Shown piece after piece: positions 1-64,000 of a DNA stretch of 64,000 nt; the first letter of the stretch is position 1, and the number at the start of each line of letters is the position of its first letter. The position numbers and the translations under genes are program-made. Origin of the DNA: Stegostoma tigrinum (lineage: Eukaryota); NCBI RefSeq assembly GCF_030684315.1, contig NC_081360.1:27635818-27699817 (forward strand), written 5' to 3'. Under the pieces are notes generated by a model that saw only the letters and a program-made list of their open reading frames with translations, was not told the origin of the DNA and did not search any database.

Positions 1-7
1 ACATCAG

Positions 8-553
8 AAACAGAGCATCCGAAAAAGAGGGGCAGAAACACAAGGACAGAAACAGAGGGGCAGAACCAGAGAATGAAAAACACAGGGGCAGCAACAGACT
101 ATAACAAACAGAGGTGCAGAAATATAGGATGAGAAAGAGAGGGGCAAAAACAAAGGATGAGAAACAGAGAGTGAGATACGTAGGTGCAGAAACAGAGGAT
201 GAGAAGTGGAGGGGGAGAAATAGAGGGGCAGAAAGAGAGAATGGCAAACATAGCAAAATGAACAGATGATGAGAAACAGAGGATGAGAAATTGAGGGACA
301 GAAACAGTGGATGAAAAACAGAAGGGTAGAAACAAATGGACAGAAACAGAGAATGAGAAACAGAGAGACAGTATCGGGGACAGAAACAAAGGATGTGAAA
401 CAGAGCAACTGAAACAGAAAATGAGGAACAGAGGGGCAGAAACTGAGGGGCAGAAACAGAGAATGAGAAACACAGTGTCAGAAACAGAGGGGCAGCAAGA
501 GAGGATGAGGAATTGAGGATGAGACACAGGTAAGCAAAAACAGAGGATGAGAA
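8..553 (+). repeat. Degenerate purine-rich minisatellite, ~14-bp unit GAAACAGAGG(GGC/ATG)A
   Basis: Consecutive units such as gaaacagagcatcc, gaaaaagaggggca, gaaacacaaggaca and gaaacagaggatga; roughly 38-39 copies, running off the left edge of the window. Explains the low-complexity ORFs 4..408, 99..632 and 307..516. Confidence 0.85.
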
Positions 554-1374
554 ATCCATCTCCATCACTCCAAACCACCAACGTCTCCTGCCCTCTGCGC
601 TTCCTATTCTCCCACCTGGCAGGCCTCACCACCTTTCCTGAGTATGGACAAGACCCTGAACCTGCTAACTTACATAGTCCTATTCCTCAGACTAGTTGAA
701 CTTGATCTGAAGGCTGAGTGAGGCCCAATTCCTGGGCTGTAAGGTCACAGATCTCCAGACCCTGTTCACACCAATCATGTGACTGAACATAATCAACTCC
801 CGATCGGACAATGCTCTTGATTGACTGCAGCAGGAACCCTGACTGACGAAAGGCTCCTTGACAGGACTAAGGATGATTTGCCTTAACTTTGAGAGAGAGG
901 ACTGTCTAAAGTGTGTTTGCTGGCACATGCTGTGGTTGTGATATCGACACAACATAGTACTGTACAGTGACATGTCTGCCCCCTTTGATTGGTTGGTGCT
1001 GACAAACATGACAAACTGTCTGACTTTCTCTCTGGGCTAAAGGGCAAAACAAGACAGAGCTGCATTGAGTAGGTAAGTTCCAAATGAAACTGCAATGTGC
1101 ACAAAAGCAAGACAAGACACGGCAGAGATGATGTAAGCACCCTAGTAGTTGCAAAGTGAATGCTAAGAAAGCAAGCTAACAGCCCTGAGATACACTGCAA
1201 TCGAAAGCATGAGGTGGGTGCGTGTTCTTGTGATCAAAGCAGACTGGTGGCACCACTGCAGTAAGAACTGTCAGTGAGCTCCAAATTGCAATATTACTGT
1301 TCCAAACTCTGTTATTAGCATATCTGAGATATCCGGCTATAACAATGATGAGGCGGGTACTTTATCAATGTCAA

Positions 1375-2405
1375 CATAGAGTCATAGAATTGTACAGCAC
1401 AGAAAGAAACCCTTCAGTCCAACTTATCCATGCAGACCAGATATCCCTAAATTAATCTGGTCCGATTTGCCAGCATTTGGCCCATGTGCCTCTGAACCAT
1501 TCTCATTCACTTACCTAATCAAATGCCTTTTAAATGTTTGTCATTGTACCAGCCTCCACCACTTCCTCTGGCAGCTCGTTCCATACATGCTCCACCCTCT
1601 GCATGGAAAAGTTGCACCTGAGGTCCCACTTAAATCTTTCTCCTCTCACCTTAAACTTATGCCATCTAATTTTTGACTCCCCCAATCTGGGGAAAAGATC
1701 TTTGCCGTTTACCATATGGATGCCCCTCATGATTTTATAAACCTCTACAAGTTCACATCTCAGCCTCTGACAATCCAGGAAAAATAGCCCCAGGCTATTA
1801 AGCCTCTCCCCATGACTGAAAATCTCCAACCTTGGCAACATCCCTGTAAATCTTTTCTGAACCCTTTCACTTTTCACAATATCCTTCCTAAAGCAGGGAG
1901 ACCAGAATTACATGCAGTATTCCAAAAGAGGCCTAACCAATGTCCTGTACAGCTGCAATATGACCTTGCAACTCCTACACTCAATGCACTGACCAATAAA
2001 GGCAAGCATACCAAATGCCTTCTTCACTATCCTATCTACCTACAACTCGACCTTCAGCAACACTCCCCAGGATTTTACCATTAAGTGTAGAAGTCCTGCC
2101 CTGATTTGCCTTTCCAAAATGCAGAATCTCACATTTAAGTAAATTAAACTAAATCTGCCACTCCTCAGCCCATTGGCCCATCTGATCAAGATCCCCTTGT
2201 ACTCTGAGGTAACCTTCTTTGCGGTCCAATACAATTCTCGTTTTGGTGTCATCTGCAAATTTACAAACCATATCTCCAATGTTCACATCCAAATCATTTA
2301 TATCAATGATGAGAAGCCGTGGACCCAGCACTGATCCTTGTGGTATACCTCTGGTCACAGGCCTCCAGTCTGAAAAGAACCCTTCACCATCACCCTCTGT
2401 CTTCT
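1375..2405 (-). mobile_element. CR1-type LINE, 5'-truncated, decayed (RT C-terminus and 3' tail)
   Basis: Minus ORFs contain VTRGIPQGSVLGP..INDLD..KFADDTK (RT motifs) and ERVQKRFTGMLP..LNSLGLF..VEVYKIMRG (CR1 ORF2 C-terminus). Confidence 0.9.
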
Positions 2406-2624
2406 CCCTCCAGGATGGAAAATGCAAGAGGTCAGGGGCTAAGGTCAGTACCCTAATGTGCTGGGGATATTGACCAAAATGGTGACCTGGAAAAGATGCT
2501 GATGAGCTACAGCCAACAGGTACTCCCTCTGACTTTCATGTTGGGAATTAGCATATTTAACCTTAGAGGTCAGAACAGTGACACAGAAAATGAGAGGGAC
2601 CATATGTGTTGAGACCGTAATTAC

Positions 2625-3625
2625 TTACAATATGTACAAATGACTTGGATGAGGGAATTGAATGTGCTACCGCTAAGTTTGTGGATGAACAAAAATAATT
2701 GGGAAGGCAAGTGGTGAACATGAAGCAAACAGCCTAACGAGGGATATAAACATGTTAATTGAGTGTACAATAACTTGGCAGATGAAGTATAGAAATGTGA
2801 GGTTCTGCGCCTTGGCAGGAAGACTATAGGAGCTGAATATTACTTCACTGGGAAAAGACTGCAGAAAGTTGCAACATAAAGGGAATTAGAGGTGTTCATG
2901 GAGGAAAAAGTGAACATTAGCACCCAAGTTCAGTGAGCAACAGGGGACGCAAATGAAGTCTGGGCCTTACTTTCAAAGGGAGTGGAGTTTAAAAATGGGA
3001 GGTCTTGCAAAAACTATAAAAGGCACTAATTAGACCACACAGTGAACACTGTGAATATATTTTCATATCGTTCCCTGAGGAAAGGTGCATTAGATCGGAG
3101 ACAGTTCAGAGAATTTTCTCTTGGTTGTTCTAGGTATGGAGGAACTATCTTATGAGGACACATTGAACAGTTTGGGCCAGTTTTTATAGCAGTTTAAAAG
3201 AATGATGGGTTACTTTGTTGAAATGGATGCGATTCTTAAGTGGCTTTTCTTAGGAAGCTGTACTGGATAGATGCTGAGAAGTTATTTCCCCTTGTGGGAG
3301 AATGTAGAGCCAGAGGACATAATCTCACAGACAAGAGTCGTCCAGTTAAGACAGAGATGATAGGGATTCTTTGATTAGAGAGTGGTGAATTTATGGAATT
3401 CTTCACTGCAGTGGTCTATAGAGGTTGCATTGTTAAGTATATTCAAGGCTGAGATAAACAGATCTTTAATCAGTAACAGAATCATAGGTTATGGGGATGA
3501 GGTCAGGAGGCAAACTTGAGGATTGTCGGATCTGCTATGACTTCATTAAATGGTGGAGCAGACTCTCGATGGGTTGATTGGCTTGTTTCTGTCCCTACGC
3601 CTTATTGCCTTGTGATCTCATGGTT
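2625..3625 (+). mobile_element. CR1-type LINE fragment, decayed
   Basis: Broken reading resembling INDLDEGIEC..AKF.DD, ..Y.AL.RPH.E and Y.D.LN.LG, followed by a CR1-like 3' tail near 3560-3625. Confidence 0.75.
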
Positions 3626-6354
3626 AATATGTGTGCAAAGAGCCTTCATACATTATTAATGAGATTCTAAGCTAGTTGTAGAAACTTCTAGGGGAAAGTT
3701 AATGTGTAATTTTGACCCCGTGAATTTTATTTTCTTATTCTATTGAGGGGTTTTCGTTCAAATCACTGCCAGCCTCTGGTTCAGACAATGGATTTATTAA
3801 TTAGGATGCAATGAAGTGACTGCAGAGGTGTTTAGGGGGCAAAAACATCAATGCATTTATTTACGTACGAAAAGGTAATAATAATGCAAGACATAGGTAA
3901 TTCAATAAGTCAAGGAAATTAACACAATTAAGAAAGGGGAAGCAGTAGTACTTTAAAATACACTATTAATTGGATTATCACTATTAGAGTCACCATTTAC
4001 AAGTAGACAAAAAAGACACCAGTGTTTAAATTAAAATTTAACCAGAATGCCGACCAGGAGACTCCTAATGCGCTGATGTTACCCAACTCACACTGCTAAC
4101 TATGTGGAATTTTGGGGTTTCAGTGGTTCTGGTCACCACTCAGAGCACGGTTTTGAGGTTTGCATGGTTGTTCTGGCATGCTGCACCTGAGGACTTCGAA
4201 AGCACAACCCTTTCTCTTTGGGTTGTGTCTGTTGATACAGTTAAGTGCCTATTGGATCTATTGGGTAGGTAGCTGGTTTTCTTAATTTTTGCTGGTTTGG
4301 TGAGTCCTGTTTTCACCTCCACCAGGTTGTGTCTGAGGACTTGTAGTGCTGGTCAAGTTGGTTCTCCTTTGAGTTGTCAGTTTTTGGCCTCTGATGGTCA
4401 TGGTCGGTTGTTGAGGCTCTTGCTGTTGGTATTCTTGGATCAAAAAGGCCAGTGCTCAGAAACTGGTTTGGCTGTCTTGTTGCATGTCTTTGGTTCAGCT
4501 TCTCTGTTCAGCCTCTAGAATTGGCTTCTCTTGGCTCTTGGTTTGGAAACTCCTCAAGTGGAATTGGGGCTGACAGTTATACTGAACCTGGTCCCCACTA
4601 TCTCTGCGCCAAATCTGTCATCTCATTGTTCAGTTGATGTTCACTTTGAGGTTAATTGGCTTTCAGGGTGTTTGACAAGGCGTAAATATCCTTTAATAAT
4701 GTTGGATGCCAAGGCCTTTCATTGTACTTCTCCAGAGTCCACATGTCTGAGCGGTGTAGCCAGAAGTGTAAAAATCGTCTCGGGGTGAGTTTCCAATGGT
4801 TTCAGGTCGATTGCTTCAGAGAGGAGGTGTAAATTGGAAATACCAGCTGAACGACGTTCCCAGGTCTGCTGGTGGTTTTGTTTATTCCTTGCAAACTCCA
4901 CACAGTTTTGTAAAAGTTTTATGTTAAGTCCAGGGCTCTGTCCAAAGCCCAGAACTTTGCCCAAAGCTCAGGGTTCTGCCCATATGTTTTAATTCTGGGG
5001 ATTTTTGCACAATATAACATCTCACCATATTTTCCCAATTTTCTTGGTCCTGCCCACTTCATTCTGACACTGTGCAAATTCTGACCAACAATTATTGTTG
5101 CCCCCACAGAGATGATGTCATCAGTCATATTTTCATAATTTTTGCATGTAGCTTTCCAGTATTAGCAACATTTTACTGTTGTACTGAATGAGGATTTATC
5201 AATGTTAAATTTTTATAAGCATCTGCACTATGTTGTCTCCTGAGGAAGGTTTGAGGTCTGAAAACAGAGGTACAATAGGGTCTGACATCACGAATAAACT
5301 GGGGTCTAGGTTCAGTAACACATTCAGGTTTGGTATCAGGAATGTATTGGGATCTAGTGTCAGTGGCATATTGCGGTCAGAGTTCATTTGTGTATCAGGT
5401 CTAGCATTAATATTATTTTTAGATCTTTTCTCATGCCTGCAAAAGTGTCTGACATTAGAGGTGCATTGTTATTTAAAATGTTTGATACATTGGGACCCGA
5501 TTTATTGAGCACTGTAAGCTCGAGGGAGCAGTCTACAAATTACAAACATTAGCCAAAACCAGAGCAAAAGTCCGGAAGTAATCTGAACCGGGTGTTGTTA
5601 TAAGCAAAACACTGATCAAGTTGTCGTAAGTAGAAGGTACATTAATGGCAGAATCATGGGCAAGTTATTATATCTGGCTTTTATGCAGAAGACTTCTCTC
5701 CATAGACAGTTTGAAGAGGGATTGTACAAAATGATCTGTTGATAAAGTACACAGAAAATGTATATACTGGGTCACGAAATTCTGAAAGGCCAGGGACACT
5801 TCAATGCATTTGAATAAAGAAGTCTAGGTGCTGTTGAAACCATACTGATATTGATTATTTAACTATTCTTTAGCAATTCTCAGATATATTTACTTTGTAA
5901 TTTAGATTTTGTTATTATAGTAGATTGCAGGAAAACATAGCAAATGGAACTGCTTGAAAAACATCGGATTTTTTGATGTTTTATTTCTTTGAAAATTACT
6001 GTGTTGTGAATGGTGGCATCAAATTGGGAGATTTGATTCTTCAATGTCTGCTGGCTATTCATCTTTATTGTGGTATTTTACAATTTTCAATTATTTTAAA
6101 ACATTTAATCAATAATTTGACTGCTAAATCATTGTGATGACTTGAATCAATCATGATTGACCGAAGGCATGGCACCAGGAACGGTAATGTCCTGTATTTA
6201 ATCAAATAACATGCTATTCATAATCTTTGTCATTGAATACTTTCATGAATGACATACATGTACTGGTCTCATCAATTCTACTTTATTTATACTTCAAAAT
6301 ATTTCTGTTACACTGAGAAGTATTTCAGCAAGATAGCCAGATTTTGAATGCCAT

Positions 6355-9300
6355 TTAGAAGTCCCTCATGCGCCTGAAAGATCCGACAGCTGAGCTGTAG
6401 CCTCCCCAGTCGGTGTATCTCCTGTATTCACCGGGTCTCATGAAGTACTGCCGCCCCCTGTAGCTGGGATGTTCATAGAAGATCCAGTAACCGTCCATCA
6501 CGTGGCAGGAGTGGATGTCACGGTAACGGAAACGATCGTAGACAGATGGACAGTCATCTGTGAATTCCATCATCTGTCCTCCAAAGTCCGGCCTCTCGTA
6601 AATCCTCATTCTGTAGGAGCCTCCTCGGTACTGCAATAGAATATTTTAATTCATCTTCAATTTACAAGCATGAAAATGCACATCTAGGTATGTAAGCCAT
6701 TTTTTAAAAAAGATAGAAGTGTAGGCATTCAGATTTAACCCATCTACCACTCAAGAAAGATGGCACACAAAATGGATGTGCATTTTAACTCACGTTCAAT
6801 GATACACACCTAATCTCTCCGTATTCACAACACTATGACTGCATGTATTCAATACCGCATGATCATGGAACAGGATGCCCATGTGGATTATGAGATAGCA
6901 GGAACTGCAGATGCTGGAGACTCTGAGGTAACAAAGTGCGCAGCTGGATGAACACAGCAGTCCAAACAGCATCAGAGGAGCATGAATGCTGACATTTCGG
7001 GCTTAGACCATTCTTCAGAAATTGGGAAGGGAAGGGGATTCTGAAATAAATAGGAACAGATGGGTAGGCTGATAGAAGATGAATGAAGGAGAAGATAAGT
7101 GGAGAGGAGACAGACAGGTCAAAGAGGTGGGGGTGGAGCCAGTAAAAGTGAGTGTAGGTGGGGAGATATGGAGGGGCTAGGTCAATCCAGGGAAGATGGA
7201 CAAGTCAAAGAGCTGGAATGAGGTTAGTAGGTTGGAGCTGGGGGTGGGGATTGAGGTGGGCGGAGGGCGTAGGTGGGAGAAAGGACAGGTTGGGGAGGCG
7301 GGGACATGGTTGGCTGGTTTTGGAATGTGCTAGGGGGAGGGGAGATTTTGAAGCTTGTGATGTGCACATTGATACAGTTGGGCTGCAGGATTCCAAAGTG
7401 AAATATGAAGTGCTGTTCCTGCGACCTTCGGGTGGCATCGTTGTGGCAATGCAGGAGGCCCAGGATGGACATGCCGTCTGAGCAAAGGGTCGGTTACGTG
7501 GAACAATCTCTCTTCCATGGCTACACTGGCTATAAACACTACCTCTTCCTCCGTTACATCGATGGCTATATCGGCACCTCCTCGTGCTCCCACGAAGAGC
7601 TCGAACAGTTCATCCACTTCAACAACACTTTCCACCCCAACGTTAAGTTCATCCAGACCAACTCTGATACCTCTCTCTCCTTCCTGGAAATCTCTGATTC
7701 CATCTCTGGCAACCACCTGGAAACCGATGTCCATTTCAATCCTACCGACTCCCCCACACCGACCTAGAATACACCTCCCCCCACACACCTTCCTGCAAAA
7801 ATGCCTTCACCTATTCCCAATTCCTTCACATTGAAAGTATCTGCTCCCAGGATGAGGCATTCCACACCCATACATCTCAGATGTCCTTGTTTTTAAAGGA
7901 GTGCAACTTCAATGCCTCAGTGGTCGAAAACCCCCTCAACAATGTCGCCCGCAGCTCCTGTAAATCATTCCTCGCACACCTCCCCGCAATAACAACAAAA
8001 ACACAATCCCCCTGATGCTCACATAACACCACACCAACCTCTGGATCCAACACATCATGCTCCAACACTTCAGCCATCTGCAATCCGACCCCACCACCAA
8101 ACACAGTTTTCCCTCCCAACCCTTATCTGCTATCCGGAGGGATCACTCTCTCCATGACTCCCTTGTCCATTCTACTCTCCCCTCCAGCCCCACCACACCC
8201 AGCATCTTTCCCTGCAACCACAGGAAGTGCTAAATCTGCTCCTACACCTTCCCGCTCATCCCCATCCCAGGCCCCAAGAAGACCTTCCACATCAAGCAGA
8301 TGTTCACCTGCACATCTGCCAATGTGGGATACTGTATCCACTTTCCAGATGTGGCCTCGCTAAATCGGGGAAAATGTGCAGAGGCTTGGGGACCGCTTTG
8401 CAGAACACCTAAGCTCAGTTTGCACTAAACAACTGCACCACCCAGTTGCAAGCCATTTCAGCTCCGCCTCCCATTCTGCAGACAACATGTCCATCTCAGG
8501 CCCCCTGCAGTGCCACAACAATGCCACCTGAAGGTTGCAGGAACAGCAACTCATATTCCGCTTGGGAACCGTGCAGCCCAATGGTACCACTGTCGATTTC
8601 ACAAGCTTCAAAATCTCCCCTTGCCCCATTGCATCCCAAAACCAGCCCAGCTTGACTCCGCCTCCCTAACCTGTCCTTCCTCCCACCTATCCCTTCCTCC
8701 CACCTCAAACCCCACTCCCATCTCCTACCTACTAGCCTCATTTCAGTTCCTTGACCTGTCCATCCTCCGTGGACTGACCTATCCCCTCCTTACCTTCCCA
8801 CCTACACACCTTAATTGGTTCCACCCCCACCTCTTTGACCTGTCTGTCTCCTCTCCACCTATGCTCTCCTCTATCCATCTTCTATCCCCTACCCCTCTCT
8901 CCCGATTTATTTTAGAATGCCCCTCACCGCCTCCATTTCTGAAGAAGGGTCTTGGCCCGAAACGCCAGGAGAGCTGCTCTGCTATTTTTATTGTTGAGGC
9001 TTGTCACACAAATTAGTGACAGGAGTGAAATACAGGCCTGAGCTTTTGAGTTTTCAGTTCACCTGGCTGGAGGCAGAACCTTTACTCAGTTCTTACAGGA
9101 AAAGTTACACCACAGTGGGATTGTTTCAGAGATAGTCCGAACTGCAGATGCTGGAGAATCCGACATAACAAGGTGTACAGCTGGGTGAACACAGCAGGCC
9201 AAGTAGCATCATAGGAGCAGGAAAGCTGACCTTAAAGGCCGAGACCTTTCTACATAAAAAGATGGGTCTCCACCCGAAACATGGGCTTTGCTGCTCCTCT

Positions 9301-10447
9301 GTTGGTGTTTGTCCCGCGTGTTCATCCAGCTCTATGCCTTGTTACCACAATGGGATTGCCAGGCTTGAAGGGAGGGACCTCCAGTGCCATGAACTCCAGC
9401 TCCCAGGCTCTATCAAAGGCTGACAATGGCAGTTGAAGGTGTGACATCCACCGGGAAGAGTGTAATGACCTCTGGATGGGGGAATATGGGCCACACCGAT
9501 GAGATTCAAGGGAAAGATAACAGGAGAGCGCAAAACCCATTCAAAAAACATCACGCTCATACAGAGGACCATATCTCTGTAGCAGGTGAGACCTGAACTC
9601 AGGTGTGTTGACACTGTCATTGCACTACAATTTTAGGTTGAGCTGTTTCACTAGCAATCAAGGTAAATCTTAATCCACATTGATCATAAATAGAGATCCC
9701 GGTGACCTCTCATAAGGCAGCAGTCTCCATGGAATTATACCGCGTGTCGCGTAGTTACTTGTGGATTAAACCGAGGTGGAAGGAATAGCATTTTATACAA
9801 GAAATGATACGATGCCTCATCGTATGCCACATGCAGATTAGAATGTGGCTTTTGATAAAATGTGGGTGAATCATGAAGGCAAGAAAAAGGAACACAATCT
9901 GTCCACTATTTAAATCAAGAACTGTAATAATGTTGTTCACAGAAGAATGGAGATGATACCTATACATAGATGATGTATAGCAAATATTATAAGACGTATC
10001 AACAAATAATTTCCGTTTAAGCCTGCTATCAGACATTCATTTGTAACTTACTGGTTGATAGGAGCGACATGACCGGACACAGTCATTGAATCCCATCCAG
10101 TGCTGATAGTCAGGATATTCTCCCCTGGTCAGAACGTACTGGTATCCCATGTAATTAGATTTCTCATACAGAATCCACCAGTCACTCTCAACACGGATGG
10201 AGTTACAGCGGCTGAAGTAAGGGGTCAGGTCGGCACAGTCACTGCTGCACTCATAGTGCCGACCCTGGAAGTTCCTGTCCTCGTAAAAGATGATCTGTGG
10301 GAAGCAGGTAAGTTATAGATCAATGCTGTAACAAGATGAGGTAATTATGCAGTTTTAAAAAATATATATACTATACCATGTGTAAATGATCTCTTTCAGT
10401 GCTGTACTGATTCAACGAACTGAAAGCATGAAGCTTACCTTTCCCAT
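6355..10447 (-). CDS. cryg: Gamma-crystallin (gene 1), 175 aa; shark gamma-S1/gammaM-like type
   Basis: Exons 10447-10439 (MGK), 10294-10052 ([81 protein letters not shown]) and 6630-6355 ([18 protein letters not shown]...RRMRDF*). GT-AG phase-0 introns, four Greek-key motifs, AATAAA at 6287-6282. The symbol is family-level only. Confidence 0.95.
6892..8966 (+). mobile_element. Penelope-like retroelement in intron 2 of gene 1 (inverted 5' segment plus sense RT/GIY-YIG remnant)
   Basis: Plus-strand remnants [29 protein letters not shown] (RT) and [16 protein letters not shown] (GIY-YIG region). 6892-7480 is an inverted copy of the element's 3' end, the usual Penelope arrangement. Confidence 0.85.
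9124..9344. mobile_element. Short fold-back Penelope-terminus-derived insert
   Basis: Inverted arms taacaagg..gctgggtgaacac / gtgttcatccagc..ccttgtta, flanked by ccacagtgggattg (9110-9123) and ccacaatgggattg (9345-9358). Copies are present in units B and C. Confidence 0.75.
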
Positions 10448-10496
10448 TTTAAGTTCAGTTAGAAAGCTACTGACTGAATCTGCGTGTGTTTCCTGG

Positions 10497-10586
10497 TATT
10501 TATACTGTTGTCTGAAAGGTCAATGTAAAGAATATATCATTATTCTGATGATTGAGGGCCACGTATGTCAGCAAAAATGAAACAAT
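10497..10586 (-). promoter_or_regulatory. Gene 1 proximal promoter: TATA box, Maf half-site, Sox-type site
   Basis: TATAAATA at 10504-10497. TTTTTGCTGAC with TGCTGA starting 69 bp upstream of TATA. ATTGTT at 10586-10581. Maf and Sox factors are established lens crystallin regulators; binding here is inferred. Confidence 0.7.
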
Positions 10587-12289
10587 ACTGTTCTCCCATA
10601 ATATGCAAAAACCATTCCAGAATGCGTGCTTTTAAAATCATGTGAACGCATCTTTTCATTTTGCTTTTACCTCATTTTAATTGCTCCGTTAACAAATTAT
10701 TCCAGAAAAGAGGCATTGCCGACGCCTCTCGGAGCTGATGGTATCACACTCAATGAAAATGCAGAATGTTCTCTTCTGAATGTGACGAGAAGTCTGTGCT
10801 CTTAAAATTGCGTTTCAGTAATTTTTGTATAAGACTCCTTATTTTTTTTGCCCCCAGTGTGATTTGCGTAAGCCTGACTGAATGAACATGGAAATTGTAT
10901 CGTTTTGGTCTTATCGCAAGCATACCTACTTGTGTCAGTGTGCTGTATACAATGGGGGTTCAAAAACAGACAACTGGATCCAAAGTATACTTTAGAACTG
11001 TTGTTTCTGCCCCAGACCCTTCATCATTCCTTACCACAGGCCTGAAACATGGACTTCCCTGCTCCTCTGGTGCTGCCTGACTTGAATGTCTCAATGCTTT
11101 CCCGCTGCTATATGCAGGTTTGTTTTTTTTTGTCCTTATCATTGTCAATCTCAACAATTTAGAGATGCGGAATAAGATTTATTTAGGTATTGTTGTCATC
11201 CAATATGATGAGCGTCAGAGGTTACATCCACACTGAGGATTGAAGGATGAACACAACTGCCTGACAGCCCATTGGGAGCACCCACACCACATAGGTGGCA
11301 ATGGATCAAGAATCTGACGTATTACCTACTTGTCAAATGCATTAGGGATGGGCATCAGAATTGTTGTAGCCTACGTTGCCCACATCATGTGATTAAATAA
11401 ATATGAAAGTGTAAAAAAGTTAAGGAGAAAATTAAAAAGAAGAAATAACTTGCTACCAGACACAGAAACCAAGGCTTGCCAAAAGCACTCACATGCTTCC
11501 AGCAGTGAGGTCAGCAAAAGAGGTAGCGTTTTCCAAGAACTGAATGGCAACATTCAAATTACATTTATCTTCCAAAACTGCGCAGGGCAGAGGTGAGCTC
11601 TTGAGCGGACTCTGTTCACACCACCAATATAGTTGTGAATTGTTCAAAACCATACGATTGCATCCAAATTATATTTTAGTGATGTTTTAGTTTCCCTAGA
11701 CCCTTCATCATTCCTCACCATGACCAGGCCTGAAACATGGGCTTCCCTGCTCCTCTGATGCTGCCTGACCTGTTGTGTTCCTCCAGCCCCACACTGACTC
11801 CAGCATCTGCAGTTCTTGCCATCTCCTAAAAATGAAGTAGAATACCTTGACACAGTCAAGGTATGAATCAAAACCCATGGACGACATGTGGCAAGAAAGG
11901 GAGAGCAGTGTTATGCAGATATTGAAAGGCTATACCAACATGAATGGTAGTTCAGTCAGATGTACTGGGAACACAGATTAGTATCAGGCTTCACATCAGC
12001 AAACAGTTAGATGGAGAGGTGACTCTGCTATTCACCTACCTATTATTAACTCAAGGTGACTTTCATTGGGATTGGTCCCTTGGGGCACGAAAGAGATTTA
12101 GCACACTGTTGTCTAAAAATCACTTCTCTACCTCTGTATCTCTCCTCAAAGGTTCCACACTCATCCCAACTTCTGTCTTGCCAGAGGTAGAGATTCTTGG
12201 AACTCTGACGTTCTTCTGGGGTACTTGGTGTCATACGTGAACCCAATTACGCTCTCGGCCAAATGATGTACGCCAAGAGTTGGCCTGAA

Positions 12290-12900
12290 CAGTTCCTGTC
12301 TGGACAGGACCAGTGTACAGCCCAGACATGACGCACATGGAAAACTGATGTGGTAAGGATCTTATGGCCTTGTCTGGCCCAGTGGAAGATGGTGTTGCAT
12401 TGCAGAAACACAGGACAGTACAACCTAGTGTTCTGACTGCCAAGTCCAGTCATAGAGCTGCAACAGTGTCCCTCTCTCATTTGCTTGGCATTCCGTGGAA
12501 GATATGTGACTGTGACCATACTGTATCTTTACTGCATCTTGACAGCACCTACTGTGGGAATCTTCACAGTATGGGATACCATCACTTCCACTGCAGGCTG
12601 ATGCTGGTCCTGTCCTCGTGGTCACTTGCCTTTGTCATTCATTTGTCCAACAGATCTTGTTGCAGCAGCCACGAGGATGACCACAGCTTCAGTGTTGTGC
12701 CCAAGGAGAGGGTTCCCGTGAGCCTACACAGGCAATATCATAAACAGTGAAGTTCCTTATACATATGATCATTTGGCAGTGGCAGTGACATCAAATATTA
12801 TCTGGAAAGAATTGACCTACAACTGGGACATGGAGTCCCCCAGCAAGCAGGCCAGCCGGCTGCCTCGACATGGACTTTTTGTTGCCCTGATCCAGCTGTC
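12290..12900 (+). mobile_element. Internally deleted remnant of the Harbinger-like element seen at 29510-30710
   Basis: Aligns with 30125-30715 and 47860-48445. Lacks the Myb/SANT part because of a deletion junction at ~12297. Copy at ~20877-21487. Confidence 0.55.
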
Positions 12901-13092
12901 TGTTAGTAAAATCTTTCCACATATCACAGGGTACAGTAATCATCGATACTGCGAGGCTGAGTTAATGACTCTCTTTATGAAGCACAACTGCATTTTTCCT
13001 TCTATTCCCAACCAGAAGAAGCTTTCTTCCTTTGTGTCAGTGCTAAATGGCAAGACAATGTAGAGGGCATAAATTGGGGCGCACAGATGGGC

Positions 13093-14205
13093 GCAGAACT
13101 GTACAGCACACGAATTGACCTTTCAGCGGACAATATTATGTTAAACGTAACACCAAATTCAATGAAACCCTTGTGCCTGCCTTTAGTCCATATCCCTGCA
13201 TTCCTTGCAAACTCATGTACTCATCTAAAACTCTCCTAAACAGCTCTGTTTTGTATGACTCCACCAGACGCAGAACATCCCAGACTCCTACCATTCCAAT
13301 GTCTAAAAAACGCATCCCTCTTATCTCCTTTGAACGTTTTCCCTGTAACCTTAAAGGCATCCCCCCTAATTTTAGATATTTCAACTCTTGGATAAATATT
13401 CTGTGCATTTCATAAATTTATAGCCCTCGATCAAGTCTCCCTTCAGCCTTCGCCTCTCCAGAGCAAACAACCTGAGTTTTTTATGATGAAGCTTCACTGG
13501 ACCCGAAACATTAACTCTGATGTTCTTTTCACGGATGCTGCCAGAACTGCTGAGTTTTTCCAGCAAGTTGTGCTTTAGTTCCAAGTTTTTCTTGCTTCTC
13601 CTTACAGCTCATTTCATCTCATTTAGGCAGCACCCTGGTAAACCTTTTCTTCAGCATCTTCAACACCTCGACATCCTTCCTGTCATGTAACGGCCAGAAC
13701 TGAGCACAATACTCTAAGTGTGGCCTAACCAAAATCTTGTAAAATATAATATCCTGACTGTTGTATTCAATTCACCAACCAATACAGGGAAGCATTCCAT
13801 ACACATTCTTTACTATGATATATACTTGCATGTTTACTTTTAGGAAGTTATGGACTTGAACCTCAAGATCCCTCTGTAGTTCAATGTTATTCAGGCTCCT
13901 GTATTAACTATACTTTTCCTTAACATTTGATTTCCCAAAGTTTAGCACGTCACACTTCCGGGATTAATCTTGATCTGCCCTTTCTCTGCCCATATCTGCT
14001 GCTGATATATATCTTACTGTACTCTTTGATATCCTTCAACATTATCCACAACTCTAACAATCTTTGTATCATTTGCAAGCTTACTAACCACCCATCTATA
14101 TTTTCATCCAAGTCATTTATATAAATCATAAACAGAAGCAGTCCCGATACTGATGCTTGTGGAATACAACTTGTCATGGACCTGCAGCAAGAAAACCACC
14201 CCTCC
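13093..14205 (-). mobile_element. CR1-type LINE fragment truncated by the duplication junction
   Basis: Minus ORFs IPQASVSGLLLFMIYINDLDENIDG and LRLFALERRRLKGDLIEGYKFMK. Carries a short insert at ~13480-13580. Confidence 0.85.
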
Positions 14206-15363
14206 CCTCTACTGAATGAGGATTTATCAATGTTAAATTTTTATCAGCATCTGCAGTGCTTTTGTCTTCAGAGGAAAGTTTGAAGTTTGAAAACAGAGGC
14301 ACAATGCAGTCTGACATCACGAATACACTGGACGCTAGGTTCAGTAACACATTCGGTTTTGGTATTGGGATCTAGCGTCAGTGGTACATTGAGGTCAGAG
14401 TTCATTTGTATATCAGGTCTCGCATTAATGTTATTTTTAGATCTTTTCTCATGCCTGCATTAGTGTCTGACATGAGAGGTGCATTGCTATTTGACATGTT
14501 TGATACTTTGGGACCCGATTTATTGAGAACTGTAAGTTCGAGGGAGCAGTCTACAAATTACGAACATTAGCCAAAACCAGAGCAAAAGTCCGGAAGTAAT
14601 CTGAACCGGGTGTTGTTATAAGCAAAACACTGATCAAGTTGTCGAAAGTAGAAGGTACATTAATGGCAGAATCATGGGCAAGTTATTATATCTGGCTTTT
14701 ATGCAGAAGACTTCTCTCCATAGACAGTTTGAAGAGGGATTGTACAAAATGATCTGTTGATAAAGTACACGGCAAATGTATATACTGGGTCACGAAATTC
14801 TGAAAGGCCAGGGACACTTCAATGCATTTGAATAAAGAAGTCTAGGTGCTGTTGAAACCATACTGATATTGATTATTTAACTATTCTTTCGCAATTCTCA
14901 GATATATTTACTTTGTAATTTAGATTTTGTTATTATAGTAGATTGCAGGAAAACATAGAAAATGGAACTGCTTGAAAAACATCGGATTTTTTGATGTTTT
15001 ATTTCTTTGAAAATTACTGTGTTGTGAATGGTGGGATCAAATTGGGAGATTTGATTCTACAATGTCTGCTGGCTGTTCATCTTTATTGTGGTATTTTACA
15101 GTTTTCAATTTTTTAAAACATTTAATCAATAATTTGACTGCTAAATCATTGTGATGACTTGAATCAATCATGATTGACCGAAGGCATGGCACCAAGAACG
15201 GTAATGTCCTGTATTTATTCAAATAACATGCAATTCCTAATCTTTGTCGTTGAATACTTTCATGAATGACATACAAGTACTGGTCTCATCAATTCTACTT
15301 TATTTACACTTCAGCATATTTCAGTTACACTCAGAGCTATCTCAGCAAGATTTTGAATGCCAT

Positions 15364-18300
15364 TTAGAAGTCCCTCATGCGCCTGAAAGATCCGACAGCT
15401 GAGCTGTAGCCTCCCCAGTCAGTGTATCTCCTGTATTCACCGGGTCTCATGAAGTACTGCCGCCCTCTGTAGCTGGGATGTTCAAAGAAGATCCAGTAAC
15501 CGTCCATCACGTGGCAGGAGTGGATGTCACGGTAACGGAAACGATCGTAGACAGATGGACAGTCTTCCATGAATTCCATCATCTGTCCTCCAAAGTCAGG
15601 CCTCTCGTAAATCTTCATTCTGTAGGCGCCTCCTCGGTACTGGAATAAAGATTTTAATTCATTTTCAAGTTACAGGCATGAAAATGCGCATCTATAATGT
15701 AAGCCATTAAAAAAAAGCTACAAGTGTAGGCATTCAGATTTAACCCATCTACCACTCAAGAAAGATGGCACAAAAAAATGGATGTGCATTTCAACTCATG
15801 TTCAATGATATATATACACCTAATCTCTCCGTATTCACAACATTTTGTGACGACTGCACGTATTCAATACCGAATGATCATGGAACAGAAATGCCCATGT
15901 GGATTATGAGATAGCAGGAACTGCAGATGCTGGAGACTCTGAGATAACGAGGTGTAGAGCTGGGGAGGGGAGATTTTGAAGCTTGTGAAGTCCACGTTGA
16001 TACAATTGGGCTGCAGTGTTCCCAAGTGAAATATGAAGTGCTGTTTCTGCGACCTTCAGGTGGTATCGTTGTGGCACTGCAGGAGGCCCAGTGTGGACAT
16101 GTCGCCTGAGGAATGGCTAGGTTATGTGGAACAGTCTCTCTTCCACAGCTACACTGGCGCTAAACCCTACCTCCTCCTCCGTTACATCGATGGCTGTATC
16201 GGCGCCGCTTCGTACTCCCACGAAGCCCTCGAACAGTTCATCCACTTCACCAACACCTTCCACCCCAACCTTAAGTTCATCCAGACCAACTCTGATACCT
16301 CTCTCTCCTTCCTGGAAATCTCTGATTCCATCTCTGGCAACCACCTAGAAACCGATATCCATTTCAATCCTACCGACTCCCCCACACCTACCTAGAATAC
16401 ATCTCCCCCAACACACCTTCCTGCAAAAATGCCATCACCTATTCCCAATTCCTTTGCATCGAACACATCTGCTCACAGGATGAGGCATTCCACTCCCATA
16501 CATCTCAAATGTCCTCACTTTTCAAGGAGCACAACTCCCCCCCCCCCCCCCAGTGGTCGAGAATGCCCTCAACCGTGTCGCGCACATTTCCTGTATATCA
16601 TCCCTCACACCACTCCCTGCAATAACAACCAAAACAGAATCCACCTTGTCCTCACTTCCACCATCTGAAATCTGACCCTACCACCGAAGACATTTTTCCC
16701 TCCCCACCCTCATCTGCTATCCGGAGGTTCACCCTCTCCATGACTGCCTTGTCCATTCCACACTCCCCTCCAGCCCCACCACACCTAGCAATTTTCCCTG
16801 CAACCACAGGAAGTGCGAAATCTGCCCCTATACTTCCCCCCTCATCCCCATCCCAGGCCCCAGGAAGACCTTCCACATCAAGCAGATGTTCATCTGCACA
16901 TCTGCTCATGTGGTATACTGTATCCACTGTTCCAGATGGGTGCTCTCTACATCGGGGAAACCATGCAGAGGCCTGGGGACCGCTTTGCAGAACACCTACG
17001 CTCAGTTCACACTAAACAACCGCACCTCCCAGCTGCAAACCATTTCAACTCCCCCTCCAATTCCTCAGACAACATGTCCATCCTGGGCCTCTTGCAGTGC
17101 CAGATCAATGCCACCTGAAGGCTCCAGCACAACACCTCATACTTTGATTGGGAACCCTGCAGCTCAATGGTATCAATGTGGATTTCACAAGCTTCAATAT
17201 CTCACCTCCCCCTACAACATCCCAAAACCAGCCCAGCTTGTCCCCGCCTCCCTAACCTGTCCTTCCTCCCACCTATCCCTTCCTCCCACCTCAACCCCCA
17301 AACCCATGTCCTACCTAATTGTCTCATCCCGCTCCTTGATCTGTCCATCCTCCCTAGACTGACATCCCCTCCCTAACTCCCCACCTACACTCACCTTTAC
17401 TAGTTCCATTCCCATCTCTTTGACCTGTCTGTCTCCTCTCCACATATCTTCTCCTCTATCCATCTTCTATCCGCCTACCCCTCTCTCCATATTTACTTCA
17501 GATTCCCCCTCATCTACCCCGTTTCTGAAGAAGGGTCTAGGCCTAAAAACGTCAGGAGAGCTGCTCTGCTTTTTTTTATTTTTGAGTGTTGTCACACAAA
17601 TTAGTGACAGGAAGAAATACAGGCCTGAGCTGTTGAGTTTTCAGTTCACCTGGCTGGAGGCAGAACCTTTACTCAGTTCTTACAGGAAAAGTTACACCAC
17701 AGTGGGATTGTTTCAGAGATAGTCCGAACTGCAGATGCTGGAGAATCCGACATAACAAGGTGTACAGCTGGGTGAACACAGCAGGCCAAGTAGCATCATA
17801 GGAGCAGGAAAGCTGACCTTAAAGGCCGAGACCTTTCTACATAAAAAGATGGGTCTCCACCCGAAACATGGGCTTTGCTGCTCCTCTGTTGGTGTTTGGC
17901 CCGCGTGTTCATCCAGCTCTATGCCTTGTTACCACAATGGGATTGCCAGGCTTGAAGGGAGGGACCTCCAGTGCCATGAACTCCAGCTCCCAGGCTCAAT
18001 CAAAGGCTGACAATGGCAGTTGAAGGTGTGACATCCACCGGGAAGAGTGTAATGACCTCTGGATGGGGGAATATGGGCCACACCGATGAGATTCAAGGGA
18101 AAGATAACAGGAGAGCGCAAAACCCATTCAAAAAACATCACGCTCATACAGAGGACCATATCTCTGTAGCAGGTGAGACCTGAACTCAGGTGTGTTGACA
18201 CTGTCATTGCACTACAATTTTAGGTTGAGCTGTTTCACTAGCAATCAAGGTAAATCTTAATCCACATTGATCATAAATAGAGATCCCGGTGACCTCTCAT

Positions 18301-19034
18301 AAGGCAGCAGTCTCCATGGAATTATACCGCGTGTCGCGTAGTTACTTGTGGATTAAACCGAGGTGGAAGGAATAGCATTTTATGCAAGAAATGATACGAT
18401 GCCTCATCGTATGCCACATGCAGATTAGAATGTGGCTTTTGATAAAATGTGGGTGAATCATGAAGGCAAGAAAAAGGAACACAATCTGTCCACTATTTAA
18501 ATCAAGAACTGTAATAATGTTGTTCACAGAAGAATGGAGATGATACCTATACATAGATGATGTATAGCAAATATTATAAGACGTATCAACAAATAATTTC
18601 CGTTTAAGCCTGCTATCAGACATTCATTTGTAACTTACTGGTTGATAGGAGCGACATGACCGGACACAGTCATTGAATCCCATCCAGTGCTGATAGTCAG
18701 GATATTCTCCCCTGGTCAGAACGTACTGGTGTCCCATGTAATTAGGTTTCTCGTACAGAACCCACCAGTCACTCTCAACACGGATGGAGTTACAGCGGCT
18801 GAAGTAAGGGGTCAGGTCGGCACAGTCACTGCTGCACTCATAGTGCCGACCCTGGAAGTTCCTGTCCTCGTAAAAGATGATCTGTGGGAAGCAGGTAAGT
18901 TATAGATCAATGCTGTAACAAGATGAGGTAATTATGCAGTTTTAAAAAATATATATACTATACCATGTGTAAATGATCTCTTTCAGTGCTGTACTGATTC
19001 AACGAACTGAAAGCATGAAGCTTACCTTTCCCAT
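15364..19034 (-). CDS. cryg: Gamma-crystallin (gene 2), 175 aa
   Basis: Exons 19034-19026, 18881-18639 (..[29 protein letters not shown]) and 15639-15364 ([29 protein letters not shown]). GT-AG introns; AATAAA at 15304-15299. Confidence 0.95.
15908..17553 (+). mobile_element. Penelope-like retroelement in intron 2 of gene 2
   Basis: [10 protein letters not shown] (RT) and [36 protein letters not shown] (GIY-YIG). Shorter inverted 5' segment at 15908-16115. Same insertion site as in gene 1. Confidence 0.88.
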
Positions 19035-19083
19035 TTTAAGTTCAGTTAGAAAGCTACTGACTGAATCTGCGTGTGTTTCCTGG

Positions 19084-19173
19084 TATTTATACTGTTGTCT
19101 GAAAGGTCAATGTAAAGAATATATCATTATTCTGATGATTGAAGGCCACGTATGTCAGCAAAAATGAAACAAT
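19084..19173 (-). promoter_or_regulatory. Gene 2 proximal promoter (TATA, Maf half-site, Sox-type site)
   Basis: TATAAATA 19091-19084; TGCTGA 19160-19155; ATTGTT 19173-19168. Confidence 0.7.
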
Positions 19174-21679
19174 ACTGTTCTCCCATAATATGCAAAAACC
19201 ATTCCAGAATGCGTGCTTTTAAAATCATGTGAACGCCTCTTTTCATTTTGCTTTTACCTCATTTTAATTGCTCGGTTAACAAATTATTCCAGAAAAGAGG
19301 CATTGCCGACGCCTCTCGGAGCTGATGGTATCACACGCAATGAAAATGCAGAATGTTCTCTTCTGAATGTGACGAGAAGTCTGTGCTCTTAAAATTGCGT
19401 TTCAGTAATTTTTGTATAAGACTCCTTATTTTTTTTGCCCCCAGTGTGATTTGCGTAAGCCTGACTGAATGAACATGGAAATTGTATCGTTTTGGTCTTA
19501 TCGCAAGCATACCTACTTGTGTCAGTGTGCTGTATACAATGGGGGTTCAAAAACAGACAACTGGATCCAAAGTATACTTTAGAACTGTTGTTTCTGCCCC
19601 AGACCCTTCATCATTCCTCACCACAGGCCTGAAACATGGACTTCCCTGCTCCTCTGGTGCTGCCTGACTTGAATGTCTCAATGCTTTCCCGCTGCTATAT
19701 GCAGGTTTGTTTTTTTTTGTCCTTATCATTGTCAATCTCAACAATTTAGAGATGCGGAATAAGATTTATTTAGGTATTGTTGTCATCCAATATGATGAGC
19801 GTCAGAGGTTACATCCACACTGAGGATTGAAGGATGAACACAACTGCCTGACAGCCCATTGGGAGCACCCACACCACATAGGTGGCAATGGATCAAGAAT
19901 CTGACGTATTACCTACTTGTCAAATGCATTAGGGATGGGCATCAGAATTGTTGTAGCCTACGTTGCCCACATCATGTGATTAAATAAATATGAAAGTGTA
20001 AAAAAGTTAAGGAGAAAATTAAAAAGAAGAAATAACTTGCTACCAGACACAGAAACCAAGGCTTGCCAAAAGCACTCACATGCTTCCAGCAGTGAGGTCA
20101 GCAAAAGAGGTAGCGTTTTCCAAGAACTGAATGGCAACATTCAAATTACATTTATCTTCCAAAACTGCGCAGGGCAGAGGTGAGCTCTTGAGCGGACTCT
20201 GTTCACACCACCAATATAGTTGTGAATTGTTCAAAACCATACGATTGCATCCAAATTATATTTTAGTGATGTTTTAGTTTCCCTAGACCCTTCATCATTC
20301 CTCACCATGACCAGGCCTGAAACATGGGCTTCCCTGCTCCTCTGATGCTGCCTGACCTGTTGTGTTCCTCCAGCCCCACACTGACTCCAGCATCTGCAGT
20401 TCTTGCCATCTCCTAAAAATGAAGTAGAATACCTTGACACAGTCAAGGTATGAATCAAAACCCATGGACGACATGTGGCAAGAAAGGGAGAGCAGTGTTA
20501 TGCAGATATTGAAAGGCTATACCAACATGAATGGTAGTTCAGTCAGATGTACTGGGAACACAGATTAGTATCAGGCTTCACATCAGCAAACAGTTAGATG
20601 GAGAGGTGACTCTGCTATTCACCTACCTATTATTAACTCAAGGTGACTTTCATTGGGATTGGTCCCTTGGGGCACGAAAGAGATTTAGCACACTGTTGTC
20701 TAAAAATCACTTCTCTACCTCTGTATCTCTCCTCGAAGGTTCCACACTCATCCCAACTTCTGTCTTGCCAGAGGTAGAGATTCTTGGAACTCTGACGTTC
20801 TTCTGGGGTACTTGGTGTCATACGTGAACCCAATTACGCTCTCGGCCAAATGATGTACGCCAAGAGTTGGCCTGAACAGTTCCTGTCTGGACAGGACCAG
20901 TGTACAGCCCAGACATGACGCACATGGAAAACTGATGTGGTAAGGATCTTATGGCCTTGTCTGGCCCAGTGGAAGATGGTGTTGCATTGCAGAAACACAG
21001 GACAGTACAACCTAGTGTTCTGACTGCCAAGTCCAGTCATAGAGCTGCAACAGTGTCCCTCTCTCATTTGCTTGGCATTCCGTGGAAGATATGTGACTGT
21101 GACCATACTGTATCTTTACTGCATCTTGACAGCACCTACTGTGGGAATCTTCACAGTATGGGATACCATCACTTCCACTGCAGGCTGATGCTGGTCCTGT
21201 CCTCGTGGTCACTTGCCATTGTCATTCATTTGTCCAACAGATCTTGTTGCAGCAGCCACGAGGATGACCACAGCTTCAGTGTTGTGCCCAAGGAGAGGGT
21301 TCCCGTGAGCCTACACAGGCAATATCATAAACAGTGAAGTTCCTTATACATATGATCATTTGGCAGTGGCAGTGACATCAAATATTATCTGGAAAGAATT
21401 GACCTACAACTGGGACATGGAGTCCCCCAGCAAGCAGGCCAGCCGGCTGCCTCGACATGGACTTTTTGTTGCCCTGATCCAGCTGTCTGTTAGTAAAATC
21501 TTTCCACATATCACAGGGTACAGTAATCATCGATACTGCGAGGCTGAGTTAATGACTCTCTTTATGAAGCACAACTGCATTTTTCCTTCTATTCCCAACC
21601 AGAAGAAGCTTTCTTCCTTTGTGTCAGTGCTAAATGGCAAGACAATGTAGAGGGCATAAATTGGGGCGCACAGATGGGC

Positions 21680-22792
21680 GCAGAACTGTACAGCACACGA
21701 ATTGACCTTTCAGCGGACAATATTATGTTAAACGTAACACCAAATTCAATGAAACCCTTGTGCCTGCCTTTAGTCCATATCCCTGCATTCCTTGCAAACT
21801 CATGTACTCATCTAAAACTCTCCTAAACAGCTCTGTTTTGTATGACTCCACCAGACGCAGAACATCCCAGACTCCTACCATTCCAATGTCTAAAAAACGC
21901 ATCCCTCTTATCTCCTTTGAACGTTTTCCCTGTAACCTTAAAGGCATCCCCCCTAATTTTAGATATTTCAACTCTTGGATAAATATTCTGTGCATTTCAT
22001 AAATTTATAGCCCTCGATCAAGTCTCCCTTCAGCCTTCGCCTCTCCAGAGCAAACAACCTGAGTTTTTTATGATGAAGCTTCACTGGACCCGAAACATTA
22101 ACTCTGATGTTCTTTTCACGGATGCTGCCAGAACTGCTGAGTTTTTCCAGCAAGTTGTGCTTTAGTTCCAAGTTTTTCTTGCTTCTCCTTACAGCTCATT
22201 TCATCTCATTTAGGCAGCACCCTGGTAAACCTTTTCTTCAGCATCTTCAACACCTCGACATCCTTCCTGTCATGTAACGGCCAGAACTGAGCACAATACT
22301 CTAAGTGTGGCCTAACCAAAATCTTGTAAAATATAATATCCTGACTGTTGTATTCAATTCACCAACCAATACAGGGAAGCATTCCATACACATTCTTTAC
22401 TATGATATATACTTGCATGTTTACTTTTAGGAAGTTGTGGACTTGAACCTCAAGATCCCTCTGTAGTTCAATGTTATTCAGGCTCCTGTATTAACTATAC
22501 TTTTCCTTAACATTTGATTTCCCAAAGTTTAGCACGTCACACTTCCGGGATTAATCTTGATCTGCCCTTTCTCTGCCCATATCTGCTGCTGATATATATC
22601 TTACTGTACTCTTTGATATCCTTCAACATTATCCACAACTCTAACAATCTTTGTATCATTTGCAAGCTTACTAACCACCCATCTATATTTTCATCCAAGT
22701 CATTTATATAAATCATAAACAGAAGCAGTCCCGATACTGATGCTTGTGGAATACAACTTGTCATGGATCTGCAGCAAGAAAACCACCCCTCC
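21680..22792 (-). mobile_element. CR1-type LINE fragment (duplicate of 13093-14205)
   Basis: Identical ORF translations at +8587. Confidence 0.85.
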
Positions 22793-23958
22793 CCTCTACT
22801 GAATGAGGATTTATCAATGTTAAATTTTTATCAGCATCTGCAGTGCTTTTGTCTTCAGAGGAAAGTTTGAAGTTTGAAAACAGAGGCACAATGCAGTCTG
22901 ACATCACGAATACACTGGACGCTAGGTTCAGTAACACATTCGGTTTTGGTATTGGGATCTAGCGTCAGTGGTACATTGAGGTCAGAGTTCATTTGTATAT
23001 CAGGTCTCGCATTAATGTTATTTTTAGATCTTTTCTCATGCCTGCATTAGTGTCTGACATGAGAGGTGCATTGCTATTTGACATGTTTGATACTTTGGGA
23101 CCCGATTTATTGAGAACTGTAAGTTCGAGGGAGCAGTCTGCAAATTACGAACATTAGCCAAAACCAGAGCAAAAGTCCGGAAGTAATCTGAACCGGGTGT
23201 TGTTATAAGCAAAACACTGATCAAGTTGTCGTAAGTAGAAGGTACATTAATGGCAGAATCATGGGCAAGTTATTATATCTGGCTTTTATGCAGAAGACTT
23301 CTCTCCATAGACAGTTTGAAGAGGGATTGTACAAAATGATCTGTTGATAAAGTACACGGCAAATGTATATACTGGGTCACGAAATTCTGAAAGGCCAGGG
23401 ACACTTCAATGCATTTGAATAAAGAAGTCTAGGTGCTGTTGAAACCATACTGATATTGATTATTTAACTATTCTTTCGCAATTCTCAGATATATTTACTT
23501 TGTAATTTAGATTTTGTTATTATAGTAGATTGCAGGAAAACATAGAAAATGGAACTGCTTGAAAAACATCGGATTTTTTGATGTTTTATTTCTTTGAAAA
23601 TTACTGTGTTGTGAATGGTGGGATCAAATTGGGAGATTTGATTCTACAATGTCTGCTGGCTGTTCATCTTTATTGTGGTATTTTACAGTTTTCAATTTTT
23701 TAAAACATTTAATCAATAATTTGACTGCTAAATCATTGTGATGACTTGAATCAATCATGATTGACCGAAGGCATGGTACCAAGAACGGTAATGTCCTGTA
23801 TTTATTCAAATAACATGCAATTCCTAATCTTTGTCGTTGAATACTTTCATGAATGACATACAAGTACTGGTCTCATCAATTCTACTTTATTTACACTTCA
23901 GCATATTTCAGTTACACTCAGAGCTATCTCAGCAAGATAGCCAGATTTTGAATGCCAT

Positions 23959-26900
23959 TTAGAAGTCCCTCATGCGCCTGAAAGATCCGACAGCTGAGCT
24001 GTAGCCTCCCCAGTCAGTGTATCTCCTGTATTCACCGGGTCTCATGAAGTACTGCCGCCCTCTGTAGCTGGGATGTTCAAAGAAGATCCAGTAACCGTCC
24101 ATCACGTGGCAGGAGTGGATGTCACGGTAACGGAAACGATCGTAGACAGATGGACAGTCATCTGTGAATTCCATCATCTGTCCTCCAAAGTCAGGCCTCT
24201 CGTAAATCTTCATTCTGTAGGCGCCTCCTCGGTACTGGAATAAAGATTTTAATTCATTTTCAAGTTACAGGAATGAAAATGCGCATCTATAATGTAAGCC
24301 ATTAAAAAAAAGCTACAAGTGTAGGCATTCAGATTTAACCCATCTACCACTCAAGAAAGATGGCACAAAAAAATGGATGTGCATTTCAACTCATGTTCAA
24401 TGATATATATACACCTAATCTCTCCGTATTCACAACATTTTGTGACGACTGCACGTATTCAATACCGAATGATCATGGAACAGAAATGCCCATGTGGATT
24501 ATGAGATAGCAGGAACTGCAGATGCTGGAGACTCTGAGATAACGAGGTGTAGAGCTGGGGAGGGGAGATTTTGAAGCTTGTGAAGTCCACGTTGATACAA
24601 TTGGGCTGCAGTGTTCCCAAGTGAAATATGAAGTGCTGTTTCTGCGACCTTCAGGTGGTATCGTTGTGGCACTGCAGGAGGCCCAGTGTGGACATGTCGC
24701 CTGAGGAATGGCTAGGTTATGTGGAACAGTCTCTCTTCCACAGCTACACTGGCGCTAAACCCTACCTCCTCCTCCGTTACATCGATGGCTGTATCGGCGC
24801 CGCTTCGTACTCCCACGAAGCCCTCGAACAGTTCATCCACTTCACCAACACCTTCCACCCCAACCTTAAGTTCATCCAGACCAACTCTGATACCTCTCTC
24901 TCCTTCCTGGAAATCTCTGATTCCATCTCTGGCAACCACCTAGAAACCGATATCCATTTCAATCCTACCGACTCCCCCACACCTACCTAGAATACATCTC
25001 CCCCAACACACCTTCCTGCAAAAATGCCATCACCTATTCCCAATTCCTTTGCATCGAACACATCTGCTCACAGGATGAGGCATTCCACTCCCATACATCT
25101 CAAATGTCCTCACTTTTCAAGGAGCACAACTCCCCCCCCCCCCCCAGTGGTCGAGAATGCCCTCAACCGTGTCGCGCACATTTCCTGTATATCATCCCTC
25201 ACACCACTCCCTGCAATAACAACCAAAACAGAATCCACCTTGTCCTCACTTCCACCATCTGAAATCTGACCCTACCACCGAAGACATTTTTCCCTCCCCA
25301 CCCTCATCTGCTATCCGGAGGTTCACCCTCTCCATGACTGCCTTGTCCATTCCACACTCCCCTCCAGCCCCACCACACCTAGCAATTTTCCCTGCAACCA
25401 CAGGAAGTGCGAAATCTGCCCCTATACTTCCCCCCTCATCCCCATCCCAGGCCCCAGGAAGACCTTCCACATCAAGCAGATGTTCATCTGCACATCTGCT
25501 CATGTGGTATACTGTATCCACTGTTCCAGATGGGTGCTCTCTACATCGGGGAAACCATGCAGAGGCCTGGGGACCGCTTTGCAGAACACCTACGCTCAGT
25601 TCACACTAAACAACCGCACCTCCCAGCTGCAAACCATTTCAACTCCCCCTCCAATTCCTCAGACAACATGTCCATCCTGGGCCTCTTGCAGTGCCAGATC
25701 AATGCCACCTGAAGGCTCCAGCACAACACCTCATACTTTGATTGGGAACCCTGCAGCTCAATGGTATCAATGTGGATTTCACAAGCTTCAATATCTCACC
25801 TCCCCCTACAACATCCCAAAACCAGCCCAGCTTGTCCCCGCCTCCCTAACCTGTCCTTCCTCCCACCTATCCCTTCCTCCCACCTCAACCCCCAAACCCA
25901 TGTCCTACCTAATTGTCTCATCCCGCTCCTTGATCTGTCCATCCTCCCTAGACTGACATCCCCTCCCTAACTCCCCACCTACACTCACCTTTACTAGTTC
26001 CATTCCCATCTCTTTGACCTGTCTGTCTCCTCTCCACATATCTTCTCCTCTATCCATCTTCTATCCGCCTACCCCTCTCTCCATATTTACTTCAGATTCC
26101 CCCTCATCTACCCCGTTTCTGAAGAAGGGTCTAGGCCTAAAAACGTCAGGAGAGCTGCTCTGCTTTTTTTTATTTTTGAGTGTTGTCACACAAATTAGTG
26201 ATTGGACGAAATACAGGCCTGAGCTGTTGAGTTTTCAGTTCACCTGGCTGGAGGCAGAACCTTTACTCAGTTCTTACAGGAAAAGTTACACCACAGTGGG
26301 ATTGTTTCAGAGATAGTCCGAACTGCAGATGCTGGAGAATCCGACGTAACAAGGTGTACAGCTGGGTGAACACAGCAGGCCAAGTAGCATCATAGGAGCA
26401 GGAAAGCTGACCTTAAAGGCCGAGACCTTTCTACATAAAAAGATCGGTCTCCACCCGAAACATGGGCTTTGCTGCTCCTCTGTTGGTGCTTGGCCCGCGT
26501 GTTCATCCAGCTCTATGCCTTGTTACCACAATGGGATTGCCAGGCTTGAAGGGAGGGACCTCCAGTGCCATGAACTCCAGCTCCCAGGCTCAATCAAAGG
26601 CAGACAATGGCAGTTGAAGGTGTGACATCCACCGGGAAGAGTGTAATGACCTCTGGATGGCGGAATATGGGCCACACCGATGAGATTCAAGGGAAAGATA
26701 ACAGGAGAGCGCAAAACCCATTCAAAAAACATCACGCTCATACAGAGGACCATATCTCTGTAGCAGGTGAGACCTGAACTCAGGTGTGTTGACACTGTCA
26801 TTGCACTACAATTTTAGGTTGAGCTGTTTCACTAGCAATCAAGGTAAATCTTAATCCACATTGATCATAAATAGAGATCCCGGTGACCTCTCATAAGGCA

Positions 26901-27629
26901 GCAGTCTCCATGGAATTATACAGCGTGTCGCGTAGTTACTTGTGGATTAAACCGAGGTGGAAGGAATAGCATTTTATACAAAAAATGATAAGATGCCTCA
27001 TCGTATGCCACATGCAGATTAGAATGTGGCTTTTGATAAAATGTGGGTGAATCATGAAGGCAAGAAAAAGGAACACAATCTGTCCACTATTTAAATCAAG
27101 AACTGTAATAACGTTGTTCACAGAACAATGGAGATGATACCTATACATAGATGATGTATAGCAAATATTATAAGACGTATCAACAAATAATTTCCGTTTA
27201 AGCCTGCTATCAGACATTCATTTGTAACTTACTGGTTGATAGGAGCGACATGACCGGACACAGTCATTGAATCCCATCCAGCGCTGATAGTCAGGATAGT
27301 CTCCCCTGGTCAGAACGTACTGGTGTCCCATGTAATTAGGTTTCTCGTACACAACCCACCAGTCACTCTCAACACGGATGGAGTTACAGCGGCTGAAGTA
27401 AGGGGTCAGGTCGGCACAGTCACTGCTGCACTCATAGTGCCGACCCTGGAAGTTCCTGTCCTCGTAAAAGATGATCTGTGGGAAGCAGGTAAGTTATAGA
27501 TCAATGCTGTAACAAGATGAGGTAATTATGCAGTTTTAAAAAAATATATGTACTATACCATGTGTAAATGATCTCTTTCAGTGCTGTACTGAGTCAACGA
27601 ATTGGAAGCATGAAGCTTACCTTTCCCAT
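23959..27629 (-). CDS. cryg: Gamma-crystallin (gene 3), 175 aa
   Basis: Exons 27629-27621, 27475-27233 (..[29 protein letters not shown]) and 24234-23959 (..MKIY..EFTDDC..WIFFEH..). GT-AG introns; AATAAA at 23891-23886. Confidence 0.95.
24503..26147 (+). mobile_element. Penelope-like retroelement in intron 2 of gene 3 (duplicate of 15908-17553)
   Basis: ORF translations identical to the unit B copy apart from a poly-C length difference. Confidence 0.88.
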
Positions 27630-27678
27630 TTTAAGTTCAGTTAGAAAGCTACTGACTGAATCTGCGTGTGTTTCCTGG

Positions 27679-27768
27679 TATTTATACTGTTGTCTGAAAG
27701 GTCAATGTAAAGAATATATCATTATTCTGATGATTGAAGGCCACGTATGTCAGCAAAAATGAAACAAT
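27679..27768 (-). promoter_or_regulatory. Gene 3 proximal promoter (TATA, Maf half-site, Sox-type site)
   Basis: TATAAATA 27686-27679; TGCTGA 27755-27750; ATTGTT 27768-27763. Confidence 0.7.
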
Positions 27769-29878
27769 ACTGTTCTCCCATAATATGCAAAAACCATTCC
27801 AGAATGCGTGCTTTTAAAATCATGTGAACGCCTCTTTTCATTTTGCTTTTACCTCATTTTAATTGCTCGGTTAACAAATTATTCCAGAAAAGAGGCATTG
27901 CCGACGCCTCTCGGAGCTGATGGTATCACACGCAATGAAAATGCAGTATGTTCTCTTCTGAATGTGACGAGAAGTCTGTGCTCTTAAAATTGCGTTTCAG
28001 TAATTTTTGTATAAGACTCCTTATTTTTTTTTGCCCCCAGTGTGATTTGCGTAAGCCTGACTGAATGAACATGGAAATTGTATCGTTTTGGTCTTATCGC
28101 AAGCATACCTACTTGTGTCAGTGTGCTGTATACAATGGGGGTTCAAAAACAGACAACTGGATCCAAAGTATACTTTAGAACTGTTGTTTCTGCCCCAGAC
28201 CCTTCATCATTCCTCACCACAGGCCTGAAACATGGACTTCCCTGCTCCTCTGGTGCTGCCTGACTTGAATGTCTCAATGCTTTCCCGCTGCTATATGCAG
28301 GTTTGTTTTTTTTTGTCCTTATCATTGTCAATCTCAACAATTTAGAGATGCGGAATAAGATTTATTTTGGTCTTGTTGACATCCAATATGATGAGCGTCA
28401 GAGGTTACATCCACACTGAGAATTGAAGGATGAACACAACTGCCTGACAGCACATTGGGAGCACCCACACCACATAGGTGGCAACGGATCAAGAATCTGA
28501 CCTATTACCTACTTGTCAAATGCATTAGGGATGGGCAACAGAATTGTTGTAGCCTACGTTGCCCACATCATGTGATTAAATAAATATGAAAGTGTAAAAA
28601 AGTTAAGAAAGGAGAAAATTAAAAAGAAGAAATAACTTGCTACCAGACGCAGAAACCAAGGCTTACCAAAAGCACTCACATGCTTCCAGCAGTGAGGTCA
28701 GCAAAAGAGGTAGCGTTTTCCAAGAACTGAATGGCAATATTCAAATTACATTCATCTTCCAAAACTGCGCGGGGCAGAGGTGAGCTCTTGAGCAGACTCT
28801 GTTCACACCACCAATATAGTTGTGAATTGTTCAAAACCATATGATTGCATCCAAATTATATTGTAGTGATGTTTTTGCTTCCCTAGACCCTTCATCATTC
28901 CTCACCATGACCAGGCCTGAAACATGGGCTTCCCTGCTCCTCTGATGCTGCCTGACCTGTTGTGTTCCTCCAGCCCCACACTGACTCCAGCATCTGCAGT
29001 TCTTGCCATCTCCTAAAAATGAAGTAGAATACCTTGACACAGTTAAGGTATGAATCAAAACCCATGGACTACATGTGGCAAGAAAGGGAGAGCAGTGTTA
29101 TGCAGATATTGAAAGGCTATACCAACATGAATGGTAGTTCAGTCAGATGTACTGGGAACACAGATTAGTATCAGGCTTCACATCAGCAAACAGTTAGATG
29201 GAGAGGTGACTCTGCTATTCACCTACCTATTATTAACTCAAGGTGACTTTCATTGGGACTGGTCCCTTGGGGCACGAAAGAGATTTAGCACACTGTTGTC
29301 TAAAAATCACTTCTCTACCTCTGTATCTCTCCTCGAAGGTTCCACACTCGTCCTAACCTCTGTCTTGCCAGAGGTAGAGATTTTTGGAACTCTGACGTTC
29401 TTCTGGGGTTCTTGGTGTCAAATGTAAACCCAATTATGCTCTCGGCCAAATGTGGAATGTCCAGAGTTGGCCTGAACAGTTCCTGTTCTTCAAGAATTTC
29501 CCTGAGGAGGGCAGACAGAAGCAGGTTACATTCACCTTTCACTGAAAGGATAGGAGCCTGAAAGTCCTGGTAAATCATATAGAGAAGCAGCCATATCCCA
29601 CACGACTAGCAGAGCAGACAATGCCAACAGACCAAGCCAGTCTGGTCCAAAGTTCCCATCAGTTTTATTCAGATATCGATAGTTCAGAGGAATGTCCGAC
29701 ATTGCAGCAAGAAGGTCAATTACCTACTCCACTTTGCAAGGACATGTGCTGATACATCACACTCACTCTAACTCTGGTACTGTGCACACCTCCCACCAAC
29801 ACTCGTGGTCTATCCATCAAAACATATCTTTCCTCACTTACTGTCACCCACACAAAACCTGACAACATGAACTCTGCA

Positions 29879-29980
29879 AGATAACAAAGTGTGGAGCTGG
29901 ATGAACACAGCAGGCCAAGCAGCATCTCAGGAGCACAAAAGTTGACGTTTCGGGCCTAGACCCTTCATCAGAGAGCTCTG
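29879..29980 (-). mobile_element. 102-bp Penelope-terminus mini-insert with hammerhead-like core and 13-bp target duplication
   Basis: catgaactctgca at 29866-29878 and 29981-29993. Single-copy empty site in the paralog at 47711-47723. Confidence 0.85.
29944..29971 (-). ncRNA. Candidate minimal hammerhead ribozyme core (Penelope-associated)
   Basis: Minus strand CUGAUGA-A-GGGU-CUAG-GCCC-GAAA-C-GUC: both conserved boxes, 4-bp helix II, palindromic ACGU helix III and a GUC triplet. Helix I is not obvious and activity is untested. Confidence 0.55.
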
Positions 29981-30904
29981 CATGAACTCTGCATGCATGT
30001 TTTGCCAGCAGAACATTCTCATCATTGCAATACATTATTTCTCATGGATCCCCATGATCCAGCCCAAAGTGATGGTGGAGACACCAGCTCATCGGAGGAG
30101 TGAGTCTGAGGAGTAAATGACTTTGTCTGGACAGGACCAGTGTGCAGCCCAGACATGACGCACATGGAAAGCTGATGTGGTTGGGATCTTATGGCCTTGG
30201 CTGGCCCAGTAGAAGATGGTGTTGCATTGCAGAAACACAGGACAGTACAATATGGTGTTCTGGCAGCCAAGTCCAGACAGAGAGTTGCAGCAGTGTCCCT
30301 CTCTCATCTGCTTGGCATTCCGTGGAGGATATGTGACTGTGACCATGCTGTATCTTCACTGAAGCATGACAGCACCTACTGTGATGGGATACCACCATAT
30401 CCACTGCAGGCTGATGCTACTCATGCCCTTGTGGTCACTTGTCTTCCTCATTCATTTGTTCAACAGCTCTTGTTGCAGCAGACACAAGGATGACCACAGC
30501 TTCAGTGTTGTGCCCAAGGAGATGGTTCCCATGAGCCAATGTGGGCTATATCGTAAAGAATTAAGCTCCTTATACATATGACCATTTGGCAGTGGCAGTG
30601 ACATCAAATATTATTTGAACAGAATTGACCTAAGATTGGGACATGGAGTCCCCCAGCAAGCATACAAGCCGGCTGCCTCGACATGGACCTTTTGTTGCTC
30701 TGATCTAGCTGTCTGTTCCTAAATTCCTTCCAGATATCACAGGGAACATTTATCGTCTAGACTGAGAGGCTGAGTTGATGACTCTCTTTATGAAGGACAA
30801 CTGCATTTTTCCTTCTATTCCCAACCAGAAGAAGCTTTCTTCCTTTGTGTCAGTGCTAAATGGCAAGACAATGTAGAGGGCATAAATTTTGCATAAAGGT
30901 GGGC

Positions 30905-32135
30905 GTAGAACTGTACAGCACATGAATGGGCCTTTCAGCCCACAATATTATGTTGAATGTAACACCAAATTCAACAAAACCTTTCTGCCTGCCCTTAGTC
31001 CATATCCCCGCATTCCTTGCATATTCATGTATTCATCTAAAGCTCTCCCAAACAGCTCTATTTTGTCTGACTCCACCAGCTGCAGAGCATCCCAGAGTCC
31101 TACCATTCCATGGTCTAAAAAACACATCCCTCTTATCTCCTTTGAACATTTCCCCTGTAACCTGAAAGGCATCCCCCCTAATTTTAGACATTTCAGCTCT
31201 AGGATAGATATTCTGTGCATCTCATAAATTTATAGACATCTTCAAGTCTCCCTTCAGCCTTTGCCTCTCCGGAGCAAACAACCTGAGTTTTTGTGATGAA
31301 GGTTCACTGGACCCGAAAAATTAACTCTGATGTTCTTTTCACGGATGCTGCCAGACCTGCCAGGTCTGTCCAGCAACATCTTCTTTAGTTCCAAGTTTTT
31401 CTTGCTTCTCCTTACGGCTCATTTCATCTCATTTAGGCAGCATCCTGGTAAACCTTTTCTTCAGCATCTCCAAAACCTCGACATCCTTCCAGTCATGTAA
31501 CAGCCAGAACTGAACACAATTCTCTAAGTGTGGCCTAACCAAACTCTTATAAAATATGAGATCCTGACTGTTGTATTCAATTCACCAACCAATACAGGGA
31601 AGCATTCCATACACATTCTTTACTATGATATATACTTGCATGTCCAGTTTTAGGAAGCTATGGACTTGATCCCCAAGATCCCTCTGTAGTTCAATGCTAT
31701 GAGGCTCCTGTACTTTTCCTTAACATTTGATTTCCCAAAGTACAGCACGTCACACTTCTGGGATTAAACTTGATCTGCCCTTTGTCTGCCCATATCTGCT
31801 GCTCATATATATTCCGCTGTACTCTTTGATAACCTTCTACACTATGCACAACTTTAACAATCTTTGTTTCATCTGTAAGCTTATTAACCACCCTTCTATA
31901 TTTTCATCCAAGTCATTTACACAAATAATAAACAAAAGAGATCCCAATACTGATGCCTGTGGAACATGACTTGTCATGGACCTGCAGCCAGAAAACCACC
32001 CCTCCACAACTGCCCTCTGCCTTTCATGGCCAATCCAATTCTGAAATTATGTGGCCAAGTCAATGTGGATCCCATGCATCTTAATCTTCTGGATGAGCCT
32101 ACCATGAGGAATCTTGTCAAAAGCCTTGCTAAAAT
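30905..32135 (-). mobile_element. CR1-type LINE fragment
   Basis: Homologous to 13093-14205 but extends further toward the element's 5' end (..DFSKAFDKIPHGRL..KIKMHGI on the minus strand). Confidence 0.85.
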
Positions 32136-32149
32136 CACTGCACAAGTTC

Positions 32150-33275
32150 ATAGTATACTATGAAATTCTGCCTTTTGTATTTGCCTTCAGAGAAGAGGAT
32201 GCAACAATTCTCCCTGAGATTAAATCCGAGGGTATAGTTTAGAGTGTGGAATGGAAAAAAAATTAATGTTAGTAAAAAAAAGGAGTGTTGGAGAAATTAA
32301 TGGGACTGAAAGTTGACAAAACCCCAGGACTCCATGACCTTTATCCTGAAATGCTAAAAGAGATGGCAACATAGGTAGTGCATGGTGATCATAAATCGTC
32401 AATACTGCCTGCAGAACAGATCATTGAAACTGTAATAATCCCATTGTTACAGAACAGAAGGAGAGAGATACAGGGAGCTACAGGTCTATTCACCTAATAT
32501 TACTAGCAGGGATACTACTAGGATGCTGCAAAAAGGATGTGATCGCTAGATATTTTGAAAAAAAAATCTCCGATTGGACAGGGAAGATGGATTCATGAGT
32601 GGGAAATAATAATATTAATATACCTGAATGAGGATTTTGCAAAATGTTGCTATAAAATCAATTGGGAACAACTGGAACTGGTGTATTTGCATTTTCACAA
32701 GGTTTTTGATAAGATTCCATTCAGGACAATAACAAATAACATGGTAGGGCATAGTATTGGAGGTAACTGACCTACATAGTTTAAAGAATGGTTAACAGAC
32801 ACAAAGGAAAGTGTAGAGATACATCATTTATTCTGAATTTGGCAGGCTGTGACAAATGGGATATCGCAAGGACCAGTGTTTAGGACCAGAGATAGCAGAA
32901 AAGCTCTCCTGCACCTCTGATGCTGCCTGGCCTGCTGTGTTCGTCCAGCTCTACACTTTGTTATGTAGTGCTTAGGACCCAGTGTTCAAAATCTACGTCA
33001 ATGCTTTGCTTGCTGCCATCAACTATGATGTTTCCATTTTTGGAGATGGTGCACAATTTGGTGGGACTGTGAGCCATGAGGACGTTGCAAAGAGGCTTCA
33101 GAGTAAAATAAACTCGGTGACTGGACGTGACTTCACATATGGATGATAACATGGCTAAGTGTGAGATTATCCACTTTGCTAGGAGGAACAAAAGTACAGA
33201 GTATTTCTTAAAAAGTAAGACAGATTGGAAACTGTTGAAGTACATAGGAACTTTGGTGTCCTTGTTCATTAGTAT
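32150..33275 (+). mobile_element. CR1-type LINE remnant, opposite orientation
   Basis: ORF 32555..32770 LELVYLHFHKVFDKIPF (consensus VYLDFQKAFDKVP) and KCEIIHFARRN. Contains a short insert at 32888-32966 with a 13-bp target duplication. Confidence 0.75.
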
Positions 33276-33379
33276 GTCTGTGCTTAGGCCATTTGAACAG
33301 TTTATGCATTAAAAACAATTTACCGAAGCTCTCTTATTAGTGAGGGAGGCAGAATTCGGTTTGTGTTTCAACTCCATTG

Positions 33380-34100
33380 TATTAAAAAGATTCCTTATTA
33401 AAGTATTTATGCATGTATTTACGCGTAAAACTCCAACTATCTCTGCTTAGTTCTATCTGTCGGCGAAAGAATATTACTCGCAACGATTCATACATTTGAG
33501 CTGGGTCATCAGGATCTTGTTCCTCTCTGGCATAGGGCTGCCTGTCTTTCATACGGTTAACTGTCGAGCCAAGGGGGATCTTTTCCTGAGTTTTCTTGGG
33601 TTGCCACACAGTCTTCTAACACAAGTCTTGCTGTGGGTCTTTGGTGAGACAATGGCTTTCAAGAGTGAGTTTTTATTCCCAGCACCCTGGACATTCCAGA
33701 ATGTCCCATCACTTTTGGCAAATGGTGTCATGAACAGGGTTCAAAGCATCCAATGTAGTCATGTTTTTGCCATGCCAGCGATGTATCAATATCCTACAGG
33801 CACTAGTTGGAAGTCTACGTGTCCAAAATTTGGCTCGACACGTCTCCGATACGCACCCTTTGGGCTGGTTTTAACTAGGTACCTCTGAAAGTTAATAACT
33901 ACTTTGATCTTGGTTTCTACCGTTCTGGGTAGCTGACAGCTGCTGGCTGCTGTTTAACTTAGTCTGGCCAAATTTCTGCCAGGTGTGACTTCTCTGACTG
34001 TGGGTCAATTTTGAATCTCCAGTTCTGGACCCGTGGTTCCCTGAACACATACGCCACCCCAGCAAGCTGATCAGACCACATGCAGCATTGTAGTATTTAG
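33380..34100. repeat. Unclassified repeated segment shared by three intergenic blocks
   Basis: Clear homologs at ~41830-42560 and ~51320-52020. Minus-strand peptide DGTFWNV..MWQPKKTQE.I suggests decayed TE coding sequence; family not recognised. Confidence 0.6.
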
Positions 34101-34109
34101 AACAAGGAC

Positions 34110-34405
34110 AAAGAAAGAACAAAGAAATTTACAGCACAGGAACAGTCCCTTCGGCCCTCCAAGCCTGCGCCGATCAAGATCCTCTGTCTAAACCTGTCAT
34201 GTATTTTCTAAGGGTCTGTATCCCGTTGCTCCCTGTCCATCCATGTACCTGTTCAGATGTATCTTAAAAGAAAAAATCGTGTCTGTGTCTACCACCTCCG
34301 CTGGCAACGCGTTCCACATCCCACCACCCTCTGCATAAAGAACTTTCCACACATATCTCCCATAAACTTTCCTCCTCTCACTTTGAACTCATGACCCCTA
34401 ATATT
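34110..34405 (-). mobile_element. CR1/HER1-type LINE 3' end
   Basis: Minus ORF RGHEFKVRGGKFMGDMCGKFFMQRVVG plus the tail (gaacaaagaaa..acagcacaggaacag.cccttcggccc on plus). Absent from the paralogous blocks at ~42560 and ~52020. Confidence 0.8.
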
Positions 34406-35192
34406 TGAGCCTTTTTGAGTGCATGAACAAAGAAAGGTGTTTGCATATAAATTCATAAAATTCTTAAAGGGATAGTCAGTGGAGTTGAAGAAATGATGTT
34501 TCCTGTGGCTGTACCTGTCGAGAACCAATAGACTGAGCCTTGGCAGAAATTACAACAATTTAGGTTGTGATGAGGCAGCATTTTCATTGCAAGGGTCGTG
34601 AATTTTTTTAATTCTCCACCACAGAGGGGTGTGGTGGCTTAGTCTTAATGGAAATTCAATACAGAAACTGATAGATTTCTAGTTGGTAAAAACATTAAAG
34701 GGTACGGAGATGATAATGGGAGAATATAGCGTCCAGATTAATGAAAATCCATGATCTCGTTTGTTAGACCAGTCTCAAGGGTTTGATTATCCTATTGATT
34801 TCGTTATGTTCCATTGTCCTCTAAAAGGACGATTGCCAAAGTAAAGATTGTGGCATATTTATTGGATTAATGAGAGCAACGATTCAAACAAATGTCCTTT
34901 AAGCTAAATTCGAGCATAAAACATTGCCTTGTAATTATATAATTATATTGTTATATATTGCCAAGTATAATTATTGTTCTATGTGATTTTATGAGAATAA
35001 ATAAACAAACAGGTGAAATTGCAATCAAAGGTTTTCATTCTGCTCAATAATATGTCAGTACAGCAACATTATTTTCAACTGTAACTAAGAAATCTCTCAT
35101 TCGCCTGAATGATTGGCGATTTATTTATACTTCAAAATATTTCAGTTACACTTAGAAGTATTCCAGCAAGATAGCCAGATTTTGAATGCCAT

Positions 35193-36270
35193 TTAGAAGT
35201 CCCTCATGCGCCTGAAAGATCCGACAGCTGAGCTGTAGCCTCCCCAGTCAGTGTATCTCCTGTATTCACCGGGTCTCATGAAGTACTGCCGCCCTCTGTA
35301 GCTGGGATGTTCGTAGAAGACCCAGTAACCGTCCATCACGTGGCAGGAGTGGATGTCACGGTAACGGAAACGATCGTAGACAGATGGACAGTCATCCGTG
35401 AATTCCATCATCTGTCCTCCAAAGTCAGGCCTCTCGTAAATCCTCATTCTGTAGGCGCCTCCTCGGTACTGCAATACAGCGGGGGGGAATAACACAGCAG
35501 GTCAAGAAGCTCTTTGGAAGCGCGATGCAGTAAGACCCACTCCTCCAATCTACCTCTACACTCCGCACTTCCAACGCTGAAACAATTTCTGCATGAAGTC
35601 GACAATTAAATCTGTATCGATCAGGCTTTTCCAGTTTACCTTTGGAATCGTAATCCGTCAACCCTGGATCCACCCGAATGGATCTCTCCCCTGCCTTTCA
35701 AAGCCTTTACATATTCCTTTCTGTGTTGTCCAGAGCTGCAAAACTTCAGATGGGATTGAATTCATGTTTGCAAAAATTAGCATAAATTTTGCATCCAAAC
35801 ATTATTAAAAGAATGGAGACGATATTGCAAAGAAAAATAAAATTTCCATATCAGAAATACACAATTAGATCAACTTACATGAGGGTACGAGCGACATGAC
35901 CGGACGCAGTCATTGAATCCCATCCAGCGCTGGTAGTCAGGATAGTCTCCCCTGGTTAGAACATACTGGTGTCCCATGTAATTGGGATTCTCATACAGCA
36001 CCCACCAGTCACTCTCAACACGGATGGAGTTACAGCGGCTGATGTAAGGGGTCAGGTCGGCACAGTCACTGCTGCACTCATAGTGCCGACCCTGGAAGTC
36101 CCTGTCCTCGTAAAAGATAATCTGTGGGAAGCATTAAGTTATAGATCGATACTGTAACAAGATTAGCTACTTCTGCATTGTATATAAAACAGTGCAATAC
36201 CATGTCTAAATGATCTCTTCAGTGTTGTACTAATTCTGTGAACTGAAAGCATGAAGCTTACCTTTCCCAT
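35193..36270 (-). CDS. cryg: Gamma-crystallin (gene 4), 175 aa, compact (intron 2 only 410 bp)
   Basis: Exons 36270-36262, 36121-35879 ([35 protein letters not shown]) and 35468-35193. GT-AG introns; AATAAA at 35125-35120. Confidence 0.95.
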
Positions 36271-36321
36271 TTTAAATTCGCAGTCGGAAAGCTGCTCACT
36301 GAATGTGCCTCTGTGTCCCGG

Positions 36322-36411
36322 TATTTATACACTGGTCTAAAAGTTCAATGTAAAGAATACATCATTATTCTGATGATTCACGACCACATATATCAGCAGA
36401 AAAAAAACAAT
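36322..36411 (-). promoter_or_regulatory. Gene 4 proximal promoter (TATA, Maf half-site, Sox-type site)
   Basis: TATAAATA 36329-36322; TGCTGA 36398-36393; ATTGTT 36411-36406. Confidence 0.7.
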
Positions 36412-37435
36412 GCTATTCTCCCATAATGTGCAAAAACCAATCCATTATTCGCGCTTTAAAATCATGTGATCTCAACTTTTCATTTTGCTTTTACCTCATT
36501 TTAATTGTTCGGTTAACGAATTACTCGAGAAAGTAGGCATTGCTGATGCTTCTCAGAGCTAATGGCAACACAAGCAATAAAAATGCAGAATATTCTCTTC
36601 TGAATGTGACGAGAAGACTGTACTCTTAAAATTGCGTTTCAGATTTTTTTTGTATAAAACGTCTTGTTTTTCCCCTGTGTGATTTGCATAAACATCACTG
36701 AATGAAAATGGAAATTGTATCAGTCTGATCTTATCACAAGCATATTTCCATGTATCAGTTTGCTGTCTATAATGGTTTATTCTTCTGCTAAGCTTCTCAA
36801 TGCTTTCCTGCTGCTGTGTGCAGGTTTGTTTTATTCTGATCCTCATCATTCTCAATCTGAAACATTTTAGAGAGGTGGAACAAGATTTATTTTGGTGTTG
36901 TTGACATCCAATATGATGAGAGTCAGAGGTTACATCCACACCTTGAAGGATGATCACAACTTCCTAACGAACATTGGGATTACCGACACCACATGGGTGG
37001 CAATGGTTCAAAAATCTGGCTCGCCACTACCTTCTCAAATGCAGTGGGCATGGGCAACAAATGTTGTAGTCTGTGATGCCTACATCACATGAAAAAGTCA
37101 ATATAAAGTGAAAGCAAGTGAAAAAAGGGAAAGTTAAAACAAAAATAATTCTTGCTACCAGACCCAGAAGCCAAAGCTTGCCAAAAGCATTTACATTCTT
37201 CCGTGAGTGAGTTCAGCGAAAGAAGTAATTATTCCAAGCACCCAGTGGCAATATTGAAATGATATTCAGCTTCAAAAACTGTACATTGGCAGAGGTGAGT
37301 TATTGAGCAGACTAAGTGCCCACCCCCCATATAGTTGTGGAATTGTTCAAAAGCAGACAATTGCATCCATTGTATACTTTAGAATAACAAAATGTGCAGA
37401 GAAAAAGAGTATCAGCCATTAGTTTGAACAAAGAG

Positions 37436-38364
37436 CAATTGCAAAACTCACAAATTTTGAGGAAGTTTAAAGATAAAATAGGGTCATATCTTGGAGCTGG
37501 AGGAGGACAGCAGATCATGCAGCATTAGAAGGGCAGGAGAGTCAATGTTCCTGTACTTGACTCTTCATCCTGATGAAGGGACCAGGCCTGAAACGTCAAC
37601 TCTCCTGCTCCTCTGATGCTGTCTGACCTGCTGTGTTCCTCCATCTCTACACTTTATTGACTCTGACTCCAGCATTTGCAGTTCTTGCTCTCTCCTAAAG
37701 ATGAAGTAGAATACTTTCCCCACAAATAAGTATCAATCAATACCCATAGAATATATACAATTGGCAAGAAAGGAAGAGGTATGTTATGCAGATACTGAAA
37801 GGTCATACCAACATGAATGGTCGTCACATCGCATGTACTTGGAACCACAGATTAGTATTTGGCTTCACACCAGCAAACAATTAAATAGAAGGTAGACTGT
37901 GTATCCACCTACCTGTTATTCATGCAGGTGACTGAATTTTACCGAAAAATTGGCAATGTGCCAACATGCGATGTGACAACCATTCATGTTGGTATGACCT
38001 TTCAGTATCTGCATAACATACCTCTTCCTTTCTTGCCAATTGTATATATTCTATGGGTATTGATTGATACTTATTTGTGGGGAAAGTATTCTACTTCATC
38101 TTTAGGAGAGAGCAAGAACTGCAGATGCTGGAGTCAGAGTCAATAAAGTGTAGAGATGGAGGAACACAGCAGGTCAGACAGCATCAGAGGAGCAGGAGAG
38201 TTGATGTTTCAGGCCTGGTCCCTTCATCAGGATGAAGGGTCAAGTACAGGAACATTGACTCTCCTGCCCTTCTAATGCTGCATGATCTGCTGTCCTCCTC
38301 CAGCTCCAAGATATGATCCTATTTTATCTTTAAACTTCCTCAAAATTTGTGAGTTTTGCAATTG
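37436..38364. repeat. Long inverted repeat: 401-bp arms, 127-bp spacer
   Basis: 37436-37836 is the reverse complement of 37964-38364 (about 5 mismatches by eye). ORFs 37654..37848(-) and 37922..38146(+) give nearly the same peptide. Confidence 0.95.
37570..37597 (+). ncRNA. Candidate hammerhead-like core
   Basis: CTGATGAAGGGACCAGGCCTGAAACGTC. Mirrored at 38230-38203, with a related copy at 47205-47232. Confidence 0.4.
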
Positions 38365-39349
38365 GGAATGTGCCAATTTTCAAGACATTCATGGAGGATT
38401 GCTCTCTCTCGGCCCCAAAGAGATTTCTCACACTATCCTTCAAAGGTGAACTTATCACAAGGAACATCTATCATCTAGACCGAGAGGCTGAGTTGATGAC
38501 TGTCTCTCTACAAGCACGACTGCATTTTTCTTTCACTCCCCAACCCAAACAAGCTTCCTTCCTTTGTGTCTTTGCTAAATGGCAAGTCAAAACAGAGGTA
38601 ATATGAACCCCACTTTCTGGCTGAGGGGTGAAAGTGCAAAATTGCAATGCAATGCAATGCAAGGTAGGGCGACTGTAAGCATCCTGATAGGCTCAGAGTG
38701 TGCGCAGACCAAGACAGCAAGTGAGCAAGCCAGAGAGGCAGTCTGGTCCAATCATGAGCTGGGTTTGTGTCCCTGAGCACCAAGTGTCCATGCAGTAACA
38801 GTATACATGGAGATGTTGGTGCAGCCTGAGGTATAACTTTGAAACACAAAAGCATCAGGTTAATGGGAACTGGAGCGAAGATGTGTCATGAGGGATCATA
38901 GCAGCTGGCACATTTCTGACACCAATTTCTGTTGTCTGGAGGTTGTGTGCGGCTGGTGCCCATGGAGTGTGGCCTGGAAAGTTGGTGCCCAGAGTCCAAC
39001 ATAGTGGTCATTTGGAGCAAGTGATGAGTTGGTTCCCACCAAGTGCTCAACCTGGTTCCCATGTCAAGTTTTCTCAATGTCTGGTACTTTCGGCAAGTTT
39101 GTTGAGATATAAAGCTGAATACTAATGAGGCAAATTCAGCCGTTGACGAGATGTTTAGTTATCAAAAACAACAGTCAACCTGCAACTTGTCACTGCCTAG
39201 TGGGAAGCTGCCACACCCACTTGTGAAAAGCATAAACGATGAAACAGGATGCTCCCAATGTTGAGGTGGGCCTTACTGGTCTTCCCACTTAGATTCTGCC
39301 ACAAATATTGCCATAGCCCTTGTCACTCAGTTCGACATAGACATATACA

Positions 39350-40690
39350 CGGGCATAGAGTTAGCACTGTACAGCACACGAAAGGGCTCTTCAGCGCATG
39401 ATATTATGCTGAACATGACACTAAATCAAACTGAACCCTTATCCCTGACCTTAATTAATATCCATGCATTTCTTGCATTTTCATGTGCTTATTTACAACT
39501 CTCCTTAACGGCTCTATTGTATCTGCCTCCACCACCACCCCTTCTGGCAGAGTTTCTCCATCTCCTTCTACTCTGTGTCCTAAAAAGCTTATCCCTCATA
39601 TCTCCTTTGAACTTCCCCCATCTCACCCTAAAGGAATGTTCCCTAGCTTCAGACATTTCACCTCTGGGATAAAGATTCGGACAGTCAACCTATCTATGCA
39701 TCTCATAATTTTACAGATTTCTATCAATTCTCCCCTCAGCCTCAGCCTCTCCAGATAAAACAACCCAAGCTTTTCTAGCTAACAAGGTGTAGATCTGGAT
39801 GAACACAGCAGGCCAAGCAGCATCTTAGGAGCAGGAAAGCTGACATTTCAAGCCTAGACCCTGAAGGGTTTCCTGCCCCTAAGATGCTGCTTGCCTGCTG
39901 CGTTCATCCAGCTCTATACCTTGTTGTCTCGGATTCTCCAGCATCTGCAGTTCCTATTATTTCTGATCCAAGTTTTTCTAGCCTCTCCTTATAACTCATA
40001 TCTTCTAATCCAGGCAGCATCCTGGTAAAACTTTTCTGCACCATCTCCAAAACCTCCACATTCTTCCTGTAATGCGGTGACCAGAATTGAACTCAAAACC
40101 CTAAGTGTGTCCTAACTGAAATCTTATAAAACATGACATTTTGATGGTTGTAATCAATTTGTCAGCCAATGCTTTATCATCTTTACCATCCTATCTACTT
40201 GCTGGCCACTTTCAGGGAGCTATGAACCTGAACCCTAATATCCCTCTGTAGATCAATCCTGTTCATATTCCCATCATTAACTGTATGATTTTCCTTAACT
40301 TTTGATCTCCCAAAGTGCAGCACCTCACGCTTACCTGGATTAAACTCCACCTGCCATTTCTTCACCCATATCTGCAACTGATCTATGTCCCAGTGTATTC
40401 TTTGGTTACCTCTAAACCATCCGCAACTGCAGTGATCTTTGTAACATCTGCAAAGATACTAACCCCCCGCCCCCACATCTACTTTGCTGCTAAGTCATTT
40501 ATATATATCGTAAGCAGCAGAGGTCACACTAGTCACAGACTTCAAGCCAGAAAAACATCCTTTCACAATGACCCTCTGCCTTGTTTGCACAAGCCAATTC
40601 TGAACCCACATAGCCAAGCCCAGTGGATCCCACACATCTTAATCTTCTGAGCCCACAAGAGGGACCTTGTCGAAAACCTTACTAAAATAT
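39350..40690 (-). mobile_element. CR1-type LINE fragment
   Basis: Minus ORF QIWVKKWQVEFNPGKREVLHFGRSK..QRDIRVQVHSSLKVA. Paralogous to 30905-32135 and 48610-49850 (same right-hand junction). Confidence 0.85.
39780..39967. mobile_element. Fold-back Penelope-terminus insert with 15-bp target duplication
   Basis: Inverted arms aacaaggtgtaga.ctggatgaac.cagcagg / cctgctgcgttcatccagctctataccttgtt. Flanks ccaagcttttctagc (39765-39779) and ccaagtttttctagc (39968-39982). Confidence 0.85.
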
Positions 40691-40699
40691 ATGGAGAGG

Positions 40700-41725
40700 T
40701 CCAAACTTCACTATGAAAACCTGCCTTTTGTGCTTGCCTTCACAGAGGATGACACAATAAATCTCCTTGAGATAAAGATCCAACAGTCTAGTGAGAGTGA
40801 GGAATGGAAAGAAATTAATGTTAGTAAAAAAGGAGTGTTGGAGAAATAGATGGGACTGAAAGTTGACAAATCCTGAGGTCTCCATGAACTTTGTCCTGAA
40901 ATGCTAAAAGAGACAGTGACAGAGGTAGTGCATACACTGGTGATCATCAATCATCAACACTGCCTGCAGAAAAGATCATTGAAACTGTAATCCCATTGTT
41001 TTGGAACAGAAGGAGAGAAAAACAGGGAATTATAGGCCTATTCATCTGACGTCACTAGGAGGGATGCAACTAGAATCCTTCAGAAGGGATGTGATTACTA
41101 ATAATTTTGAAAATAAAGTCTGACTGGACAGTCAACATAAATTCATGAGTGGGAAATCATGAATTATACATACTTGATTGAGTTTTTTAAAAATGTTGTA
41201 ATAAAATCAATAAGGGACCCAGTGGATCTGGCGTTTTTGTATTTTCAGAAGCCTATTAATAAGGTTCAGGAGGTTCATAAATAAAATTGAAGGCAATGGT
41301 AGTCAAGGTAACATGTCTACATAGGTTGAGGAATGGTTAACAGAGAGAATAGAAAGGCTGTGGATGATTGGGCTTCTCTGAATTGGTAGGCTGTGACCAA
41401 TGGAGTACTGCAGGGATCAGTGCTTCAGGCCTGGCTGTTCAAAATCTATTCCAGTGATTTTCTTGTTGCCACCAATATAATGTTTCCATTGTTGCAGATG
41501 ATGCACAATTTGGTGGGAGTGTGAACCGTGAGGAGGTGGCAAAGAGGCTTCAAAGTAAAATAGACTGAGTGATAGGACGTGGCTTCACATATTGATGATA
41601 ATGTGGCTAAGTGTGAGATTATTCACTTTGCTAGGAGGAACAAAGGTACTGAGTATTTATTAAAAGGTGAGACAGATTGGAAAGTATTAATGTTACAAAG
41701 GGACTTTGGTGTACTTGTTCAATAG
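40700..41725 (+). mobile_element. CR1-type LINE remnant (paralog of 32150-33275)
   Basis: Contains VTNGVLQGSVL and VADDAQFGG (decayed PQGSVL and FADD motifs). Confidence 0.75.
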
Positions 41726-43224
41726 TATGTCTGTGCTTTGGATGCTTTGACCAGTTAATGTATTAGAGATAAAATACTCAAACACTCCTATCAATGACAG
41801 AGATGGAATTTGGTTTGTGATTCAACTCCATTTTATTAAAAAACTCCTTACTGAAATATTTATACACAAATTTAAATGTAAAATTCCACCTGTATTTACT
41901 ATCTATCTAGCTCTTTCTGTTTGAGAAAGAATACTACTCACAACAGTCCACCCATTAGAGCTGGGCCATTAGAATCTCCTTATTCTCTGACATAGGGCTG
42001 AGTCTCTCCCATGATGGTGGATCTTGTAGGTCAGGGAAGATATTCTCCTGTCTCAAATTGGGTTGCCACACAGTCTTCTGCCACAAGTCTTGCTGTAGGT
42101 CTTTGGTGAGACGGTGGCTTTCAGCTTGTGTGTGTTTTTATTCCTGTCACCCTGGACATTCCAGAATGTTCCGTCACCTTTGGCAAATGAGCAGGATTCA
42201 AAGCATCCAATGTGGTCATGCCTGTGCGATGCCAGTGAGATGTGGATATCCTAAGGCACTGGTTGGAAGTCAAGGTATCCGAATTTCTGCTCAATAACTC
42301 TCCAATATACTCTCTTTGGGCTGGTTGTAACTAGGACCTGTTGAACTTTTGGAACCACTTTGACCTTGGTTTCCACTGTTCTTTGTAGCTGATAGATTCT
42401 GGCTGCTGTTTAACTTAGTTTGGCCAAATTTGCTGTCAGATTTGATCTCTCTGACTGTGGATCAATTTTGAATCTCCAACTCTGGGCTCATGGTTGCTTG
42501 AGCACATAAGTCACTGCAGCAAACTGATCAGATAACATGTAGCATTGTAGTATTTATTGCAAGACTGTTTGAATACGTGACCAAAGAAAGGTGCTCTCAT
42601 ATAAATTCACAAACTTCTGAAAGGAATTGTCAGTGGAGAAGCAGAGGGATGTTTCTTCTGGCTGCAACTGTCTAGAGCCATTGGACAGAACCTTCATAGA
42701 AAAGAGAAACCATTTAGGATTGAGATGAGGAAAACATTTTTATTTCAAGGATTATGATTTTTTGGAATTCTCTACCACAGAGGGCTGTGGAGGCTCAGTC
42801 TTTAAGTTCAAGACAGAAGCTGATAGATGTCTAGTTAGCAATAACATAAAGGGGTATGGGGATGATAATGGGAGAATGTAGTGTCCTGATAGGTGATTAG
42901 CCATGACCTCATTTGTCAGAGCAATCTCAAGTGGTTGAGTGTCATATTGACACAGTTATGTTCCATGGTCCTTTAAAAGGACTATTTGCAAAGTTACAGC
43001 TGTGATATATTCATTGAATGTATGTGAGCAATGAGTCAATTAAGGGTCCTTCAAGCCATGTTTAAGCATAAAAATATTATCATTTATTGTAATCACCAGT
43101 GTAATTATTATCCTGTATAATTGTATGATAATTAAAAAAAACAAACAAGTGGAACTGTAGAGAAAGGTTTTTATTATGTTCATAAATATATCAGCAAAAG
43201 TACATTATTCTTTTTAACTGTGAT

Positions 43225-46200
43225 TTAAAAATCCCTGATTCGCCTGAATGATCCAATAGTTGAACAGGTCGCTCCCCAGTCAGTGTATCTCCTGTATTCA
43301 CCGGGTCTCATGAAGTACTGCTGCCCTCTGTAGTTGGGATGTTCGTAGAAGATCCAGTAACCATCCATCACATGGCAGGAGTGGATGTCATGGTAACAGA
43401 AACGATCGTAGACAGATGGACAGTCGTCCATGAATTCCATCATCTGTCCTCCAAAGTCAGGCCTCTCGTAAATCCTCATTCTGTAGGACCCTCCTCGGTA
43501 CTGCAATACAGAGAGAAGGAACTAACACAGCAGGTCAAGAAGCTGTTTGCATATGCAACCCAGCAAGACCCATTCCTACAAACGGCCTTCAGATCTCGCA
43601 ATTTTTTTTACACTTTGACATGTTGAAACAATTTCTCTATAAAGTCAACAATTGTATCAGTATCGATCAGGTTTTCTAAATCTAAAAAAGGAGTTAAAGA
43701 TTGATAAATTTTGGGGTTGCATTATTACACTGCGCTAAATTGAGGAGTGAAGGGAGGTTAAGTTTAAATATTGGTAGCAAACATGGGTGTCTTGATTATT
43801 CAGCATTCACGGGTTCCCGGGGCGAAAGTTCATAGGTGCTTTGTCCACATTGGGAGACAATGGTGGGAACATGTCTCTTTTGATGGTCGATCGACAGCTA
43901 ATTTCCAAAAACACAGGCAGATACTGTAAAAACTACAGTTTTACAAGTATTATAACTGAAATGCCCATATAGTTTTACACTAGAAGAGAATTTTGGACCT
44001 AATGTGTAGTTAATTAGCATTTCTGCTTGGCCTCAAGACCAATGGGATTGCACTGCCATGGGATTTGAGAAGGGAAACGAATAGGATTCCATTGTGAAAA
44101 GTCAGGTTGTTAGCTTTCAAAAGATATCCCCAGTACTCAGAGAGATGTCAGTCTGCCAATATGTCATAAAGGGAGAAAGACAGAGAGAGAGAGAGAAGCA
44201 AAATTCAGCTAGTCTCCATGGTTCATCACATAAGAATCTGAATTGAACAAAAACAAAGTCGCTGGAATAGCTCAGCAGGTCTGGCAGCATCCGTGGAGGA
44301 GAAAACAGAGCTAGCGTTTCCTCAAACCTGAATTCCTGATTTATAGCATCCACAGTTCTTTTGGTTCTTATTTAGAATGTGCATGGAACCTCAGTCTCAA
44401 ATAGAAAATATGAAATTGTTGAGGTTTGAGAGTGAGGCTGGACGATTCACAGAGACTGTGTGAGAAGCCAAAGCTCCAGCCGAAACATCAACCAAGATAA
44501 TAAAGTGTGAAGCTGGATGAACACAGCAGGCCAAGCAGCATCTCAGGAGCACAAAAGCTGATGTTTTGGGCCTAGACCCTTCATCAGAAAAGGGGGATGC
44601 GGAGAGGATTCTGAAATAAATAGGGAGAGAGGGGGAGGCGTACTAGAGATAGATAGAGGAGAAGATAGGTGCAGAGGAGAGAGATAATGGGAACTGCAGA
44701 TGCTGGAGAATCCAAGATAATAAAGTGTGAAGCTGGATGAACACAGCAGGCCAAGCAGCATTTCAGGAGCACAAAAGCTGACGTTTCGGGCCTGAGAGTA
44801 TGGATGGGGCGGTAGGGAGCGGATAGGTCAGTCCGGGGAGGATGGACAGGTCAAGTGGGCGGGATGTGGTTGGTAGGTAGGAAATGGAGGTGTGGCTTGA
44901 GGTGGGAGGAGGGGATAGGTGAGACGAAGAACAGGTTATGGAGGTGGGGACGAGCTGGGCTGGTTTTGGGATGCAGTGGGGGAAGGGGAGATTTTGAAGC
45001 TTGTGAAGTCCACATTGATACCATTAGGCTGCAGGGTTCCCAAGCAGAATATGAGTTGCTGTTCCTGCAACCTTCGGGTGGCATCATTGTGGCACTGCAG
45101 GAGGCCCATGATGGACATGTCGTCTGAGGAAAGGGAGGGGGGAGAGTTTTGGGGTTAAATCGTTTCACAGACACCAATCACTTTTTCTTTTGAAAAAAAT
45201 TGAAAAAACATTCAGTGATCAACTGAAAAGATGACATCACATTCACATTAAGATTCTCACGGTGACATGCAAACCATGAGAAGCAAAATAGACGAAATAT
45301 TACTTCTTGGGCAACTTATACTTTAAATTAAAGAAGAGAACTTTCCCCAGTTAGTTTTTGATCACAACCGCTCGCCTTTCGCTGCGGTTCTACATTCCCT
45401 GTATCTTCTGTGCACATAGTATTCTCCGTGAGCCAGTCCGAAGTGGCTCTCCACCACAGGTAGCATTTTAATCCCCAAATCCCTCTGGAATTGACCCTTC
45501 AGGCATTTGAAATAGTTTGTCTTTATTTACTTTGTACAGCCTTCATAACTTTAAAGAGCTGCATCATATCCCATTCACTCCTTCCGGCACTAGAGACGAA
45601 TCCCTGAGCTTTATCAGTTTACCCATGTAACTGTAATCCGTCAGCCGTGGGACCTCACGAGTGAATCTCTCCCCTACCTTTCAAAGCTTTTACATATTCC
45701 TATCTGTGTAGTGCAGAGCTGGATGATATCAGTTGGGATTGAATTGGTGTTTACAAAAATTAGCGTAAATTTTGCATCCAAATATTATTAGCAGAGTGGA
45801 ACCTATATTGCAAAGAAGAATAAAATTTCCATCAGAAATACACAATTAGATCAACTCACGCGAGGGTAGGAGCGACATGACATGATGTAGTCATTGAATC
45901 CCATCCAGTGCTGATAGTCAGGATATTCTCCCCGGGTCAGAACATACTGGTATCCCATGTAATTGGATTTCTCATAACAGCACCCACCAGTCACTCTCAA
46001 CACGGATGGAGTTACAGCGGCTGAAGTAACGGGACAGGTCGGCACTGTCACTGCTGCACTCATAGTGCCGACCCTGGAAGTTCCGGTCTTCGTAAAAAGT
46101 GATCTGTCGGAAACAGTTATGTTATAGATTAATACTTTAACAAGATGAGGTACTTCTGCATTGTATGGAAAGTTAGTGTAAGTGATCTCTTTCAATGCTG

Positions 46201-46243
46201 TATTGATTCTGTAAACTGAAAGCATGAAGCTCACCTTTCCCAT
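43225..46243 (-). pseudogene. cryg: Gamma-crystallin pseudogene (gene 5)
   Basis: Exons 46243-46235, 46103-45860 (244 bp instead of 243) and 43500-43225. An extra base at 45976-45977 gives GTG CTG TTA TGA, a stop after 46 codons. The TATA box reads TGTAAATA (46302-46295). Private substitutions at conserved sites (DSA, SRY, NDYIM, RFCYH, RGQQ). Confidence 0.85.
44493..45140 (-). mobile_element. Penelope-like 3' fragment with tandemly repeated terminus, in intron 2 of gene 5
   Basis: Minus [44 protein letters not shown] (GIY-YIG C-terminus). The terminal segment is repeated at ~44493-44573 and ~44712-44793. Insertion is independent of that in genes 1-3. Confidence 0.85.
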
Positions 46244-47359
46244 TTTAGGTTCACAGTTGGAAAGCTGCTCACTGAATGTTCCTCTGTTTCCGGGTATTTA
46301 CACAGTTGTCTGAAAGTTCAATGTAAAGGATACACCATTATTCTGATGATTCACGACCACATATATCAGCAGAAAAAATACAATAATGCAAAAAAAAGTT
46401 CTCCCATAATGTGCAAAAACTACTCCAATATACGCGCTTTAAAAATCATGTGATTGCATTTTTTTCATTTTGCTTTTTCCTCGTTTTAACTGTACGGTTA
46501 ACAAATTATTCGAGAAAAGAAGCATTACTGACTCTTCTCAGAGCTAATAGTATCACAATCAATTAAAATGCAGAATGTTCTCTTCTGAATGTGAAAATTG
46601 AGTTTCAGGTTTTTGTGTTTTTTCCCCCTGTGTGATTTGCGTAAACATCACTGAATGGACATGGAAATTGGTCATATAACAAGCGTATCACCCTATATCA
46701 GTGTGTTGTCTATAATGGCGGTTTAGTCTTCTGTTAGTCCTCTCAATGCTTTCCCGCTGCTGTGTGCAGGGTTGTTTTAATCTCATCGTCATCATTCTCA
46801 ATCTGAAATATTTAGAGATGTGGAACAGGATTTATTTTGGTGTTATTTTCGTCCAATTTGATGAGGGTCAGAGGTTGCATTCATACTATGAATTGAAGGA
46901 TGGGAACATTCAACTTTCTCATTGGGAGTACCTACACCACATTGGACGATAATGGTTCAAGAATCTGGCTCACTACCATCTTTTCAAACACATTGGGCGT
47001 GGGTAAGAAATATTGTTGTGGCCTGTGATACCCACATCATGTGAAAAAGTAAATATTAAAGTGAAATAAAGTTAAGAAAAGGGAAAATTACAAAAAAAAT
47101 CTTACTACCAGTCCTTGAAGCCAAGGAGTGCCAAAAGCAGTTATATTCTTCCATGAGTGAGACTGGAGAAAGAGGTAATTATTCAAAGAACCCAATGGGC
47201 TGTCCTGATGAAGGGACCAGGCCCGAAATGTCGACTTTCCTGTTCGCCTAGTGCTACCTGACCTGCTGAGTTCTTCCCACACCACACTGTATTGACTCTG
47301 ACTCCAGCATCTGCTATTTTTGCTATCTTCTAAAGATGAAATAGAATGCCTTACCCACA

Positions 47360-48450
47360 AGGGCAGACAGAAGCAGGTTGGCTTCACCTTTCACTGACAG
47401 TAGCCTGAAAGTCCTGGTAAATGAAATAGTGAAGCAAGTTGTTCCTATGCAACCAGCAGAGCAGACAATGCCAACAGACCTTCCAGCCTGGTCCAAAGTT
47501 CCCATCAGTTTCACTGAAGTGTTGATAGTTCAGAAGAATGCCCAGAATTGCAGCAAGAAGTTCAATTACCTACTCCACTTTGCAAGGACATGTGCCAATA
47601 CCTCACACTCACTCTAGCTCTGGTACTGCGCACATCTCTTACCAACACTCATGGTCTGTCTATCAAACCATGTCTTTCATCATTGCTGTCACCCACCCAA
47701 ACCCTGACAACATTACCTCTGCATGCATTGTTTTCTCTGCAGAACATCCTCATCATTGCGATACAGCATTTCTCATGGATTCCCATAATCCAGCCCAAAG
47801 TGATGGTGGAGATGCCAGTTCCTCAGCAGAATAAGTCTGAAGAACAAGTGACATCCTCTGTCTGGACAGGCTCAGTGTGCAGCCCAGGCATTACTCACAT
47901 GGAAAGCTGATATGGACGGGCCATCCCATTGCCTTGCCTGGCCCAGTGGAAGATGGTGTTGCATTGAAAAAAACAGGACAGTACAATATCGTGTTCTGAC
48001 AGCCACCTCCAGACAGTGAGTCGCAGCAGTGTCCCTCTCTCATCTGCATGGCATTTCATGGAAGATATGTGACTGTCTCTCCCCTGTATCTTCACTGCAT
48101 CATGACAGCACCCACGGCAGGAAGCTTCGCAGTATGGGATGCCACCAAATCCACTGCAGGCTGCCCTTGCGGTCACTTGTCTTCCTCACTCATTTGTTCA
48201 ACAGCTCTTGGTCCAGCAGACACACAAATGAGCACCAGTCAGTGTTGGGACGCAGGGGATGGTTCCAATGAGCGCAGGTGGGAAATTTTAGGAACAAAGC
48301 AGCTCTTTAGACATGGCCATTGCAGCCACTCTCAAATTTCATTTGAACAGCTTTGACCTAACATTGTGACATGGAGACCCCCAGCAAGCAGGCCAGTCAG
48401 CTGCCTCGACATGGACCTTCCCAGTGTTGCCCTGATTCAGCTGTCTGTTA
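47360..48450 (+). mobile_element. PIF/Harbinger-like remnant, Myb/SANT-like ORF
   Basis: ORF 47378..47617 SPFTDSSLKVLVNEI..PAWSKV..KNAQNCSKKFNYLLHFAR. Confidence 0.65.
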
Positions 48451-48609
48451 CTTAAATCTTTCCATGTATCACTGGGACCGAGAGGCTGAGTTGATGACTC
48501 TCTCTATGAAGTACGACTGTATTTCTCCTTCCATTCCCAATCAGAGCCAGCTTCCTTCCTTTGTGTTTTTGCTAAATAACAAGGCAATACAGAAGACATA
48601 GATGAGAAC

Positions 48610-49850
48610 ATAAAGATGGACATAGATATGCACATCACACAATCAGGTCCTTTAGCCCACAATATTATGCTGGACATGACACCAAATTAAACAAAACCCT
48701 TGTGCCTGCCCTTGGTGCATATCCCTGCATTCCTTGCATATACACGTGCTGATCTAAAACTCTCCTAAATGGCCTTATTTTGTCTGCCTCCACATTTGGC
48801 AGAGCATTCCAGACTCCTCATGGTCTAAAAGACCATCCCTTATATCTCCTTTGAACCTTCCCCCTCACACCTTAAAGGCATACCCCCCAATTTTGGACAT
48901 ATCAACTCTGTGATAAAGATTCTGTGCATCTCATAAATTTATGGACCTCTATCAAGGCTCCCCTCAGCCTCCGCCTTTCCACAGCAAACAACCCAAGTTT
49001 TTGTGATGAGGCCTCACTGGACCCGAAATATTAACTCTGATCTTTTCTTCACGGAAGCTGCCCGACCAGCTGAACTTTTCCAACAACTTCTGTTTCCGTT
49101 CCAAATTTTTCTAGCCTCTCCTTACAGCTCATATCAGCTAATCAAGGCAGCATCCTGGTAAACCTTTTCTGCACCCTCTGCAACACCTTGACATCCTTCC
49201 TATAATGTAGTGACCAGAACTGAACACCATACTCTAAGTGAGGCCTAACCAAACTCTTATAAAGTGTGACATCCTGACTGTTATATTCAATTTGCCAACC
49301 AATAAAGGAAAGCATTCCATACACCTTCTTTACTACAATATCTACTTGCTTGGCCAGTTTCAGGGAGCTATGGACTTGAACCCCAAGATCTCTCTGTAGT
49401 TCAATGTTATTCCGGTTCCTATCATTAATTGTATACTTTTCCTTAACATTTGATTTCTCAAATTACAGCACCTCACACTAATTGGGATTAAACTCCATAT
49501 GCCATTTCTTTGCCCATATCTGCAACTGATCTGTATCCTGTTGCATCCTTTGATTTCATTCTGCACTATCCTCAACTCCACTGATCTTTCTGTCATCTGT
49601 AAATGTACTTACCCACTCATCTACATTTTCATACAAGTCACGTACATGTATGGGATCCTGTACAGATACCTGCTGAACGCCTCCAGTCACAGTCCTACAA
49701 CCTGTGAAACACCTTTTCGCAACCACCATCTGCCTTCCATGGACAAGCCAATTCTGAATCCATGCAGCTTAGTCAACACGGATCTCATGCGTCTCAGTAT
49801 TCTGGACGAGCCTACCATGAGGCACCATGTTGAAAGCCTTAATAAAGTCT
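48610..49850 (-). mobile_element. CR1-type LINE fragment
   Basis: ORF 49142..49324 YGMLSFIG..LYKSLVRPHLEYGVQFWS..LQRVQKRFTRMLP, a classic CR1 ORF2 motif. Confidence 0.9.
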
Positions 49851-49869
49851 ATGGAGAAGTTTATTGTTC

Positions 49870-50350
49870 ACAATGAAATTCTGACTTTTGTGCTTGCCTT
49901 AACAGAGGAGAATGCAATAAATCTCCCTGAGATAAAATCCAAAGGTCTAGTGACAATGTGGAATGGAAAAAAATTAATGTTTGTTAAAAAAAGGAGTGTT
50001 AGTGAAATTGATGGGACTGTACGTTGACAAATCCCCAGGACTGCATGACTTTTACCCTGGAATGCTAAAAGAGATGGTGACAGAGGTAGTGCATAAATTG
50101 GTGATCATCAATCATTAACACTGCCTGCAGAACAGATCATTACAACTGTAATCCCATTGTTTCAGAGCAGAAGGAGAGAAAAAACAGGGAACTTTAGCCT
50201 ATTTATCTGACATCACTGGTAAGGAACCTCCTGAAATCCTTCACCAAAGGTGTGATTATTGGAGGGACAGGTACAGCATATTTCTAAAAAGTTGAGAGAG
50301 AGATTGGAAAGTTTTGATGTGCAAGGGCCTTTGGTGTCCTTATTCATAAG
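49870..50350 (+). mobile_element. CR1-type LINE remnant (internally deleted paralog of 40700-41725)
   Basis: Aligns with 32150-32550 and 40700-41100, then jumps to the 3' part. Confidence 0.65.
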
Positions 50351-50472
50351 TATGTCCATGCTTTGGATATTTTGACCAGTTTATGTGTTATAAACAATTT
50401 ACCCAAACACTCCAATCAGTGATGGAGATAGAATCTGGTTTGTGATTCAATTCCATTTTATTAACAAATATT

Positions 50473-51310
50473 TAAAGGTTTTGCTTAGATTTGTAGCTCG
50501 GGTTGTGGATGAGGTTGTAGACTTGCTCACCCTAGCCAGTGTGTTTGGTTGCCTTGCTCGGTAACATCGACAGTGCGCCTCGATGAAGCATTGGTTTTCT
50601 GCCCCGCTTGCTTTTTGTATGCCTCGGCTTGCTGGGGTAGTTGGTATTACTTCCAGTTCTGTTTTTCAGTGGTTTGTACATCGGGCCCAGTTCAATGTGT
50701 TTGTTGATGGAGTTCAGTTGAAATGCCAGACCTCCAGGATTTCCCTAGCATATCTCTGTTTGGCTTGTGCTATTCTGAATGCGTTGCCTGAGTTGAATTC
50801 ATGTCCATTTTGTTCAAGTGCATTGAGACCATTGATAATTGCTCATGTCTCTTGGTGGCTAGTTAGTATTCGTGTATCCTTATTGTCAGTTTTCTTCCAC
50901 TTTGACTGAGGTAATGTTTTTCACAGTCCTTGTATGGTATTTTGTATATTGCATTCGTTTTATTGGTTGTGGGTATGGGGTTCTTTATGTTTGTCAGTAG
51001 TGGTGGCAGGGTGGTTGTTGGTTTGTGGGCTACTCTGATACCTGGGTCTGAGTAGTCTTGTGGTCATCTCTGATGTGTCCCTGATGTACTCAAGGGTGAT
51101 GAGTAACCTCTGCGACAGACCATGACAAAAAGTCACAACTTGGCCAGACCCACTAGTTACTCGCCACCCCAGCAAACCAAAGCATATAAATAACAAACGG
51201 CGCAGAACACCAGTGCTTTACCAGAGGCTCATTGACAATGTGACCGAGCAGGGTAATGAAACATCTGCAAACAAACACATCAGCTTGGTGAGCAGGTCTA
51301 CAATCTCATC
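50473..51310 (-). mobile_element. Second Penelope family (Poseidon-like) with inverted terminal repeats and 10-bp target duplication
   Basis: Minus-strand remnant KLTIRIHE.LATKRHEQLS..AQAKQRYAREILEVWH..SINKHIEL.PMYKPL (GIY-YIG C-terminus). Ends 50500-50620 and 51180-51310 are inverted. Flanks aacaaatatt (50463-50472) and aacatatatt (51311-51320). Empty site in paralogs at ~33385 and ~41838. Confidence 0.8.
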
Positions 51311-52717
51311 AACATATATTCCTTATTTCATAAAAAATTCCTGCAATATGTACTCTCTGAATCGTTCTATTTGTTTGAGAAAGAATATTACCAAAACATT
51401 CCACACTTTTAAGCTGGGCCATTAGAATCTCCTTCCTCTCTGACACAGGGATGGCTCTCTCCCATGAGGGTAGATCTCGTAGGTCAGGGAGGATCCTCTC
51501 CTGGGTCTTCTTGGGTTGCCACATAGTCTTCTGGCACAGGTCTTGCTGTGGGTCTTCGCTGAGGTGGTGGCTTTCAGGTTGTGTATTTTTATTTCCCTCA
51601 CCCAGGACATTCCAGAATGTTCCATCACCTTTGGCAAATAGTGTCATGAGCAGGGTTCAAAACATCCAACGAGGTCATGCTTTTGCCATGCCAGTGAGGT
51701 GTGAATGTCCTCAAGCACTGGTTGGAAGTCCAGGTTTCCAAAATTCTGCTCAATAACTCTCCAGTACACACCCATCAGGCGATTCTCACTGGGTCCCCCT
51801 GAACCTTTTTGACCACTTTGACCTTGGTTTCCATTGTTCCCTGTAGCTGACTGATAGGTGCTAGCTACTGTTTAACTTAGTTTGGCCAAATTTCTGTCAG
51901 GCGTGATTTCTCTGACTGAGGGTCAATTTTGAATCTCCAACTCTGGGCCCACGGTTGCTTGAGCACAAAAGTCTGTGCAGCAAGCTGATCAGATGGCATG
52001 TGGCATTGTAGTATTTATTTCAAGCCTGTTTGAGTACATGACCAAAGAAAGGTGCTCTCATATAAATTCACAAAATTCTTTAAGGGATAGTCAGCAGAAA
52101 TAATGTTTCTTCTGACTGCAGCTGTCTAGAACCAAGGCACAGAGCCTCGGCAGAAAAGACAAACTATTTAGGATTGAGATGAGGAAAACATTTTAATGCA
52201 AGAATCATGAATTTTTGGAATTCACTACCCTAGAGGGCTGTGGACGCTCAGTCTTCATGGAAGTTCAAGACAGAAACTGATAGATGTCTAGTTAGTAATA
52301 ACATGAAGGGGCACAGAGATGACAATGGGAGAATTTCACATCCAGATAGGTGTTAAGCCATGATCTTTTTAGTCAGAGCAATCTGAGGGATCGAATGGTC
52401 TATTGATGCTCCTTTGATCCCTGTTCGTGTAAAAAAGTATTATTTCCAAATCAAAGATCATGGACTATGGTGTTGTCATGGTTCTTTCCTATTGTGAAGG
52501 AAAATATTGGATTTATGTGAGCAACTACTCAATCAAACATTCTTCAAGGCTAAATAGAGCATAAAATATTCTATTTTAATGTAATCACAATGATGTAATT
52601 ATTGTGGTAAATAATTCTATGAGAATAAACAAATGAAAAAGATGAAATTGCAAAGAAAGATTTTTATTCTGCTCACTAATATTTCAGCAAAGCAATATTA
52701 TTTTTCTCAGCAGCAAT

Positions 52718-55700
52718 TTAGAAGTCCCTCATGCGCCTGAATGATCCAACAGTTGAACAGGTCGCTCCCCAGTCAGTGTATCTCCTGTATTCACCGGGTC
52801 TCATGAAGTACTGTCGTCCTCTGTAGCTGGGATGTTCATAGAAGATCCAGTAACCGTCCATCACATGGCAGGAGTGGATGTCACGGTAACGGAAACGATC
52901 GTAGACAGATGGACAGTCGTCCATGAATTCCATCATCTGTCCTCCGAAGTCAGGCCTCTCGTAAATCTTCATTCTGTAGGAATCGCCCCTGTACTGTCAA
53001 AGTAGACATGGCATATTTAGGAAAACAGATTGCTGAAGCCAACACATGGCTGCAATAAAAACAGACATTAGGTTAGGATTTCAATTTTTAAAGGAAAGTA
53101 TAAACAACCTCTTAAAGTTTTTGGAATATTTAATCAAATTACGATATTCTAGCTTTCATTCTTTATTTATCCTTAGAATGAGGGGATGATCACTAGGGCG
53201 TCATTTAATACCCAACACTAATTATCTATGGGAAGGTATTGCTGAATCATTTTCTTAAATACAATCAAGTATCTTTGTGCTATAGTTCATAGCAGCAGTT
53301 AAGAAACAATCATATTGTTAGGCCCCTGAAGTTATTATGAACAAGATACTAGTTGTGGTGTATTCTGACAATAGATCAGAGCCCTGAAGTAATTGCATTT
53401 TTTTTACTTTTTAAGTTCAAAAGTGTATTGTTTTTAAGGGTTGGGTGGCGTGGCCATGCCAAATTGCCCATCATGTCCAGGGATGTGCTCACTGGGTGGG
53501 TTAGCATGGGGAAATGCAGAGTTATACAGATAGTGTAGGGGTTAGGTCTGGGTGGGATGTTCTTTGGAGGGTTGGTGTGGACTCGACGAGCCGAGGGGCC
53601 TGCTTCCATGCTGTAGGGATTCTATGATTCTGTGTTTCTAAGGCTACTACAGAGAAACTGCACATACGTATTCAGTGATTGTTTGGGAAAGTTCCATGTG
53701 AAGTCAATGGAGAATTGCAAGTGTGAATTATCAAGGAATTTTAAACAGAGAAAGCTTTAACAAAAAGACATAATGAGGGACCTTACTACTTCTCCCCTCT
53801 CAGTAGAGAGCCACCTCTTGCTGACATGTTTAGTTTACCTTCCAGGAATATACAAGGAGAGGACTAAAAAGCCAGTTCCAAACCTCCTGAAGTGGACTGG
53901 TTGAACTGAGCAATCTCATGTGTACCATTCTGGGATTGTGCATTAGCATGCTGAGAAGGTCACTGTGGAACAACTATCTCATAATTATTTCTGTGTTACA
54001 GATAAAGGAGAACCCTCTCCTATTCTGAATGTTGCAAACCAGTTATAAAAAGAATCAGGAAAGAGACCTTCTATCAGCTTACAGAACCAAGATTCTCAAA
54101 ATAGTCTGGTCAATTGCCAATTTCTGCTTTACCGGTAATCTCCACTACAATGATCATTATGTTCAACTTTCCACTCCTCATGAGCAATTCAGGGTCTGTT
54201 CTGCATATACATGGTTTTTAATACTTATCTTTTCAGACTCATTTTTATTTCCATTCTGCGTGTTGTGTTGTTAATTATCTTTACATTTCATAATTTATAA
54301 ATCCAGTCTTTGCAAATTCAGGAAACGCTGGTTAAATTGGTTCTATTTGAGACATAAGAGCAATGGCAAAAAGGCATGGATCCAACTAAGAAGTGGATGA
54401 ATACAGGAAAAAGAGCTGGCCATCTGTCCTTGCTTGGGAGCTTAACTGTTAGGAATTCCTCATGTGGAACCTAATGAATTGGGGAACTTTGCCCAGGGTC
54501 TGGTTGTAACAAACAAACTTGGGAGATTATTTTAGGTGGTTGGAAGGGGCTGAATTTTCTTAGCAGCTGTAACAAAATGATAGTTTTGGGCAAGATTTCA
54601 GTGAATTCCCTCAGGAAACTGGTACCTGTACTTGTGTTCGATCATCCTCTTCTCTTTGGCATTAAAGGAGAATCGCAACAGTACTTTCTATATATAACAA
54701 TTCAGATTATCTATGTGTTTTATATTTGTGTGCAGTTAACATTATTATTGGCGGTCTTCATGGGTGAGATATAAGATTTAAATCAATGTTTATCTTAATT
54801 TCATCTCTCAACTCTAATGCTCACATATCTGAAGTTCTAATTCAAGACAATCTACCGGGGTTAAACAGCAGCAGGAAATTTCCTTTGGAGAACTCTAATA
54901 TTGCAAAATTTGAACAGATCAAGCCAAACTATGAAATGTCAGCATAAATAGAATAGTTGTTTGCCTTCTGTCGACCATCCTGCCCACAAAGTCATAGATA
55001 GGACACCATGGGTTCAGCCATCCACATACAGTAATTCATTACTCCACTACATCATTTCCACCACTACTAGTGGCAGGGATAAATCATAAAAATGACAATT
55101 AAACATTTTCTGTGACTATTAATCCTGTAAATGGATACTGACATATTATTCATAGGTTGCCTCACATCTATTATTCAGTGTGCTGAGCTATTCTCATTTC
55201 TTACACATAATTGTAAAATTCAGCAGCAATATAAAGCTAACTTTTGATCATGAGTGCGAATTCTTTGGAGACAACATTGTCAGTAGTCTGTTCAATAAAT
55301 GATTAATATATATTAATTGAAAAACCATGAAAGAGTTCTATTAGAAGAGTCTTGAAAGATAGCTAGTGACAAAAACGGGTTAATGCTATTACAATATAAG
55401 CTCTACAAGAAAATAATTTATATCTGGTAGGGCTGTAAAAATGATAAAACTTACACATGGGTAATTACGACATGACCTGACACAGTCATTGAATCCCATC
55501 CAGCGCTGGTAGTCAGGATAGTCTCCCCTGGTCAGAACATACTGGTATCCCATGTAATTGGGTTTCTCATACAGCACCCACCAGTCACTGTCAACACGGA
55601 TGGAGTTACAGCGGCTGAAGTAAGGGGACAGGTCGGCACAGTCACTGCTGCACTCATAGTGCCGACCCTGGAAGTTCCTGTCCTCGTAGAAGATGATCTG

Positions 55701-55801
55701 AAGGTAAGAAAAAAAATCACGTAAACAAAATTTGGAACAGTTTTGAGTTAGAGTAGTTCACATTAGATGCAAAATGCAGTGGACAGCTCAACCTTTCCCA
55801 T
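52718..55801 (-). CDS. cryg: Gamma-crystallin (gene 6), 175 aa
   Basis: Exons 55801-55793, 55697-55455 (..[32 protein letters not shown]) and 52993-52718 ([28 protein letters not shown]). Intron 1 donor is GTTGAG; AATAAA at 52668-52663. Confidence 0.93.
53437..53640 (+). mobile_element. HE1-like shark SINE, 3' part
   Basis: ggccatgccaaattgccc..gggtctgggtgggatg.tctt.ggagggt.ggtgtggactcga..gccga..ggcctg.ttcca..ctgtagggattctatgattct; recognised from memory of elasmobranch SINE consensus. Confidence 0.7.
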
Positions 55802-55858
55802 TTTGACTTCACAGTTGGATTCAGCCGACTGGATATGTTATTGCATTGTGCAGTTTGG

Positions 55859-55935
55859 TATTTATACTCTATACTGAAATGCCATGAGAAAGAACACTTT
55901 TGTTATGAGAATGAGACAACTGTTTCTCAGCAAAA
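55859..55935 (-). promoter_or_regulatory. Gene 6 proximal promoter (TATA, Sox-type site, Maf half-site)
   Basis: TATAAATA 55866-55859; AACAAAAG 55904-55897; TTTTGCTGAG with TGCTGA starting at 55932. Confidence 0.65.
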
Positions 55936-58399
55936 TAGAGCAAAGGCATGTGATATACGTTGCAGAGAAACACCGGCATTCATATAACAAATGTGCCATT
56001 CACTCTTTTCATTTTGCCTGCATTCACTTTTATTGTTCTATGACAAAAAGAAAATTAGAGGATGAGATTCCACAGAGCTTTTAAGCTGGTGTCATCCAAA
56101 ACGCACAAGTTCACTTAGCAATTTTGCTGAGTCTCATGAAAGTATTTCAGTGTTCTTTTTTATAATTAAACACATAATCTTAACAGCTCAGTTTAAAATC
56201 TGTTGCAGTACTTTTACCATAGGCTTATGTACCAGATATAGCTTACAAAAATGAATTCAAGTTTTCATTACAATCTAGAACATTAGCAAATGGTTGGTAA
56301 TGAAATAATTGCTGATAGAATAGCTTTCTGTTAGTGATATTTTTATCATCTCAATAGCTGTGAAAATGATTTTCATATCTTTCTAATTCAAAAGTTGCTT
56401 AATTACAGAAAACAATATTTAACTGATCAGCTAAAAAGAGCTCAAATGCCTAGGGCTTTCGAAGAATAACCCGAAGTCTAAATTTCTGATAATTATTAAA
56501 GTTAATTTTTTTAAAAAGTATAAAAATTTATCAACATAGTATGAATTTCAATTAGATCAATGAGATTGGAAATGTATTAGTGTTTTTGGCTAAATACTAT
56601 ATCCATCATATCATTAGTAAAATAACAAAAACACATTTGAGAATCAAAAGGCAAAATGATCTGTTCTTGGGCTGTGAGCATGCGGGAGCATCATTTCTAG
56701 ATCCTGGCCCCATGCTACTTGTGAGGGCACCCACTTGAGAGATCTTCACTGAGGTGATCAATTAAGAAATCACATTTGAATCCATGATCCAATTAGACAC
56801 TGTTGTATCAGATAGAGCTAGTTCCCAATTATAATGATTTTACACCAGATTCTGATATCAGTGAGGTAGCAAATTAACCCACTTAGAAATTTCAGGGCAG
56901 CAGGGCCCTCATGTTAGTTAATCATTCACTGTTTCAGAGAATGTAGATCAAAATGTGGTTGCGTTGTTTCTTTAAAAGATTGATGGAGGAACAACAATTA
57001 TGGAGTATGTAACAGAAATCGCAGTCCTAAAGACTGACAGTGCTTAGTGCGCACTGAAACAAAAGCTATTTTATTTTCACTCAGAGACGAATCAATGGGT
57101 GAATTTTATGTTTGGGTCAGTGGATATCCACTAGTTATAACTACCTCTGAAAATGGTTCAGTGATCCAATACAGGACCAATATATTTCTTGAAGTTAACT
57201 AACCACAATCTTTGTTGTAAATGGCTGTAAATGCCGGCCTTATCAGCTTTGCCTGCAACTTTCTTGTTGAAATGCAGCCATTGATCCCTGTCTTGCTGCT
57301 TTGGTTAGATGTTAGAGGACTGCTTTCTGACCTTCAGGTTGGAAAGACCCATTGCTGAAAATTCTCCTCCTCTTTCTCCCTCCTTGAGCAGCTTGTCTAC
57401 TTTACCAATTCTGTTGCATCTCCAGTCAATATTTGTAACCAGGAGAAAATGTAACGACAGCCTTTATAACTGGAAGTAGGCGTTTTGTTCAGAGCCTTTG
57501 CAAAAACATTATCCTGCTTTGAAACATCCATACCCACTGCATGAAAGTAAAAACTTCTCTCAATTTCTGCAAAAATATTGTACTTCCACTGATTCTGCAA
57601 AAAACACTTGTGAGATGATGATGTCCCTTTTGGCATAAGGTGAAACAGAAAATACCTCAGCCTGGAGTTATGCCCATTTTATCTGTTACCAATTAGGGGA
57701 ATTTGAACAGAAGCCTGCCATATCATTGCACAGATATTGGAAAGATACAGAAATAATTTAAGGCTCGAAAACGTCTTTGCTAATGAGATCCACTCATTGT
57801 CAATGATAACATAAATTAACTGAGGTTTTCCACATTCATATTTCCATTTAATTATTTAGGTATTGGAGATGGTCAGAATCAGTGGCTTTACAGCTGAGGT
57901 AATTCTACTGCAAAGTGAGAACCGTTTCAATCATTTAAAATCTTCCCTCAGCTTCCTTTTGGAAAAGTCACACCAAATATTAATTTGTTCACTCAGCAGA
58001 AACATACAGGGGCTTGAGTGATGTGAGCTAAGGTGGGATTTGTGGAGAATTGCATGAACAGTCCAGTGAGATCTATCTTGGCATTGTGAACAACTTATTA
58101 TATCTTTAATGCATTTCCTGAGTGGTGAGGTGAGTTTCTCATTTGGTAGCTGTGAGTTGCCACTCAAGGGGAATTACAGTTTATTAAATGCCTTTGGGCT
58201 GAATCTTATGCTTTTCTTGGCTAAGTGCCAGTTGTGTCAAGTTTATTGGAGATGTTTTCACCCAGAGATCAAACAAATTTTATTGCTGAAACTGACCAAA
58301 TGGGACTCATTTACAGCCTTTCCTGCCCATATGGTGTTCCTCGTGCTCTATTCCAGCTGAATTTTATTATGTGCCATTCCCAGAAGAGCCTCACTGCTG

Positions 58400-59450
58400 G
58401 GATATCTTAGATTAACAAGTATCCTTGGCAACCATGCCATGTTTAAAAGGTCACTGTGCACTTGGACAAACACTGTGAGTCCAGAACGATCCTGAATGGT
58501 TTTTGCTATTTGCCGTGATATGGCAGACAAGGGTAATTTGACATTCTGCTTTGAAGAGACGGAGCAGTTGGTCCTGTAAGACAGGGTGGACATTGATAGG
58601 CTATTCTCTTTTCCCAGGACCAGCAGCGGAGGTGGGCACACTAGACTGATCTGAGATTGCCACCTGGGTCACTAAAATCTCAGCCATGTGGGGGAATGCA
58701 CAGAACTATAGGGAAAGGGCAATGATCTTCTCTACTCTGCTACGGTAAATGCCACCATGTTATCACTGATATACCACGCTCACTCCATCTCTGCCCCAGT
58801 ACCCACCTCCCAACAAGGTTTATACTCTACCCCTCTCACTGTTCCATGCAACAACTTCACTCTCACTTCCACCCACCCTAATTCCTGCCATTGCTAACCC
58901 AGCAGGCACTTTGTGCTGCCTACTCACTCACATGAGACACCTCCCTACTTACACTAAAAATAACAGTTGTTCCATCCACAATCAGTTTCTTCTCTCTTAT
59001 TCCAGGAGAAAATTAGCCTACAATAGGGCAGAAATAGCCCATAGTGTGCTCGACATTTGGCTTGTCACCCCTTACAAGGAGAGAGTGCTGACTCTGACCA
59101 CCCCAAGTATGAGGGGATCAGAGATGATTCATGACGGTTTGTAAAGGGCTGTTGTTCATGAGATAGCAATGACTGCAGATATGCATATGGAGAGCCTGTG
59201 GCTGGTACCCATGAAGCATGCACTGCAAAGTTGGTTTCCATGAAGGACTTTCAGAGCCAGCCAGGGGTGGTGAGCACTGAAGTCACCAGGTAATACATCG
59301 ATCATTCCCGATATCTAGCTTGTTTAGCGTATCTTGGAAGGCAGGAATTGGATTATTAATGAGGTGAGTTGCATGGTTAATGACACACTTATCAAACAAT
59401 AATCCTCTTCAACTGGCAATTCACCACTGCCTAACTAAAATCTCTCCTCC
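58400..59450 (+). mobile_element. PIF/Harbinger-like remnant, two-exon Myb/SANT-like gene relic
   Basis: Broken reading MADKG..EIATWV..NAQ..NDLLYSAT followed by gtaaat, then an acceptor near 59005 and KLAYNRAEIAHS..LVTPYKERVL. Confidence 0.55.
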
Positions 59451-60590
59451 TTGCCCAGCAGAAATATAAAAGGTATGGCGAGGTGCTCTCAATGCTGCGA
59501 TACAGCTCTCCAGACTTCTCGTCTGATTCTCCATGACTCTCAGTGTAGGCCCCTTGTTCAGACCCCTATAAAATTCCACCCCTGAGGAACACTGAAAATC
59601 ACCACATTAATATTCAGTTTCCTACCACAGCAAATAAACTAGACACTAAGAACTCTCAACATGCTAAGTGATGACTTCAGCTCACTGCCGGTTATGAGAA
59701 GCCTCCATGTTGCTCATAACTTAATACAACTCAGGTCAGGAACCAACACATGCACCCCTCGTCTATGGACAATAGCATCCAACATCTTCCAGCTCCTCAC
59801 AAACATCATTACACTGCTCCAATATAGTTGCAGCATACTTATTGCAGGCCTGTATTGCAGGGTGCACCGACAACTGACATTGAAAGGCTGCAGCTGCAAG
59901 GACACATTGTGCGCAGGGACAGGTTCCCAACTCTCAGACTGGAGCAGACAGCATCTTAGGGCTGATCATCTGGCCAAGTGGCCATGTTGAAAAATGGGGG
60001 GGCCCAGTCAAAGAGTGAACCACAATGTGCCGGTGGGCCACAAAACAGCTGCCACCTGTAGAGTCCACACACAGCCCAGGAGTGTGGCCATGATCAGTCA
60101 TTCATTTTGGGCACTGACAGTCAGAGGTTCTACCTGGCAGTTCTCTGCGGAATGGACTATGGTCAGTTCAATAGGCTCCCATCAGTTGTCAGAGGAAGAA
60201 TGCTGGAAGGCTCTCCTTGTCTATGATAGAGGTCAGCTGTGTTGCACATGACACACCAGACAGAACCTTATTGAGCTAACCTAATGGGATGAATTGCCTA
60301 CTCCAGTTCCTACTTTTCAATAGCTTTTCCTCAGTTTTATATCAGGCCTATGTTGTTATAATGCAATTGCTGAAAATATTGTCTGAAATACATTTAAAAT
60401 CATAATTGTCCGAACAGCTTTCAAACCAGACTATAGGAGGTACGTTGGATTTTATTCTTAGTTTCTCCCTAAGTCCCAAAACCACTGCACCAGACTACAT
60501 GAAAAATGAGGAGCAAACAAACTGAAAAAAAATCAATGACACATCATTGTCTTTCAAGTGCATATTTGTAATTCATGCGGTTTGCTTATT

Positions 60591-60671
60591 TTATTGCTGA
60601 TTTTTCCTCCTGAATCATTAGAATAACAAAAAGTACAGTCCATTGCAGCATTTCTGTTCAGCTTATAAATA
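60591..60671 (+). promoter_or_regulatory. Gene 7 proximal promoter (Maf half-site, Sox-type site, TATA)
   Basis: TTATTGCTGA with TGCTGA at 60595; AACAAAAAG at ~60624-60632; TATAAATA at 60664-60671. Confidence 0.7.
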
Positions 60672-60726
60672 CCAAGCTGTGGGAGACATTGAGACATTCA
60701 GTTACGAAGCTAACTGTGAGCTCAAA

Positions 60727-62868
60727 ATGGGAAAGGCAAGATGACCATTTTTTTTGTATTGTATAGACATGCATTTCAATTTTATATCATGCATTAAATA
60801 TCTCCATTTTCTAAATTAATAACTGCAAGTGATGTTTATTTGCACAGATCATCTTTTACGAGGACAGGAACTTCCAGGGTCCGCACTATGAGTGCAGCAG
60901 TGACTGTGCCAACCTGACCCCTTACTTCAGCCGCTGTAACTCCATCCGTGTTGAGAGTGACTGGTGGGTGTTGTATGAGAGGCCCAATTACATGGGATAC
61001 CAGTATGTTCTGACCCGGGGAGAATATCCTGACTACCAGCGCTGGATGGGATTCAATGACTGTATCAAGTCATGTCGCTCCTACCCACAGGTAAATTATA
61101 AGTCTGTGATTGTTGAATCTTGTGCCAATAATATGTGAAAAATTGCCCACAACCTCAAGAACAAAGCATGTTTGTGTTCTCTTCACTAGGTTCTATCACT
61201 GAACCTATACAAAATTAATAATTGGGTCATTTACATAATCAGCACTAATAATTCACAAGGTATTAAGCATTACAGTTAGCTGTAGGGACTGTGGGTAACT
61301 TCAAATGAATAGAAAACCTTCCTGTCATTTCTACTAGCATAGTTGCTGTGACTAGTTGTCTTTACTGTTGCAGTAGTGAAGATATACAGGTAGGTTTTCT
61401 GGAGTACTGCCCAGATGAAAGAAAGATATGTCTTCACCATTATCTCAATGGCAGTTAGGGATTGGCAATAGCTGCTGGCCTTGCCAACAAGTTCACATCT
61501 CCTGCCTGCATAAGAATTCATTCACGTAATGTGGAAAGAGACCGACATGAGTACCTGTGCCTGAACCTCTGCTTGAAGGTGAAAGGACGGTCAGCAAGTA
61601 GACATTTTAAGGCTTCAAGATGGCACTTCAACCAATACACTTCAGCAAGGGGAAGACATCCTCTAGGCAACCAATGATGTATAAGTTGTGAATTTTTAAA
61701 ATCTGGTCATGTAGTGTGTTCAATGGAAAAAATTCAGGACATTAACCCAGAAACTCATTGCCTTGCAGATTTTCATGTCTTCCGTCTTTACCTGTTAGAA
61801 CTCGATTCACCATTGTAATGAGGCTGTAGAAACTGAAAAGCTATTTGCAGAGTCTGTTTTAATATCCAGCTGCTTGGAGTGATGGATGGGAGGAGTGTTT
61901 GAAGGAATCTGAATGGAGGGGGGCAGTCTTTGAACTTCACTCTCACTGGAGTTGATCCACACCTTAGGGAACGTGATGGACCAGTGGCCTACTAATCCAG
62001 TGAACCCATGCATGGTCTGAGATCTGTGTTCAAATCTCACAATGGAAGATGGTGAATTGAATTCATTATTTTTAAAACATCTGGAATTAAGAACCCGATG
62101 ATGACCATCAATACATAAGGAAGGGAAACTGCCATCTTTACCCAGTGTGGCCTATATGTGATATCAGACCCACAGCAATGTGGTTGATTCTTAACTGTCC
62201 CCTGGGCAATTAGGGATGTGCAATCAATGCTGCCGTGCCAGTGGTGTCCTCATCCTGCAAATAAACTTTTAAAAAAGCCATCAGTCAGTCCCAGTAATAA
62301 AAATAACAGCATTGCTCAGTTCAGCATCTAATCTCAATTAATTAGATTCAAATTTGTGCACAACTTTACCAATTACAGTCCAATGATAATACAGTTATTG
62401 GTGGTATTTATGTTAAAATGGAACTGTTGAATCAGGCACTGCTACTTATTTTTCCATTTATTCTTATTTTAATATAAAAACTGAGTGATCAATTATTTAA
62501 TGTCAAATTCCTTCCTTTTCCATAACTAAATATATAGACACTGACTATATCCTTACAGCTGCATTACTAATATGATCTCATTACTATTGCAGTACCGAGG
62601 AGGGTCCTACAGAATGAGGATTTACGAGAGGCCGGACTTTGGAGGGCAGATGATGGAATTCATGGAAGACTGTCCATCTGTCTACGATCGTTTCCGTTAC
62701 CGTGACATCCACTCCTGCCACGTGATGGACGGTTACTGGATCTTCTATGAACATCCCAGCTACAGGGGGCGGCAGTACTTCATGAGACCCGGTGAATACA
62801 GGAGATACACAGACTGGGGAGGCTACAGCTCAACTGTCGGATCTTTCAGGCGCATGAGAGATTTCTAA
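60727..62868 (+). CDS. cryg: Gamma-crystallin (gene 7), 175 aa, GC-AG intron 1
   Basis: Exons 60727-60735 (ATG GGA AAG then GCAAGA), 60848-61090 ([43 protein letters not shown]) and 62593-62868. AATAAA at 62884 and 62981. Confidence 0.88.
62005..62270 (+). mobile_element. tRNA-derived SINE with LINE-type tail
   Basis: B-box-like gttcaaatc, body agacccacagcaatgtggttga, tail ggcaattagggatg.gcaat.aatgctg..gccag. Isolated tail remnants also at ~11340, ~37040 and ~61450. Confidence 0.65.
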
Positions 62869-64000
62869 ATTGTTACTGAAAAGAATAAAATTGTTACGCT
62901 GAAATATTCTGAAATATATTAAAATACATTTTTCTTGATGCATTTTGATGTCTTTGTTCATTTTCACATCTCTTGGAAAAAATAAATTATATTTCAGATA
63001 TAGAGTGTGTCTCATACACAATATTTTAGACGGAGATAATGATATAATGAATATCATTAAATTAAACAATGATAAAACTTACGTTCATTGGATAGGTAGT
63101 CACACATCAGCTGAGCTTCTTCATAATGAATAATGGAAAACAGCGACTTTCAATTTTCGACAGAAAATTGCGGTGATTCAATAGTTATTCACAGTCCAAA
63201 GATCCACATGGCATATTATATTGATTTTAATAAATAGAAAATTACAATTACTATAGGTCAGACTGGTATCCAAATTTGCTGTTCAACTCTTTAGCTTCCC
63301 CCATTTTGTTTTTGATCATGATAAAATGAGTTGATGATCCTTCTATATCTTGTCCTGCCAGTCAACCATTCTTGTTTCAATCCCACTGCATTTACATCTT
63401 TCAAGCCACAGCCTTCCACCAAAATTTTGAACTTCCTCTTCTTCTTATTGCTTGCAGGCCTATCTTCATCACTTGCCTGATGTCTTCTCCTTCCACAACC
63501 GATGACCACAAAATCTCATTCTCGTCTCAGCTTTTTGTTTGATGCTGTCACAATATTCACTGTCTTTCTACTGTATTGGTTTCTGATCTTATCATTCTTT
63601 GTCAGTCTTCACATCCATCTTCATTTTTCCCTCTTATTACATTGTTCCTTTCTCTTTGATGTTTTACAACATATATGAAGCTGGTCTCACATCATTTTCT
63701 AATTATTCCTTTTAGCTTTTGCAGTAGTTTTCTACTGTATCAGTCTCCACCGCACTTTGTTGAACTACTGCATCCAATAACCTAATCTATTGCTTATTTC
63801 CATTCCCATTCTTTTATCCATTGTCGCCACTGATGCCAGAAACTTGAAGCCAAATTTGGTTTCAATCTCTGAGCAAAATATCTGTATCGCACCAAGTATG
63901 GATTTTATGAATAATTATTGATTTCAAAGCACCTTTGTGAGAATTTACATTTGTCTTGATACTGAATCTCAATTCTCTGCTTCCTTTTTTGACAGATTAG

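What the first reader, a model, noticed from the sequence alone, without database searches (positions are those of the whole stretch)
29866..29993. Family of tiny mobile inserts built around a hammerhead-ribozyme-like core, with 13-15-bp target duplications
Seen: a 102-bp insert (29879-29980) flanked by a perfect 13-bp duplication, with the empty site visible in the paralog at 47711-47723. Its minus strand contains CUGAUGA-A-GGGU-CUAG-GCCC-GAAA-C-GUC. The same motif, intact or decayed, occurs at 7018-6991(-), 8939-8966, 17525-17553, 26119-26147, 37570-37597, 38230-38203(-), 44587-44560(-) and 47205-47232. It sits at the termini of the larger Penelope copies. Other short relatives have 13-15-bp duplications (9124-9344, 32888-32966, 39780-39967). 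Known: Penelope-like elements carry minimal hammerheads with palindromic helix III thought to work as dimers. Inference: the ribozyme-bearing terminus is being mobilised on its own, as a retrozyme/SINE-like non-autonomous family in sharks.
Basis: partly seen in the sequence, partly recalled or inferred. Interest (0 to 1): 0.7.

Follow-up and report, generated by a model that had tools for sequence, protein, structure and literature searches.

The report
Tiny leader stubs of Penelope retrotransposon
This 102-base insert is one of hundreds of thousands of short stubs matching the hammerhead-bearing front end of an abundant Penelope-like jumping gene with many intact copies; the stubs are likely made afresh at each insertion rather than copying themselves, and their shared stopping points likely mark where that gene's RNA begins and, less surely, where its ribozyme cuts.

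Summary
The insert, its perfect 13-bp duplication, the paralogous empty site and the minimal hammerhead motif are real. A self-spreading SINE/retrozyme family is not supported. The insert is positions -4 to +92 (0 = C of CUGAUGA) of the leader of an intact 3.6-kb Penelope-like element (about 1,050-1,190 aa, RT plus GIY-YIG; Neptune-type linker). About 700,000 such termini exist (extrapolated). Most short copies are head-to-head pairs with one tailed and one tail-less arm; solos are about a fifth. Short and long copies share haplotypes, and junctions differ from copy to copy. Yet the stubs are not random truncations: 89 of 102 young arms stop at -6..0, 30 nt behind a TATA-like box, often with an extra G. 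A smaller excess stops at the predicted cut site (+28: 3,008, against 467 and 161 at +30 and +26; other palindromic junctions 95 and 71). Best reading: the element's enzyme starts internally near the RNA's 5' end and runs off it. Cleavage in cells is inferred, not shown; no usable RNA data. This scan reported the same elements several times before on other DNA of this genome.

The parts
29866..29878 (.). left copy of 13-bp target-site duplication
29981..29993 (.). right copy of 13-bp target-site duplication (identical)
29879..29975 (-). tail-less arm, positions -4 to +92 of the Penelope-like leader/terminus; 95% identical to the reference intact copy, 97-100% to 40 genomic copies
29944..29971 (-). 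minimal type I hammerhead core (CUGAUGA box, 4-bp helix II, GAAA box, palindromic helix III); predicted cut between 29944 and 29943
   Evidence: cut site inferred from the hammerhead consensus
29976..29980 (-). 5-nt junction filler ending in G at -5; either a snap-back copy of the arm's own start or a re-copy of target bases (both fit)
   Evidence: (target context)
47711..47723 (.). empty site in the paralogous unit (2 mismatches to the duplication)
6892..8968 (.). older long head-to-head insertion of the same element (motifs 7018- and 8939+); paralogous copies 15908-17555 and 24503-26149; plus arm breaks off at +29
9124..9343 (.). short head-to-head pair, arms from +5, 15-bp duplication with 1 mismatch; copies near 17713 and 26307
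32888..32966 (+). coreless stub: short inverted tail fragment plus an arm starting at +28 (32902), 13-bp duplication with 1 mismatch, empty site near 41425-41436
37570..37684 (+). old solo arm from 0 to +116; inverted copy 38116-38230; same ancestral insertion as 11726, 20313, 28913 and 47205
39780..39967 (.). short head-to-head pair, arms from +7 and about +36, 15-bp duplication with 1 mismatch
44492..45141 (-). complex partial-tandem copy (motif 44587-)

Best explanation
The insert is a 97-base copy of the hammerhead-bearing leader of an intact Penelope-like retrotransposon, likely made directly from that element's RNA at each insertion and not by a separate mobile family. Shown: the same 130-nt module lies 166 nt before the ATG and again at the 3' end of intact elements; genomic arms end at two 3' positions (about +92 and +127); 5' ends pile up at -6..0; duplications are mostly 13-16 bp. 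Inferred, by analogy with the Anolis PAc enzyme: the protein cuts both target strands about 15 bp apart and starts reverse transcription at internal sites (+92, +127). When it uses the copy of the module at the front of the RNA it runs off the RNA's 5' end after about 100-130 nt, often copying the cap as an extra G. Priming from both strands gives the head-to-head pairs; priming from one gives solos like this one. A small share of template RNAs was likely already cut by the hammerhead, giving arms that start at +28. Stubs lack the upstream TATA-like box and the sequence behind the start sites and are likely dead ends.
For: Intact elements: 20 of 20 fetched have ORFs of 1,048-1,188 aa, 16 with the core at -166/-167 from ATG, all with it at the 3' end; RVT_1 and GIY-YIG matches below Pfam's cut-offs. 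5' ends: 89 of 102 core-anchored young arms at -6..0; in 952 kb of unselected DNA 22 ends in 7 nt (-6..0) against 11 in 93 nt (-99..-7), p=3.5e-18. TATA-like word starts at -34. G before the end in 37 of 60 arms ending at -5/-4/-2 (p=5e-6 against 0.33), where the genome has C or T; extra G from the cap is described for L1 (PMC11702581, passage). 53 of 58 inverted insertions pair a tailed with a tail-less arm; TSD found in 52 of 58. The two arms share a haplotype class in 32 of 43 pairs, chance 0.39. Haplotypes shared by short and long arms. Internal starts and tail in PAc (PMC11167929, parts 1-2 of 4 read).
Against: No RNA evidence for a start at -4. The G excess is weak in solos alone (8 of 15, p=0.08), and in pairs some Gs can come from the partner arm. 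Only 10 of 20 solos had a TSD found by script. The insert's haplotype leans towards short arms (17 of 62 short, 6 of 47 long, p=0.10); two minor variants were seen only in short arms (6 of 218 and 5 of 228). D. virilis Penelope has an internal promoter (PMC2377424, passages), so solos could be transcribed. The leader is short in variation, so a short master identical to the long one would not be seen.
Confidence: 0.72

Rival explanations
1. The stubs are a self-propagating non-autonomous family (SINE/retrozyme-like): unit-length RNAs from solo copies are re-mobilised in trans.
For: Fixed ends and unit lengths of about 97 and 132 nt; short arms are 72 of 127 young arms; slight excess of the insert's haplotype among short arms; internal promoter in D. 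virilis Penelope; pLTR sequence suffices for trans mobilisation in Adineta (PMC3846280, passages).
Against: No private haplotype among those seen at 3 or more loci; junctions vary and the same apex occurs with the tail on either arm; no Pol III boxes; 5 genomic matches to the insert's junction word, the 4 others unrelated beyond it; tailed ends need template behind +127, which stubs lack (PAc needs about 55 nt past its start site; inference).
Confidence: 0.12
2. The stubs are early-terminated copies of the 3' terminal module; reverse transcription stalls at the hammerhead hairpin or at the C-run just upstream, so the pile-ups reflect structure, not RNA ends.
For: The leader and 3' terminus are the same sequence, so origin cannot be read from one stub; the predicted fold closes a hairpin from 0 to +29; 5' truncation is the usual account (PMC4209133, parts 1-2 of 4 read; PMC8557442, passages).
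Against: Stops lie just beyond the far side of the hairpin and fall to a low, flat rate upstream; the extra G is not templated; the TATA-like box is at the expected distance.
Confidence: 0.11
3. This solo copy arose from a head-to-head pair that later lost one arm by hairpin deletion.
For: Its junction equals the common apex of the pairs; the end of the duplication resembles the inverted arm over 5 nt.
Against: The 13-bp duplication is whole and perfect; the 5 filler bases also match the target next to the site; solos split evenly into tailed and tail-less, 10 and 10.
Confidence: 0.05

Closest known systems
Minimal hammerheads of metazoan Penelope-like elements (Cervera and De la Pena 2014, PMC4209133; parts 1-2 of 4 read)
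   Same: Type I core with one unpaired base before helix II, G10.1-C11.1 pair, palindromic helix III without loop; thousands of single motifs and pairs 100-700 bp apart on opposite strands, ascribed to truncated elements.
   Different: Here helix II is 4 bp and helix I only 2 bp; the paper's text that I read names no shark and reports no fixed 5' ends.
Poseidon PAc of Anolis (Frangieh et al. 2024, PMC11167929; parts 1-2 of 4 read)
   Same: Ribozyme at the front of the unit; two internal reverse-transcription starts that define the tail; both strands cut and extended.
   Different: Here the ORF starts 166 nt behind the core and the protein has a Neptune-type linker; PAc authors found no RNA-seq reads ending at the cut site, whereas this genome shows an excess of arm ends there.
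EN+ Penelope insertions with inverted pLTR, tail and TSD (Arkhipova et al. 2013, PMC3846280; Craig et al. 2021, PMC8557442; passages seen)
   Same: Head-to-head inverted 5' arm, 30-40-bp optional tail on one end, palindromes at the junction, solo pLTRs, TSDs.
   Different: TSDs here are mostly 13-16 bp (8-10 in Adineta); ORF-less stubs are the commonest product and number in the hundreds of thousands.
Non-LTR retrozymes (Cervera and De la Pena 2020, PMC7229834, passages; Li et al. 2026, 10.64898/2026.07.22.740005, parts 1-3 of 5 read)
   Same: Non-coding, type I hammerhead, derived from PLE pLTRs, present in a cartilaginous fish.
   Different: Defined as tandem repeats with a ribozyme in each unit; the insert is a single 97-nt arm. 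A true tandem example was seen elsewhere (L097).

Membership tests
EN+ Penelope-like element (parent) | single ORF with RT and C-terminal GIY-YIG endonuclease with CCHH | tested here: met
   1,089-aa ORF; RVT_1 E=5e-5 and GIY-YIG E=0.004, both under Pfam cut-offs; CxxC before YIG and two later His read in the translation
EN+ Penelope-like element (parent) | pLTRs, partial tandems, inverted 5' arm, 30-40-bp optional tail | tested here: met
Neptune clade | CX2-5CxxC linker between RT and EN | tested here: met
   CX4CxxC in the translation; definition from PMC8557442; shared with Nematis
Neptune clade | placement in an RT tree | not tested
   no reference RT set was fetched
PLE minimal type I hammerhead | CUGANGA and GAAA boxes, UH triplet, palindromic helix III | tested here: met
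PLE minimal type I hammerhead | core conserved above helix II, loop II and N7; helix II kept paired | tested here: met
   in 39 divergent arms core 0.90 (0.93 without the CpG base) against helix II 0.83, loop II 0.76, N7 0.72; helix II pairs kept in 34-36 of 39. Not above the downstream leader (0.90)
PLE minimal type I hammerhead | helix I of 4-5 bp; match to an Rfam hammerhead model | tested here: not met
   only 2 bp pair, as in D. virilis; no Rfam hammerhead match; the insert itself has A at +29, breaking the second pair
PLE minimal type I hammerhead | self-cleavage (dimer or protein-assisted) | not testable with these tools
   indirect only: excess of arm ends at +28
Non-LTR retrozyme | tandem units each with a hammerhead | tested here: not met
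   insert is single; 28 of 29 closest relatives are inverted pairs; one regular tandem array in 952 kb
Non-LTR retrozyme | circular or unit-length RNA | not testable with these tools
   no RNA run of this organism listed
SINE | Pol III internal promoter or tRNA-derived head | tested here: not met
   no A or B box in the insert, no tRNA in the window
SINE | own source genes with diagnostic variants, separate from the partner element | tested here: not met
   8 of 8 recurrent haplotypes shared with long arms; power limited by a short, little-varied sequence

The most novel reading that the evidence does not exclude
The stubs are a genomic record of the element's RNA 5' ends: a capped start 2-5 nt before the hammerhead and a second end exactly at the hammerhead cut. 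If so, a minimal Penelope hammerhead with a 2-bp helix I cleaves in the germ line and the cut RNA is still reverse-transcribed, which would answer whether these ribozymes work in vivo.
Probability: 0.5. Interest if true: 0.65.

Novelty: new member of a known kind. Interest (0 to 1): 0.42.

Why it matters
As a new SINE it does not hold. Its value is mechanistic: whether the weak minimal hammerheads of Penelope-like elements cut in cells is open (PMC4209133, PMC11167929), and so is how these elements make inverted ends and tails. A genome with many intact copies and hundreds of thousands of stubs gives mapped ends (RNA start near -4, cut at +28, RT starts at +92 and +127) that can be tested directly with 5' mapping and the existing in vitro assay. 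Three searches of the held library found no paper reporting such fixed 5' ends; Repbase and Dfam could not be searched.

Tried and rejected
Rfam: no hammerhead match; the miRNA matches at 39795-39911 are below gathering scores and reflect the palindrome. Pfam on partial ORFs: nothing. Folding: the insert folds no better than shuffles (z=+0.83); one of the five folded stretches (L240) was given on the wrong strand and is ignored; the active fold is not the minimum-energy one, an extended hairpin 0..+29 competes. Sequencing runs: no RNA holder listed; contigs of four runs of a related organism cannot show starts or ends. Unselected sample alone has too few arms to test +28 (4 of 127). The strong frequency differences at +76/+82/+86 were set aside because the long set includes copies I chose for intact ORFs; in unselected arms the test gave p=0.15. 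Earlier findings near the window: none. PMC5785218 (dimer cleavage paper) is not held and was seen only as a citation. No supplements were read; those of PMC4209133 and of the Li preprint may list shark motifs.

Full report
Coordinates: 0 is the C of CUGAUGA, read on the element's sense strand. An arm is one copy of the terminal module.

1. Observation. The window is a tandem cluster of 8.6-kb units with beta/gamma-crystallin exons (Pfam Crystall E=1e-30; exon map); the insert lies between two genes (inferred from the exon map). The 102-bp insert has identical 13-mers on both sides. One paralogous unit aligns across the site without it, with 2 mismatches in the 13-mer. The flanks are 78-84% identical to the paralog while the insert is 97-100% identical to 40 scored genomic copies, so the insertion is recent. 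The eight other motif sites exist but trace to about three insertions; three of them have no long copy attached; the three other short inserts have 13-15-bp duplications with one mismatch but no whole core. Rfam has no matching hammerhead.

2. Parent element. A search with an N-terminal peptide listed many frames over 1,000 codons. All 20 fetched have ORFs of 1,048-1,188 aa; 16 have the core 166-167 nt before the ATG and all have it again at the 3' end. The protein has weak RVT_1 and GIY-YIG matches and a CX4CxxC linker, which points to Neptune or Nematis. So the module is both the leader and the 3' terminus, as in PAc. 1,431 exact matches read through the tail by a few more bases, and most of the 12 inspected continue towards the ORF. 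The insert is -4 to +92 of this module plus 5 filler bases.

3. Abundance and forms. 159 arms in 690 kb of evenly spaced DNA (69 stretches; 11 requested stretches lay beyond contig ends) extrapolate to about 740,000; one 26-mer has 178,113 exact matches. Of the 29 closest relatives fetched, 28 are head-to-head pairs. For a sample not chosen by form I took the places with an exact 30-nt core in the first 10.5 Mb of C1 (99 of the 100 listed places fetched): 102 arms. 58 insertions are short-partner inverted pairs, 20 are solos starting at -6..0 (sorted by eye), the rest are long, complex or slightly longer solos. TSDs were found in 52 of 58 pairs, 40 of them 13-16 bp; control 2 of 102; 10 of 20 solos had one by script. 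53 of 58 pairs join a tailed arm (about +127) to a tail-less arm (about +92); solos are 10 and 10.

4. 5' ends are not random. 89 of 102 core-anchored arms stop at -6..0. In 952 kb of unselected DNA, 127 young arms gave 22 ends at -6..0, 20 at +1..+12, 30 at +13..+60, 11 at -99..-7 and 44 further up (step p=3.5e-18; a few ends at -1 may be misplaced by subfamily differences). A TATA-like word starts at -34. The base before ends at -5/-4/-2 is G in 37 of 60, but only 8 of 15 in solos. For L1 such a G reflects the cap. I infer an RNA start at about -4.

5. The cut site. Arms ending at a position, followed by three non-matching bases: +28 3,008, +30 467, +26 161. Of the first 100 listed at +28, 64 are a palindromic junction over AGCT, 10 a second microhomology junction, 2 a third (counted by eye), so about 720 remain, roughly twice the +30 level. 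The AGCT junction (about 1,900) could also be two blunt ends at +30, the foot of a predicted hairpin. But like 4-nt palindromic junctions at +23..+26 and +55..+58 number only 95 and 71 (the second uses another anchor), so microhomology alone does not explain it. The window's 32888 stub starts at +28. The excess is about 1.5% of arms. Cleavage is the simplest cause; a stall in the hairpin is not excluded. PAc authors saw cleavage only with protein and no RNA ends at the site.

6. Ribozyme conservation. Among 76 young arms the core decays like its surroundings (0.95 against 0.94), with CpG loss. Among 39 divergent arms the core (0.90) is better kept than helix II, loop II and N7 (0.83, 0.76, 0.72) and helix II stays paired, but the downstream leader is as conserved (0.90). 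Selection acts on source elements, not on stubs (inference). Helix I is 2 bp, and the insert's +29 change breaks one of them.

7. Self-propagation. All 8 haplotypes seen at 3 or more loci occur in short and long arms (423 arms aligned, 228 short, 180 long, 15 in between left out). The insert's haplotype also occurs in long and read-through copies, with a non-significant lean to short arms. Arms of one pair share a class in 32 of 43 (chance 0.39). The commonest apex occurs with the tail on either arm. The insert's junction word has 5 matches; the other 4 continue differently. No Pol III boxes. A real non-autonomous candidate exists elsewhere: L097 holds 301-bp tandem units (-69 to about +232) with TATA-like box and core, inside a 15-bp TSD; its junction was found in 1 of 261 loci.

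8. Mechanism and verdict. Best: internal priming at +92/+127 on the front module, run-off at the RNA start, one or both strands primed (0.72). Rivals: separate family (0.12), structural stall on the 3' module (0.11), hairpin deletion for this copy (0.05). The architecture is in print; fixed 5' ends were not found. Earlier notes of this scan describe the same pairs, RNA start and cut site; they gave me the leads and one paper (PMC3846280), and I tested them as above. Ordinary as a family, useful as a footprint: interest 0.42.

Noticed in passing
L097:4969-6196 (G000:C22, near 10,005,000): Internally deleted mini-element: three tandem 301-bp-spaced units plus an inverted arm, each with TATA-like box, core and the same private base at +28, inside a perfect 15-bp TSD. 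Fits the non-LTR retrozyme definition better than the finding itself; junction seen in 1 of 261 loci.
   Followed up: partly
L242:2835-3001 (leader of intact elements): Two short upstream ORFs: one starts at the ATG inside the core, the next starts one base after its stop and ends at the tail with a TGA in frame with the main ORF.
   Followed up: no
window 8939-8968, 17525-17555, 26119-26149: The plus arm of the old long insertion breaks off at +29, two bases behind the predicted cut; one event, triplicated.
   Followed up: no
window 37436-38364: 401-bp arms, 99% complementary, around 127 bp; a recent local inversion-duplication of host DNA that includes an old solo arm.
   Followed up: no
window 5182-29486: Three crystallin units 93-97% identical (8.6-kb period), far younger than the other units (74-89%).
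   Followed up: no
L130-L141: Several copies join the leader, read 200-400 nt towards the ORF, directly to a short 3' arm, each at a different junction: likely template jumps that can give minis like L097.
   Followed up: partly
L007:1411-1602 and similar pairs: In pairs with the common apex, the arm starting at -2 gains up to 7 bases complementary to +28..+34, a longer helix I than the parent has, though the full hairpin would compete.
   Followed up: no
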